Positions 1 to 64,000 of a stretch of 64,000 nt of DNA are shown here, piece after piece. This stretch comes from an uncultured Chloroflexia bacterium (GTDB taxonomy: Bacteria > Chloroflexota > Anaerolineae > CG2-30-64-16). The notes beneath the pieces were generated by a model. It did no database searches. It was not told the DNA's origin and worked only from the letters and a program-made list of their open reading frames with translations. Position 1 is the stretch's first letter. Each line of letters starts with the position of its first letter. The position numbers and the translations under genes are program-made. Where the stretch lies: the NCBI GenBank assembly GCA_963774265.1, contig CAVZDU010000005.1, positions 480,001 through 544,000 of the forward strand, read 5' to 3'.

Positions 1-1626
<1,626 letters not shown>

Positions 1627-1662
1627 TCAAACGACAAGAAAATGGCGCCTTATCCCGCAAGC

Positions 1663-3369
1663 TTAGCGATGAACAAGTTCGGCAATGAACACCTCATGGG
1701 GTGCGATGGTGAGCCTGTCGAGGATCAGCGTCTGGACGACGCGCGGCTGGTTAGAGAACAGCAGGCGCGGCCGCATATCACTGAGCTCCAAGGCGACCAC
1801 CTGCTCTTCAGGAGAGAAATTGAGGATCACCAGGCACGCCTGGCCCAGGCCTACGTCGCCGCGCATGAAGGCCAGATATGCTTCGCTTTGCGGGTGCAAT
1901 GCCTTGTAATCACCGGCGATCAATGCGGGGGACGTTCGGCGCAGACGGAGCAACCGCCGGTAGAAGGTGAGCAGCGATGTGGGATCGTTTGCCTGGCTGG
2001 CAACGTTGACCCCGGCCGCGTAGTTTGGATTCACCGGCAGCCAGGGCCTAACGCCAGGCGGACAAAAGCCGCCATTTGGCGCATCGCTCCACTGAAGCGG
2101 GCTGCGGCAGCGATCGCGCGTGCTTGCGATCGCCGCGGCCAGGGCCTGTTCTGGCGCAATCCCGAGCCTTTGGGTCATCGTGTGATACTGCTTGATGGCC
2201 ATGGTGTCCCGCAGCTGTCCCAGGTCAGCGAGTTCGAGATCGGTCATGCCGATCTCCTCGCCGTTGTAGAGGAAGGGCGTGCCCTTGAGCGTTAGCATCA
2301 ATGCCAGGTGCAGCCGCGCCAGGGCCGCGTCGCTGCTTGTCCCATCGCCCCACCGGCTCCAGACGCGCGAGGAATCGTGGTTGCTCAGGGTGTTGCACGG
2401 CCACGCGCCGGCAGGCAGCGCGGCGAGGCGCTCGGCCTGGTTGGCGTAAATGTGCGACGGTGTCAAGCGTTCAGCTCTTAGGAGCGGGAAATTGAAAACA
2501 AGGTGCAGCTCATCGTCACCGGCGCCGTGGAATGCGACGTCGTCGTCCTCTCCCACCAGCATCCGATCGCCGGGGTACCCGTGCACGAGCGCCCGCAACT
2601 CCTTCATGAGCTCGTGGATGCCCGGCTGCCGGATCTGGAACTGCATGAGTTGATCATAGTCTGCCATTGGGAGGGTATTGGCGTCGAAAAAATCGTCCGG
2701 TGACAGAGGTAGCGTATGGTCAGGCAGGTCAGGCTGTTCGTAGATCGTGGCAATGGCATCAAGCCGGAAGCCATCCACCCCCAAGTCGAGCCAGAAGCGC
2801 ACCACATCCCAGATGGCCTGCTTGACTTCCAGGTTGCGCCAGTTAAGGTCCGGCTGCTCCTGGAGAAAGGCGTGATAGTAGTATTGGTTCGTCTGGGGGT
2901 CGAGCTCCCAGGCCGATCCGCCGAAGATCGAGGCCCAGTTATTGGGTGGACCGTCCTTCCCATCGCGCCAGATATACCAATCCCGTTTCGGGTTGTTGCG
3001 GCTGGTGCGCGACTCCAGGAACCAGGGGTGCTGGTCGGAGGTGTGATTGAGGACCAGGTCCAGAATGACGCGAATACCCAGCTTGTGCGCCTCCTGAAGG
3101 AAGACGGTGAAGTCAGCCAGCGATCCATATTCCGGCCCGACGCTCATGTAGTCGGAGATGTCATAACCACAGTCCAGAAACGGTGATGGATGATGCGGCG
3201 ACAGCCAGATGGCATCGATGCCGAGATCGGCCAGGTAGCCTAATCTGGCGGTCATCCCTGGGAAATCCCCGATGCCGTCCCCGTTGCCGTCGGCGAAGCT
3301 GCGCGGATAGATCTGGTAGAAAACGGCCCGTTGCCACCATTTGAGGTCATGCATCTTCGCTGCTTTCAT
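1663..3369 (-). CDS. GH13 alpha-glucosidase
   Basis: [55 protein letters not shown] motifs. Confidence 0.93.
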   Translation of the reverse strand: MKAAKMHDLKWWQRAVFYQIYPRSFADGNGDGIGDFPGMTARLGYLADLGIDAIWLSPHHPSPFLDCGYDISDYMSVGPEYGSLADFTVFLQEAHKLGIRVILDLVLNHTSDQHPWFLESRTSRNNPKRDWYIWRDGKDGPPNNWASIFGGSAWELDPQTNQYYYHAFLQEQPDLNWRNLEVKQAIWDVVRFWLDLGVDGFRLDAIATIYEQPDLPDHTLPLSPDDFFDANTLPMADYDQLMQFQIRQPGIHELMKELRALVHGYPGDRMLVGEDDDVAFHGAGDDELHLVFNFPLLRAERLTPSHIYANQAERLAALPAGAWPCNTLSNHDSSRVWSRWGDGTSSDAALARLHLALMLTLKGTPFLYNGEEIGMTDLELADLGQLRDTMAIKQYHTMTQRLGIAPEQALAAAIASTRDRCRSPLQWSDAPNGGFCPPGVRPWLPVNPNYAAGVNVASQANDPTSLLTFYRRLLRLRRTSPALIAGDYKALHPQSEAYLAFMRGDVGLGQACLVILNFSPEEQVVALELSDMRPRLLFSNQPRVVQTLILDRLTIAPHEVFIAELVHR

Positions 3370-3383
3370 CTCTGTGGTGATTT

Positions 3384-4546
3384 TCAGGACAGGGGCCTCC
3401 CTTTGGAGCGTGCAACGATCTCCGCGCCATTAGTCGCGCGGCAAACATAGACGCGCGGCGACAGGCCGGTGCGAACAGTGTACTCGGCAGCCACGCTCTT
3501 GACGAACGCCGGAATACCCGCATCCTCCACCAGGGCCACCGCGCACCCGCCAAACCCGCCGCCGGTCATGCGTGCGCCGACGCACGCCGGGTGGGCCGCC
3601 GCGATCTCGACGAAGATATCCAATTCGCGGTTGGAGATCTGGAAATCGTCGCGCATGCTGACGTGGCTGGCGTCCAACAGCCGGCCCACTGCGTGGGCAT
3701 CGCCGGCCCGCATCGCATCGCACGCCTGCAACACCCGGTCGTTCTCAGTGACGACATGCCGGGCGCGGCGGTAGATCAGGGCTCGAGCTCGGATCTCGCC
3801 GCCTCGAGTTGCGCGGCGCTAACGTCACGCAGCGCCTTGACCCCAAAATGGCGGGCTGCGGTCTCGCACTGCGAACGGCGCTCGTTGTATGCCGAACCGA
3901 CCAGCCCGCGCCGCGTGGACGTATCCAGCACGACGACCGCAAAGCCCGCGGGCAGCGGGATGGGCGTTGTGTCCAGCGAACGGCAGTCGATGAGGAGCGC
4001 GTGTTCGGCCACGCCCGCGGCCGAGATCATCTGGTCCATGATGCCGGTGTTGACGCCCACCCACTTATTCTCGGCCAATTGACCGCTCAGCGCCATCGCT
4101 GGCGCATCCCAGGGCCAGCCGGCGACCGCCGCGAACGCGCGCGCCACAGCCATCTCCAGCGCGGCCGAGGAGGAGAGCCCCGCGCCCAGCGGCACATCAC
4201 CGGCCATCACGCCCTCCCAACCGACCGGCGTATAGCCGCGCTGCTGCAGCGCCCAGGCCACCCCACGCACGTAGTCAGCCCACGAGCCAGGCTTAGGAAC
4301 GAGGTCATCCAGGTGAAAGTCGTCCGTTTCCTGAAAATCCAACGCCTGGACGACAACCCGGCGGTCGGATCGCGGCCGCAATGCGATCCACGCGGCCCGG
4401 TCGATGGCCAGTGGCAGCACGAACCCGTCGTTGTAATCGGTGTGCTCGCCGATCAGGTTGACGCGACCGGGCGCGCGCACCAGGATGGCAGGTGGCTGAC
4501 GATGGCTGGCCTCAAAGACTTGGATGACTTTGACTTCTACGGGCAT
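3384..4546 (-). CDS. galK: galactokinase (frameshift ~3776)
   Basis: APGRVNLIGEHTDYNDG, GAGLSSSAA, GARMTGGGFGG motifs split over ORFs 3776-4579 and 3384-3734. Confidence 0.93.
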
Positions 4547-4612
4547 CGACGTTACCTCCACGCGCCCTGGGGCGGCCACAGAGCCCCCGCGGCGTCAGCC
4601 GCGGGGCCACCC

Positions 4613-5596
4613 CTACTGCGCTTCCTCGTATCCGTTCGGGTGCGTCAGGTGCCAACGCCAGGCGCTCTCGATGATGCGATCCAACTCAGGATGCTGTGGC
4701 TGCCAGCCAAGCACTTCCTGGATCCTGGCGCTGCCCGCAATCAGGATGGCCGGATCCCCGGGACGGCGCGGATGCACCACAGCCGGGATGGGATGGCCGG
4801 TGACGCGCCGCGCGGACTCGATCACCTCGCGCACGGAGTAGCCGGCGCCGTTGCCCAGGTTGAAGCGCATGAAGGGCCGCTCAGCCAGCCCGTCCAGCGC
4901 GAGAACGTGGGCCGTCGCCAGGTCCTCAATGTGGATGTAATCGCGCACGCAGGTGCCGTCAGGCGTGGGGTAGTCATCGCCGAAGATGGCGATCTCCTTC
5001 CGCTTGCCCAGCGCCACTTGCAGCACCAGGGGGATCAGATGCGTTTCGGGTCGGTGCGCCTCCCCGCGTGTGCCGGCCGCGCCCGCGGCATTGAAGTAGC
5101 GCAGGACGGCCACCCGTAGGCCGTGAATGCGGTGGTACCACTCCAGCGTTTGCTCCACCATGTACTTCGTGGCGCCGTAGACGCTGGCCGGCCCGACCGG
5201 GTCGGTCTCCAGGAGCGGGCTGTCCTTGCTGGCGTAGACGCCCGCGGTGGAAGAGAAGACGAAACGCCCCACGCCGTGAGCCACCGCCGCATCGACCAGG
5301 TTCAGGCTGCCGGTGACATTATTGCGAAAAAACCGGCCCGGCTCACGCATCGATTCACCCGCCTCGATGAAGGCGGCGAAGTGCAGGATGGCTTCGAAGC
5401 CTGCGCCAGCCAGAGTTGCGTCCAGGGCCGCGCGGTCGAGCGTGTTACCGTGCACGAACGTGGCGGCCGCAGGGATGGCCGCCAGGTGGCCGCTCGACAG
5501 GTTGTCGTAGATGGTGACGCTGTGGCCGGCCGCCAGCAATTGCTGCGCAACGGTGCTGCCGATGTAGCCCGCGCCGCCGCTGACGAGTATCTTCAT
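4613..5596 (-). CDS. galE: UDP-glucose 4-epimerase
   Basis: GGAGYIGS, YGATK, LRYFNAAGA, DGTCVRDYIH motifs. Confidence 0.95.
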   Translation of the reverse strand: MKILVSGGAGYIGSTVAQQLLAAGHSVTIYDNLSSGHLAAIPAAATFVHGNTLDRAALDATLAGAGFEAILHFAAFIEAGESMREPGRFFRNNVTGSLNLVDAAVAHGVGRFVFSSTAGVYASKDSPLLETDPVGPASVYGATKYMVEQTLEWYHRIHGLRVAVLRYFNAAGAAGTRGEAHRPETHLIPLVLQVALGKRKEIAIFGDDYPTPDGTCVRDYIHIEDLATAHVLALDGLAERPFMRFNLGNGAGYSVREVIESARRVTGHPIPAVVHPRRPGDPAILIAGSARIQEVLGWQPQHPELDRIIESAWRWHLTHPNGYEEAQ

Positions 5597-5607
5597 GGCG
5601 ACTCCCT

Positions 5608-6645
5608 TCATCGTTCCTTATAATGTACTTCCGGCATTTCCTGCAACCGCGCTGCTGCCTGCTCGGCGGTGATGTCACGCTGCGCCTCACCAAGCATCTC
5701 GAAACCGACCATGAACTTCTTCACCGTGGCCGAGCGCAGCAGCGGCGGGTAGAAGTGCGCGTGCAGCTGCCAGTGGCTCAAATCGCCATCCTGCCAGGGC
5801 GCACCGTGCCAGCCCATCGAATAGGGGAACGAGGTCTCGAAGACGTTGTCGTAGCGCGTCAGCAGGCGCTTGAGGACGTCCGCCAGCGCGTCACGCTGGG
5901 CGGCGTCCAGGTCAGGGAGGCGCAGCACGTGCTGCCGCGGCATCAGCAGGACCTCAAACGGCCAGACGGCCCAGTAGGGGACAACCGCGACCCAGGCATC
6001 GTTCGCCACCACCACGCGCTCCCCGCGGTCCAGCTCGGCCGCGAGATAATCCAGTAGCAGCGGCCGCCCGTGCTCGGCGGTGTAGCTCCGTTGCTGGCGA
6101 TCCTCCTTGGCCGGCTCATTGGGCAGCGCGTCCAGTGCCCAGATCTGGCCGTGGGGATGCGGGTTGGAGCAGCCCATCACCGCCCCCTTGTTCTCGAACA
6201 CTTGCACCCAACGGTACGTTTGACCCAGCTCCGCGGTCTGCGCCGCCCACACGTCGACCACCGTACGAATCTGCTCGACAGGCATCTCCGGCAGGGACAG
6301 GTCATGTCGCGGGGAGAAGCAGATCACCCGGCAGTCACCCGGGACCGGTGTGGCCCGAAAGAGCGGATCGTCACTGCCTGCAGCTGGTGCGTCAGGCACG
6401 AGCGCGGCGAAGTCGTTGGTGAAGACGAAGGTGCTCTCGTAGGCCGGGTTGCGTGCGCCCCCGGCGCGGCCGTTTCCGGGGCAGAGGTAACAGGTCGGAT
6501 CATGGTCCGGGCGCTGCTCGCCGGGCAGGCGCTCCACCTGGCCCTGCCAGGGCCGCTGGGTGCGGTGCGGCGACACCAGCACCCACTCGCCTGTCAACGG
6601 GTTGAAACGACGATGGACGTGTTTGGTGGGGACGAACGTTTCCAT
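5608..6645 (-). CDS. galT: galactose-1-phosphate uridylyltransferase
   Basis: [35 protein letters not shown] motifs. Confidence 0.95.
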
Positions 6646-6649
6646 GGCT

Positions 6650-8899
6650 TCACACCTTCTGCAAATGGAGCGTGCGGCTGTAGCCGGTCCCACCCCAGGC
6701 GTCACCTGGGATGCCGGTCAGCATCAACTCGAACCCGCTGGCCCGGTAGACTTCAGTCCCGTGCCGATCAGTGACTGCGTAGATCGCGATCGGGTCAAGG
6801 CCAGCCAACGGCGCGGGCGGCCGCGTCCAGCCCAGTTGATAAGACATCACCACGACCGAGTAAACTGCTTCTCTGCGATCAGGGGAGACGTACTCGACAA
6901 TCGATGCGCCGTACTCCTCCAGCCGCTGCAGGCGATAGAGCTGGCCGCCCTGCACCACCGGGCGGATGCGCTTGTAGAACGCGATGTATCTGGCGTACTC
7001 GGCAGATTCGGCATCATCCAGCTCGTTGAGGTTGGAGCCGATGCCCAGGCCGCCGCGCATGGCCACGTCGAAACGCAGGCTCAGCGGGCTGACCACGCCG
7101 GTCTGGTGATTGCGCGCGTGAGTGACCCACGCTTCCATGGCCCGGCTGGGATAGACGAGGCTGCACCCCTCCTGGATGCGAATGCGGTCGTATGCGTCGG
7201 TATTGTCGCTGGTCCATACCTGGTCGGTGCGGGCCAGGATGCCCAGGTCCACCCTGCCGCCGCCGCTGGCGCAGCTTTCGATCTGCAGGCGGGGGAAATC
7301 GTGGCGCAGTCGGTCCATGATCGCGTAGACTCCCGCCGTGTGCGCGCGCCAGATGGCTTGGCCCGCGCTCGATCCCGGCTCGGTTGCATAACGGTTCATG
7401 TCCCACTTGAAAAAGTCGATGCCGTAGCGGGAAAGAAGTCGATGTAGAGCGTTGTAGATGTGCTCTACCACCTCAGGCCGGCCGAAATCCAGAATCAACT
7501 GATGGCGCCATTCGGTGCGCGGCCGGCCAGGGAAATGCAGCACCCAATCCGGATGGCTGCGGGAGAGATCCGAGTCCGGGTTGACCATCTCTGGCTCAAC
7601 CCATAGGCCGAACTGCATGCCCAGGCGATGCACCTCGTCGATCAACGGCTCGAAGCCCTCTGGAAAAACGTCGAGGCTGACGGTCCAGTCGCCCAGACCG
7701 GCGTGATCGTCGCGGCGGCCGCCGAACCAGCCATCGTCGACGCAGAACAACTCTACGCCCATAGCTGCGGCCTTGCGCGCCAGCGCCACCTGCCCCGCCA
7801 GGCTCAAATTGAAGTAGGTAGCCTCCCAGCTATTGTATAACACCGGGCGCAAGGCCGTCCCGCCCACGGGATTGGGCAGCACCCGCTCCATCGTGAAGGC
7901 GTGCAGCCGCCGGCTCGCGCCGCCCCAGCCGTCCGGGCAGGCGCCGATCACGATGGCCGGCGTGGTGTGACGCTCGCCGGGCGCCAGGGTCAGACCGAAG
8001 TCGAAGGGGTTGTAGCCTGCGTGGCAGCGCACATCGAGTGAGAACAACTGCTCGAACGCGATGCGCCACGCGCCGCTGTAGGCCAGCGCACCGAAATACA
8101 CCTCGCCGCTCTCTTCCCAGGCCTGGCCGGGCCGGTTGAGCAAGAAGAAGGGATTACTCTGATGCCCGGTTTGCACCGCACGTTGCTCAATAACCCGCAG
8201 GCCCATGGGTAGGCGCTCGCGGGCCGTCATGAACTCGCGGGCCCACCAGCCGGATACGGACGTCAGCTCAATCGTGCCATTGGGGAAATGCAGCGTGGCG
8301 AACGCAAGTGCCTCCACGGCCAGCGGCTCATGGCCGGTGTTGGCGACCACGCACCAGCGCTCGATGATGTCGTGCTCCGGCGTCAGCCGGTAGCACAACG
8401 TAACTTCGAACGGCTGCACCGGGTCTGCCAGACGCACGCGCAATGTCTCTCGCGGGGAGCTAACCCGCGTGGGTTGTCCGTGAGCTGGCGCCAGGCCGGG
8501 CCGGGAATCGGTCACGACATCGTATCCGACGTAGCGCAGCCGCACATCGCGCACCGGCAAATGTGGCGCGTCGCCGCGGACCATCTGGCTGGGCAGCGCC
8601 GGGAAACTGACCTTGAGCGACACTTCCTGGAGCGCGCTATCGGCGAAGGTGCTCAGTTCATAACGACGAATCACCGGAGGGTAATCGTGGTGCAAACCCT
8701 CAGGTACGTCCGGTCGGACAGGGGGCACCGAGTCAAAGCCGGGGCCGCTCAGCCCGGACATGTCAGGCGCGCCCGCGGACCGCGCGCCCCAGGCCAGGTG
8801 CAGCAGCCGGCCCTCGCCGTCGACGCGGAAGGCGTAGATACTGGTCGCGAGAACCAGGTTGAAGGTTTTCGTGGTTAGGTCGAAGTGGATCATTGTCAC
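6650..8899 (-). CDS. alpha-galactosidase (GH36)
   Basis: [47 protein letters not shown] motifs. Confidence 0.93.
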
Positions 8900-9026
8900 G
8901 GTGTCCCCAAGAATGAATGATGTGCCGCAAGGGAGCTCGGGATGGCCGCTTCGACCACCGGGGATAATTGTTCGCCGCCTCAGTCTGAGGCGGCGAACAG
9001 TTCAGCAAGAGTCGATATCCGCGCGC

Positions 9027-10460
9027 TTACTTGAAGAGCACGTTGACTTCAGCGTTGGCGGCAGGCAGGGCATCAGCGGCCTTGACCTGGCCTAGCATGA
9101 TGCTCTGCATGACCGGTCTCATGATGCCCGAGATCTCGGACGCATGATCGGTGACCGGGAAGAGGAAGGTGCCGTCCTTCTCCAACGCTTGCGCGGTGAA
9201 GGCCGACACGTCCAGGTTTTTGGCGGCCTTGTAGGCGGCGACAGCCTTTTCGACGCCGGACTGCTGCGCCGGGAAGACGACGCCGGCATCACCCACCGTG
9301 TTGGCGCAGTCGGCCGAGGCCAGGTACTTCACCCACTGCCAGGCTTCTTCTGGATGCTTGGTGCCGATATAGATCGAGTCCGCCAGGCCGTTGAACATGC
9401 TCTTACGGCCTTCCGGTCCCTGGGGCAGGCGGGCGAAACCGAAGGGGAAGGTTGCGTTCTTGGCAAAGTCGCCGATCATCCACGAGCCGTTGGAGTGCAG
9501 CGCCCCCTTGCCGGCTTCGAAGGCCGCCGCGCCGCCCAGGCTGGTGACCAGCTCCAGCGGCATGATCTTGCCCGCAGCCATCATGTCCGCATACCATTGG
9601 ATGGTCTTGATGAAGCGCGGGTCGTCGTAGTGGTAGGCAGTGGCGTAGAGTTTATCGATATGCCGCCAGCCGGTGGTGTCGGTCAGCCAGCTCCATTCGG
9701 TCTGACCGTAGCCTTCGCCGGCGCCGTTGACGATCAGGCCATACTGCGCGACCTTGCTCTTGTCGAAGGCCGGGTCCAGGGCATTCTTGCCGTTCTCGTC
9801 CACCGTCAGCTTGGCGATCAGTTGGGCGAAGGTGCCGCCGTCGTCCGGGTTCCAGGTGGCGTTGCTGACATCGTCTACGGTGACGCCGGCTTTATCGAGC
9901 ATATCCTTGTTGTACACGATGGCGATCGTGTCCCAGTCCTTGGGCAGGCCGAAGCGCTTGCCGTCGCGAGCCCAAAGGTCGGCCAGGCCGCTCAGGTAGA
10001 CGCTCGTGTCCACCTTGTCGCGATCGATGAACGGCTGGATGTCGAGCAACTGGTTCTTGGCCGCGAATTCAGGATACTTGGCCAGGTGGTCGGTGAAGAC
10101 GTCGGGCGCGTTCCCGGCGATCATGCCGTTTTGGATGCCACTCCAATAGTCGTCCCAACCCTGCTGGGTGATGTTGATCTTGATGTTGGGGTTCTTGGCC
10201 ATGAAGTCGTCGGCGCACTTCTGGTAGGCTGGGAGCTGGTTAGCGTCCCACAGCCAATACGCCACGGGCACCGCTTCACCGCCGGCCGCCGGGGCTGCAG
10301 CCGCTGGGGCTGCGGTAGCTGCTGGCGCAGCCGCCGGAGCTTGGGTGGCTGCCGCCGCCGGGGCTTGAGTCGGAGCCGGCTGGGCGCCGCCACCGCAGGC
10401 GCCGAGCAACACGCTGATCACGGTCAAAAGGCTCACAAGTAGCAGAAGACGACGGTTCAT
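9027..10460 (-). CDS. sugar ABC transporter substrate-binding lipoprotein
   Basis: lipobox LLGAC, Ala/Pro linker, family-1 SBP sequence; adjacent permeases. Confidence 0.9.
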   Translation of the reverse strand: MNRRLLLLVSLLTVISVLLGACGGGAQPAPTQAPAAAATQAPAAAPAATAAPAAAAPAAGGEAVPVAYWLWDANQLPAYQKCADDFMAKNPNIKINITQQGWDDYWSGIQNGMIAGNAPDVFTDHLAKYPEFAAKNQLLDIQPFIDRDKVDTSVYLSGLADLWARDGKRFGLPKDWDTIAIVYNKDMLDKAGVTVDDVSNATWNPDDGGTFAQLIAKLTVDENGKNALDPAFDKSKVAQYGLIVNGAGEGYGQTEWSWLTDTTGWRHIDKLYATAYHYDDPRFIKTIQWYADMMAAGKIMPLELVTSLGGAAAFEAGKGALHSNGSWMIGDFAKNATFPFGFARLPQGPEGRKSMFNGLADSIYIGTKHPEEAWQWVKYLASADCANTVGDAGVVFPAQQSGVEKAVAAYKAAKNLDVSAFTAQALEKDGTFLFPVTDHASEISGIMRPVMQSIMLGQVKAADALPAANAEVNVLFK

Positions 10461-10668
10461 AGGTTTCTTATCCTCCTGGAACTGAATGGTTGGCCCGAGC
10501 GGGCCTGCTTCACAGAATTGTCTGGCTTTCAAAGAGTCGACTGTGGGTTAGTTCATTTACACCTCCGCACGGCTGTTTTGGTTGAATCGCTTCACGGCGA
10601 CGCATGGCATCTTGTGGGCTGGCAAGGTGGTGCGACGCGGCTCCTTGCATCGACCCCGCCTGATCGCA

Positions 10669-11580
10669 TTACTTGAAGCCGCTAAACTGGATCGAGTCCA
10701 GGATCTTACGCCCCACGACCATGAAGAGGATGAACGTCGGGATGATCGCCAGCGTCGTGCCGGCCATCAAGCCCGTCCAGTCAGGCGCGCCTTGAGGCGT
10801 CTGTGATCGGAAGACACCCAATGCGACCGTCAGCACACGGACGTTCTCCTTGTTGCCGATGATCAGGGGCCACATGTAGTTGTTCCACGAATTGATGAAG
10901 GTGATGACCGCCAGCGTCGTGATTGCCGGTATGGTCATCGGCAGCACGATCCGGAAGAACACCACCGGAACGTCGGCGCCGTCGATCAAGGACGCCTCTT
11001 CCACCTCCCGGTTGATGCCCAGGAAGAACTGGCGCAAGAAGAAAATCGCGAACGGCGTCATCAAGAATGTAGGCGCGACGATCCCGGCAAAGGTGTCGAG
11101 CCACCCCAGATTGCGCACCAGGATGAAGTTGGGGATGGTCATGACGATCCCAGGCACCATCAGCGCCGCGATGTAGATGGCGAAAATTTGATTGCGGAAG
11201 GGGAACTGCAGGCGCGCGAAGGCGTAGGCCGCCATGGCGCAGAAGGTTATCTGCCCCGCCACTATGAGCACCGAAACGATGATCGAGTTGCGCAGGGCCA
11301 GGAGGAAATTGATCGACTGCCCTGTTCCGCCCAGCGCCACGGCGGTCGCCACGTCGAGCGTGCCCAGCACACGTTGGAAGTTGATCAGGGTCGGCTGCAC
11401 CGGCAGGAGCGAGCTGGTGTTTTTGAAGATGGCCGTCGGAAAGGTAAACGCCGTGCGCAGCATCCAGTAGAAGGGAAACAGGGTGACAAACAGCAGCAGG
11501 CCGACACCGGCCCATGCCAAGATCCTGCCCCATGGGATAGGCCGGCGCGGTGTGTGAATGGTTTGAGCGGGTGCGGTCAT
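10669..11580 (-). CDS. carbohydrate ABC transporter permease (MalG-like)
   Basis: EAA loop EEASLIDGA, hydrophobic helices, FINSWNNYMWP. Confidence 0.92.
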   Translation of the reverse strand: MTAPAQTIHTPRRPIPWGRILAWAGVGLLLFVTLFPFYWMLRTAFTFPTAIFKNTSSLLPVQPTLINFQRVLGTLDVATAVALGGTGQSINFLLALRNSIIVSVLIVAGQITFCAMAAYAFARLQFPFRNQIFAIYIAALMVPGIVMTIPNFILVRNLGWLDTFAGIVAPTFLMTPFAIFFLRQFFLGINREVEEASLIDGADVPVVFFRIVLPMTIPAITTLAVITFINSWNNYMWPLIIGNKENVRVLTVALGVFRSQTPQGAPDWTGLMAGTTLAIIPTFILFMVVGRKILDSIQFSGFK

Positions 11581-11650
11581 GATGATTGCTCCTTTTTGCG
11601 CTCGGGTCTGCCGGCGCACACGAAATGGCGGGAAAGGCTGCCGCCTGCGA

Positions 11651-12577
11651 CTACACGTCGGACTCTCCGGCGCGCATCAGGCGCATCTGCATCAGGCTGA
11701 TGAAGATCAGGATCAGGAACAGCACCATGGAAATGGCCGTCGCGTAACCCATGTTGAAACGCGTGAATGCCTGCTCGTAAATGTACCAGTTGAACACCTT
11801 AGTCGCGTTCACCGGGCCGCCCTTGGTCGTGATGGCTATCGTATCGAAGATCTGGAAAGAACCGATGACGGAGGTGACGAGGACGAAGACCAGCACCGGG
11901 CGCAGCAGAGGCACCGTGACCTTCCAGAACATCTGCGTCTCCGAGGCGCCGTCGATGGAGGCGGCCTCGTATACCGAGTTGTCAATGGACTGGAGGCCGG
12001 CGAAGAGCAACAGCGCGGTATAGCCAACGTACTGCCAGATGTTGATCATCGCAATCGACGGCATCGCATACTTCGGAAGGTTCAGGAACGGGATCGTGCC
12101 CACCCCTATCGCGCGGAGCACCACGTTCACGATGCCGATGGTCGGATCCAGCAGCCACAACCAGAGCAGGCCGACGACCACACCCGGCATCAGCCATGGC
12201 AGGATGATCATAGCCCTGATGATGATGGACTTTGTTAAGCGGGACATCATCACCGCGATGACCATCGCCAGCACCGTTTGGATTGGGATGTTGAGTAAGA
12301 CGTAGTAGACCGTTACCTTGAGGGAGTTCCAGAAGTTCGGGTCCTGCAGAAGTCTGGCGTAGTTCGCCAGGCCAACGGACTTGGCCGGCGTCAGCAGATC
12401 CCAGTTGGTGAAGCTGATCAACACTCCGCGCACGGCCGGTATGGCATAGAAGACGGTAAAGCCAATCAGGCTGGGCAGGATGAACAGCAGCCCGAAGACG
12501 GTTTCGCGGGGTCGCCATCGTCGCTTGGGTTCCGCGCCTATCACGAGTTTCGGGATAGCGGTTGACTGAACGCTCAT
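11651..12577 (-). CDS. carbohydrate ABC transporter permease (MalF-like)
   Basis: YEAASIDGA EAA loop, IGSFQIFD. Confidence 0.92.
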   Translation of the reverse strand: MSVQSTAIPKLVIGAEPKRRWRPRETVFGLLFILPSLIGFTVFYAIPAVRGVLISFTNWDLLTPAKSVGLANYARLLQDPNFWNSLKVTVYYVLLNIPIQTVLAMVIAVMMSRLTKSIIIRAMIILPWLMPGVVVGLLWLWLLDPTIGIVNVVLRAIGVGTIPFLNLPKYAMPSIAMINIWQYVGYTALLLFAGLQSIDNSVYEAASIDGASETQMFWKVTVPLLRPVLVFVLVTSVIGSFQIFDTIAITTKGGPVNATKVFNWYIYEQAFTRFNMGYATAISMVLFLILIFISLMQMRLMRAGESDV

Positions 12578-12595
12578 ACTCTTCTCCTCTCTGAA

Positions 12596-12961
12596 CTAGC
12601 CTTGAAGGACTTTTTGCAGTGTGTCAAGCAAGGTCTGGGGCAGAACCGGTTTGACCAGGTATGCAGCGGCTCCCAGGTCCATGCCGCGCCTGCGTTCGTC
12701 CAAAGCGGTGCAAAAGACAATGGGCAACGGTGCGCCAGACCGCGTGTTCCGTATGCTTTCCATCAGGTGCCAGCCCTGGCCATCCGCCCACGCGGGTTCT
12801 AGCACGATGACATGAATATCGCCGGTGAGCAGGCGCTGCAACACCTCCTCTTCATGCTGGCAGGTCTGCACGAGATAATGGCTGCTGAGCTCTCGCCGGT
12901 AAAGCTCTCGAGTCACATCGTCCGCCTCGAGGAGTAGGAGCGCTGGCAAGGCGTTTGACAT
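12596..12961 (-). CDS. stand-alone atypical receiver (REC) domain protein
   Basis: REC fold with GAAAYLVKP; the phospho-acceptor position reads VIVLE instead of ..LD. Confidence 0.8.
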   Translation of the reverse strand: MSNALPALLLLEADDVTRELYRRELSSHYLVQTCQHEEEVLQRLLTGDIHVIVLEPAWADGQGWHLMESIRNTRSGAPLPIVFCTALDERRRGMDLGAAAYLVKPVLPQTLLDTLQKVLQG

Positions 12962-13129
12962 AGCCTGTCTTCATGGTTGAGCAGTGGTTTGCTAGCGCGT
13001 AATGGATGTTGTAATGATACAGAATCTGGCGGTGGCTGTCTTGTACAAGAGGGACGCATTTTTGGAGAATTGGGGACAGGGGCCGGCTCATCCTGTGGGC
13101 TGTGAGAATTGGGGGGTCCTCCCGGCCGG

Positions 13130-15650
13130 CTAGCGCACCTGGCGGCGGAAAACGAGGGGACTGCGGCCGGCTTCCTGGTGGAAGACCCGGCTGAAGTAGG
13201 CGCTATCGTCGTAACCAACCCGATTCCCGATCTCAGTGATAGTGAGATTCGTGAAGCGCAGCAGGGTCTTGGCTTGCTCGATGCGGAAGCGGGTCAAATA
13301 CTCCCAGGGTGCGATGCCCAGATCGCGGCGGAAGATGCGCGTGAGGTAGCTCTCGCTGGCTGCGACTTGCGCCGCAATCTGGCCGCGCGAACAGATCTGT
13401 GTCCGCGTAATTTTCGCGAAGACAAAGCACGGTTTCGCGGGTCAGGTTGTTGCACTGCGGGGGCAGGTTAGTTTCGCTGGGCAATGTGCTCGCAGGCGCA
13501 TCAGGACGGAACCTCGGCCGGCTCTCTGGCTCTGGAAACGGCAGATAGACATGGAATGTGGTGCCCGCACCGGGCAAGCTGGTGAAGGTGATGGCGCCAT
13601 CGTGCAGCTTGACGAGCTCGTGCGTCACGCGCAGCCCTAACCCCAGCCCTTCAGGCGCCCGCCGCGGGCTTTCGGCAGTGATAAAGGAGCGAAAGATGTG
13701 CTTCTGCCGCTCCAGTGAGATACCTGAGCCCGTATCATCGACCCACAGGTGCAGGTGTGTGGCAGTGGGCAGAGCGCCCAAGGTGATGTTGCCGACCTCG
13801 GTGAACTTGTGTGCATTGCTCAGCAGGTTGAACACGATCTGGCGGAGCCGAACCGGGTCAGCCAGGACCATGGGCAGAGACTCGGGCAACTCCAGCCGCC
13901 ACCTGACCTCGGGACGCGAAGGCAAACTGCCCATCATGGCCTGGAAGACCTCTTCCAGAAACGCGTTGGTTGCAATCTGCTCGGGGAAGATGTCCAGGTC
14001 GCTGATCTCCGCACGAGACAGATCCAGGAGATCGTTGATGAGCCAGCCCAGGTGCTCGCTGCTACGATAGATATGCCGCAGGTCGCGCGATAGCTCGGCC
14101 GGCAGATCGATCCCGTATGGGTTGGGCGTGGCCAGGGCAGATTGGCTATACCCCTGGATGATGTTGAGTGGCTGGCGCAGCTCGTGGCTGACATTGGCCA
14201 GCAGGCGCGCTTTAAGCTCGCTGGCGCGGCCGGCTTGAGCCTGGGCCGCCAGCGCCTCGCCATATAACTCGGCATTGCGTATCGCGATGCCCAACTGGCT
14301 GCCCAGGACCTGTAGGCCCACCAAATCCAGGTGGCTGTGCTGCGTGGTGCGAGCACTTTGCAGGTCCAGCACCCCCAGCACTTGCTGCCCGAATCGAATC
14401 GGCACGATGACGCGCGAGCGGCAGTCAGGCGCACGTGGGTCCAGCGAGAAGCGCTCGCTGCGTTGCATGTCGGGGACGAAGGTGGGCTGGTTGCGCTGCA
14501 GTGTGTCGCCCAACAATCCCGATTCGGTCAGCGGGATGGGGGCCAGGCTGCCCGCGCTTACCCCCAGTTCCGGAACCAGCGCCTGGTCGGCCTCCGACCA
14601 TAAGAAAATCTGCACCCGGTCATAATCGTAGCTGATGCGAATGGTCTCTGCGATCTCGCGACTCAGTTGCTGGCGATCCAGGATCGTGCCGACGCGTTGG
14701 CCGATCGCAAGGGTGGTCTCGAGCTGCCGCAGCCGCTGCACCTCCTGCTCCCGACTGAAACCCACCAGCCGGCTGGGAATGGTGGCGGAAGTGACGAGCT
14801 TTTCCGCCGCAATTACCGCGACGTTCTCTCGAGTCACGAGCCGTGGCTTGTAGCTGAAATGGGGCGGCAACGGTTCGCCGCGCGCTGCCTGACATGCGAG
14901 ATCCATCATCTGGCGGCCGAGCTCCGCGGCGGGTGTCTCGACCGTGGCGGCCATCGTGCCCTCGATAATCGCGGCCAGCGCCAGCGGGTCGCCGTTGATG
15001 CCGACAACCAGCGTCGCGTCCGTGGCCAAGCCCGCGACCCTAGCGGCATCCCGGCCGGCCAGTGCCAGCGAGTCGGAGAGACCGAAGAGGCCGTCAAACG
15101 GCGTCGTGCAGTCGCATAACGTCTCGCTCAGCTTACTGTAGGCCGGGCCATAGGTCCAAGGCGCCGGCCTATGGGTCAGGCTGATGCCGGGGAAGCGGCA
15201 AAGCACATCGTGGCACGCTGCCAGACGGCTGGCGCCCTTCTCGAAGCCTTCGTGCAGGCCGCCGACCAGCAGGACGCAACCCTGACCATTCAGCCTCTCG
15301 GCCAGGTAGGACGCGCCGATGGCGGCCGCCTCGTAGAGGCCGTACGGCGAAGTTGCGCGGGGATGAGACAGGTCGATTTCTGTAGCGGTGATGAGCGGCA
15401 CGCCTGCATCGAGGATGAGGTTCGCCAGCGCGATGTCCACCCCGCTGACGATCAGCGCATCCAGGTTCTGCGCCAGGCATTCCTCCAGGATGCTCACACG
15501 TTCTTCTGGCGCAAGAGGTGTGAGATCCCATTCCAAAGGGATCAGCGCGATGTTGAGTTGACCCGCGCGGTGATAGATCGCCTCACGTACAAGGACCCAG
15601 AACGGGTCACCGGTCGCAAACTGTAAGCCGATGCGGATTGCTTGAGTCAT
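13130..15650 (-). CDS. cytoplasmic hybrid regulator: LacI-type sugar-binding + GAF + histidine kinase + AraC HTH (frameshift ~13395)
   Basis: SHELRQPL H-box, NLLSNAHKF, DTGSGI, GLGLGL; shifted frame gives AraC tail YLTRIFRRDLG...VGYDDSAYFSRVF; no TM segments. Confidence 0.85.
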
Positions 15651-15998
15651 GGCATTTCTAACGATGGCTAGCTTCCCAAGGTTATTCAGCCTGGAATCGA
15701 TCGTTGGCTACGCTTATGCGCGTTGCGCACCCCGTGCCTTGGGGTATGACGATGCTGGTACAGGTCTTTGGTGTCGTTTGGCTCGGCGTACTGAACACCG
15801 CATTGTCCAAGTATATCAGAAGGTTGTGGGTTGGCCAACACAGGGCAACGAAGGGGATGCACAATCCTGCCACAGTATCGCTTCGTTCTGAACCAGGGTT
15901 TCGTGGTATGGTGGCGCATCTGACAGACTGCCACGCGACCCATGGGAGAAGCATTATTGCGAACGCATATAATCAGCTGCGCGACGCTTGGGGACGAG

Positions 15999-16199
15999 AT
16001 GAAGCGCGTCGCGGATTTCTTCGGCATGGCGTTCGAGGAAATCGAGGGGTCAGACGTGTTCTTGCGCAAGCTGGTGGAGGGAGACTGGGACCAGCCAGCG
16101 GCCCACGCGAACGGCGATTTCGTCGTCATAGAGCCGGGGCAGACGGTGGAGTACACCGCTTTCAGCGCCAGCGGATCGGGAATGCCCACCACGGCATAA
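15999..16199 (+). pseudogene. C-terminal remnant of DUF1638-like protein
   Basis: FEEIEGSDVFLRKLVEGDWD...FVVIEPGQ resembles the DUF1638 C-terminus; N-terminal part absent. Confidence 0.45.
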
Positions 16200-16233
16200 G
16201 AACCTCCGTGGTGGGCGCCGACGCATTTTCGCC

Positions 16234-18800
16234 TCATTCGTACCGCAACGCCTTGATAATCTCCATCTGCGCGGCGCGGCGCGCGGGGTATAGCGCGGCC
16301 AGAACGCCGAAGATCAGCCCGGCCGCGGTGGCCGCGAGGAGGCTGGCCAGGGGGAACGTGTATTCCATCTTGAAGACCCCGCTGGCGCTCAGGCCGGCGA
16401 CCATCACGTAGCCGAGATACAGCCCGCCCAGGAGGCCGAAGGCCGTGCCGATCGCGGCCAGCAGCAGCGCCTCGGCGACGATCATCCGACGCACCTGGCC
16501 GCGCGCCGCACCGATCGCGCGCAGCATGCCGATCTCGCGCGTGCGTTCGATGACGCCGATGGCCAGCGTGTTGAGGATCGCGATCAGCGACGGCACCGAG
16601 AGCACGGCCAGCAGGACGTACACCCCCGCAAACATCGCATCGAACTGCTTGCTGAACTCGGCCAGGTATTCGCGCGTCGAGACCAAACGGAACTGCGGAT
16701 AGTCCTCCACGATCGGCTTCAGCCGCTCTTCCACCGCGGCCGGGTCCGCGCCCTGCGCCAGGTTGACCTGCACGAAGATGTCCTCGGTCTTGTTGAAGTC
16801 CTCGCGCATCATGGCCTGCGAGATGTAGGCCGTGTTGATCTTCATGTTCAGCACGTCGCCGCCCACCGCGACGATGCGATAATCCATCTGGCCCTGGGGC
16901 GTGGACAGCGCCACCGTGTCGCCGATCTTGAGGCCCGCCTGGGCCGCCAGGATGCCGTTGACGATGATGTTCCGCCCCTCACCCAGGCGGCGTAGGCGCC
17001 GTCAGGGTCGCCCTCGGTGAAATCCATCCCCGAGACCTCGCGATAGGTCGGGGGATCGATGCCCAGCACCGAGATTTCCACGTCCCCGGTCCCGCGCGCG
17101 GCGCTGGACGGGAACTCGGACCTGGCATAGCGCAAGGAGGTGACCGTGCCGACGCCCGGCACCGAGCGGATCTTGTCGGCCAGGATCGCGGTCGCGCCGA
17201 CGTCGCCCTTCCAGACGGCAACCGAGGGCGGGACGAGCATGTAGTCGCTGCCCATCGACTTCTGGAACATCCCGATCACGCTGCCCTGGAGGCTCCACAT
17301 CAGGCCGCCCACGCCGACGACAATGGCCAGGCCGATCATGGTCGCGCTGGCCGTGATGGCCGAGCGCGACGGCTGGCGCGTGATGTTGCCCTGCGCCAGC
17401 TCGCCCGTGCCCTCGCGGGCAATGCCAGCGACACCAGCCCGCTAAGCAGCCGGGCGATCGGCTTGACGAGCACAGGCGCGAGGAGCACCAGGCCCAGGAG
17501 GAAGAGCAGCCCACCGAGCGCGACCAACGCAAAGATGCCCGACAAAAGCCCGGCGATGGCCAGGACGATCATGACCGCGCCCACGATCGTGATGCCCCGG
17601 CCGATGCGCTGCGATTTGTCGCCTGCCATCGGCCGCAGCACTTCCATCGGCGTCACGCGGCTGGCGCTCAGGGCGGGGAGCAGCCCGGCCAGCAGTGTCA
17701 CGCCGACGCCCAGCACGACGGAGGTGATGACCAGGCCGGCGAGATGACCGGCGGCCCAGGAGTGACGCTGAGGAATTGCCGGTAGATGGTTTGGGTGCCG
17801 TTGGAAATGACCACGCCCAGGAGATAACCCAGCACCAGGCCCAGCGCCGTGCCGACGAGCCCCTGCACCAGGCCCTCGCTCAGGATCAGGCCAACGATCG
17901 TGCCCCGGCTCGCGCCGATCGCGCGCAGCATGCCGATGTCGTGACGCCGCTCGGCGACGATGGTGCGGAAGGTGTTGAAGATGATGAACGCGCCCATGAA
18001 CAGCGTCAGGAAGCCGAGGATGTTGAAGGCGGCCTGCGCCATGCCGATGCTCGCGAAGATCTCGGAGCCGCTGCCGAGCGCGTTGATGCTGTAGGTCTTG
18101 CCCAGCTGCGCCTGGATTTGGTCGATGATCGCCTGCCGCTGCGCTTCGTCCGTGGTGTTCAGGTTGGCTTCGATGACGTTGAGCCGCCCCTGCATGTCGA
18201 GCAGTTTCTGCGCCTGCGCCAGCGTGATGAACACCTCTTCGCCGGCCATGGGCCGGCCCGGCAGCAGGCCGACGATCTCAAGCTTGACGACGCCCTCGGT
18301 GGTCGGGACACGCAGCGTGTCGCCCAGCTTCAACTCCAACTGATCGGCCAGGCTCGTCCGGATCACCGCCACATTGCCGTCGCCCGGCTTCAGGAAACGC
18401 CCCTCCTTTGGGGTGTAGTCGTGCAGCAAAGGTCCGGCGACCGGGTCGACGCCGGTCAGCGTGAGGCTCGTGACGGTCGAGCCCCGGCCGTAGAAGTTGG
18501 GCGGCAGGTTCATCGGCCGCGAGATCGAGCCGGCGATGGCTGCCACCCCGTCGACGTTCCGACTTTGTCCAGCGTGCTCGCGGCGAAAGCCTCGCCGGTC
18601 TTGTGGGTGATGGTCACGTCCGTCTGGCCCGAGACCGCGAGGAGGCTCTGCTGGAATGCCTGCATCATCGTCGGCAGCACGGTGCCCATGCCGAAGATCA
18701 TCATCACGCCGATGACGATGGCCAGGGTCGTCAGGAAAGAGCGCAGCTTGCGGCCCCACAGATAGCGGGCGGCGAGCGATAGTTGGAATCTCATGGGCAC
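16234..18800 (-). CDS. FtsX/MacB-like ABC exporter permease (multiple frameshifts)
   Basis: two ERxxxIGMLRAIGA FtsX motifs, RSFLTTLAIVIGV N-terminus; split over about five ORFs. Confidence 0.85.
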
Positions 18801-18802
18801 TC

Positions 18803-20098
18803 CTACTTGGACTCGATGGTAACTTTGGCCGTCATGTTCCAGCGCAGCCGCGGGTCCTGGCGGTCAAGGATGACGCTGACGGTGTAGACGATGTCGCCCT
18901 GCTTGCTCTCGCCGTACGGCTCGACCATGCCCACGCGGCCCGGCAACTCCAGCCCAGGGATCGCCTCGAACGCGACAGTGACCGGTGACTCCTCGCTGAT
19001 CTCCGCTACATTCAACTCGGTCAGGTCGGTGGTTTCGACCTGCCAGGCCGACGTATCGGCCAGCAGCAGGACTGCAGCGCCCGGCGCGGCATATTCGCCT
19101 GGATGGATATCGAGCTTCATCACAGCGCCTGCGAACGGCGCAGCCAACGTGGCGTTCTTGAGCTGGCTGGCAGCCAGGTCGCGGCCAGCTTGGGCTGCCT
19201 TGAGGCTAGCCTCCAACACCGCGCGGTCATCCGCCGGCTGCTCAAGCTGCGCCAGTTGGGCCTTGGCGTTCTCAACCGCAGCCAGCGCTGCCTGGATCTG
19301 AGCCGAGCGAGGCGTCAGGCGATCGAGGCTGGCTTGCGCCGCTTGCACCTCCGCCTGGGCCGCGGACAACTCGGCCGGGGTCGGATGACCGGCTGCGGCC
19401 TGGTACGCGGCGATGGCCGCGTTGTAGTTGTTCGTCGCCTGCTGGAGCGCCAAGCTTTGCGGGAGCATGGCTAGGTTTGCGTTGGCTTTGACCTGATCGT
19501 AGGCTGCCTGCGCTTGCTCCAGGCTGGCCCTGGCGTTGGCTACCTGCGCGCTCAGTTGCGCCAAATCATCGGCAGACGGTCCCGCGGCCACGCGCACAGA
19601 ATTCTGCTGTGCAGCCGTCAGCGCCGCTCTTGCCGCGGCAAGGTCCGCCGCGCTGGGTCCCGCGGCCAGTTGGTCGTAGGCTGCCTGTGCCGAGGCCACG
19701 TTCTGCCTGGCTGCCGTCAAATCCTGCTCGGTTGGGCCGCGATCGAGCAGGTCCAGTCGAGCCTGGGCGCCGGCCAGGTTGGCTTCGGCCTGTGCAAGCT
19801 GTTGCTCGAGCACCCCGATGTCGAGCTGTGCCAGCACCTGGCCCGCGGCCACCTGCTCGCCAAGTGCAACTGGGACTTGAGACACAATGCCGCCGGTCGC
19901 AAAGCTAAGGGTTACGCTCTTGGCGGGGATCACTCGCCCCTCTGCGACAATACGGCTGGCGGGCTGTCCTCCGCCGGCGACCGTAATCGGTGCCGCGGTG
20001 GGCGTCGGTTTCACCGGTATCTCTGTCGAACGGCACCCGGCAAGAGCGAGGGCCAGCAATAAAATCACCCACAGGCTACGGATGGCGCCTTTGGTCAT
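18803..20098 (-). CDS. HlyD/membrane-fusion adaptor lipoprotein
   Basis: lipobox LAGC, lipoyl halves (GEQVAAGQVLAQLD; LAAPFAG), long coiled coil. Confidence 0.88.
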   Translation of the reverse strand: MTKGAIRSLWVILLLALALAGCRSTEIPVKPTPTAAPITVAGGGQPASRIVAEGRVIPAKSVTLSFATGGIVSQVPVALGEQVAAGQVLAQLDIGVLEQQLAQAEANLAGAQARLDLLDRGPTEQDLTAARQNVASAQAAYDQLAAGPSAADLAAARAALTAAQQNSVRVAAGPSADDLAQLSAQVANARASLEQAQAAYDQVKANANLAMLPQSLALQQATNNYNAAIAAYQAAAGHPTPAELSAAQAEVQAAQASLDRLTPRSAQIQAALAAVENAKAQLAQLEQPADDRAVLEASLKAAQAGRDLAASQLKNATLAAPFAGAVMKLDIHPGEYAAPGAAVLLLADTSAWQVETTDLTELNVAEISEESPVTVAFEAIPGLELPGRVGMVEPYGESKQGDIVYTVSVILDRQDPRLRWNMTAKVTIESK

Positions 20099-20110
20099 AT
20101 CCCACCCCCG

Positions 20111-20854
20111 TCACTGTAAGACGGCTTGCACCTGGCCGGCCACCGTTTCCCGCTCGCTCGCGGTGCTGGCTGCCAGGTCGGTCTCGCTCACAACTGTGCC
20201 GTCTTTCAGGAAGACGATGCGATCTGCGTAGGCGGCAATACGTGGGTCGTGCGTCACCATGAGCACGGCATGGCCCCACTCCTTCGCGACCTGATTCAGC
20301 AAGCCAGCGATCTCGTCCGCCGCGCGCGAATCCAGGTTCCCTGTCGGCTCATCGGCAAGGACCAGCATCGGGTCGGTGAGCAACGCGCGCGCGATCGCCA
20401 CGCGCTGCTGCTGCCCCGCGGACAGCTCGTCGGGCCGGTTGCTCAGCCGCGCGCCCAGGCCCACTCTCTCCAGCCACTCGGTTGCTCTCTCCTTGGCCTG
20501 CTTGCTGTTCTCGCCGTCCAGCAGCAGCGGCAGCGCGGCGTTGTCCACGGCGTCGAGGATCGGGATCAGGTTGAAAAACTGAAAGATGAAGCCGATCTTG
20601 CGGCGCCGGAGCTGCGACAGCGCGTTGTCGGACAGGCTCGATAGCGACTTACCGTCGATCATCACGCTGCCCTCCGTCGGCCGGTCGAGGCCGCCCAGGA
20701 GGTGCAGCAGCGTCGACTTGCCGCAGCCGCTGGGGCCCATCACCGCGACAAGCTCGCCCGCGTCCACGCTCATGTTTACGTGGTCGAGGGCGACGACCGC
20801 GGTTTCGCCTTTACCGTACACTTTGGTCAGGTTCTCGGTTCGAACGAGTGGCAT
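20111..20854 (-). CDS. ABC transporter ATP-binding protein (LolD/MacB-like)
   Basis: [34 protein letters not shown]. Confidence 0.95.
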
Positions 20855-20869
20855 GGTTTCCTCCGGGTA

Positions 20870-21464
20870 CTAATGATTATCCGGCGTTCTTTTGGGACGT
20901 CCGCGCTGCCTGAGTTCGGGCTCAGGCAGCGGTTGGCGCTTGATTTCGTCTAGACGAGCCTCCGTCATGTCCAGCCAGCGGAGGTCCGCTTCCAGATGCA
21001 TGGCGGCTTTGTCGAGCAGCAGGATCTTGGCCAGCTCTTGACCGGCATCAGCACGCGTGCGCTGGCCCGTGATCGCATGGAGTTCCCGGTACAGGCACGT
21101 TCGTTGTGTGTGGATCAGCCGATAGGGATCGGCGGCCCCCGAGATCAGCGCGAGCATCAGCTTCATGAAGAATTCGTCGCGCTCGATGCTCCGGCAACAC
21201 GCCCTCTTCAAACCAGGCTCGCAGAGCCTGATGTCCCTCGGGTGTGATGGCGTAAATACGCTTTTCGGGCCCCCCGTCCTGCTCGATTGACTGCTCCGTG
21301 ACAAGGCCGCTTTTCTCCATGCGAGTCAATGTCGTGTAAACTTGCGCCGGCTTAACGTCCCAGTTCTCTGCGCCGCCCGCCACAGCCTCGAACGCCGCGC
21401 GCAGCTCGTACCCGTGACGCGGGCGCTGCGCCAGCAATCCGAGAACGGCATGGCGGACGGTCAA
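20870..21464 (-). CDS. PadR family transcriptional regulator (frameshift ~21190)
   Basis: LGLLAQRPRHGYEL, KRIYAITPEG; C-terminal RDEFFMKL...HLEADLRWLD in another frame. Confidence 0.85.
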
Positions 21465-21490
21465 CTGACACCTCTGATGAAGGTCAAAAT

Positions 21491-21552
21491 GTTACTACTC
21501 TACAAGTTACTAGATTCGGAGAAATAATACAACGAGTTACTAGATTTGTCAA
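21491..21552 (-). promoter_or_regulatory. sigma70-type promoter of padR operon with repeated AGTTACTAGATT boxes
   Basis: minus strand TTGACA-17 bp-TATTAT; AGTTACTAGATT at ~21505 and ~21535. Confidence 0.65.
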
Positions 21553-22045
21553 GAGGGAGCCGCAGGTGAACATCTACGCTGTCGCGACCATATTGGACAA
21601 AGCCCTGCGATGCGTAGAACGCCAGGGCATTTCTCCAATGCGGTTCTGTGAACACATGCAGGTCGAAGGCGCCGCGGCGTTGCGCGGCCGCCTTGCACGC
21701 GGCCACCAATGCCGATGCGATCCCACACCTTCTGTGCCCGGCGTCCACGGACATGCGGACGATGCGCGCCACGCCGGCTGACTCGAAGATCAGGCCGGCG
21801 GTGCCAACGATCCGGCCGTCGAGCTCCGCGATGAAGAACTCACTCCCGCGACGACTGAAGTGTGCGTCGATGTCGTCGAGGTCCGGGTTGGCTGTCTCGT
21901 CGATGAACCCAAAGTGCTCGCCGAGCCCGGTCAGTACGAGGGCCCGGGTCTCGGCCTGGTCGGCCGGTCGAAACGGCCGGATCAGGACGCCCTGCTGTTT
22001 TGTGATGTCGTCCTCTGTGTTCGTTGGGCAGTTATAGGCGTTCAC
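21500..22045 (-). CDS. GNAT family N-acetyltransferase
   Basis: RMSVDAGHRRCGIASALV, ALAFYASQGF. Confidence 0.85.
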   Translation of the reverse strand: MNAYNCPTNTEDDITKQQGVLIRPFRPADQAETRALVLTGLGEHFGFIDETANPDLDDIDAHFSRRGSEFFIAELDGRIVGTAGLIFESAGVARIVRMSVDAGHRRCGIASALVAACKAAAQRRGAFDLHVFTEPHWRNALAFYASQGFVQYGRDSVDVHLRLPLDKSSNSLYYFSESSNL

Positions 22046-22593
22046 GATAGGCCCCGTACGCGGTATTTATGCTGCACGAAGCCGAAATCATAGACTTGCG
22101 TGGCGATGTGGGTCAGGTGCATATCGGCAGGCAGCGGGCCGAACAGCGGCTTGCCCGCGCCTAGGAGAATGGGGAGGACGGTGACGGTGAGATCGTCGAT
22201 CAATCCCGCGGCCAGAAAGCTCTGGATCGTCCGGCCGCCGTCGATGTAGAGATGGCGCGCGCCGTCCGCAGAGAGCCTGGCGACGAGAACTGCCGGCGCC
22301 TCTTGAGAGATCGAGACGGTAGGGGGCGCTTTGCCCGGCAGCGAGCGGAGGGTGTGGCTCATAACAATCACCGGTGTGACGCCATAGGGCCACTCGTCGA
22401 ACGTCAGCACCTGCTCGAAGGTGTTGCGGCCCATGATGAGCGCGTCCACGGTCGCCATGAACTGGGCGAAGCCGAAGTCCTCACCGGGCGGTACGCCGGT
22501 ATTAGCCTGTTCCAGCCAGTCGATGGCCCCGTCGGAGCGCGCGATGAAGCCGTCGAGGCTGACGCCAACGAAGACGGAACATTTAGCGGTCAT
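22042..22593 (-). CDS. dihydrofolate reductase/RibD C-terminal family protein
   Basis: SLDGFIAR, MGRNTFE, IDGGRTIQSFL, PILLGAG. Confidence 0.88.
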   Translation of the reverse strand: MTAKCSVFVGVSLDGFIARSDGAIDWLEQANTGVPPGEDFGFAQFMATVDALIMGRNTFEQVLTFDEWPYGVTPVIVMSHTLRSLPGKAPPTVSISQEAPAVLVARLSADGARHLYIDGGRTIQSFLAAGLIDDLTVTVLPILLGAGKPLFGPLPADMHLTHIATQVYDFGFVQHKYRVRGLS

Positions 22594-22677
22594 TCTCAAG
22601 GTCCTCCCTTCTTCACAACTGCTTGTGATCCGTTTGAGCACCGATTATACTACAGGAACGAATCAGGAGACTTGAGC

Positions 22678-23055
22678 ATGACCGGCACAACCGAACTGGA
22701 GAACTTCCTCGCCGTCCATCCCGCGAACATCCGCGATCTCGCCTTGTACGGTCGCACGCTGATCCTTGACATCTTCCCCGACGCGGTCGAGATGCTGGAT
22801 GAGCCCGCGCGGCTGGTGGGATACGGGACCGATCGCACGTACAAAGGGCTGGTGTGCGGCCTCGCACTGCAACGCGCCTACGTCAATCTGATGTTTGCAC
22901 GCGGTGCGGAGCTGCCCGATCCTACGGGCCTGCTGCAGGGGACCGGCAAACGCGGACGGCACGTCAAGCTGCGCCGGCAGGAGGATGTCGACGATCCCGC
23001 GGTGGCCGCGCTGCTTCGCGCGGCGCTGGCGCTGCACAGGCAGGCGGAGGGGTGA
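22678..23055 (+). CDS. DUF1801 (YdhG-like) protein
   Basis: YVNLMFARGAELPDPTGLLQGTGKRGRHVK; SD AGGAG. Confidence 0.75.
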   Translation: MTGTTELENFLAVHPANIRDLALYGRTLILDIFPDAVEMLDEPARLVGYGTDRTYKGLVCGLALQRAYVNLMFARGAELPDPTGLLQGTGKRGRHVKLRRQEDVDDPAVAALLRAALALHRQAEG

Positions 23056-23693
23056 CCACGTGCGCCCACCCCTGGCCGTCGCTGGATGAAGTCACGCTCC
23101 GGGAGGCCGCTGCAGAGCTGGCCGGCCGCGATGGCCGGCTGGCGCGTATCTTCGACGCATATGGTCCGCCGCCTTTGTGGAGCCGTGAACCCGGCTTCCC
23201 CACCCTGCTCCGCATCATACTGGAACAGCAGGTGTCGCTGGCCTCGGCCAGGGCCGCGTACGACAAGCTACTTCTCATTGCGTCACCACTCACGCCAGAC
23301 CGATTTCTGGCGCTGGATGACGCGGCGCTCAAGGGGGCCGGCTTTAGCCGCCAGAAAGCGTGCTACGGTCGTGAGTTGGCAGCAGCGGTCAGGTCCGGCA
23401 GGCTCGATCTGGATCACCTGGGAATGCTGGACGATGATGCGGTGCGCCGCGAGTTGATGACCGTAAAGGGCATCGGTCGGTGGACTGCGGAAATCTATCT
23501 GCTAATGGCGCTGGGCCGGCCCGATGTGTGGCCGAGAGGCGATCTGGCGTTGGCGACCGCGGCCGGCCGCGCGCTTAACCTGGCGACTGCGCCAGGTTAC
23601 GAGCAGCTGGAGGCCCTGGCGGACGCGTGGCGGCCGTGGCGCGCGGTCGCCGCGCGGTTGCTGTGGCACTTCTATCTGAGCGAAAAGGCCTGA
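23052..23693 (+). CDS. DNA-3-methyladenine glycosylase II (AlkA/HhH-GPD family)
   Basis: ILEQQVS, HhH VKGIGRWTAE, PRGDLAL, WRPWR; GTGA overlap with the upstream gene. Confidence 0.88.
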   Translation: MTTCAHPWPSLDEVTLREAAAELAGRDGRLARIFDAYGPPPLWSREPGFPTLLRIILEQQVSLASARAAYDKLLLIASPLTPDRFLALDDAALKGAGFSRQKACYGRELAAAVRSGRLDLDHLGMLDDDAVRRELMTVKGIGRWTAEIYLLMALGRPDVWPRGDLALATAAGRALNLATAPGYEQLEALADAWRPWRAVAARLLWHFYLSEKA

Positions 23694-23923
23694 GACCTGT
23701 TGATCGGATCAGCCTGGACACTTGACCTGAACATTAGTTAATCATGTGCATGACGGATTTCACTTCGGTTTCATTTGGCCCCGTTACACTAACCAGACGA
23801 GGTAGACCAGGCACCTCCAACTCCATCACAACACGGAAGGCAAGTTGTCAGAAGCCTACCGTCTGTCTCAGGCAAATGCGCGACATACGTTTTGACTTGC
23901 GTGATTCGCAGCGGAAAGCGGCC

Positions 23924-25078
23924 ATGGCCTTCGACTTCGATCGTGTCATCGAACGCCGCACTACGGATAGCATCAAGTGGCGCCGGTATGGAGAGGCCAT
24001 TCCTATGTGGGTGGCTGACATGGATTTTGCAGCACCGGAAGCTGTGATTCAGGCGCTTCATGCCCGGGTGGATCATGGCGTATTCGGCTACCCAGACGAG
24101 CCACCTATGCTGCGCGAGACGATCTGCACGTGGTTGCAGCGGCGCTTCGGTTGGACCGTTTCTTCCGACGCGTTCGTTTTCGCATCCGGCGTGGTTTCAG
24201 CCTTCAATGTCGCGTGTCGCGCCTTCTGTGCGTCGGGCGACGGCGTGTTGGTGCAGGCGCCGGTGTATCCTCACATTCGCACTGCGCCGGCTAACTTCAA
24301 TCTGTCGTGCGACGAGATGGAGCTGACTCAGGATTCAAGCGGCCGCTATACGGTGGACTACAGCTGCATGGCGAACACCATAACGGACCGAACACGGCTC
24401 TTCCTGTTGTGCAATCCTCACAACCCGACAGGCCGCGCCTTCACTCGCGACGAGTTGATAGACATGGCCGACATCTGTCTGCGCCGGGGATTGACGATCT
24501 GCTCCGACGAGATTCACTGCGACTTGATCTTTGAGCCCCATCAGCACTTGCCGATCGCCAGCCTCGATGCGGAGATCGCACGCCACACCATCACGCTGAT
24601 GGCGCCGAGCAAGACATTCAACCTCCCGGGCCTGGGTTCTGCATTCGCGATTATCGAGGATCCCGACCTGCGGCAGCGATTCAGGATGGCCAGTCGCGAC
24701 ATCGTGCCCCACACAAACGTGTTAGGCTACACCGCCGCGCTGGCCGCCTACACCGAGGGCGAGCCGTGGCTGGAGGCGTGCATCGCTTACCTGCGCCAGA
24801 ACCGTGATACCCTGATGCAGTTCGTTGCAGAGCGGCTGTCTGGCGTTTTCATGGCCTTACCCGAGGCGACCTACCTCGCATGGCTGGACTTTCGGGCGGC
24901 AGGCCTGGGCGAAGATCCCCAGCAGTTCTTTCTCAAACATGCCGGAGTCGCTCTGAAGGAGGCTGCAGCATTTGGCCCGGGCAGCGAAGGGTTCGCGCGT
25001 CTCAACTTTGGCTGTCCCCGCAGCACACTTTTCGAAGCTCTGGAGCGGATGGAGTGCGCTCTGCGTGGCCGGCAGTGA
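23924..25078 (+). CDS. MalY/PatB family PLP-dependent C-S lyase
   Basis: PMWVADMDF, CNPHNPTGR, SDEIHCD, APSKTFNLPG, RLNFGC. Confidence 0.92.
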   Translation: MAFDFDRVIERRTTDSIKWRRYGEAIPMWVADMDFAAPEAVIQALHARVDHGVFGYPDEPPMLRETICTWLQRRFGWTVSSDAFVFASGVVSAFNVACRAFCASGDGVLVQAPVYPHIRTAPANFNLSCDEMELTQDSSGRYTVDYSCMANTITDRTRLFLLCNPHNPTGRAFTRDELIDMADICLRRGLTICSDEIHCDLIFEPHQHLPIASLDAEIARHTITLMAPSKTFNLPGLGSAFAIIEDPDLRQRFRMASRDIVPHTNVLGYTAALAAYTEGEPWLEACIAYLRQNRDTLMQFVAERLSGVFMALPEATYLAWLDFRAAGLGEDPQQFFLKHAGVALKEAAAFGPGSEGFARLNFGCPRSTLFEALERMECALRGRQ

Positions 25079-25216
25079 TAGCCCCTTTTGAAATGCGACA
25101 GCCAGGGTGCAGCCTTCAAACACGCTTATCGAGGCCGCAGGGTCCCGAAGACAAGGCCGGCTTCAGCAACGTGTGCGTTTTATCTGGACTTTGGTTGGGC
25201 TTGGAGGTACCTTCCA

Positions 25217-26218
25217 GTGGAGTTATTTGGAAAGAACATCTTGATTACAGGCGGGGCCGGGTTCATCGGCAGCCATCTGGTCGACCGGGTTGTGGCCGCC
25301 GGCAACTGCGTGACGATCATCGACGATTTCTCCTGCGGCAAAGAGGCGAACGTCCACCACCACCGGGGCAATCCGCTGGTGCGCATCATTCGGGCAGACA
25401 TCCGCAATTATGACGAGCTAGATCGCGCCATGAGGGGCGTGGACGTGGTCCTGCACTTGGCCGTCTGCTGCGCGCGCACCTCGGCCTCCAACCCGGCCCA
25501 AGCCGATGGAGTGAACGCCGTTGGCTCGCTGAACGTGTGCGAGGCCGCCCGGCGGCATCGTGTCAGGCGGCTGATATATGTCTCTTCGGTTGGCGTGTAT
25601 GGCGACGCCCAGTACTTGCCTGTGGACGAGAGGCACCCCCTTTGGCCAACGAACATGTATGGAGCCAGCAAGGCCGCCGGTGAGATGCACGCCCTCAGCT
25701 ATTGGAAAACCTATGGCCTGCCCACAGCCATCGTCCGGCTGTCGAGCACCTACGGCCCGCGCGAGCCGTCGGAGGGCAGGCGCGCCGAAGTAATACCCAA
25801 GTTCGTGATGCGCATTCGGGCTGGCGAGCGGCCAATCATCTGGGGCACCGGCGAGCAGACCCGCGATTTCACCTACGTGGACGACATCGTGCGCGGTCTG
25901 CTCCTTGCCACGGAATGCGACGCCCTGGTTGGCGAATGTGTGAACCTGGGCCGGGGGCAGGATGTGAGCATCGGGACGGTGTGTCGCATGATCCTGCAGA
26001 AGCTGGATCGCCCGGACCTGGAACCTGTTTTCGTCCCCAACGGGTCATCGCCGGATCGCGATCGGGCCGTTATCAATGTTTGCAAAGCAGGGCAGTTGTT
26101 TGGCTTTAAGGCCTACGTCGATATCGACGCAGGCCTGGATAGCTACATCCAGTGGATACGCCAGCAGGACCTGGACCTGAAGTGCTGGCTGGAGCAGGAT
26201 CGAACGCCGGGGACCTGA
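25217..26218 (+). CDS. NAD-dependent epimerase/dehydratase (extended SDR)
   Basis: GGAGFIGSH, YGASK, GEQTRDFTYVDD; GTG start after GGAGG. Confidence 0.88.
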   Translation: MELFGKNILITGGAGFIGSHLVDRVVAAGNCVTIIDDFSCGKEANVHHHRGNPLVRIIRADIRNYDELDRAMRGVDVVLHLAVCCARTSASNPAQADGVNAVGSLNVCEAARRHRVRRLIYVSSVGVYGDAQYLPVDERHPLWPTNMYGASKAAGEMHALSYWKTYGLPTAIVRLSSTYGPREPSEGRRAEVIPKFVMRIRAGERPIIWGTGEQTRDFTYVDDIVRGLLLATECDALVGECVNLGRGQDVSIGTVCRMILQKLDRPDLEPVFVPNGSSPDRDRAVINVCKAGQLFGFKAYVDIDAGLDSYIQWIRQQDLDLKCWLEQDRTPGT

Positions 26219-26233
26219 AAACAGAATTCCTTC

Positions 26234-26294
26234 TTGACAAGCACTGGCTCTCGTGCTAAACTGTGCAAGTGTTCGCTGATTGTGCAATTGCACA
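26234..26294 (+). promoter_or_regulatory. promoter plus palindromic operator upstream of ROK operon
   Basis: TTGACA-17 bp-(TG)TAAACT; TGTGCAATTGCACA palindrome 26281-26294. Confidence 0.6.
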
Positions 26295-26367
26295 TCCTCT
26301 TCGCCGCTTCGTTCAGTTGCACAGACCTGTATAGTTTGAACCGCACTTAGCCGGTGAGGGTGCTCAT

Positions 26368-27324
26368 ATGGAACCCTGGGTTGTCGGCATAGATCTCGGC
26401 GCGACCAAGGTGGCTCTCGGCCTGATCGATCCTGAGAATCGGATTGTGGCTCGCAGGCGCTTTGCGATGACCGAGGCGCCTTCTGCAGCTGCCGTCGTGG
26501 ACCGCATCGCCGGAGCGGTGACCGAACTATCCGCCAGCCTGCCCTTCGGCCAGCACCCTGTCGGCGTGGCCCTGTGCAGTCCCGGCCCGCTCGATCACCA
26601 GAGCGGCATCATCCTCGATCCTCCTAACGTACCTGCCCTGCACAACGTCCCGCTTGCGCAACTCCTCCAAGATCGACTGGCCCTGCCGGTTCGCCTGGAG
26701 CACGACGCCAAGGCCGCCGCCTTGGGCGAGTACTATTACGGTGCGGGAAAAGGCGCCCGGAGCATGGTGTATATCGTCGTCGGCACGGGGGTCGGCGCGG
26801 CGATCATCGTGGACGGCCAACTATTCCGGGGGGAACACAACTCCGCGGGCGAGATCGGTCACGTCACCATCGATCCGCACGGCGAGCGTTGTTCTTGCGG
26901 CTCGATCGGCTGCGTCGAGACGTTCCTCGCCGGCCCTGGGCTGGTGCGGGCATATCGCCGCTCACTGCAGGAGGCCGCGATCTTGCCCCCAGGCGCGCCC
27001 AGCCCTGACGAGGTGACGGGCGAGGTGGTCGCCCGCCGCGTGGCAGGGGGTGATCCACTGGCCGTGGTCGCGATGGCGCGTGCCGGCGAAGCGCTGGGCG
27101 TCGCAGTCGCCTCCCTGGCGATGATCCTCAATATCGACCTCTATGTTATTGGCAGCAGCGTGTCCAAGGCGGGTGATCTGTTGCTCCAACCTGCACGCGA
27201 GGCTGTGCCGCGCCACGCCTTCCGCTCGGTCGCCAGCCGCGTGCGGATCGTTAGCTGCGACCTGCCGGATGACGGGCCCATTCTCGGGTGCGGCTGGATC
27301 ATCCGCCAGGCGGTGCGGTCATAG
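26368..27324 (+). CDS. ROK family sugar kinase
   Basis: GIDLGATK, EHDAKAAALGE, GEIGH, CSCGSIGCVE. Confidence 0.9.
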   Translation: MEPWVVGIDLGATKVALGLIDPENRIVARRRFAMTEAPSAAAVVDRIAGAVTELSASLPFGQHPVGVALCSPGPLDHQSGIILDPPNVPALHNVPLAQLLQDRLALPVRLEHDAKAAALGEYYYGAGKGARSMVYIVVGTGVGAAIIVDGQLFRGEHNSAGEIGHVTIDPHGERCSCGSIGCVETFLAGPGLVRAYRRSLQEAAILPPGAPSPDEVTGEVVARRVAGGDPLAVVAMARAGEALGVAVASLAMILNIDLYVIGSSVSKAGDLLLQPAREAVPRHAFRSVASRVRIVSCDLPDDGPILGCGWIIRQAVRS

Positions 27325-27358
27325 TGGAGACCTGTTGTCCATCCGAGGAGGCTTCAAG

Positions 27359-28414
27359 ATGGTGATTCGTATCGGCATCGTCGGTTGTGGCTCCATCAGC
27401 GAGTTCCGGCACGTCCCCGAGTACGCCGCCAATCGCAGCGCCAGGCTCGTCGCCTATTGCGACCCGCAGGGGGACAGGGCCGCGAGACTGGCAGCCAGGT
27501 ACGGCGGGCGGGTCGCGACCGATTACCGTGAGATCATCGAAGACCCGGAGATTGATGCCATCAGCGATTGCTCGACAAACGAGATGCATCACATTATCAC
27601 TACGGCTGCACTGGAGCACGACAAGCACGTACTTTGCGAGAAACCGATGGCGTTGACCCGCGAAGGCGCCCACATGATGCTGGATGCGAGCCGTAAGTCG
27701 GGCAAGATCTTGATGCTCGGCCACAACCAGCGCCTCGCCCCCGCGCACCGTAAGGCCAGGGCCATTCTCGAGGGCGGAGAGCTCGGCAAGGTGCTGACCT
27801 TCGCCACCGTCTTCGGGCACAAAGGCCCCGAGTACTGGAGCGCCGACAAGAGCAAGGCAACGTGGTTCTTCGATCGCGTCCGTTCGGGGTTCGGCGTCAC
27901 CGGCGACCTGGGCATCCACAAGGTGGATCTCCTGCGTTACTTGTTGGATGATGAATTTGTTGAGGTTTGCGCCCAGGAAGGGGTCCTCGACAAGGTCGAC
28001 TCCTCAGGTCAGCCCATTTCCAGCAGCGACAACCTGGTGGCTTTGCTCAAGACCGAACGCGGTGCTTTCGGCACGCTGACGGTGAGTTGGACCCACTACG
28101 GCCCCGAGAGCAATAGCACTACGCTCTACTGCCAGCGCGGGATCATGCAACTGTACGGCGATCCCACCTATCAGATCGTGATCCGGAAGGTTGATGGCGA
28201 GGAGGCGCTGTATAAGGTCGGCGAGATCCAGACCAACGACAACCAGACGAACAGCGGCGTCATCGACGCCTTCATCGATGCCATCCAGCGCGGTGTCCCG
28301 CCGCCCATTACCGGTGAGGACGGTCTGCGAGGGTTGGAGGTCGTGTGGGCCGCAGTAGAATCGGCGGCTAAGGGGGTCAGGGTTCGGGTGTCACATGAGG
28401 GGCGAGGTCTGTAA
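27359..28414 (+). CDS. Gfo/Idh/MocA oxidoreductase
   Basis: GIVGCGSI, HVLCEKPM, GDLGIHKVD. Confidence 0.9.
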   Translation: MVIRIGIVGCGSISEFRHVPEYAANRSARLVAYCDPQGDRAARLAARYGGRVATDYREIIEDPEIDAISDCSTNEMHHIITTAALEHDKHVLCEKPMALTREGAHMMLDASRKSGKILMLGHNQRLAPAHRKARAILEGGELGKVLTFATVFGHKGPEYWSADKSKATWFFDRVRSGFGVTGDLGIHKVDLLRYLLDDEFVEVCAQEGVLDKVDSSGQPISSSDNLVALLKTERGAFGTLTVSWTHYGPESNSTTLYCQRGIMQLYGDPTYQIVIRKVDGEEALYKVGEIQTNDNQTNSGVIDAFIDAIQRGVPPPITGEDGLRGLEVVWAAVESAAKGVRVRVSHEGRGL

Positions 28415-28417
28415 GAG

Positions 28418-29188
28418 ATGAAAGAAACCATCGGGAAGATTGACGGCAGGACCAAAATCGCGGCCGGCCTGTTCTGGGCCGATTACGGCGTTCTTGGCGC
28501 CCAGGTGGAGGAACTGACTGCAGGCGGCGTGGATTGGATCCACCTGGAGATGCGCGACGGCAAATACATGAACTTCAGCGTTCCGCGCGGCGGCATCGAT
28601 ATTCTCGAAGGGGCGCGCGACCACACCGATCTGGACATCGAAGTCCAGCTACAGATGATGCGACCTGATCACGAACTGTTCCGCCAGTTGGCGGACGCGG
28701 GCGCCAATCCGATTTCCCTGCCCATCGAGACCACCGGGGAAACCCTGATCCAGAGCATCTCCTACATCAAAGAGACTCTGGGCCTCAAAGTAGGCGTATG
28801 GGCCTGGCAGGGTTGCCCATTGGTTTTCTTCGATCCCTACCTGCCGTTCGTAGACATCATCGAATACGAGAGCCGGGCGCCGTTCTGGGCGCCGTTGAAG
28901 CCGGGACAGAGCCCGCATACGATCGACCCGATCGTGATCGAAAGCATCGGCACGCTCCATGACATGTTGGTCGGCCGTGGAGTCGCGGACCGGGTCGATC
29001 TGATGGAAGACGGAGGCCTGAACGCCGGCAACGTCGCGCAGTTTGTTGCCGCGGGCATGACCGTGGGCGAATTCTCCTCGCCGCTGCTCAAGGGTCCGGG
29101 CGGCAAGCTGCGCCCCGGCACGGGCGAAATCGCGGCCGCCGTGGCCCGCGTGCGTGCGGCGCTCGATCGGGCCGTGGCCGGCAGGTAA
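28418..29188 (+). CDS. divergent ribulose-phosphate 3-epimerase family protein
   Basis: DWIHLEMRDG, MEDGGLN resemble Rpe HxDVMDG and VDGG motifs. Confidence 0.7.
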   Translation: MKETIGKIDGRTKIAAGLFWADYGVLGAQVEELTAGGVDWIHLEMRDGKYMNFSVPRGGIDILEGARDHTDLDIEVQLQMMRPDHELFRQLADAGANPISLPIETTGETLIQSISYIKETLGLKVGVWAWQGCPLVFFDPYLPFVDIIEYESRAPFWAPLKPGQSPHTIDPIVIESIGTLHDMLVGRGVADRVDLMEDGGLNAGNVAQFVAAGMTVGEFSSPLLKGPGGKLRPGTGEIAAAVARVRAALDRAVAGR

Positions 29189-29192
29189 CACG

Positions 29193-30353
29193 ATGACGAA
29201 CACCCTCCGGCCACTCGGCATCGCTATGATCGGCTACGGCGGAATCGGGCGGGTTCACGCCATGGGCTACCGCGACCTCGGCTTCCACTATGGCTTGCCG
29301 GCCGATGCGGTGCGACTGGTCGGCGTCGCGACGACAAGGGCCGAAACGGCTGAGAAGGCGGCGCGCGAGATCGGTTGCCCGATCTGGACGGCCGATTACC
29401 GGGATCTGCTGGCACGTGACGATGTACAGGTCGTCGACGTGTCTGTGCCCAACGACCGGCACGAGGAGATCGTGCTGGCCGCGGCTGCAGCAGGTAAGCA
29501 CATCTACTGCGAGAAGCCACTCGCGCTGGATGCGGCCCAGGCGGAACGCATGGCGCACGCGGTCGAGGAGGCCGGTGTCAAGGCACAGGTGACCTTCAAC
29601 TTCCGATTCGTTCCCGCTGTGTTGAGGGCCCGCCAGCTTCTCGACGAAGGCCTGGTCGGTCGCGTCTTTTCCTTTCGGACCTGGTATTTTCGTTCCAGTT
29701 ACATCTCGCCACAGCGGCCGCTCACCTGGCGCTTCAGCCGGGAAGTGTCGGGCGGCGGCGCGCTCTTTGACCTGGGCTCGCACCTGCTGGACCTGATCAG
29801 GTTCCTGTTGGGGGATGTGGCCCAGGTACGCGCCATGCTGGAGACGCGCATCCTCGAGCGCCCGGTAGCCGGCGATCCATCCAGGATGGGCAAGGTAGAG
29901 GTCGATGACCTGGCCTTTCTGCACATGCGGCTGGCCGACGGTACGCCCGGCGCCGCCGAGACTTCGCGGCTGGCCACCGGCGCCACGAACGACTTCGAGC
30001 TCGAGATTTTCGGCGAGTCGGGCGCCGTTCGTCTCAACCTCACCGACCCGAACTGGCTGCACATTTACGATACACGCGCGGCGGACAAGCCGGTGGGCGG
30101 GCGCCGCGGCTACACCCGGGTGGAAACCATTCAACGTTTCGACGGCGCGCTTGCACCGGATTGGACCCAACCGATGAGCTTCGTGCGCTCACACGCAGAA
30201 TGCCAGTACCAGTTTTTGAAGGCCATCTGGGAAGATCGTGCACCCGAGCCCGATTTCTGGGACGGCGTGGCCGTCCAGGCCATGCTGGACGCGGCGCAAG
30301 CCTCCGCCCGCGAGAACCGATGGGCGGACGTTGAACGGATTGAACGGACATAA
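29193..30353 (+). CDS. Gfo/Idh/MocA oxidoreductase
   Basis: IGYGGIG, IYCEKPL, GGGALFDLGSHLLD. Confidence 0.9.
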   Translation: MTNTLRPLGIAMIGYGGIGRVHAMGYRDLGFHYGLPADAVRLVGVATTRAETAEKAAREIGCPIWTADYRDLLARDDVQVVDVSVPNDRHEEIVLAAAAAGKHIYCEKPLALDAAQAERMAHAVEEAGVKAQVTFNFRFVPAVLRARQLLDEGLVGRVFSFRTWYFRSSYISPQRPLTWRFSREVSGGGALFDLGSHLLDLIRFLLGDVAQVRAMLETRILERPVAGDPSRMGKVEVDDLAFLHMRLADGTPGAAETSRLATGATNDFELEIFGESGAVRLNLTDPNWLHIYDTRAADKPVGGRRGYTRVETIQRFDGALAPDWTQPMSFVRSHAECQYQFLKAIWEDRAPEPDFWDGVAVQAMLDAAQASARENRWADVERIERT

Positions 30354-30373
30354 CCCCGATGATCACAACAGCC

Positions 30374-30398
30374 GGGCGACCGCAGGGGTCGCCCTTAC
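30374..30398. repeat. REP-like palindrome
   Basis: minus strand GTAA-GGGCGACC-cctgc-GGTCGCCC. Confidence 0.4.
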
Positions 30399-30406
30399 CC
30401 CTCCAA

Positions 30407-30634
30407 ATGCACGTCCCGGTGTTCGCCGGCTATGGTGAGTTGGCCTACGAGGACCGCCTCGTGCCACATCCCCAGGCGGCCGACGACGCGCTGGTCGGAA
30501 CCTTCCATCCCGGTGTTTTGATCACGCATCGTCTGCCGCTCTCGGCCCTGGCGGAGGGCGTAAGCCTGATGCGGTCGGGACAGGCCATGAAGGTCGCCAT
30601 TCAGATGGCCGAGCATGGACCCAGTCTATCGTGA
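30407..30634 (+). pseudogene. internally deleted zinc-dependent (MDR) dehydrogenase
   Basis: MDR-like N-terminus (VFAGYGELAYEDRLVPHP) fused directly to MDR-like C-terminus (LITHRLPL...AMKVAI). Confidence 0.55.
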
Positions 30635-30853
30635 TATGCCGGCAGATTGGGTAAGAGAGCTTATGCGTGCCGCGGATTCTGTGTTGCGCCGCGCTGGTGC
30701 TCTCGCTTGAGGCCGTGCGCCGGGCAAGCGCCATCATCACCGCCTCACTGTTGGTGGTCGGCGGCGCCACCTGGCTCATCCTGATGACGCATCCGGTGAC
30801 CTACCCGGAAGAGTCGCTGTTGATCGGTTGAAGAAATACCGGACACAACATGC

Positions 30854-31970
30854 CTATCCCTCCCAGCTACGCACCCCCTCGTTGACGAACTGCGTCAGCT
30901 CGCCGACGCTCAGCCGGTCGATGCCCAGCTTGTCCAGCGTACGGCCGCGGCGCCAGTAGTCGGTGCGGTGGATGATGCACGCCAGGCGGATGATCGCATC
31001 CATGCCGCGCACCGAGACGCCGATAGTGCTGGCCCAGCGCCGCAATGGGCACCAGGCTCATCGGAATGTCCTCGAAGATGTAACGATGGTTCAGCGTGCT
31101 GGGCGCCTTGATGCCATAGTAGCCGGGCTGGTTGTGGATGGCCTCGTTGAGGTCTTCGCCTTCGGCGTCGTAGGCCATCTTGAGCCACTCCTGGGCCGTC
31201 TGCGCGCGGATGCCCAGCGAGGCAGCCACGGTCACCCGCTCGCGATCCAGCACCTCCAGCACCCGCGCCACCGACGGCGTCACCCCCTCGATGTAGAACT
31301 CGTAGTCGCCGTGGGTGGACTCGATGCGGCCCGCGTTGAGCAGGGTCAGCGCCGGATGGAAGATCGCGCCCATGTTGTCGAGCCCGGTGCGCAGCACGTT
31401 GATCCCGTCGATGAACTGCGGATAGGCCGGCGCCAGGGCTTCCAGGACTTGCGCCGTGCGCGTGGCCGGCAGCGCGGCCAGCGGCACGGCCTCCTTGATG
31501 CGGAAGATGCGCGCCTGGGCCGGGCCATCGGAACGGCTGGCATAGATGAAGGTGCCGGCCTCGGCGACGGTGACATCGGCCTGGCAGCCCTGGTCGCAGA
31601 GCACCTTGTCGAACTCGATGGCGCCCAGGGTGCGGCCAGGATGCAGCACGACGATCTGCCCGTCGCGCAGGTGCGGCGCCGCGGTCTTGGCGATCTCGGC
31701 GTGGGCCGAAGAAGGCACGACGACATGCACCACGTCGGCCTCCGCCAGCGCTTCGCCCATGTCTGACGTGACGGCCGCCAGCCGGCCGAAGCCGTGCGGG
31801 CCGCCGTCGTAGCTCTCCAGGTCGATCCCGCGGCGAGCCTTGATGGCCGCCACGCGCTCGGGGGTGCGGTTGAACAGGGTCACGCGGAATCCCATCAGCG
31901 CCAGGTGGGCGGCCATCGCCTTGCCGCCGTGCCCCGCGCCGATGACGGTGTAGTTTGGAGTCGTGCTCAT
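30854..31970 (-). CDS. NAD/NADP octopine/nopaline (opine) dehydrogenase family protein (frameshift ~31025)
   Basis: GAGHGG, LHPGRTLGA, NMGAIFHP, FYIEG, LDRER, HRYIFEDIPMSL, YWRRGRTL. Confidence 0.88.
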
Positions 31971-32055
31971 TGACTGCCTCCTCATGGAATAGAGTGGATC
32001 AGGCCACGAGACGGCGGAGTGCTGTCTCACGGCCTCGACCGTGCGGAGCCGTTAC

Positions 32056-33725
32056 TCAGCTCAGCCAGATGGTGAGTTCGCTCAGAGGACTACCGGCGGC
32101 ATCCACTGCGACGCAGGCGCCCCGTTCGTCGATGCGGGTGACGATCCGCCCGCACGCGTAGCGGTTGTTGCGCAGGTGCGGCGCGTCCAGGATACCGGAG
32201 GTCACGGCCCGCGCCAGCGTGGCCGGATCGCGTGAAGGGATCGGCGCACGTCCGGCGCCAGCCAGGCGCACGGATGGCGTCCAGCGTCGACCTGCGCCTC
32301 GGCGATCAGTTCCTGCTTGCGCGCCTGGACGCGCGGGTCAGCCGGTCATGTCCGGAGCGCCGGCCACGGCATTCTCGATGGCTCGCCGCGCGACCTTGCA
32401 GGCGGCGATCACATCCTCGGCGGTGGCGGCGTGATGCGCCTCAGTGTGGCCGACCACGTGCACGATGTGCGGCTTGAGCGCCATCTGCAGATAGGTGGCC
32501 GCTGCCAGGTGCCCGCGCGCCGCTTCCGGATCGAGCGGGTGGCTCAGCAGGCCGACGCGGGTCTGCCGGTAGATGCGAAAGCTGCCCTCACTCCGGCCTC
32601 TGCCGAAGCAAGGGGCTCGATCATCTCCAGACACGCCAGCATCTTGGCCAGATCCATCGCATCCGAGAGGCCGGGCGGACTGTTGAACATCATCTGTGCG
32701 ATGTAGTCGCGCACGCCGAAGCGCGCGAGCGTTGTAGGCCGACAGATAGGCGGCGACGACGAAGACCACGTCCGGCGCATCGCGCATGCCCCAATGATGC
32801 GGCTCGTTGAGCTCCACCGGGATGCCCCGTGCGCCGTACCAGGCCATCAACTGCTGGTGCTCTCGGATCGAAGATCTCGAGGTCGTGTGGGCCGCGGCCA
32901 TCCATCGCGTTGAACCAGAAGAGCGGCACCGCGGCCCAGGCGATATTGATCGTCTCGACGTACATCTCCGCCAGCCGGATGAAGTCGTCGGTGCCCGAAT
33001 AGGTGCGCATCAGTGGGTGGTTGCCGCGGCGGCTGGCGGCGTAGAGCTGCCGGTAGTCATCGGCGCTGCGCACCGGCACGCCGCCTGCGCCCGTGCGCCG
33101 CGGGTCCTGTCGCTCCGGGTGGAAGAAGTTCTCCTGCGCATCCTGGTCGATGCCCAGCGAAATCACGTCCAGCACGCGTGCGTCGGCGATTTGCTCGATG
33201 CCCTGCGCGCGTGGCTTCCACCGTCGGCAGGCCGAAGTGATGGCGCATGAGCGGATAGGGCGCTTTCCAGGCGATGCGCTCAACGGTCGTCTGTGGGATA
33301 GTCGGCCTCGGTCGCTGTGTACTGACGCGCCCACGCAGGTAGGCCAACACTTCCTCGGTCGGCTCCGAGCCGTCGAAAACGCGCTCGAAGAAGCCGATGA
33401 GCGGCCGCTCGCTCGGCCACCGGCGGCGTGCCGCCGAACGCGAAGCGCACCCCTGCCGGCGCGCAGATCGTCGGCGGCTTCGGCGAACTCGACCAGCAGC
33501 CGTTCGCCGGTCTCCGGGGTCAGCCGGTAGGAAACGCCGACCAGTGACGCCGCATGCTTCGGCGCGCGCCGCCTCAAGCACGCGCTCGACCGGGACGGCC
33601 GGCCCCAGGAAGACCGTCTGCCAGCCGGCCGCCTCGGCCAGGCGCAGAAAGTTCATGACGCCGGCGACATGGACGCATTCGCCCAGCGCCGCAGCGACAA
33701 CTGTTTTCTGTTTATGAGAATTCAT
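32056..33725 (-). CDS. cobalamin-binding domain + TIM-barrel mutase-like protein (multiple frameshifts)
   Basis: N-terminal B12-binding Rossmann fold (GECVHVAG, FLGPAVP, VGVSY, FGG) followed by ~400 aa (RHHFGLP, GAGGVP, RTYSGT, ELNEPHHW) reconstructed across frames. Confidence 0.75.
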
Positions 33726-33827
33726 AAGGAAATATCATCCATATCAAGTTTGACAAAGGATATATCTTTCTTTATGATACTATCATCCTGACAATCTGTC
33801 AAACACGATTTCACGGAGGCGACTTTT
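33726..33827. promoter_or_regulatory. AT-rich divergent promoter region
   Basis: TTGACA-17 bp-TATGAT toward rpiR; GGAAATATCATCC and GGATATATCTTTC boxes. Confidence 0.55.
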
Positions 33828-34637
33828 ATGGCCGGTGGTGACCTGCCCGCACCCAATTTGATGCTGACGATTCGCGGTCTGCTCCCTTCGCTGAACGAGC
33901 AGGAACAGAAGGTCGGCCAATATGTGCTCGACCATCCATATGAAGTCATCCACCTGCCGATGGCAGACCTCGCAGTACGCTGCGGCGTAGGCGATACGAC
34001 GATCTTCCGCTTTTGCCGCCGCGTCCGAACCGAGGGTTACCAGGATTTCAAAATCTCCCTTGCGCGCGAGCTGCCACAGGCCACGCCTGCCATATTTGCG
34101 GCTGAGGCAGCCGGTGACGCGTTGGCCCAGGCCGCGCATAAGGTGATCACGGACGATATGAAGTCACTGGAGGACACCTTGCGCGTCCTGGATCTGGGCG
34201 CACTGGTGCGTGCGGCAGAGGCGCTGCTGGCCGCGCGACGGGTGGACATCTACGGCTCGGGCGGCAGCGCGGTCGCCGCGCTCGACCTGCAGTACAAACT
34301 GATGCGCGTGGGGGTGCGGGCGCTGGCATACACCGACGCCCAATTGCAGGCACTGTCCGCATCCCTCCTGACCCCGGCTGACCTGGCCGTCGGCATTTCC
34401 CATTCGGGCGCCGCGCCGGACGTGCTCCGAGCACTGGAGATGGCCAGGGAAGCAGGCGCGCAGACGATCGCACTCACCAACCACCCGGCGTCGCCGATCG
34501 CCCGACTCGCAGATATCAGCCTTTGCTCTGCAGCGCAGGAGGCTCCGGGGCACGGTTACCCCCTGGGCGCGCGCGTGGCCCAGGTGGGACTGATCGATGT
34601 GCTTTACACCTTTCTGACGCTCAAGCGACCGGGATGA
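33828..34637 (+). CDS. MurR/RpiR family transcriptional regulator
   Basis: HTH (TTIFRFCR...GYQDFK) + SIS domain (YGSGGS, ISHSG, IALTN). Confidence 0.92.
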   Translation: MAGGDLPAPNLMLTIRGLLPSLNEQEQKVGQYVLDHPYEVIHLPMADLAVRCGVGDTTIFRFCRRVRTEGYQDFKISLARELPQATPAIFAAEAAGDALAQAAHKVITDDMKSLEDTLRVLDLGALVRAAEALLAARRVDIYGSGGSAVAALDLQYKLMRVGVRALAYTDAQLQALSASLLTPADLAVGISHSGAAPDVLRALEMAREAGAQTIALTNHPASPIARLADISLCSAAQEAPGHGYPLGARVAQVGLIDVLYTFLTLKRPG

Positions 34638-34718
34638 TCGGTTCGGCCGCCGGCTTCAGGTGGCAGGCGCAGCTTCGGGATCGGCTACGCACCGAACTAC
34701 CGATATTCAGATTGAAGG

Positions 34719-35937
34719 ATGATGCCTATGACACCTTTTCTCCAGTTGGTCTTTTCTTTGATCGTCATCATCATGGCCGCCAAGGCCGGCGGCTGGTTGG
34801 CAGTGCGCTTGCGCCAACCAGCCGTCCTGGGTGAGTTGCTGGTTGGCGTCCTGCTCGGCCCCAGCCTGCTCGATCTGCTGCACTGGCCGCTCCTTGCGAA
34901 TGTGGTCGAGCCACACCTGCTGACCGAGATGATCTACCACCTGGCCGAGTTGGGGGTCATCTGTCTGATGTTTCTGGCCGGCCTGGAGGTGGATGTGCGG
35001 GAGATGCGCCGGACGGGGCGCGTGGCGACGCTGGCAGGTGTCAGCGGGGTGATCTTCCCACTGGTGCTGGGGGCGCTGGTGATGCTGCCGTTCGGCTATC
35101 ACGGCCAAGCCGCCCTCTTTGTGGGAATGATCCTGACCGCCACCAGCGTCAGCATCAGCGCGCAGACGCTGCTCGAGCTGGGCGTGCTGCGCAGCCGAGA
35201 GGGGATCGCGCTGTTGGGCGCCGCGGTGGTCGACGACGTCCTGGTGATCTTGCTGCTTTCGGTTTTCGTCGCCCTCGCAGCCTCCGGCTCTGGGGTTGGC
35301 GCCATCGTGCTGGTTGTCGTACGCATGCTGCTCTACCTGGGATTAGCGACTGCGGCCGCGCTTTCTGTTGCTGCCGCAACTGGCCAATTGGGCCGATGAC
35401 CAGTCGATCAGCGAAGGATTGGCCGCGATGGTCCTGGTGGTGATCCTCGTCTTTGCCTGGACGGCCGAGGTGGGCGGGGGGCTGGCAGCAATCACCGGCG
35501 CCTTCATTGCTGGCGTGGGTTTCGGCCGCAGCCGCCTGCACGCTGCAATAGGACGCTCCATACATACGATCGCCTACGCGTTCCTGGTGCCGATCTTCTT
35601 TGTGAGCATCGGACTCAAAACCAACGCGCGGCTGTTGACCGGGCCAGATCTCCTGCTAGTGTTCGTGCTGGTGCTTGTCGCCGTAGTGTCCAAAGTGCTG
35701 GGCGGCGGCCTGGGCGCGCGCCTGGGCGGTTTCAACAACCGTGGGTCTTTGCGCGTGGGTGTCGGAATGATCAGCCGCGGAGAGGTAGGGCTCATCGTCG
35801 CCAGTGTCGGCGTGAATGCCGGCCTGATCAAGACCGGGCTGTTCTCGGTTGTCACGATTATCGTGTTGCTCACGACACTCATTACGCCGCCGCTCTTGCG
35901 GCAGGTCTTTACGAATAAGGAGACGACTCATGCCTAG
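34719..35937 (+). CDS. cation:proton antiporter CPA2/NapA-like (frameshift ~35370)
   Basis: ATSVSIS, AAVVDDVL, PIFFVSIG, GMISRGEVG. Confidence 0.88.
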
Positions 35938-36299
35938 CCTGATCGTTGCGATATTGCCGAACATAGATCGCTGCCACGATGTGCTTCAAGCCTGGGATCG
36001 CCTGGGCGTCACCGGCATCACGATCGTCGAAAGCGCAGGACTGCACAAACTGAAGCAGGTGCGCGGGCGGTCGCGATGACATGCCACTCATGCCGTCACT
36101 GCGCCACCTCTTGGAGGCCGAGGAATACCATCACCGGACAGCCTTCGTGGTGGTGGGAGACGACTTCGACTTGCAGGGGCTGTTGCGGGCCACCGAACAG
36201 GCGGTGGGCGGCGACTTCAACGCGCCGGACAGTGGACTGCTCTTCGTGGTGCCCATTGCGCAGGTTTTTGGTTTGCGCCCACATTGGACGCAGGGGTGA
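35930..36299 (+). CDS. P-II-like small regulatory protein (frameshift ~36070)
   Basis: GVTGITIVESAG, PDSGLLFVVP, VFGL; overlaps the antiporter stop codon. Confidence 0.65.
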
Positions 36300-36348
36300 G
36301 GCCGAAACCGGCGGCGATCTCATGCCTCTGCACTGACCGGGAGAAAGC

Positions 36349-36380
36349 CGGGCCGGCGACATAGGTTGTCACCGGCCTTT
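36349..36380. terminator. hairpin between convergent genes
   Basis: GGCCGGCGACA-TAGGT-TGTCACCGGCC-TTT. Confidence 0.5.
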
Positions 36381-36403
36381 CGATCGTGGTGTACGCCGAC
36401 GGG

Positions 36404-37582
36404 TTATGGCGCCGGGATGATCAGCTTCTGCCCGGGTCGTATCATTTGCGGCCTGGCAATCACCTGGAAGGTGCTGTCAGTGGCTGCGCGAGCGTTGGTA
36501 GCCTCGAAGATCTGCCGCCATCGCTCGCCGCTGCCGTAGAAGCGCTGTGCGAGCCCGTAGAGCGAATCGCCTTTTTGGACGATGTACTCCTGCTCTCCGG
36601 CGCTCCCCGCGGTCGGAGCCGGGGTGGGCGCTGCAGTAGCTGCCGCGATCGGCGCCGCAGCAGCCGCTGCCAGCGGCGCGAGCGCTGGCACCTCGAGCTG
36701 CAGCCAGGGATCATTCTGCGGTCCGGCCGCGACCCAACCGACCACGTCCGCGCCGTTATCGAGGCGGTACCAGTCGTAGCCGCCCGCACGGGTCGGACCT
36801 TCGAGCACGGTTACGAGCGTATTCATGCGCAGGGTGCCAACCTGTTTGGCCTCGGTGCTCGCCGATTCACGCACATTCAAACCGCCAGTCACCATCACAC
36901 GCGCCTGGCGCTCGCCTTGCGCAGCAGTTGACGCGGTTGCGGGCGCCGCGGTCGGCGCCTCAGTAGCCGCTGCCACCGGCTGAGCAGTGGGTTCAGCCGC
37001 TGGAGCTTCAGTCGGCATCGCCGTCGGCGCTGTGGTTGGCGCCTGCGTGGGTGCTGCCGTCGGGGCCTCGGTCGGCGCGGCGGACGGCGCCTCAGTCGAC
37101 AGGGTCGTCGGCTGGAGGGCCGGTGCGGTTGTGGCCGCGGCGGCCATCGCGCTGGCTGAAGCCGAGAGGTCCGGCACGATCAGCTTGATCTGCGGCGACT
37201 GCGTTCCCGCTCCGCCCGCGTCCGTTCGGCGGGCCACCAGGTCGTATGTGCCGGCCTTGAGGCTGTCTTTCAGGCTCCCGGCGAAATCTCCTGCCAGTTG
37301 CCATCGGCCATCCGCACCGGCAGTCACTTCACCCAGAGATATGCCGTTGGCGACGAGTTGGAGCCGCGCACCGGGCGCAGCCAGGCCACTGATCGTGAAC
37401 GCGCCGCTTTTGTCGATCTGCGGCAAATCGACGACGATGTTTGTGCCTGTCGTCGGCATGCCGTAGCTCGCGCCGCCCTGCAGAAGCAGGATGAGCGCGA
37501 TGATCGCCAGGATCACGGCCACGATGGTCTTGAAGATATCGAGCGGTCGTGCTTCCGGACGGCCCGCAGTGTTGAGCGTCAT
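36404..37582 (-). CDS. membrane-anchored Ig-like + SH3b + LysM protein
   Basis: N-terminal TM, ADGRW Ig-like motif, APT linker, GLNVRE...GWV SH3b, YIVQKGDSL...IRPGQKLIIP LysM. Confidence 0.85.
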   Translation of the reverse strand: MTLNTAGRPEARPLDIFKTIVAVILAIIALILLLQGGASYGMPTTGTNIVVDLPQIDKSGAFTISGLAAPGARLQLVANGISLGEVTAGADGRWQLAGDFAGSLKDSLKAGTYDLVARRTDAGGAGTQSPQIKLIVPDLSASASAMAAAATTAPALQPTTLSTEAPSAAPTEAPTAAPTQAPTTAPTAMPTEAPAAEPTAQPVAAATEAPTAAPATASTAAQGERQARVMVTGGLNVRESASTEAKQVGTLRMNTLVTVLEGPTRAGGYDWYRLDNGADVVGWVAAGPQNDPWLQLEVPALAPLAAAAAAPIAAATAAPTPAPTAGSAGEQEYIVQKGDSLYGLAQRFYGSGERWRQIFEATNARAATDSTFQVIARPQMIRPGQKLIIPAP

Positions 37583-37612
37583 CTGCTGTACCTCTCCTTC
37601 ACCTTTATCCGC

Positions 37613-38473
37613 TCACCGGCCGCCCTTAAGCTGGTCTTGCAGGGCCTTCAAGCCATCCCAGTCGCCGCTAGCGGCCAGGAGTGCCTGCTGGGCCCACGAG
37701 CCCGGATCGGCCACACGGAAGCGCGGCCCTGCATCGGCCAGGATGCGCTGGAGGGTGACCAGGGGCGTCCCGGCCAGCTCTGCGAAAGTGCGGATGCCCT
37801 GCTCGTCCAGTAAACGGGCGATGGCGGGGCCGATTCCCTCGATGAGTTTCAGATCGTCAGGCAGCAATGACCGCACCGAGGCGCCGAGGCCGGCAACCCC
37901 AAGATCGACGTCCGGCAGCTCGAGCTGGCCGGTGCGCTCACTCGGGTAGGTCACTTCGGGTGCTTCCAGGTCGGGCGCTGCAACTGCACGTGCCTCGAAC
38001 GAGGGCGCCTCGAACGAGGGCGCCTCGATGTGTGGAGCGCTCAGGCGGGCGTTCAATTCAGCAATGCGTGTGTATGCCGCGTCCAGCTCGCTTTTCAGGA
38101 CAGGCAGTTGGGCGTCCAGATCGGCGCTGCGTGCGTTCGCTACGTCAAGCTCGCCGCGCAGATCAGGCAGTTGTGCGTCCAGCTCAGCGATACGTGCATG
38201 CGCTACGTCAAGCTCGCCGCGCAGGCCAGGAAGCTGAACATCCAACTCGGCGATGCGTGCGCGAGCCGCGGTCAACTCACTCCGCAGCTGGCTGGTTTCC
38301 GGGCCAACTGCCCGGAGCCGCGCCGTCTCGTTTTTCGCGTTCGCCAACTCTTCGCGCAGCCGCGCCTCATCCTCTTGGCACTTCTGCCACCGACGTCGCC
38401 AGTAGAAAATGTCGATGAGCCATTCGACAAGCCAGCCAACCAGTGCGCCTACGACAAAGCTAAACCAGTGCAT
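37613..38473 (-). CDS. membrane-anchored coiled-coil protein with C-terminal helix-hairpin-helix (DUF4332-like)
   Basis: N-terminal TM, 21-aa repeats, DDLKLIEGIGP...GIRTFAELA...SWAQQA. Confidence 0.8.
   Translation of the reverse strand: MHWFSFVVGALVGWLVEWLIDIFYWRRRWQKCQEDEARLREELANAKNETARLRAVGPETSQLRSELTAARARIAELDVQLPGLRGELDVAHARIAELDAQLPDLRGELDVANARSADLDAQLPVLKSELDAAYTRIAELNARLSAPHIEAPSFEAPSFEARAVAAPDLEAPEVTYPSERTGQLELPDVDLGVAGLGASVRSLLPDDLKLIEGIGPAIARLLDEQGIRTFAELAGTPLVTLQRILADAGPRFRVADPGSWAQQALLAASGDWDGLKALQDQLKGGR
38052..38290. repeat. ~4 x 63-bp in-frame tandem repeat
   Basis: units at ~38052, 38115, 38178, 38241 encoding LRGELDVAxARIAELDAQLP variants. Confidence 0.85.
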
Positions 38474-38576
38474 TGTTTGCTCCTCTAAGTCATGAAACGA
38501 TACGCGACGCGGACGCGCCGCAATGAATTGGATTGTACACCCACTGGGTTACGGGCAAGATAACAGGCGGAACCCG

Positions 38577-39836
38577 TAGGGCAATCGCATCTTAATTGCC
38601 CTGGCCGAAGAGCACTTTGAGCAGGTACGGCTCGTCCCAGCCGGCTTTGAGGCGTTTGGCCTTGATGCCGGCCTTGACAGTCTTTTCCTGTTTGAGCAGG
38701 TTGAGGGCAATGTGCCGGAGGACAGCGAAGTTGGCCGGGCCGTTGTCCTTGCGCACCCGCTGGTGATCTTCATCGAAGGCGATGTCGAGCACCCAGTGCA
38801 GCGAGTTTTCGATGCCCCAATGGCTGCGCACCGCTTTGAGCATGCGCCGGGCATCGCCGTCCAGGCTGGAGATGAAGTAACGGGTCTTCGATCGTCGTCT
38901 CGCCCGTTCATGCGGCGCTCGGCGACGACCTTGACGATGGTGCGCAGGTTGCGCCACCCGGCCCGGTTGCGCAGGTAGCTGACCAGACTGCGCATCGGAG
39001 ATGGTCCAACACTGGCGGATTTCCAGGCGGCCATGCTCCTTGTCCGTGGTCTTGTGGTAATCGTGCGGCACGTCCTTGAAGTTCACTTCTTGGGCGGCAT
39101 CAAACAGCGCTTGGATGTCTTCGTAGAGATGGCCCTGGTTCTCCTTGACCGCCAGCACGTAGTCGGCGTCCTGCTCGACAATCGCCTGGGCGATCTCGGT
39201 TTGGCAGCCGATGGCGTCGATGGTCACGATGCAGCCGGCAATTTCCAGCACTTGCAGCAGCTTGGGGATGGCCGTGATCTCGTTGGATTTGTCGTCCACC
39301 TTGACCTGACCCAGCACCAAATGATTGGCCGTGGCCCAGGCACTGACCATGTCGATGCCCGCCTTGCCCAGCAGCCGGTTGCAGGAGCCGCGCAGCACCT
39401 TACCATCAATCGCAATGACTTGGCCGCAGGTCACCTCGCTCACGGCCTGAATCCATGCCAGAAAACACTGCTGGAACTGCTCGGGATTCAGCCGAGCAAA
39501 CACCCGCCCAAAGGTGTCGTGCGAAGGGATGCCGTTGGGCAGTTCAAGGAACGTCCGTCAGCCACGCCAGCTTGGCGTTCCCGAACAGTTCCACCTCGAC
39601 CCAATCATCGGCACCACAGATGATGGCGCAGATCGCAATGACGAGGATGTCGAGCAGCTGATGCAGCTTCGTCCGGTCGATCCGGGGATCTTCCAGGCTC
39701 GCAAAGTGCTCGCTGATCGAAGCGGTAGGCTCGTTGTTCATGGCTACCCTCCTGACAACTCAAGGATAGCCCATTTCGCCTGCCGCGTCTACCATCCAAG
39801 CAAACAATATGACATTTATTAGATGCGTACGCCCTT
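38577..39836 (-). mobile_element. ISAs1 family insertion sequence
   Basis: TIRs AGGGCaatCGCATCT / AGGGCgtaCGCATCT; 10-bp TSD GCGGAACCCG at 38567-38576 and 39837-39846. Confidence 0.92.
38592..39741 (-). CDS. ISAs1 transposase (frameshifted)
   Basis: [55 protein letters not shown]. Confidence 0.92.
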
Positions 39837-39855
39837 GCGGAACCCGGATTTTTGT

Positions 39856-39884
39856 TTGACACTCCCCCCCGCCGCGGGTATAAT
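39856..39884 (+). promoter_or_regulatory. consensus sigma70 promoter of dnaG-rpoD
   Basis: TTGACA-17 bp-TATAAT. Confidence 0.8.
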
Positions 39885-39912
39885 TCTTTTCACCTTTCGG
39901 CCAGGCTGACGG

Positions 39913-41883
39913 ATGACTGTTATCGACGAGATCAAGGACCGCCTGGACATCATCGACGTGGTGTCCACTTACGTGCAGCTTAAGAAGGCGGGCCGCACCT
40001 ATAAGGGGCTGTGCCCGTTCCATAACGAGAAAACACCCTCGTTCGTGGTGTTCCCCGACAGCCAGAACTGGCACTGCTTCGGCGCCTGCGGGACGGGCGG
40101 TGATATCTTCTCGTTCGTGATGAAGCGCGAGAATCTCGATTTCGGCGATGCCCTGGCGATCCTGGCCGCCAGGGCGGGCGTTGAGCTGAAGCCGCAATCA
40201 GACCAGGCTGCGGGGGAGGATAGCCGGCTCGAGCGGCTGCGGGCCATTCAGACGGACGCGGCGGTCTACTTCCATCACCTCCTCAGCAAGTCGGAAGAAG
40301 GGGTCATCGCCCGGGAGTACCTGGAACGCCGCGGCCTGGCGCGCGAGACTTGGGAAACCTGGCAGCTTGGTTACTCGTTGGATAGTTGGGACGCCCTGAA
40401 AAACCGGTTGCAGGGCAAAGGTTATCGCCCCGAGGAACTTGAAGAGGCCGGTCTGGTCATCCGTAAGGAGGAGACCAGCAGTTATTTCGACCGGTTCCGC
40501 GGCCGGTTGATGATCCCGATCCGCGATGGGCAGGGGCGAACGATAGGCTTTGGGGCGCGTGTCCTGCGTGAGGACCCGGCCCACCCGAGCCCGAAGTACA
40601 TGAACTCGCCGCAAACACCGCTCTTTGACAAAGGAAGCGTCCTTTTTGGCCTGGATATGGCCCGCAGGGCGATCCGCGACGCTAACCTCGCAGTGATCGT
40701 CGAGGGATACATGGACGTGCTGATGTCACACCAGGTGGGCGTCGCGCACGTGGTCGCCGGTATGGGCACAGCGCTGACTGAAGCGCAGATGCGGCTGCTC
40801 AAACGGTACACGGCCAACATTACGCTGGCACTGGACCCGGACGTGGCAGGTGAACATGCGGCAGTTCGCGGTTTGGAGGCTGCCCGGTCGTCGCTGGAGC
40901 GTGACTGGGAGCCGGTTTTCAGTCCGACTGGGCTGGTGCGTCACGAAAGCCGGCTGAAGGCGCAGTTACGCATCGCAGCGTTGCCCGACGGGCTGGACCC
41001 GGATGAGTTGGCTTACCGCGATGTGGAACGCTGGCGGCAGGTGATCGACAATGCCAAACCGATCGTGGACTACTACCTGGCGCTGGTGACGCGCGAAGAA
41101 GATCTGACGACCGGATCTGGCAAGGCGAAGGCTATCGAGCGACTGGCGCCCTTGATCCTGGAAATCGCCAACCCGATTGAGCGCACGCACTACATCCAGG
41201 CGCTGGCGCGGGCAATCCAGATCGATGAGCGCCTGGTAGCCGATCAGATTCCGCGTGGCGGGCGGCTGGAAGAGCGCCGCGTGCAGGCGAGCGCAGAAGA
41301 GTCGGCGCGGCGCCGCAGTCCGACGGGCAGTGGTCGGAAGCGGGTCGAGGCGCCCCCTGTTTTTGGCCCGGAAGAGTATATTTTGGGTTGGCTGTTCCTG
41401 CGACCCGAGTTGTTGGGAGGGCTGGACGAGGAGATGATCGGCCAGCAAGCGCCGCCGCTGGGCCTGGATGATCTGAGCAGCGCGATGAACCAGGCGCTGC
41501 TGGCGGCCCTGCTGGCGCAAATGCCGGTCCCGCCGGACATGGCGCTCGAGGAGCGACTGATTGAGTTGGCCGAACCGCTCCATGCGCGGGCGCAGGCTGC
41601 CATTGCGGAGGTACGGTTGCGGCCACCGTTGACCGATGAAAAGCTGATCAAGGACCTGGGTGACTCGTTGCTGCGCACCCGAGAGCGCAATTTGAAGCGT
41701 CAGGTGCAGCAACTCGAATTCCTGATTCGCGACACCACCACGGCCGACGACCGGGAGGAGATACGGCGGCTGCGGGAGTTGATGATGACCTACACGGCGC
41801 AAAAGCGCTACATCCAGAAGTTGCTCAACATGCGCTCCATTGCTGGAGTATTGGCTCAGCGCAAACCGCTTGCCGAGAACTGA
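39913..41883 (+). CDS. dnaG: DNA primase
   Basis: CPFHNEKTPSF zinc finger, KYMNSPQT, VEGYMD, DPD TOPRIM motifs. Confidence 0.96.
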   Translation: MTVIDEIKDRLDIIDVVSTYVQLKKAGRTYKGLCPFHNEKTPSFVVFPDSQNWHCFGACGTGGDIFSFVMKRENLDFGDALAILAARAGVELKPQSDQAAGEDSRLERLRAIQTDAAVYFHHLLSKSEEGVIAREYLERRGLARETWETWQLGYSLDSWDALKNRLQGKGYRPEELEEAGLVIRKEETSSYFDRFRGRLMIPIRDGQGRTIGFGARVLREDPAHPSPKYMNSPQTPLFDKGSVLFGLDMARRAIRDANLAVIVEGYMDVLMSHQVGVAHVVAGMGTALTEAQMRLLKRYTANITLALDPDVAGEHAAVRGLEAARSSLERDWEPVFSPTGLVRHESRLKAQLRIAALPDGLDPDELAYRDVERWRQVIDNAKPIVDYYLALVTREEDLTTGSGKAKAIERLAPLILEIANPIERTHYIQALARAIQIDERLVADQIPRGGRLEERRVQASAEESARRRSPTGSGRKRVEAPPVFGPEEYILGWLFLRPELLGGLDEEMIGQQAPPLGLDDLSSAMNQALLAALLAQMPVPPDMALEERLIELAEPLHARAQAAIAEVRLRPPLTDEKLIKDLGDSLLRTRERNLKRQVQQLEFLIRDTTTADDREEIRRLRELMMTYTAQKRYIQKLLNMRSIAGVLAQRKPLAEN

Positions 41884-41899
41884 GCCCAAAGGGGAAGTA

Positions 41900-43280
<1,381 letters not shown>

Positions 43281-43342
43281 GGAGCGCACCCCCCCGTCAT
43301 TTTGACGGAGCAGCCCTTATCGGTATAATGGGGAAGTCACGA

Positions 43343-43415
43343 TCCTCGATAGCTCAATTGGCAGAGCAAGCGGCTGTTAACCGCAAGGTTGGAGGTTCGA
43401 GTCCTCCTCGAGGAG
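43343..43415 (+). tRNA. tRNA-Asn(GTT)
   Basis: acceptor TCCTCGA/TCGAGGA, D arm GCTC/GAGC, anticodon loop CTGTTAA, T arm GGAGG-TTCGAGT-CCTCC; TTGACG-16-TATAAT upstream. Confidence 0.95.
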
Positions 43416-43491
43416 CTAAGCCTCAATGCCCGATGTGGATCGGTTAGGTTGTTAAGGTGCGTGCCCCGTAACTCGACAACAAGAGGCTTGG

Positions 43492-43520
43492 AAACGGGCG
43501 CCCGGCCAGGCGCTCGTTTT
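43492..43520 (+). terminator. probable intrinsic terminator after tRNA
   Basis: AAACGGGCGCC...GGCGCTCGTTTT. Confidence 0.5.
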
Positions 43521-43613
43521 GCATTTAACGGGCTGGAATGGTCTGGCGGAGCGGATCGTAGCGCTGTATTGCGGTGGGCAGTCGGCGCCGCCCTTGCGGA
43601 CGCGGCTCGGGGC

Positions 43614-43705
43614 TCAACGTCAGGTGCAGGGTGTGATGGCGTCCGACTGTGGCGACATTAATGTCGCCATGATACCGTAGAGCGCGGTGAGCGTGGAGTC
43701 GTATT
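43614..43705. repeat. 92-bp direct repeat copy A with perfect 20-bp palindrome
   Basis: TGATGGCGTCCGACTG-TGGCGACATTAATGTCGCCA-TGATA; matches 44694-44785. Confidence 0.85.
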
Positions 43706-43727
43706 CGGAGGGCATCTTGGGGCAACA

Positions 43728-44675
43728 TTATCTCGCTTTCGACCTGGAATACTCGACCAGGGTATCGTAAGTGATGATGCTGATTCCGCCAGAGCCCATT
43801 GCTGCACTCCGATTGCTTTCGGATAAATAATATAGTTGCTCCGTCGTCAAGTATTTTCTTCTTCCGACTACCAGTACTCCCTGTAAAAAACCACGAGAGT
43901 ACGCTGGGCCAAAGAACCCCCCCAGACCTTGTAGCGTATGCAAAGGGATCCTGAAAGTGTCCAGCATAACTGCCCGTCTGCAATACGAATCATAGTTGTT
44001 CTTTACGAAATCGATGTAGCTCATGACAACTTTCTCACCCTCGTCAAGCTCGGGGCTTTTGGTAGTGCCCTCCAGGAATACGCTGTCCTTTGGGTTGAGA
44101 AAATCGATGAAGATGATGTAGTTCGGAATCTGTGAAGCCTGGGGCTGAAAAATGAACCTGGTGAAATCTGGTGCGAGGCCTTCACTCACTGGAAAGTCCA
44201 GCACATCTTCAATTATTGGGTCGCCTGCAAGATATTGAGGTACTCCGTTCAGAACCGTCTTGTGGTTATTGATTGACGCTTTGATCGTGCTGATATCCGC
44301 GGTCCCTATAGCCCTGATGAACTCAGCCCACGCGATCGCTTCCTCTCGCGCGGTGGGTGGCACAGTTGGTGTGCGCGGAGGTTCCGATTCTGGTTGCCCA
44401 GTCTCCTTCCACTGCCGGAATTCCTCGCGCAGGTCGGCCAGGTCCCGACTTGCCGGGGCCTGCCTGGAGGCAAGCTCCAACAACGCCTCGACCTTACCCT
44501 GCCGCTCAGCCTCTTCCAGGATGCGCTGCCAGAATTCGATCGGGGCGCCGGAAAGATCGATCTGCGCCAGACTCAGGCCGATATCTTGCGCGAAAAGCTC
44601 GGCGCGAGCGCGTTGGGGATAGCACTTGGCCAGGGCCACGCGCATCCGGCGAAAGAGGTCATGGCGGTCGGTCAT
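43728..44675 (-). CDS. EAD1 domain fused to Shedu/DUF4263-like domain
   Basis: N-terminal LAKCYP...IGL...IDLSGAPIEFWQRILEEAERQGKVEALL (EAD1-like); C-terminal PDF...LVVGRR...IITYDTL (Shedu-like). Confidence 0.7.
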   Translation of the reverse strand: MTDRHDLFRRMRVALAKCYPQRARAELFAQDIGLSLAQIDLSGAPIEFWQRILEEAERQGKVEALLELASRQAPASRDLADLREEFRQWKETGQPESEPPRTPTVPPTAREEAIAWAEFIRAIGTADISTIKASINNHKTVLNGVPQYLAGDPIIEDVLDFPVSEGLAPDFTRFIFQPQASQIPNYIIFIDFLNPKDSVFLEGTTKSPELDEGEKVVMSYIDFVKNNYDSYCRRAVMLDTFRIPLHTLQGLGGFFGPAYSRGFLQGVLVVGRRKYLTTEQLYYLSESNRSAAMGSGGISIITYDTLVEYSRSKAR

Positions 44676-44693
44676 GGGCGGAGATCCTTGGAT

Positions 44694-44785
44694 TCAACGT
44701 CACGTGCGAGGCATGATGGCGTCCGACTGCGGCGACGTTAATGTCGCCATGATAGCACGGAGCGGGATGACCGCAAAGTCGTATT
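44694..44785. repeat. 92-bp direct repeat copy B (promoter/operator-like, upstream of EAD1 gene)
   Basis: matches 43614-43705; minus strand TTGCGG-16-(TG)TATCAT then the palindrome. Confidence 0.85.
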
Positions 44786-44923
44786 GTGGGATGTCGCGGC
44801 TTCGTTGCGCCTCTGAGAGCGGGATATCCATATCCGGGCCTTCTGCGTATACTTCGTAGAAACGCTTATGTGCGACCTCGTTTTGAGCCCCGCCAGGGGT
44901 CGGGGCAGCACAGGAGAGGTAGT

Positions 44924-45160
44924 ATGGATCTACTCAACGGGCTGCGTCTGCTGCGGCAGGGTGAATGGGACCGGGCGCACAAGATCGCCCAGGAAGACGA
45001 CACGACCCTTGGATCCTGGCTGCATGGTGTCGTGCACATGGCAGAGCCCGACGAGGGCAACTCGCGCTACTGGTACCGGCAGGCGGGCCGGCCGTTTCCG
45101 GGCATGAGAGCCCTGGCGGCCGAGATGGACGCGCTGGAGCAGGTGCTTGCCGCCGCGTAG
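44924..45160 (+). CDS. small conserved hypothetical protein
   Basis: SD AGGAG; WDRAHKIAQ...WLHGVVH...NSRYWYRQAG. Confidence 0.7.
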   Translation: MDLLNGLRLLRQGEWDRAHKIAQEDDTTLGSWLHGVVHMAEPDEGNSRYWYRQAGRPFPGMRALAAEMDALEQVLAAA

Positions 45161-45191
45161 TGGCGGTTGCGGGTGACCGGAGGCCGTGTCA

Positions 45192-45395
45192 ATGGCGCAG
45201 GGTCGTCAGGACGCGCCGGCGGCCGTGCAGGCGCGGGCGGTGGAGTTGTATGGCGGCGGGCAGTCGGCGCCGGCCATCGCGCGAGAATTGAGGGTGGGCG
45301 AGAACGGGGTGTACGAGCTGCTGCACGAGCGCGGGCTGGTGCGGCCCAGGAGCGAGGCGATGCAGCTGGTCGGGAGGCGACGGCGATGGCGTTAG
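45192..45395 (+). CDS. small helix-turn-helix protein
   Basis: ELYGGGQSAPAIARELRVG...LLHERGLVRPRSEA. Confidence 0.55.
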   Translation: MAQGRQDAPAAVQARAVELYGGGQSAPAIARELRVGENGVYELLHERGLVRPRSEAMQLVGRRRRWR

Positions 45396-45865
45396 CAGAG
45401 AACGGAGCGCGGTTTACGGAGGACCAGGAACGGCGGGTGCTGCGCACGATCGAGCAGCTGCGGGCCTGCCAGGGCGACTACCAGAGCATTCACACGGAGC
45501 TCGAGCAAAAGCGGCTGGCCTGGTGGGAGGCCAACCGCGGGCAGCTGCGGCTGTCCGGCTCCCCCGAGCGCCAGGCCTACACGCTGTTCCTGCTTGAATA
45601 CCTGGGGTTGGATGAGGGGGAGGTCCCGGTCGTGTATGAGGACGGTCGGCGGATCGTCTGGCGTTCGGTCAACTTCTGCTCGATGCTGGAAGGCTGCCGG
45701 CGGCTAGGGCTGGACACTCGGGTGGTGTGCCGGGCGGCGACGGAACGCTCGGTGGAAACGCTGATCCGGCGGCTGGACGACCGGTTGCGGTTCGGGCGGA
45801 ACTACGAGACGGGCATGCGGCCGTTTGCGGCGTATTGCGAGGAAGAGATCTGGCTGGCCGAGTAA
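45386..45865 (+). CDS. hypothetical 4-Cys putative metal-binding protein
   Basis: FCSMLEGC...VVC...YCEE pattern; may be one gene with the upstream HTH ORF. Confidence 0.6.
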   Translation: MALAENGARFTEDQERRVLRTIEQLRACQGDYQSIHTELEQKRLAWWEANRGQLRLSGSPERQAYTLFLLEYLGLDEGEVPVVYEDGRRIVWRSVNFCSMLEGCRRLGLDTRVVCRAATERSVETLIRRLDDRLRFGRNYETGMRPFAAYCEEEIWLAE

Positions 45866-45896
45866 GGCGACGCGGCGGGACTGCGACTCTCACTGG

Positions 45897-46490
45897 TCAG
45901 GGTGATACGCCTGTTGGGCCCTGGCATGCGCGCTTCGCTCGCTCTGTCACTGCAACGATGAAGGCCGTCTTCTCTTCGGTGTAGCGGACGCGGTCACCTG
46001 CGAACTCCGCGGCAAGCCGGCGCTTGAGCGTGGCATACTGAGCAGCCGTTTCGGGGTGGGCGATCAAGTAGTCGCGGAAAAGCACCCGATCCCAATGCTC
46101 AGCGAATCCCATCTCCACCACGTGGATGTGATGCGTTCGCTCGCCCGCGTCATCGCGCTTGATGAACCAGGGGTAAAAAGGCGGGCCAGCATCACCGCGT
46201 GTCGGACGCCAAAAATAGTCGTAGCCCTGCGCTTCCAGAAGCGGAGCGATCTCCTCACGCACGAGTGCCAGATCATTGACACCGGCGAGAATGTCGATGA
46301 TGGGCTTTGCCGCCAGTCTGGGGACGGCGGTGCTGCCGATGTGCTCAATGCGGATGATGGAACCTTCGGGGAAACAAGCAAGCAGGTGTTGTTTTTCCTG
46401 CTCAAAGCGAGCGGGCCACGCGGGGTCGTAGTCGACGATGTCGACAACCTCAGCTGTGACGCGGCGCACCTTGTCTTCAAGACTCTCCAT
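45897..46490 (-). CDS. GrpB family nucleotidyltransferase-like protein
   Basis: YDPAWPARF, IEHIGSTAVPRLAAKPIIDI, FRDYL, YTEEKTAFI. Confidence 0.9.
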   Translation of the reverse strand: MESLEDKVRRVTAEVVDIVDYDPAWPARFEQEKQHLLACFPEGSIIRIEHIGSTAVPRLAAKPIIDILAGVNDLALVREEIAPLLEAQGYDYFWRPTRGDAGPPFYPWFIKRDDAGERTHHIHVVEMGFAEHWDRVLFRDYLIAHPETAAQYATLKRRLAAEFAGDRVRYTEEKTAFIVAVTERAKRACQGPTGVSP

Positions 46491-46526
46491 CGTTTCCCCA
46501 TGAGATCAGCCCGTCATTCATCCAGT

Positions 46527-46766
46527 CTACACCCTCACCCCCTCATTCGCCACTCGCGCCGCCTCCACATACCTGAGCGGCATCGGTTCAACTGCATTTA
46601 GCTTGGGCAAGCTCCACCCACCCGCGTCCTGCAGCCGGTCCAGCGGCGTCCCGTTCCGCGCGGCACGCGTCGCCCATGCGTGCCGCAGATCGTGCGCGCT
46701 TAACCCCTCGACGCCGATTGCATTCTCAAACCACCGCACGAGCGCGGTGATCGTCCGCTCGCTCAT
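46527..46766 (-). pseudogene. C-terminal remnant of tyrosine recombinase/integrase
   Basis: SAHDLRHAWAT...LQDAGGWS...MPLRY; N-terminal domains absent. Confidence 0.8.
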
Positions 46767-46972
46767 CCCGGCCCTGCACCTCGGGTAAGACGTGCCTCGT
46801 GGTATGGGTTTTGCGGCTGAAAGTCCAGCCTCCTCCGCGACATCACCGCTGATTCGGGAGTGGCCTTACGGTAGGCGGACATGGCTCCGGTATATGATTC
46901 CGACTCTGATGGCGCTCATCGAGCTGCGCCCCTCGATGGTACTTTGTCTTCGCGGTGTGAGGAGCGAACACG

Positions 46973-47098
46973 ATGGATTTGAGAGCCCTATGGGAAGCGG
47001 TGGTGGCTGTTGGAATCACGCCCCTTGCCTCAATCGCCATGGCGCTGTTTGTCGTGGCTGGCATAGTTGTACTCTTCAGGAAGATCGATCGTCGGTAG
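46973..47098 (+). CDS. 41-aa single-TM membrane peptide (below ORF track cutoff)
   Basis: SD GAGGAG; MDLRALWEAVVAVGITPLASIAMALFVVAGIVVLFRKIDRR. Confidence 0.55.
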   Translation: MDLRALWEAVVAVGITPLASIAMALFVVAGIVVLFRKIDRR

Positions 47099-47463
47099 AG
47101 TGACGGCGGCCCTTTTGAAGCGAAGCGCTGCGTGGTTGCGGCCCCACTCCGCGATGAGGCCGTAGTACGTCGCGACAACGAAGCGTACACGGATGGCCAG
47201 AGGATGTCTTGTCGACAACGCTTCACACGGCGTACACCCGCACCCCTCACGGCGCAGAAGGCGGCCTTGACCTGGCGCTTTCCCTAGCCAAGCGAATGTA
47301 GTGTGGTTGAAGTGACTGGGCGGCGGTCTTCAGTCAATGAAGCTGCCCTGACTTGTGCGCATTCCATATACAAAGCGGCAGATTTGTGCTAGGATGTCGA
47401 TTGGACCGCAGGTTTCTCCCTTTTTGCGACGGAACGATTGTCCTGAAGAGAGGAGCAATTACC

Positions 47464-48597
47464 ATGAGTCAATCGGATGTGACCTCACTCAGCCGGGAAA
47501 GTGTGCCCGAAGAGGCCTATCGGCAAGCCATGCAGTCCTCCGCGGCCGAACCGCCGGGCCAGCAGTATGGCGAGGCACTGCAGCAACTCAGGGCAGAGTA
47601 CCTGGATGGCTTGTACGGCCTCATCGGACCGGCGAATCTTCAGCGTTATCTGCACCTCCACGAGCGACGCGTCCGCAACATGCTCAAACTGCGCGAAACG
47701 ACACCGGCCACCCCTGATGGTGCGCGGATACTCGCAGAACGCAGGGCGCACAACATTGCGGAGTCGTACAAGCTATTCCAGCGTTCCGGGATCGACATCG
47801 ACCAGTTGACCCGCCTTCGACAGCAACACACAGCGGCGCTCTGTGCCATTTTTCCGGACCGGCCTGGTGCAAGCGCCACGCAAGCGGAAGGGGCAATGCC
47901 CCTCGGGGGAGGCGGCGGGGCCATCGACCTGGAAGCGCCCTATCTTGAAAAGCAATGCACTGAGTATGCGTGGAGCAACAGAGGGCCAGATCATTATGGT
48001 CTTACCCGCTCCTGCGATAACGTCACAGGGAGAATGGAACACGACTCCTGGATGAGGGTCTACGATGCAAGCAACCACGATGAAGTCTATATGGAGAGCG
48101 TGCATCAAGTCGGGTCGCTGGCCTGCGTCCCCCACGGCTGTACCAGTCTATGGCTGACCGCAGTCTTCGCGAATGAGCGTTCGGAAAGCCGCGGTTCCTG
48201 GGACGAGGAATGTGGATGGTCGCGGCTCAGGTTTATGCAATGGCTTTCGGCCCGCCTCACCGTGAAGCGGGTCTGGCCCGCCGGCAGCAGTGAAATGCGT
48301 GAGACGACCGTCAGGGGAGCACTGGGCGGAACCGGAGCTCAGCAGTTCATATGGGACGACGCCTGGATACACATCGGCGAGGGGACCATCTGCAGTGTGG
48401 ACGCCGACCTGTTCCAGGCTGGGGAGCAAGTCTGCAGCGATCCGCTTTTCTTCGCCGGCCCGTACGCTGAAGGGGACTACCTGGGCGTCTGGGCCGGCTT
48501 GAGATGCGGGCACTGCGCCTGGATCGACGACGTTTCGCTGACAGACGACCTTAGTTATCACCTCCGGCTCGATAAGATCGTGGTGATCTTCGCCTGA
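47464..48597 (+). CDS. hypothetical protein
   Basis: SD AGGAG, 377-aa ORF; helical N-half, Cys/Trp-rich beta-like C-half; no family recognised. Confidence 0.7.
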   Translation: MSQSDVTSLSRESVPEEAYRQAMQSSAAEPPGQQYGEALQQLRAEYLDGLYGLIGPANLQRYLHLHERRVRNMLKLRETTPATPDGARILAERRAHNIAESYKLFQRSGIDIDQLTRLRQQHTAALCAIFPDRPGASATQAEGAMPLGGGGGAIDLEAPYLEKQCTEYAWSNRGPDHYGLTRSCDNVTGRMEHDSWMRVYDASNHDEVYMESVHQVGSLACVPHGCTSLWLTAVFANERSESRGSWDEECGWSRLRFMQWLSARLTVKRVWPAGSSEMRETTVRGALGGTGAQQFIWDDAWIHIGEGTICSVDADLFQAGEQVCSDPLFFAGPYAEGDYLGVWAGLRCGHCAWIDDVSLTDDLSYHLRLDKIVVIFA

Positions 48598-48628
48598 TCC
48601 TGTGCGAGCCTCGCTATTCGCCTCATAC

Positions 48629-48702
48629 GACTTGACAACTCCATCGGCAGGGCAAGCGGCTTTTTGCCCGCAAGGTCGGAGGCTCCAGTCCTCCTCGAGG
48701 AG
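48629..48702 (+). pseudogene. degenerate tRNA-Asn copy (att-like)
   Basis: GGCAgGGCAAGCGGC...CCGCAAGGTcGGAGGcTCcAGTCCTCCTCGAGGAGC aligns to 43343-43416; anticodon and T loops broken. Confidence 0.85.
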
Positions 48703-48713
48703 CCTGGACATTG

Positions 48714-48748
48714 ACCGGCGACCCGTAAGGGTTGCCGGTTTTGCTTTA
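48714..48748 (+). terminator. intrinsic terminator
   Basis: ACCGGCGACCC-GTAA-GGGTTGCCGGT-TTTGCTTT. Confidence 0.7.
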
Positions 48749-49058
48749 ATCTATAGCCTCAGCTTCGGCGCGGCCGTTGGCTCTGGCATCTTCGTTACGA
48801 GATCGTCGGCCTCCGTTGCGGAAGTTGGCATTTCTGCCGCAACCGTGGGCATTGGTGCAGGCTTGGTTGGTGACTGGGCCAATAGCGCGCCTGCCGCGAG
48901 TATCACGATCGCCAGCCCGATTCCAGCGGGATGACCTGCCGCCTGCCGTGCTTTTTCAGATAGTCCAGCACGGGAGCCTTCAGAGTGGTTTTCGACGTCG
49001 TATTGCGTACGGTTGTTCGCTCCGCGTTCTCGATTTTTTCTCTTTCCGATATTTCGAC

Positions 49059-49080
49059 TATAATGCCGGAACACCTGTTC
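49059..49080 (+). promoter_or_regulatory. -10 box and LexA (SOS) box
   Basis: TATAAT 49059-49064 then GAAC-ACCT-GTTC 49069-49080, 11 bp before the imuA ATG. Confidence 0.8.
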
Positions 49081-49091
49081 AGGTCAGGCAT

Positions 49092-49844
49092 ATGACATCT
49101 CAACGTCATCGCAAATTGGATGCGGTTGTCGCCCGGTTGCAACTGGCGTATGGACCGCGTGCTATCCGTCGGGCCGACCCCGACGAGAAGACGCCGCCCA
49201 TCGCGCGTATTGCGACTTCATTCGCTGAGCTAGACGCGGCCCTCGACGGCGGGCTGCCCCAGGGGCGCATCACGGAAATTTCCGGTCCTGCAACTTCCGG
49301 CAAGCTAACCGTGGCCGCCAAAGCCATTGCGATGGCGCACCACCTGGATGCGGATGTCCTGGCCGCCTGGATCGATCCCGGTTACTCATGTGATCCCGAC
49401 TATATGCACCGTTGCGGCGTTGATTTGGACCGGCTGCTGGTCGTGCATCCGGTCAATCCGGAGGACGCACTCTCCATCATGTTGCACCTGGTCGAGAGCA
49501 ACGCGCTGGCCCTGCTTGTCGTTGACTGGGAGCCATCCCTGTGGGATGCGGAAGCTGCGTTCGTCGAGCAGGCGGCCGCGTTGGCCCGGCTCTCTTCCAT
49601 GCTGCCGCGCACCGCCACCGCCCTTGTCTTTCTATCTGAGCTACGTGGACAATCGCGCGCTTTGGGACACGCAGCCGCCGTGCGTATCATCCTCCGTCGC
49701 GAGCGATGGATCACCCGCGACGACGGTGACGTGCGGGGGTATATCGGGCAGGCGGAGATCGCGAAGAATCGCTTTGGGAATTCGGGCGTGCGGGCCACGG
49801 TGCGCATCACGTTCAACGGCACGGTGCGGGGTGATGGCCTATGA
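49092..49844 (+). CDS. imuA: RecA-like ImuA protein
   Basis: LDAALDGGLPQGRITEISGPATSGK, GVDLDRLL; first gene of the mutagenesis cassette. Confidence 0.78.
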   Translation: MTSQRHRKLDAVVARLQLAYGPRAIRRADPDEKTPPIARIATSFAELDAALDGGLPQGRITEISGPATSGKLTVAAKAIAMAHHLDADVLAAWIDPGYSCDPDYMHRCGVDLDRLLVVHPVNPEDALSIMLHLVESNALALLVVDWEPSLWDAEAAFVEQAAALARLSSMLPRTATALVFLSELRGQSRALGHAAAVRIILRRERWITRDDGDVRGYIGQAEIAKNRFGNSGVRATVRITFNGTVRGDGL

Positions 49845-51109
49845 CCGCCGGCTGGGAACCGCCCCCACGGGATCGACGTATCGCCTACCTCGTCGCACCC
49901 GAGTTTGGCGCCCAGGTATTGCAGCGATGGCGACGCAAGCGTCGGCAGCATGGCCGTGTCGACCCCGCCTTATGTGAGGGCCCGTGGGCGCTGTTGGATG
50001 ACCAGGGCCGCGTGCTGACTCTCAACGCGCTGGCGGCGCGTAGCGGCATCATGCCGGGACAGACTGAGTCGCAGGCGATGGCGCGGTGTCCCGTTGCCAC
50101 ACTGCGCCCTGCCAGCCGTTATCCCCTTTTTGAGGTGCAAACCGAGTTCATCGCGGCCGTGGCGCATTATGCCGGCCGCTGGCAGCCTGCGGGCCTGGGC
50201 TGCGCCTACCTGGACACTGAGGGCCTGGGAATTGGGAGCGATCCCCTGATGACCTGGTGCCAGGCGCTTGCGGTTGATATCCGCAGCCTCGGCCTGACGC
50301 CCAGTCTTGGCTTGACCAGCTCTAAATTCGGCGCCTTTGCCGCGGGCCAGGCCGCAGGGCGCAACAGCATGCTGGTGATGAGTTCGACCGTAGAACGATC
50401 ATTCGTGGCCGCCCAGCCGGTCACGTTGTTGCCGCTGGATGCCGCGACGTTGCTGCACCTCCGGCATCTCGGCATCCGATCGCTGGGTGAGTACGCGCGC
50501 CTGCCCGCCGCGGGAGTGCTCGCCCGTTTCGGTGAGGCGGGCCGGACCGCACAACGTTGGGCGCAAGGCCACGATGAGCGCCCTGTCACCCTACCTGATG
50601 AGCTGCCGCAAGTTACCTCCCGCATCGAGTTCGAGACGCCGGTGACCGATCGAGACATCCTGTTGGGCGCCTTGTTGCAGCGCACATCAACGCTGCTGGC
50701 CCCGTTGCACGCAAACCTGCAGGCCGTCGGGCGGCTGACCCTGGTCGTCCTGGCCGCGGATCGGCGTGTCCTGCCCGCAAATCACACTTTCTCACTGCCC
50801 ACCGCCGCCATGGCAACCATCCGGCTGGCGTTGGCTGCGGCCTGGACCTATCCGCGGCGATCCTTGGATCGCAGAATAGTGAAGGTGCGAGCGAGGTCAC
50901 GCTCATCTGGGCGACATCAGTGATGCGGCGATACCCGTATCGCTGCAGTTGTCTTTATTCGACGGCGGGCCAACCTCGCGCTGCGGCGTTGACGGCCCTC
51001 CTCGATCGGTTCGCCACGCGTCGGGCCACACGCATTCCAGATGGCTGCCCTGACGGAACCCGGCCATCCACTTCCCGAACGGCGGGCCAACTGGAAGGAG
51101 TTCAGTTAG
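49841..51109 (+). CDS. imuB: inactive Y-family polymerase ImuB (frameshifted near 3' end)
   Basis: AARSGIMPG...AMARCP, AYLD, LGIRSLGEYARLP...LARFG; lacks DinB catalytic motifs. Confidence 0.8.
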
Positions 51110-51114
51110 AGGTC

Positions 51115-51401
51115 ATGACGCGACTTCGGCCGCAGGAGCGCCGGTGCAGGTGGTGGCGCGGAACGACGGTGCACCGGCGCGCTTCCAGCTGTGGGGTGAC
51201 TGGCATGAAGGTCGCGTTCATTGCCAATCGCTGGCGCGTGCACACGGCCTGGTGGCTGTCGGAAGCGGTCACGCAACGCGACGATCCAAGGACTGCGGCA
51301 TCGCGCGAGTATTTCAAGCTCGCTTCCACCGATGGGCTGCTTTGCACCTCTATCGCGATCTGCAGGACAGCGCCTGGTATTGTGCGCGGGTGTACGACTG
51401 A
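51115..51401 (+). CDS. small DUF6504-like protein (frameshifted)
   Basis: PARFQ...WRVHTAWW...REYFKL...LYRDL...WYCARVYD across frames. Confidence 0.65.
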
Positions 51402-51415
51402 AATAGCGCCTGGTC

Positions 51416-54400
51416 ATGTACTGTGAACTGCATTGCCACTCGTATTACTCTCTTCTCGATGCCGCATCCGCACCCGAGGCGTTGGTCGAGGCCGCGGCCG
51501 CGGAAGGCGTGGCTGCGCTGGCCCTCACCGACCATGACGGTCTCTATGGGGCCGTGGCGTTCTGGCGCGCGGCGCAGGCGCGGGGCGTGCGGCCCATCAT
51601 CGGTGCGGAGCTCACCCTGGCCCACGGCTCGCACCTGACTTTACTGGCAGAAACGCAGGCGGGTTACGCCAACCTTAGCCGGCTCATCAGCATCGGGCAA
51701 CTGGCGGGGAGTAAGGGCAACCCCCGCCTGGCGATCGAGGACGTGGCCCGGCACGCGGGCGGGCTGCTGTGCCTGACGGGATGCCCGCAAGGCGCAGTGG
51801 CCGCGGCCGTGCTGGCCGATGACACACCGCGGGCGCGACGGGCCGCGGGCAGGCTCGCTGATATCTTCGGCCGCGATCGAACGTGGGTCGAGGTGCAGCG
51901 CCACTGGCTGCCGGACGATGCACGGTTGAATGCGGGGCTGGTTGCGGTCGCGCAGGGGACCGGCCTGCCCGTGGTGGCGACGAACGACGTTCATTACGCG
52001 GCGCCGGAGGGCCATCGACTGCGCGAAGTGCTGACTGCCACCCGTCTCAACTGTTCCCTGGGCGAGCTGGTTGCGCGGCTGCCGCCGGGCCTTGTGGCCG
52101 CGCAAGCCTCAACCGAGTTTTATCTCAAGAGCGAGGCCGAGATGGCCGCCCTCTTTGCCGACCTGCCCCACGCCATCACGGAGACGCAGGCGATTGCCGA
52201 GCGCTGCAGCGTCGACCTTGATTTTTCACAGCGGCGCACACCCGCCTTTCCCCCTCAAACCGCGGACTTCACCGCCGGGCTCCCCGCCGGCGAAACGCCG
52301 TTCAGCTATTTGTACCGGCTCAGCCATGCCGGGTTGACCGAGCGATCCGAAGGATCGCAGTATCGCCCGGTCACCCCGGCCGCCCTGCGCCAACTCAGCC
52401 ACGAATTGACGGTGATCGAGAACGCGGGACTGGCTGATTACTTTCTGATCGTATGGGATATCGTCCGGTTTGCGCGCTCGCAAAACATCCGGTGCCAGGG
52501 CCGCGGCAGCGCCGCCAATTCGGTGGTGGCATACGTCCTGGGCATCACGCCGGTCGATCCCCTGCAGTACGATCTCCTCTTTGAACGATTCCTGAGCGAC
52601 CGGCACGACACCACTCCTGACATCGATCTGGATTTCGCGTCCGACCGGCGGGACGAGGTGGTGGCGTATATTTACGAGCGCTACGGCGTCGAGCATGCGG
52701 CCATGGTGTGCAATGTCAACACCTATCAATGGCGCAGCGCGGTGCGCGATGCGGCGCGCGCATTGGGGTACCAGCCGGAGGATGTAGACCGGATTGCTGA
52801 GTGGGCGCGCGAGAACCGGCCGAAGGACGCACAGGTGAAGGAAGAAGGAAAAAGGAAAAAGGAAAATCTTCCCTCTTCCCTCTTCCCTCTTCCTTTTCGT
52901 TCGGCGCTAGTGCTGGAGTTGGCGGCGCAATTGATCGACACGCCGCGGCACCTCTCCGTGCACGTCGGCGGGATGTTGATCACTGCGCAGCCGCTGGTGG
53001 AGATCGTGCCGCTGGAACGGGCCACCAAAGAAGGGATCGTCGTCGCGCAATGGAACAAAGACAGCGTCGAGGACGCGGGACTCATCAAAATCGATCTGCT
53101 TTGCCTGCGGACATTGGATGCCATCAGCGAAGCTTGCGCGTTGATTGCGCAGCGCAGCGGGTCTGCGCCGGATTTGGCCGCACTGCCGTTGGACGATCCC
53201 GCGGTCTATCGCCTCCTGGCCGCGGGCGACACCATCGGCGCGTTTCAGGTCGAAAGTCGCGCCCAGGCCCAGATGCTGCCGCGACTGAAACCAGCACGCT
53301 TCGAAGACCTGATCATCCAGGTGAGCATTGTCCGGCCCGGGCCCATTCAAGGCGGCATGGTGCATCCATACCTGCGCCGGCGGCAGGGGCTGGAGCCTGT
53401 GACTTACCTCCATCCCAGCCTGGAGCCGGTTTTGCGCGAGACCCTGGGCGTGATCCTTTTTCAGGAACAGGTCTTGCGCGTGGCAATGGTGCTGGCCAGG
53501 TTCACGCCCGGCGAGGCGGATCTGCTGCGCCGCGCGATGAGCCGGAGCCGGTCCGCGCAAGCGATGGCCGAATTGCAGGAACGGTTTTTGGCCGGCGCGG
53601 TGGCGAACGGTGTTGCACCGGCGGTCGCCCAGGAAGTCTTCCGCCAGCTTCAGGGTTTCGCCACCTACGGGTTCTGCAAGTCGCACGCAGCGAGTTTTGC
53701 GCTCATCGCCTATCAGACGCTGTGGCTCAAGGCACATCACCCGCTCGAATACACCTGTGCGCTGCTGAATCACCAGCCCATGGGCTTTTACGCGCCTGAA
53801 GTGGTTATGGGCGACGCGCAGCGGCACGGCATCAAGATCATGCGGCCGAACGTCAATCTGAGCCTGGATGCCTGCACCATCGAGGCAGGTTCGCTGCGAT
53901 TGGGATTGCGCTATCTGCATGGGCTTGGGGAAGCGGGGTGCGGTCGCGTGCTGGCCGCGCGATCCCTGGATCGCCGCGGCGACCACGGGTCGTGCGACCA
54001 CGAGTCGTGCGACCACGAGTCGTGCGACCAACCGTTTACCTCGTTGACCGACTTCTGCCGGCGCACGCGGCTGCCGCGCACACTGATCGGCGACCTGATC
54101 CGGGCCGGTGCATTGGACGGGCTCAGCACCCAAAAGGGAGACGGCACGCCCACCAAACGGAACGTGAATGCCTGCGAAGTGGGCAGTGAAGCAGTGGGCA
54201 GCGGCCAGGAGCCGCAGCCGGCCCGCCGGCAGATGCTGTGGCTGCTGGGCGATGTGCAGTACGACGAAGAGCAACTTGTCGAAGTTCCCCCCCTCGAAGC
54301 GGACCTGCCACCCCTGAGCGAAGCGGAGGCGCTGGCCTGGGACTACGAACTCATGGGCGTGTCGCCGCGATCCGGCACAGGATCGCTGGATCACCCCATG

Positions 54401-54739
54401 CGGCTCATGCGGGCGACTCTTGAGTCGCTGCGGGGCCGGGGCGTGCTCACTGCCGCGGAACTGGCGCGGCGGCCGGCCGGGCAATTGGTCGTCGTCGCAG
54501 GGCTGGTCATCGTGCGGCAGGCGCCGCCGACCGCGAAGGGACACTTGTTCATCACGCTGGAAGACGAGTCCGGCCTGGCGAACCTCATCATCCGGCCCGA
54601 CCTGTATGAGCGAAAGCGCGCCGTCCTGCACCGAGCGTCCGCGCTCATTGTTCGGGGCGTGACGCAGCGGGATGGGGGGGCGAGCAGCCTGCTGGTGCGG
54701 GACGTTGCGGCGCTGGAGAGCGGGAGCGGCTTCGTATGA
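51416..54739 (+). CDS. dnaE2: error-prone DNA polymerase III alpha (DnaE2/ImuC)
   Basis: ELHCHSYYSLLD PHP, GRGSAANS, PDIDLDF, RHLSVHVGG, FCKSHA, QPMGFY, PPTAKG. Confidence 0.94.
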   Translation: MYCELHCHSYYSLLDAASAPEALVEAAAAEGVAALALTDHDGLYGAVAFWRAAQARGVRPIIGAELTLAHGSHLTLLAETQAGYANLSRLISIGQLAGSKGNPRLAIEDVARHAGGLLCLTGCPQGAVAAAVLADDTPRARRAAGRLADIFGRDRTWVEVQRHWLPDDARLNAGLVAVAQGTGLPVVATNDVHYAAPEGHRLREVLTATRLNCSLGELVARLPPGLVAAQASTEFYLKSEAEMAALFADLPHAITETQAIAERCSVDLDFSQRRTPAFPPQTADFTAGLPAGETPFSYLYRLSHAGLTERSEGSQYRPVTPAALRQLSHELTVIENAGLADYFLIVWDIVRFARSQNIRCQGRGSAANSVVAYVLGITPVDPLQYDLLFERFLSDRHDTTPDIDLDFASDRRDEVVAYIYERYGVEHAAMVCNVNTYQWRSAVRDAARALGYQPEDVDRIAEWARENRPKDAQVKEEGKRKKENLPSSLFPLPFRSALVLELAAQLIDTPRHLSVHVGGMLITAQPLVEIVPLERATKEGIVVAQWNKDSVEDAGLIKIDLLCLRTLDAISEACALIAQRSGSAPDLAALPLDDPAVYRLLAAGDTIGAFQVESRAQAQMLPRLKPARFEDLIIQVSIVRPGPIQGGMVHPYLRRRQGLEPVTYLHPSLEPVLRETLGVILFQEQVLRVAMVLARFTPGEADLLRRAMSRSRSAQAMAELQERFLAGAVANGVAPAVAQEVFRQLQGFATYGFCKSHAASFALIAYQTLWLKAHHPLEYTCALLNHQPMGFYAPEVVMGDAQRHGIKIMRPNVNLSLDACTIEAGSLRLGLRYLHGLGEAGCGRVLAARSLDRRGDHGSCDHESCDHESCDQPFTSLTDFCRRTRLPRTLIGDLIRAGALDGLSTQKGDGTPTKRNVNACEVGSEAVGSGQEPQPARRQMLWLLGDVQYDEEQLVEVPPLEADLPPLSEAEALAWDYELMGVSPRSGTGSLDHPMRLMRATLESLRGRGVLTAAELARRPAGQLVVVAGLVIVRQAPPTAKGHLFITLEDESGLANLIIRPDLYERKRAVLHRASALIVRGVTQRDGGASSLLVRDVAALESGSGFV
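52837..52898. repeat. heptamer-based inverted repeat inserted in frame in dnaE2
   Basis: (GGAAAAA)n followed by (CTTCCCT)n, encoding KEEGKRKKENLPSSLFPLPF. Confidence 0.7.
53979..54030. repeat. ~3.5 x 15-bp tandem repeat in dnaE2
   Basis: GCGACCACGAGTCGT units encoding DHGSCDHESCDHESCD. Confidence 0.85.
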
Positions 54740-54950
54740 CACGTCGACCGGGCGCCTCGCCCACAGGGCGTGCAGCTTACGTCTGGTCAATGTCACCCGC
54801 GAAGACGCGCTGGAACGGCCCGATGAACCTCTTTGCCGTCGACCAATCCAGGATTGCAAAGATCACCTGGCTACCTGAAGGTTTCCATTGCTTGCACTCT
54901 CCGTGTATCCTGATTATCCCTATGGCACCGTGCCGGTCTGTGCGCGAACT

Positions 54951-56633
54951 CTACCTGACCACGATGAAGAAGCAGTTGAAATAGGCCGTGTCAGGCTTGA
55001 GCTCCCAGGTCCCCAGGAAGGGGGTCACGCTGCGGTCGTCCACGCGCGCCACCACCTGGCTGCTGCCTGGCTTCAGGCGGATCGTCCTCTTCGGGCGGCC
55101 CTCCTCCTGACAAGAGCTTGGGCCGACGCTATAGTGCTTGCAGCTCGAGCAAGCTTCGATCGTGATCGATGTGGAGCTGGGCGAGCCGACAAGCACCGTG
55201 AGCACGTGCGGTGTGTCGTTGACGATCGTCACCTCGGTCTCCCCGCCCGCCGACACCCCGCCCATGTCACCCGGTTGTGGCAGCGCACCGTGCGTCCCTT
55301 TGGCAACCGCGGCGATTTGTTCGTCGATGGTGAGCGTCGCCTTGGGGACGACCGGTTTGCTCGTGGCGGCTGGGGTGGGAGGCTTGGGGATATTCTGCGC
55401 CTCTGCAATGCCGCTCACCGGCACATCCAACTTGACCAGCGAAGCCGCAACCCAGCCCTTCTTCCCGTCGGCCAGGGTCACCGCCAGCCAGTCGCCGGTC
55501 TTGGTCCGGCCGGTGACCCCCACCTGATCTCCCTTACGCAGTACGCCGATCTTCGGGTAGTTGGTGCCTGGCCCAGTCCGCACGTTGAGCACATCAGTGG
55601 TGACGACAGCACGCGGCGAACTGGCGGTGACGGTGGTGGCGCGCGTGGCCGAAGGGCCGGGCGTTGAGGTAGCCGTGTCTGTCGCCTGCGAAAGCACCGT
55701 CTGTGCCCGAGAACCTGCAGTCCAGTCCGGCTGGACGCCGGTGATCCCGCTCAGCAGCTGCTGCGCCCCGGAGCCGTCGGCATTCATCACCCAGAGACCC
55801 TGGCTGGAACCCTCTGAGTTCTCGGTGAAGGCATCGTAGACGATCATCTTCCCGTCGGGTGACCACGCGGGATTCGCTTCGCTACCGGGTTGAGCGAGCG
55901 CGTGCAGGCCGCTCCCGTCCGCGTCGAAGATGTACAGATCCTCCGGCAGTTCTTCGCCCCCTTGTGTACCGCAGCACCAGTCGCCAGCCAGGATCTTCTT
56001 GCCGTCGGGCGACCAGGCGAACGCCTGGAACCGCCACGGCGGCTCAAGGAGCGTCCGCGACTCGCCGCTCTCCACATCGAAGAGACAGACCTCGGAGGAC
56101 GAGAAGGCCGTGCAGTCGAAGACGATCTGGGTCCCGTCCGGCGACCAGGCATAGGCACCAGAAAAACTGTTCTTCCAATTAGGGCTGGAGAGTGCCAGCA
56201 CGCGCACACCCGAGCCGTCGGGACGCATCACGGCAAGCTTCCCCGCGGCGAAGAAGGAGATGTTCCCGTCGGGTAGCCACGCCGGTCGCGAGGGCCACAA
56301 GGAACCATCGCTAGTCTCGGGGGTCAGGAAGGCACCGCCACTGCCGTCGCTCTTGACGACGGCGAGCTGCCATTTGTCGGTGATGTAGGCGATCTGCGTG
56401 CCATCGGGCGACCAGACCGGATAGGATTGATTGACGAAGCCAGCCCCCGCCAGCCGGCGCGTCCCCTGGGCATCGAGCAGGTAGATGTCGGCGTACTTGC
56501 CCCCCTTGTGCGGCGAAGCGAAGACGATGGAGCCGTCGATCGCAACGGCCGGCTTCCCAGCCCCCGAGTCGCTGCAGCCCGAAATTGCGGCAACGACGAG
56601 GATCACCAACGGAATCATCTTGATTGGATTCAT
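54951..56633 (-). CDS. lipoprotein with TolB/PD40 beta-propeller and SH3b domain
   Basis: lipobox ISGC, repeated WSPDG motifs, LNVRTGPGTNY...GWV. Confidence 0.85.
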   Translation of the reverse strand: MNPIKMIPLVILVVAAISGCSDSGAGKPAVAIDGSIVFASPHKGGKYADIYLLDAQGTRRLAGAGFVNQSYPVWSPDGTQIAYITDKWQLAVVKSDGSGGAFLTPETSDGSLWPSRPAWLPDGNISFFAAGKLAVMRPDGSGVRVLALSSPNWKNSFSGAYAWSPDGTQIVFDCTAFSSSEVCLFDVESGESRTLLEPPWRFQAFAWSPDGKKILAGDWCCGTQGGEELPEDLYIFDADGSGLHALAQPGSEANPAWSPDGKMIVYDAFTENSEGSSQGLWVMNADGSGAQQLLSGITGVQPDWTAGSRAQTVLSQATDTATSTPGPSATRATTVTASSPRAVVTTDVLNVRTGPGTNYPKIGVLRKGDQVGVTGRTKTGDWLAVTLADGKKGWVAASLVKLDVPVSGIAEAQNIPKPPTPAATSKPVVPKATLTIDEQIAAVAKGTHGALPQPGDMGGVSAGGETEVTIVNDTPHVLTVLVGSPSSTSITIEACSSCKHYSVGPSSCQEEGRPKRTIRLKPGSSQVVARVDDRSVTPFLGTWELKPDTAYFNCFFIVVR

Positions 56634-56825
56634 TTCAAGCTCCCTTCTTTGCCTTGCAACTCGTCCGGATTGTCGCACATTCTCGGTCATACCCAGTGGC
56701 GCCGCGAGCGCTACAGTCACGGCTTGACCAGCTGGCCGCCAAGCGCCTCGCGACCAGAGTGGCCAGGCTGAGGAGCCGTGGCCGCGCGATCCTCATGACA
56801 GCGTGCCGCGCAACGATGCGTCTCA

Positions 56826-57421
56826 CTATCTACGTAGAAGGCTCACGGCGACGATGGCGATCACGCACACCAACGCGAACCCCAGGTAGGTAAGTATCGG
56901 TCTCTTCGAGCGATCCCACGGCGAATACACGCCGAGGAACGAGCCAAGCAAGCCCACGTAGGTCGCGGCCCACAGGAGGATCAGATCGTACTCAAGCGAT
57001 GCGCCCGAAGCGGCGCCCCCTTCGAAGTAGAACATCGCGTTCAGCGCGGGGGGCTCACGGCAACGGCGAGTGCCAGGAGATGCAACACCCACACCAGACG
57101 AGCACGCAGGGGCGGCCGGTCGGGGGCCAGTGACTTCCCCCGTCGCAGCAGGCTGGATAGGGCGAGGAAGACGATCGTCAAACCCGCGACGCACAGCCCG
57201 CTGATGAGCGTCGCCAACCCTGTGAAGAACGGAAGGGAACCACCTCCAGGGTGAGTGAAGAAGCCCGGGATGATAAGGACGTTGTTGCCGGAATCGCGCT
57301 GGAGCTCGTAGAGGTCCCACCCGCTCCACGTGCGGCCGGCTTCGGACCCCAGCCAGGGCATGAACGAGGCCGCGATCATCAGTCCGCTGGCCAGGAGAGC
57401 GATCGCGCCCGCGATCAGCAC
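56826..57421 (-). CDS. hypothetical membrane protein (frameshifted)
   Basis: SFMPW...SGWDL and several TM segments across two frames. Confidence 0.5.
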
Positions 57422-57850
57422 GCACCTCCTCCAGTTCGGCTTTGTCGCCGCTGGGATGGTGACCGCCGTGGCCTCGTAGGTGCCGCCTGTGCGAGACCTT
57501 GACGGCCAGGGTGTCGGGGAAGATCGGGGACTCCTGAATCTGCTCCTGAGCGCCCGCCGGTGCCGCGCTGCTCCTCTCGTCGGTCCCGTTGATCAACAGC
57601 TTGCCTTTGGGTCTCGCAACTAAATAGACCAGAATCCCAAAGACGCCGAACAGAAGTACGATCACGAACCAGCACCCTGCCCTGGCTCCCCGCTTTTTGG
57701 CCTCCTTGATGACCCAGACGAGGAGAGCGATGTTAATCGCCAGTGCAACGATTCCAACCGCAATGCCACAGAGGGCCACAGCGACATCGGTGTCTTCGCT
57801 CTGCGCAAAAACAGTCGTGGGCAGCAGAAGGGATAGCATAGCCGCCATCC
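57420..57850 (-). pseudogene. IS-interrupted PLDc_N-like membrane protein (5' end at 59823-59787)
   Basis: WVIKEAKKRG...WFVIVLLFGVFGILVYLVARP; joining the IS flanks restores MKRPVNTVASVLGMAAMLSLLLPTTVFAQ; 3' end uncertain. Confidence 0.7.
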
Positions 57851-59666
57851 CTAGCGTAAGTTTTGTGCAATCAGAGCCGGAGTCATGGAAATCGGCTCGA
57901 AATGACAACTTTGGAAGAGCGGCAGGCTGAGCTGGACGACCCAGCTGCCGACCTGAATGATGCGACCGGCATAGAGACTATCATCCGAGAACCTTAACAA
58001 GCAACCGTTGGGTAGCCACTGGACACTGGCAGGCGTGTGAGCAGCAACCTGGACCAGCGTTTTGATGCTCGCTGTGACCGGTACGAGCCACTGGTTAGGC
58101 ACTTGTCCGCAGTCATGGCACAACCAATGGGCGGCCCAGCGCAGGAAGTTGGCCGCAAAGGCGGCGAACTGTTCTTGCAGCCAGAGCGCCGGTAGGGAAC
58201 GCACCTTGAGATGGTGCATCTGGAACACGCCCTTACCTTCCTTGATGCCCGCCTCGACCGTCTGGCGACCATTGTAGAAGGCAAACCAGCCACCCAGATC
58301 TTTGGTGACAGCGTCCGACCCGAAGTGTAGGAGCGCGCCGTACCGCTCGGTCTTGCCTGTATAGAAGTGCTCAAGGGCAACATCGACCGGGTAGGGGTTG
58401 CCCTTGAAGAGCACGCCAGACCAGGCGATCATCTCGGCATTGGCACCTACGCGCACCCAGGGCGTCGTATCCTCGATCCTATGCAGCAAACTGGCCTTGA
58501 CCTTCTGACTGTAGGGTCGGGTGTAGACCTCGTAGCCCAGTTCGATCAAGCGGGCGACGTTTTCCCAGGTGCCGAACCCGGCATCCAATCGAAAGACGGC
58601 ATGGATGGGGGCCGGATTGGCAGCATTCTCCCGGTTGAAGTCGTCAAGCCGCTGGCCTAAGGTCCGCTCCATAGCCCGTAAGGCCGCGAACCGCACCTGC
58701 TCACGCGCGACGCTACGCTGAGCCTGCAGAAAGCGCTGCTGCTGGCGCTGCAAGCGGCGTTCGCAGGCGGCGAGATGCGCCCGAGCCTGTGCCAGACGGC
58801 AATGCGGTCGCCCCTTGCGCTGCGCGGCCTGCTCGCTGGCGGCCATCAGGCCAGTCAAGGCGGCATTCGCCTGACCTACCTGCTCGCTGCGAGCCTGCAT
58901 CAACGCCTGTGCTGCGCTGAACGCCTGGCAGCGTTGCTGAAGGCGCTGCTCAACCAGCGCCCGCTCTTGGCTCACGGCGTGCAGGCGCTGGCCCAGTAAT
59001 TCGGTACGCCGTCGGGGACGCACCCCGGTCTGGCCTTCTGCAGCCAGCACCATCTCTTCGGCTACTTGACAGGAAAGCACGTTGCCTGGATGCGGCTTGA
59101 CTGAGAGCCACAGTCGACCATAGGTCGGGCTCTTTAGGCTGACGACAGCCGCTTGGTAGCCGAGGCGTACCGCATCGTCCATGTGGCCAAAGGCAGCCCC
59201 GGGGTAGCTCGTGCTGGTATTGGAGACGGGTCGGCCGGTAAGATCGCCGTCGTAAATGAGCCGGCCCTCCTGGAGCAGCGCCTGCGCCACCTGATCGTCA
59301 ATGAAGGGATGGCTGATTTGGCTTAAGGCAGCGGCGATCCGTTCCGCTTCCGGTTGAGTGAGCGCCTGTAAGGTCCGCCCAACGCCACTGTAGTCGGCCC
59401 AGCCGTCCTGCTGCCAGGCAGTCGCCACAACCAGGTCTTGGTCCAACGGCCGCGCATCGCGACTGATGTCCTCGAGATGCGGCAGGCCAGCCAGAATCGC
59501 CACCAGGAACTCGACCACCTTGGTTTGTGGCTGATGCGTGCGGGTCTTCTGATGCAGAGATGCCGCCATCAGGACCTGAATGAGCCCGAGATGCTGGGCG
59601 TACTGGCCCAGAAGTACCAAGAGCGCATGCTCCGTATGGCTCGGTTGAGTGGCGACTTCACGCATG
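57851..59666 (-). CDS. DDE transposase (IS1380-like) with coiled-coil insertion
   Basis: YDGD, RLDAGFG, YNGRQTVEAGIKEGK motifs; Gln/Arg/Ala-rich segment between the first two acidic motifs. Confidence 0.8.
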
Positions 59667-59790
59667 GCGGATTCCTCCTTAACTGAGCGGAGATTCGCCC
59701 CGAGCATAACGGTTGCCTGTCGATTATAAAAGTTCGAATTTCGGGCCGTTTTCTATGATTCGACCGCTGATTGCACAAAACCTGCGCTAG
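57851..59790 (-). mobile_element. IS1380-like insertion sequence flanked by CTAG
   Basis: ends CTAGCGTAAGTTTTGTGCAATCAG and (revcomp) CTAGCGCAGGTTTTGTGCAATCAG. Confidence 0.88.
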
Positions 59791-60061
59791 TACACTGGCA
59801 ACTGTATTAACTGGGCGTTTCATCGGTCTCCCCTTTGCTGCTGATACTGTTTGCGAAATATGTGTACTGTCAGGCATCGTGTTGCACAGTAACACGGTCA
59901 AGATGGGCTGCCGGTCCCCTATCCTCCAGGAACAGGTTGCCGGTGTCGATGGCTGTCCGTCGTCTGGGCCGAGCACTCATCCCAGTGGCAAGAGCTACTT
60001 GCCCAGCTCTTGTAAGGTACGATCCATCAGAGTACACGTAATTCTCCATACAGCGATTCTG

Positions 60062-61606
60062 CTACTTGTTGTTGCGTCCCTCCGATATGATGCTCGTACT
60101 GCCGTCTTCTACCACGATGTTATGGTCCAAGTCTCGGGACGAGAGCGACGAGGATCCAGCAGGCGTGGTAACCTGCCAAGTCTCGGAATCAGTGCCAATG
60201 GCATAGTCATTTCGCGCCGAAACCCACCACTGGTAGGTGGTATTGGCACTCAACCAAACTGTGGACCCTGTGTCATTCACCCAGTCATAATCGTACCCCT
60301 GTTGGCCAACCCCCCGCCAATGCGTCAGATACTCTACTGCGCCAGACACAGACGACCATTGCAGAGTTACTGTCGTGGTTGACGCTGTACTTCCGTTGGC
60401 AGGGGCAACCAGGGTAGGGGCGGGCAGGATAGTTCCTCCTGAGCCCGTAGTGAAAGACCACACTTCCGAATATGGTCCTTGGATGTCACCGCACACTAGC
60501 CAGGCTCGCCAGTAGTAAGTCGTGGCGGGGTCAAGGTTTTGCGAGAAGCGGTGTTCTCTCACTCCGGGGTGAGGCGTTGAGGACCACAAGTCACCAGCAA
60601 CGTGCGTGAAACCAGAGTCCTCGGCTACCTGCAAACGCAATGTGGTTGCGCTCGGGTTGTTGCCATTATCCCACCTATATAGGGGTGCAATAGTGTTCAG
60701 ACTGCTTCCATTGGTAGGGCTAAGAAGTGTGGGAATTGTTGAGCAGCCCCCGGGCGGCTGCACGATCACCGATGCCACGTTACTCCACCCGCTCGCACCC
60801 CAGGTGTTGCTCGCCTGCACTCGATAGTAGTAGGTGCCAGCCGCCCTGCCGGTGGCGGTCCAGGAAGTGCTGGAGCCCGAATAGCGCGCCTCCGGGCTCG
60901 GGAATGCAGCATTGTCGTCCTCTTGAAGGAGATAGCCGGTGGCGTTGGCTGACGCGCTCCACGATACGGTGTAGTTGCCATCCCCGTCCGAGTTCTCGAT
61001 GGCGTTCAGCACCGGCGCTGCCGGAAAGGGTGGGAAGCCTTTCAGCGCTAGCGGCAGGTATACCGTGCTAAGAGGCGGATCAACTCGTTCAACTATTCCT
61101 CGCTGCCCACCGTCAGGGGGCACGTCATTCCAATAGTCTCCAAAGCTACCGCTACCTACGTCTGTCTGCCAATTCATTACAGCGGCATCCTCGCAACCCG
61201 GGTATTCCGTACAGAAGCAGCAATTGTTTGGCTCCTCTTGCTCCCAGTTCGTGTAAGTGACCGGTGCCCCACTTGACCAGACCCAATTGCCCTCGTCTGC
61301 GATGTCATTAAAGCCTATATAGAAATGCTCGAGCCTGCCGAAGGTATCCTTGACCCAAAGCTCCTCTTCTGAGTTGTCAAGGGTCACAAGATGACCACCC
61401 CAAGCTACCGCCTGAGTCTCTGCATCAAACCAACTCATTGGATCTGTAGGCCGGTAATGGTGACCATTGGCAGGATTGAAAAACCAAGACCCTCCTTGAG
61501 CCAATGCGACTCCTGACTTAGCCGAACCCAACGCCAACAGAGCGACAACGATCATTGTCATAGTCAATGAGAGCGCAGTGAGTTTTGAGTTGAATTTTAT
61601 GTTCAT
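60062..61606 (-). CDS. secreted C-type lectin + fibronectin-III/Ig-like repeat protein
   Basis: signal peptide; GGHLV, YIGFND, WSSG, YTNW..EPNN, WND C-lectin motifs; VYLPLALK; YYYRVQA/YYWRAW repeats. Confidence 0.85.
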   Translation of the reverse strand: MNIKFNSKLTALSLTMTMIVVALLALGSAKSGVALAQGGSWFFNPANGHHYRPTDPMSWFDAETQAVAWGGHLVTLDNSEEELWVKDTFGRLEHFYIGFNDIADEGNWVWSSGAPVTYTNWEQEEPNNCCFCTEYPGCEDAAVMNWQTDVGSGSFGDYWNDVPPDGGQRGIVERVDPPLSTVYLPLALKGFPPFPAAPVLNAIENSDGDGNYTVSWSASANATGYLLQEDDNAAFPSPEARYSGSSTSWTATGRAAGTYYYRVQASNTWGASGWSNVASVIVQPPGGCSTIPTLLSPTNGSSLNTIAPLYRWDNGNNPSATTLRLQVAEDSGFTHVAGDLWSSTPHPGVREHRFSQNLDPATTYYWRAWLVCGDIQGPYSEVWSFTTGSGGTILPAPTLVAPANGSTASTTTVTLQWSSVSGAVEYLTHWRGVGQQGYDYDWVNDTGSTVWLSANTTYQWWVSARNDYAIGTDSETWQVTTPAGSSSLSSRDLDHNIVVEDGSTSIISEGRNNK

Positions 61607-61633
61607 TGTACCCTCCCAATTGTGCAATGTAAG

Positions 61634-63237
61634 TCAAACAGCGAACTTGCTCATGTTTGTCTTCGCACAACTTGTCAGTAGACGGACAGATGTCGAACTC
61701 ATTCCGCAGCAAACGGCGGTCGCCGCTGAATTTGACCCAACGACCGTCCGGCACGATGACTGGGCGAGCACCCAGTCGACCACCGGCAGTGACGCCACCG
61801 GCACGTCCAGCTTGACCAGCGAAGCCGCCACCCAGCCCTTCTTCCCGTCGGCCAGGGTCACCGCCAGCCAGTCGCCGGCCTCGGTCCGGCCGGTGACCAC
61901 CATCTGAACTCCCTTACGCACTACGCGAGTCTTCGGGTAGTTCGTGCCAGGCCCAGTCCGCACATTGAGCGTATCGGTGGTGACGACAGCACGCGGCAAA
62001 CTGGCGGTGAGGGTGGCGGCGGGCGTGGCCGAAGGGCGGAGCGTTGGGGTGGCAGTGTCTGTCGACAGCAAAAGCTCCGTCGCTGCCCGAGAGCCTTCGG
62101 CTACCGGCATAGCCGTTGCCTGCTGGCTGACAGCCTCCGAGGTGGTCGCCGTGACGAGCCCTCGATTCCGAGAGAACGCGGGCAGCTTCAGACCCATAGC
62201 CGGCAGCAGCAAGACTGCACCCGCTGCCACGATCACCAGCACCAGCATTAGGGCCGCAAGGCGGGCGCCCTGGCCCACTTCACGTCGCGGAGCTGGGCGT
62301 GCCGGGATCGCCGGCAGGTGCATGGGCATCGACCAACGCTCGATCTCAGCGCCGAGCGATGCCGGCAGGGTCGTGCTGAACCAGGTCTCGGTCTTCGACT
62401 CGGTGCTGGTCTTGCCCTTCTTGTCTTTCTTGTCCTGCTTGAGCTCGTCCCAGTGCACCGTGGTGACAAGGTTGTAGTCACTCCGGCCGCACTCGCATCG
62501 CGACAGGTCGAGCTGGATCCGGGCGGGATCGGTGACGCGGATCGGCACGGCCTGGAGTGGCAGGGCCGATTCGCTGGCCAGCGCTTCGACGAGCGGCGGC
62601 GCGCCCTCGATCGGGATTGTCGTCGTCTTTGGTGTGCCGTACCAAGTCTCGCACGATTCGCAGAACGGGCTCTTGTAGGACCCGGCGGCGGTCATCGTGG
62701 CACCCAACAGGACAAGCAGCCCGTCGATCACCATTAGCCCATAGTTGAACGGCGGATCGACCGTCTCCAGAATCCGCGAGCTCTCGTGGAGCGGCGCGTT
62801 CATCAGCACAGCGGTTCCCATGAACGCCGTGTAGGTCAGACCCCCGGTCAGCAACCCAAGCAGGCCCGCGACCCAGGGCTTCCGACACTTGCCCACCCTC
62901 GCCCCCGATGCCACTGCGCTTCCGGCGACCGCGCCGATTAGGAGCGGATAGCCGATGCCGACCATCAACGCGGGGAAAATGAGCACGAACACGGCCACTC
63001 CGTTGCCGACCAGCCCCACATCTGACAGCCAGGCGGCGACCGCCGCGCTGAGATGGGTGGTCTGGATGCCGATCCAACGCGTGACCGCGCCCCCGAAGTA
63101 GCCACCCCCGCCAGCGATCAGCGCGGCCGGGACGCCGACGCCAACCATCAACGCCAGGGCTCTAAACGGGAGTCGTCCGCTGAATTGGTAGGGATGGCGC
63201 CACGAGGCAGCCTTGACATCCGGAACGTACGGCATTG
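61634..63237 (-). CDS. multi-TM membrane protein with CxxC motifs and C-terminal SH3b (3' end probably truncated)
   Basis: TM helices, PFCESCETW, CECG, LNVRTGPGTNY; start codon uncertain. Confidence 0.65.
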
Positions 63238-63698
63238 CCACTTCAGCCACCTCTTCTCTACCAGCGGGTGAATCGTCCAGCCACCCGGAGAACGATAATC
63301 CGCCCAGGCTGCGAGCATCGCTGGGCGCGCTGACATCGACGACCTCCCATTCGTCCAGCGGGTTGCCGTCGTGGCGCGTGCAGTCCGGCGCCTCCATCGT
63401 GGAGTAAGTTCCGGGGTCTGGGCCGGTCAGTTTGCATGAGTTGGGCAGCCTAACGTCTAAGCTCCGACTCGGCAATACATGAATGTTTTCCCGTTGACCG
63501 GTGGTTGGGGGGACAAAAAAGGCTTCCAACCCCCCAAGACGAAGGTGTCCTGGAATGGAAGGGAAGCCATGAGGTGACGATGCGACTTTGTGAGGCGGCC
63601 CATCCTTGAACAGAGGCACGCGTCGTTGTTGCTTCACAATAGCACGACGCGTATGGGGTGTCAAGCTTTTCCCAAATCAACAAATCGGAATTCCACTC

Positions 63699-63750
63699 TT
63701 GACAAAGTCAGAATAATGGTATAGAATACTCTGTAGTACAGAGTACTCTA
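63699..63750 (+). promoter_or_regulatory. sigma70 promoter with overlapping palindromic operator
   Basis: TTGACA-17 bp-TAGAAT; TACTCTGTA-G-TACAGAGTA 63727-63745. Confidence 0.75.
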
Positions 63751-63763
63751 AAGGAGTGATCCA

Positions 63764-64000
63764 ATGAACATCTCCCCTGACGAAGCCGAAGAAGCGCTGG
63801 CGGCCATCCAAAGGATGACGCAGAAGACCCGCCACTCGATTGCCAGCAGCGGCGCCTACATTTTCCTGATCGTCACGGGCATCATCTGGCTGGTCGGATT
63901 TCTGTCCACCCAGTTCCTGACCGGTGAAATCGTCGCCTATATCTGGATCGGGATGAGCCTCCTTGGCAGCGCTCTGTCCATCCTGCTCGGCACCCGGATG
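63764..64000 (+). CDS. hypothetical membrane protein (partial)
   Basis: SD AAGGAG; MNISPDEAEEALAAIQRM...FLIVTGIIWLVGF; runs off the window. Confidence 0.75.
   Translation, partial: MNISPDEAEEALAAIQRMTQKTRHSIASSGAYIFLIVTGIIWLVGFLSTQFLTGEIVAYIWIGMSLLGSALSILLGTRM

Follow-up and report, generated by a model that had tools for sequence, protein, structure and literature searches.

A gene for a predicted single-chain B12-dependent mutase and a gene for an opine dehydrogenase lie next to each other in the window, i.e., the whole 64,000 nt stretch of uncultured Chloroflexia DNA that was analysed (Table 1). The mutase likely rearranges the opine made by the dehydrogenase into a salt-stress solute, a reading judged to stand at slightly better than even chance. 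The gene pair appears to be in print already (2009), and it is a real orphan pathway. The products of dehydrogenase relatives, a rebuilt polycationic GlmE-like pocket in the mutase, and c-di-AMP switches, which point to an osmolyte as the pathway product, together narrow the question to one bench experiment. If an opine is indeed rearranged, this would be a new B12 reaction, and its product would probably be a new compatible solute. To our knowledge, few AdoCbl radical reactions are known.

Table 1. Features of the mutase-dehydrogenase region, with positions in the window.
Feature	Position	Strand	Basis
Opine dehydrogenase, acidic-amino-acid (mODH) type	30854..31970	-	PF02317 148.8 bits vs cut-off 30
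Predicted single-chain GlmS/GlmE-like cobalamin enzyme gene, ~550 aa	32056..33725	-	frameshift-aware alignment, predicted fold
Predicted mutase domain, Rossmann	residues ~1-130		
Predicted mutase domain, TIM barrel	residues ~135-545		
Cobalt-ligand motif C-V-H-V-A-G, Cys replacing usual Asp	33660..33677	-	motif located in translation
Sigma-70-like promoter TTGACA-17-TATGAT toward rpiR, overlapping, divergent	33750..33778	+	promoter scan
Sigma-70-like promoter TTGACA-17-TATCAT toward mutase-dehydrogenase operon	33774..33802	-	11/12 matches
RpiR-family regulator (HTH_6 + SIS), divergent to mutase	33828..34637	+	domain matches
Na+/H+ exchanger (CPA), split by frame shift	34719..35937	+	ion-homeostasis context

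The dehydrogenase begins 85 nt downstream of the mutase gene on the same strand and has a single frame shift near 31019; the preliminary description had rightly placed an octopine/nopaline-dehydrogenase-family gene there. A sugar-catabolism cluster lies beyond it in the window. The translated sequence, of NAD(P) Rossmann fold, carries R35, R111, G198, H202, R292 and D297 (ArODH numbering). Among 152 dehydrogenases, that of the window included, R111 is present in all 152, G198 in 151, the two as a pair in 151, and R35 in 150, and H202, R292 and D297 are found in 151, 151 and 147, respectively. Three distant control dehydrogenases (L232 and two in L233) are without R111, and one R111/G198 dehydrogenase (L234) lies beside an ABC transporter with no mutase adjoining. 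The R111/G198 pair gives assayed close relatives their activity on L-Asp or L-Glu with pyruvate, mostly with NADPH (PMC10787698). All six mODHs assayed convert L-Asp, and mODH-48 hardly converts L-Glu (2%); racemic 2-aminopimelate and homocysteate likewise serve well as substrates (PMC10787698). The mODH kcat is about 1 per second vs 861 for ArODH (PMC10787698), thus the true amino acid may be one other than L-Asp or L-Glu. The window dehydrogenase is ~76% identical to mODH-55 (194/256, counted by eye), and a further family dehydrogenase, L183, matches 1BG6 at E 4e-76.

The survey of gene neighbourhoods shows that the linkage is a general one. A dehydrogenase is found near the mutase in 91/100 Chloroflexota loci and in 74/80 distant loci, and all 27 of the 41 genomes that have the mutase also have a close dehydrogenase. 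Gene order varies: of the 80 distant loci, 44 have the dehydrogenase upstream and 28 have it downstream. In G003, G004 and G040 the mutase and dehydrogenase genes lie well apart. Complex prediction for the mutase and dehydrogenase of L045 (74-row alignments) scored 0.00 vs a mark of 0.32, which is evidence neither way. The identities of the two proteins correlate (Spearman 0.57, 74 pairs), a value that kinship alone accounts for and that was therefore rejected as pairing evidence. Among 7999 scored candidates the mutase family counts 7013 clusters at 90% identity, and at 50% it has 848 representatives. Named members come from Anaerolineae, Oscillospiraceae, other Clostridia and one Promethearchaeota archaeon; no member was found in the plasmid collection. 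Cultured hosts with an intact pair include Levilinea saccharolytica (L066) and Bellilinea caldifistulae (L098).

Recurring partners of the pair are AsnB-like, ATP-grasp (Ddl-like) and GlmL genes. GlmL adjoins in 5/180 loci and is fused in P0161, P0173 and P0176. The present genome (84% complete) has no AsnB of the linked type and no full GlmL, and in it Ddl-like ATP-grasp genes also accompany a KamA 2,3-aminomutase gene. An AsnB-like partner without alpha-amino binding is only half supported, for D384 is replaced (A or N in 39/43) whereas D351 is retained, a residue with a human counterpart that, in the model of PMC6748925, binds the amino group. Beta-lactam synthetase was rejected as the default identity of this partner (AsnB E 4e-51 vs beta-LS 2e-18; a Cys-bearing member also passes the AsnB cut-off).

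The mutase is predicted to combine a B12 Rossmann domain with a mutase-type TIM barrel that is closest to glutamate mutase. The model of a relative (pLDDT 94.4) has 6h9e_B as its best Foldseek match (E 2.1e-15). In the VIA comparison the best match is 1cb7_B, glutamate mutase E (Z 33.1, rmsd 3.1 A, 378 aligned), with lower Z scores for LAM (30.4), OAM (27.4) and MCM (22.6), and every chain in ranks 1-21 by Z is an AdoCbl mutase or aminomutase. The hhalign comparison is strong with a 10-sequence GlmE profile (probability 97.5%, E 5.8e-12) and weak with a single GlmE sequence (64.6%). The model thus agrees with the preliminary description, which had proposed a single chain with an N-terminal B12 Rossmann domain and a large catalytic domain and had compared the latter to mutase TIM barrels. 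Family profiles for glutamate mutase place the intact homolog P0001 below their cut-offs (PF06368 17.9 vs 26.6; NF002612 15.8 vs 110), and two homologs narrowly exceed that of PF06368 (27.5 and 29.4). A PF06368 match in G030 was discarded as a family member, being actually a methylmalonyl-CoA mutase, and a PDB search with a 111-aa fragment gave spurious designed-barrel and antibody matches only.

The unusual cobalt-ligand motif had also been read correctly. In the window it lies in the context G-E-C-V-H-V-A-G, with the His codon at 33671. This His17 is present in 71/76 family sequences, and the position two before it is Cys in 59/76, as in the window, and Asp in 12/76. The Asp of DxHxxG survives in a divergent branch of the family, and CxHxxG therefore looks like a variant of that motif. 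For the B12-binding Rossmann domain, P0001 scores 35.3 bits with PF02310 vs a cut-off of 32.1.

In this class of enzymes a Glu binds the adenosyl ribose (GM E330, OAM E338, MCM E370). Glu417 of the mutase family, kept in 73/76, aligns in a gap-free block with GlmE E330, whose role is described in PMC4413051; this and the other residue correspondences with GlmE are drawn from aligned profiles rather than from a superposition of coordinates. The arginine claw of glutamate mutase (PMC10947579) is replaced, R66 by H158 (73/76), R100 by Q192 (73/76) and R149 by Y237 (75/76). In addition, E171 corresponds to C, A or G259 in 60/76, K326 is replaced, and Y177 is retained as Tyr or Phe in 75/76. Newly conserved are R156, R/K235, R272, R309 and R378 (73-75/76). 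The four-residue insertion of OraE that bears the PLP lysine is a gap in the mutase family profile, and hhalign with one OraE sequence gave no usable alignment for the barrel PLP-binding residues.

In the proposed pathway the dehydrogenase would use NADPH to couple L-aspartate or L-glutamate with pyruvate. The mutase, a predicted user of adenosyl-B12, would rearrange the resulting three-carboxylate opine by radical chemistry, and the rearranged product would build up under salt or potassium stress and serve as a compatible solute. In loci that have them, an AsnB-like or ATP-grasp neighbour may amidate a carboxylate and GlmL may service the mutase cofactor. The leading chemistry is a tentative choice that takes a minority share of the total: a fragmentation and recombination of the glutamate mutase type that would convert N-(1-carboxyethyl)-L-glutamate to N-(1-carboxyethyl)-3-methylaspartate. 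With Glu171 gone, the N-substituent would have space, and the extra carboxylate would be held by the new arginines. However, all three claw arginines are replaced and not E171 alone, so that the substrate would sit otherwise than glutamate does, and this weakens the leading chemistry.

A close alternative, possible though rather unlikely, starts from the aspartate opine. Here the mutase would move the aspartyl nitrogen across an acrylate unit, converting N-(1-carboxyethyl)-L-aspartate to N-(2-carboxyethyl)-L-aspartate without PLP, and would be the first B12 'opine mutase'. The dehydrogenase could not turn this product back; the AsnB-like partner would amidate it or, in its Cys-less form, close it to a beta-lactam instead. 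If true, anaerobes ranging from Chloroflexota and Clostridia to Asgard archaea would have a new compatible solute under c-di-AMP control.

The order of the two steps may also be the reverse. The mutase would then start from a free acidic amino or oxo acid, whose rearranged form the dehydrogenase would condense with pyruvate, the solute still being an opine. The low kcat of the mODHs on L-Asp, which suggests a different natural amino acid, and the free gene order are consistent with this. However, the GlmE residues that hold the free alpha-amino acid (R66, R149 and E171) are all lost, and at least three new arginines fit a larger polyanion, which makes the reversed order unlikely.

It is quite improbable that the mutase is a PLP-free aminomutase, in which an imine of pyruvate and the amino acid replaces the PLP aldimine and the amino group is shifted to give a beta-amino acid, e.g., beta-glutamate, itself an osmolyte. 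We know of no precedent for an imine-based aminomutase free of PLP. The products of ablA and eam are radical-SAM/PLP enzymes. After glutamate mutase the folds nearest to the model are those of LAM and OAM, Ddl-like ATP-grasp genes occur beside the pair and beside KamA as if the modules were interchangeable, and ablA and eam are riboswitch-controlled osmolyte genes (PMC9337991), all of which speak for such an enzyme. However, a free imine is labile and dehydrogenases reduce imines, and the separated genes in three genomes are better explained by a stable intermediate.

A c-di-AMP riboswitch, an element known to control osmolyte genes (PMC9337991), is the regulator seen repeatedly in different lineages. 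It is found directly before the operon in 24/180 loci, and 16 of the 24 are confirmed by Rfam. In 21/80 distant loci, which reduce to 11 groups at 80% identity, it precedes the first gene by 13-373 nt, and in 3/100 Chloroflexota loci it is upstream of the mutase. This window has no c-di-AMP riboswitch, and Rfam scans of the window and of 25 loci found no cobalamin riboswitch. Of the Chloroflexota loci, 13/100 contain a c-di-AMP receptor gene vs ~0.5% expected from the two sites in this genome, figures to be read with the ion and solute gene list having been chosen after the data were seen and the kin loci not being independent.

The regulator in the window itself is of the RpiR family. Its divergent position was correctly described beforehand; the accompanying claim that it controls the pair is unsupported, RpiR being found in only 8/100 Chloroflexota loci, of which 7 belong to kin of the same family, and in 0/80 distant loci. 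The promoter scan gave 2 sites, vs 0.8 on average after shuffling. The two TTGACA boxes are found again in 6 kin intergenic regions; the region taken from L020 is not intergenic. Apart from the two promoter boxes nothing is conspicuously conserved, and no RpiR operator was found. In G004 the Na+/H+ exchanger family also follows rpiR, and RpiR stays divergent to the dehydrogenase though the mutase sits elsewhere.

This last arrangement would suit a catabolic route, in which opines would be taken up, rearranged and split into pyruvate and an amino acid to feed fermentation while RpiR senses carbon status. The sugar-catabolism cluster past the dehydrogenase and the family-5 solute-binding proteins in 7/180 loci would suit it as well. 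However, no transporter is a constant neighbour, and biosynthesis is indicated by R35, which is of the NADPH type, by the amide ligases, which consume ATP, and by the c-di-AMP switches. True methylaspartate ammonia-lyase, scored as strong PF07476 matches, occurs in 2/41 genomes vs 27/41 for the mutase and is absent among the recurring neighbours of the pair. Thus a catabolic role is very unlikely.

The three-frame translation of 33725-32056 (minus strand) gives a B12-binding start followed by a long domain scattered over all three frames, from which a protein of ~550 aa had been reconstructed. Frameshift-aware alignment to the intact homolog P0039 yields such a continuous product: 539 residues are aligned, 483 of them identical, with 0 stops and 11 frame changes (the same number vs P0001 and 14 vs P0018). 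The window mutase is 90% identical to intact relatives of ~547 aa, and in relatives the gene is an open frame of 500+ aa. The rpoD gene (primary sigma factor) of the same window is also frameshifted, as are a TrpRS-like gene and a KamA gene on contig C6. Because of these shifts and the open frames of relatives, the frame shifts in the mutase are likely assembly errors. There is a slim chance that the gene is instead a decaying pseudogene in this genome, a matter independent of the function of the family: about 11 frame changes fall in the 1.67 kb of the mutase vs 1 in the 1.1-kb dehydrogenase. Against decay are the aligned path without stop codons, the 90% identity, all ten conserved motifs checked, which are intact, and the shift in the essential rpoD. 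Finally, it is hardly credible that the protein is a methylcobalamin corrinoid protein or methyltransferase, as weak Rossmann-domain matches to corrinoid proteins and MetH and the automatic database name 'methionine synthase' would have it, since scores are far under the cut-offs (TIGR02370 17.6 vs 215; TIGR02082 9.7 vs 1011), the barrel fits AdoCbl mutases, the equivalent of E330 is retained, and fusions with GlmL occur.

The rearrangement of an opine into a solute thus remains the preferred reading, and the pair can be compared with known systems. Zhang, Rodionov, Gelfand and Gladyshev predicted in 2009 a new family of B12-dependent proteins in 11 genomes (PMC2667541), and the pair appears to be this family, matched by description and not by sequence. 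Their family has a distant N-terminal B12-binding domain, a pfam02317 gene 'always adjacent', D-Ala:D-Ala ligase and asparagine synthase nearby, and hosts among Chloroflexi and Clostridia (PMC2667541); the N-terminal B12 domain, adjoining dehydrogenase, Ddl, asparagine synthase and these hosts are all reproduced here. However, the TIM-like part was put N-terminal in 2009, whereas the barrel of the present model follows the B12 domain, and no substrate, catalytic residues or regulation were given (PMC2667541). No characterisation of the pair since that prediction was found in openly available papers, in keeping with the earlier view that it matches no characterised pathway. None of the outcomes that the preliminary description had named as refuting its reading was observed.

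Glutamate mutase (GlmS/GlmE/GlmL, EC 5.4.99.1; 1CB7, 1I9C, 6H9E) has the nearest barrel, and the His-ligand Rossmann domain, E330, the Tyr or Phe at Y177 and the GlmL neighbours and fusions are shared with it. In contrast, the present enzyme is a single chain, R66, R100, R149, E171 and K326 are replaced, the Asp of the His motif is mostly Cys, ammonia-lyase is rare in the genomes, and a dehydrogenase is the constant partner. OraE (ornithine 4,5-aminomutase) and KamDE (lysine 5,6-aminomutase) (3KOW, 1XRS, 8T0V) share the barrel class (Z 27-30) and the B12 Rossmann domain; however, the OraE insertion with the PLP lysine is missing, and the B12 domain of the family is N-terminal. The dehydrogenase resembles mODH-45, -47, -49 and -55 (Telek et al. 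2024, PMC10787698) in R111/G198, R35 and the His-Asp dyad; theirs is a biocatalysis study without gene context, in whose main text 'B12' and 'neighbo' occur 0 times. Arthrobacter CENDH (1BG6) is matched by the family member L183, but prefers apolar amino acids and NADH. A parallel in regulation exists with the osmolyte genes eam and ablA described by White et al. 2022 (PMC9337991), where a radical rearrangement gene also lies behind a c-di-AMP riboswitch (ablA, Dehalobacter sp. CF) and a non-standard amino acid solute is made; there the products are known, whereas here a B12 enzyme is joined by an opine partner.

The mutase-dehydrogenase pair is real and appears to have been flagged in print already. 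The preliminary description of a frameshifted gene for a B12 domain with C-V-H-V-A-G, followed on the same strand by an opine dehydrogenase and divergent from RpiR, agrees with what is seen in the window. The translation, which is spread over three frames, displays G-E-C-V-H-V-A-G in its N-terminal B12-binding domain. Frameshift-aware alignment to P0039, an intact homolog, recovers 539 residues, 483 of them identical, with 11 frame changes and 0 stops; identity to P0001, a second intact homolog, is 446/536 residues. Frame shifts also affect rpoD in the window and, on a different contig, TrpRS-like and KamA genes, and thus those of the mutase are likely an assembly error. With a clean 111-aa mutase fragment as query, the gene was found in 27 of 41 genomes (the host's own and 40 relatives), mostly as open frames >500 aa. 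Its closest relatives with a name belong to the Anaerolineae, so this is likely the class of the host as well.

Genes and reading frames in and around the mutase-dehydrogenase locus
Feature	Positions	Strand	Remarks
Sugar-catabolism cluster	26368-30353		Converges on dehydrogenase; ROK kinase, two Gfo/Idh/MocA oxidoreductases, ribulose-phosphate-epimerase-like gene
Opine dehydrogenase (PF02317)	31970-30854	-	One frame change
B12-dependent mutase	33725-32056	-	
RpiR regulator	33828-34637	+	Divergent to mutase; gap filled by two overlapping sigma-70-like promoters, 11/12 matches each
Small ORF	35930-36299		After Na+/H+ exchanger; frameshifted, P-II-like by eye; no Pfam match to its two pieces
Ig-like/SH3/LysM surface protein	36404-37582		Adjoins coiled-coil gene
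Coiled-coil protein	37613-38473		C-terminal helix-hairpin-helix domain
Transposase-like frame	38592-39862		In pieces; presumably ISAs1-like

The pairing proposed from the window recurs widely. Of 100 Chloroflexota loci, made up of 20 taken from 29 matches in relatives plus the best 80 of 585, 91 include a dehydrogenase. Among distant metagenome loci (the best 80 of 567) the figure is 74 of 80, with the gene adjacent and in the same orientation in 72; of the six that lack it, five stop at a contig edge. Each of the 27 mutase-bearing genomes has a close dehydrogenase (in one of them a contig-end fragment), and among the 14 genomes without the mutase only G030 has a dehydrogenase, a distant one. 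The sugar-catabolism cluster is absent from the recurring neighbours of the pair. Third partners are AsnB-like in 43/180 loci (catalytic Cys in 14, Ala/Ser/Thr in 23, the other 6 without assignment) and Ddl-like ATP-grasp in 11/180, two of which resemble ordinary ddl. Neither linked-type AsnB nor full GlmL was found in the window's own genome (84% complete). An AsnB-like subfamily (L017:10097-11440 and 22 similar loci) has the catalytic Cys and D384 replaced and the glutaminase domain shortened, and the aligned member has T322/T323 replaced as well; these enzymes likely use ammonia or an amine. In one of the loci L189:6898-11813 and L034:774-6121, two Ddl-like genes flank the pair, and the other carries GlmL, two tandem dehydrogenases, the mutase and a family-5 solute-binding protein. 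On contig C6 of the host genome (379.6-382.0 kb; L221:3644-6032), a frameshifted gene for a KamA-type 2,3-aminomutase, with AblA as the match for its best pieces, precedes a Ddl-like gene that is kin of the ATP-grasp genes accompanying the pair elsewhere; this is possibly a parallel solute pathway.

Control of the pair by RpiR, as suggested earlier, is not supported: RpiR is found in 8/100 Chloroflexota and 0/80 distant loci, and no operator was seen at the locus. In the relative G004, RpiR keeps its divergent place beside the dehydrogenase, with a Na+/H+ exchanger downstream of it, although the mutase lies elsewhere in the genome, so RpiR may belong to the module in the host's family only.

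Of the first 14 loci scanned with Rfam, 5 carry c-di-AMP riboswitches upstream of the operon; the window has none. Six of these matches were used to build a sequence model, which may miss GC-rich switches. It picks out 21/80 distant loci, in every case on the coding strand and 13-373 nt upstream of the first gene, and 3/100 Chloroflexota loci, directly 5′ of the mutase, two from the host's family. All 11 model-found riboswitches rechecked with Rfam passed; the 21 distant ones collapse to 11 groups when clustered at 80% identity and to 6 at 70%. At L145:9736-9871 a second riboswitch, immediately 3′ of the mutase gene, precedes another gene. According to PMC9337991, riboswitches of this class control genes for osmotic stress, one of which encodes an aminomutase that makes an osmolyte. 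A c-di-AMP receptor gene occurs in 13/100 Chloroflexota loci, and 42/100 include at least one ion or solute gene from a list chosen after the fact; in the relative G003 the dehydrogenase is flanked by the receptor and TrkH.

Structural work was done throughout on P0001 (547 aa), whose AlphaFold2 model has a mean pLDDT of 94.4. The top Foldseek match is glutamate mutase E (GlmE; E 2.1e-15), followed by the ornithine and lysine aminomutases and by methylmalonyl-CoA mutase. VIA-align gives Z 33.1 against 1cb7_B (rmsd 3.1, 378 aligned) and 30.4, 27.4 and 22.6 for the lysine, ornithine and methylmalonyl-CoA enzymes. The model supports the single-chain, mutase-like architecture proposed earlier, a B12 domain joined to a mutase-type barrel. 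For residues 135-547, 26/30 ESM Atlas matches are in PF06368 clusters (up to 0.94), and profile alignment to 10 GlmE-type sequences covers the entire barrel (97.5%, E 5.8e-12). GlmL adjoins in 5/180 loci, and in the homologs P0161, P0173 and P0176 a single polypeptide of up to ~1,250 aa combines the B12 domain, the barrel and GlmL. Another homolog, P0130, has a RimK/GSH-type ATP-grasp domain as its fusion partner. A divergent branch of ~600-630 aa and ~35% identity (P0184, P0189, P0193, P0204, P0245 and similar) has several members with the canonical D-x-H motif.

The residue counts below refer to a set of 76 non-redundant sequences selected out of 455 and come from profile alignment rather than coordinates, with GlmE numbering transferred to C. 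cochlearium via a further alignment. Retained are His17 (71), Glu417, the equivalent of E330 (73), and Y177 as Tyr/Phe (75). E330 assists Co-C homolysis (PMC4413051) and R66, R100, R149 and E171 bind glutamate (PMC10947579). The family has His in place of R66 (73), Gln for R100 (73), Tyr for R149 (75), Cys/Ala/Gly for E171 (60) and Val for K326 (72), and the OraE insertion bearing the PLP lysine is not present in the alignment. The enzyme therefore likely works like an AdoCbl mutase, but of a kind distinct from both glutamate mutase and the PLP aminomutases. Conserved and new relative to GlmE are R156, R/K235, D270, R272, E299, R309, R378 and H411. R156 and R235 each align two residues ahead of a lost arginine-claw position and share its strand, an arrangement suggestive of a deeper cationic pocket.

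Full-length linked dehydrogenases (152 of 162 ORFs) have R111 in 152, G198 in 151 and R35 in 150; R111 is missing from three distant control dehydrogenases. One R111/G198 dehydrogenase adjoins an ABC transporter with no mutase adjacent. In Telek et al. 2024 (PMC10787698), mutagenesis of the R111/G198 pair shifts preference to acidic amino acids, and six metagenomic enzymes (mODHs) with pyruvate convert L-Asp (38-100%) and L-Glu (2-96%), also take cysteate, homocysteate and 2-aminopimelate, and mostly use NADPH. Over the 256 residues displayed there, mODH-55 is ~76% identical to the window dehydrogenase, counted by eye.

On balance we lean towards a predicted pathway in which an N-(1-carboxyethyl) opine, built on Asp or Glu by the dehydrogenase, would be isomerised by the B12 enzyme, optional ligases would amidate the isomerised opine, and the end product would be a compatible solute. 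Tentatively, the Glu opine would be split in the manner of glutamate mutase into acrylate and an N-substituted glycyl radical, and the 3-methylaspartate opine would result. This reaction type has direct precedent in glutamate mutase, but the entire claw is rebuilt and one assayed mODH rejects Glu. For the Asp opine, a shift of the nitrogen is slightly more doubtful: it fits the Asp activity, uniform across the assayed mODHs, and the AsnB partner, but would require an N-centred migration, which is not known to have a precedent. The mutase acting ahead of the dehydrogenase is unlikely, and an imine-based aminomutase slightly more so. A catabolic role is improbable; true GlmE occurs in 0/41 genomes and true methylaspartate-type ammonia-lyase in 2/41, which argues against glutamate fermentation. 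A methyltransferase is very improbable.

The pair offers a sharp experimental test. That it fits no characterised pathway, as first noted, still stands: no characterisation was found in the literature searched, mainly papers outside subscription. By description, the pair matches a B12 family predicted by Zhang et al. 2009 (PMC2667541), which always adjoins octopine/nopaline dehydrogenase and has Ddl and asparagine synthase nearby. With glutamate mutase the B12 enzyme shares the predicted barrel fold, His17, the E330 equivalent and the aromatic residue at Y177, whereas the claw, E171 and K326 are all replaced. In plasmid records L213 and L214, distant methylaspartate mutases of Methylobacter and Streptomyces, which have the true claw, adjoin asparagine synthetase A, a parallel mutase-amidation pairing.
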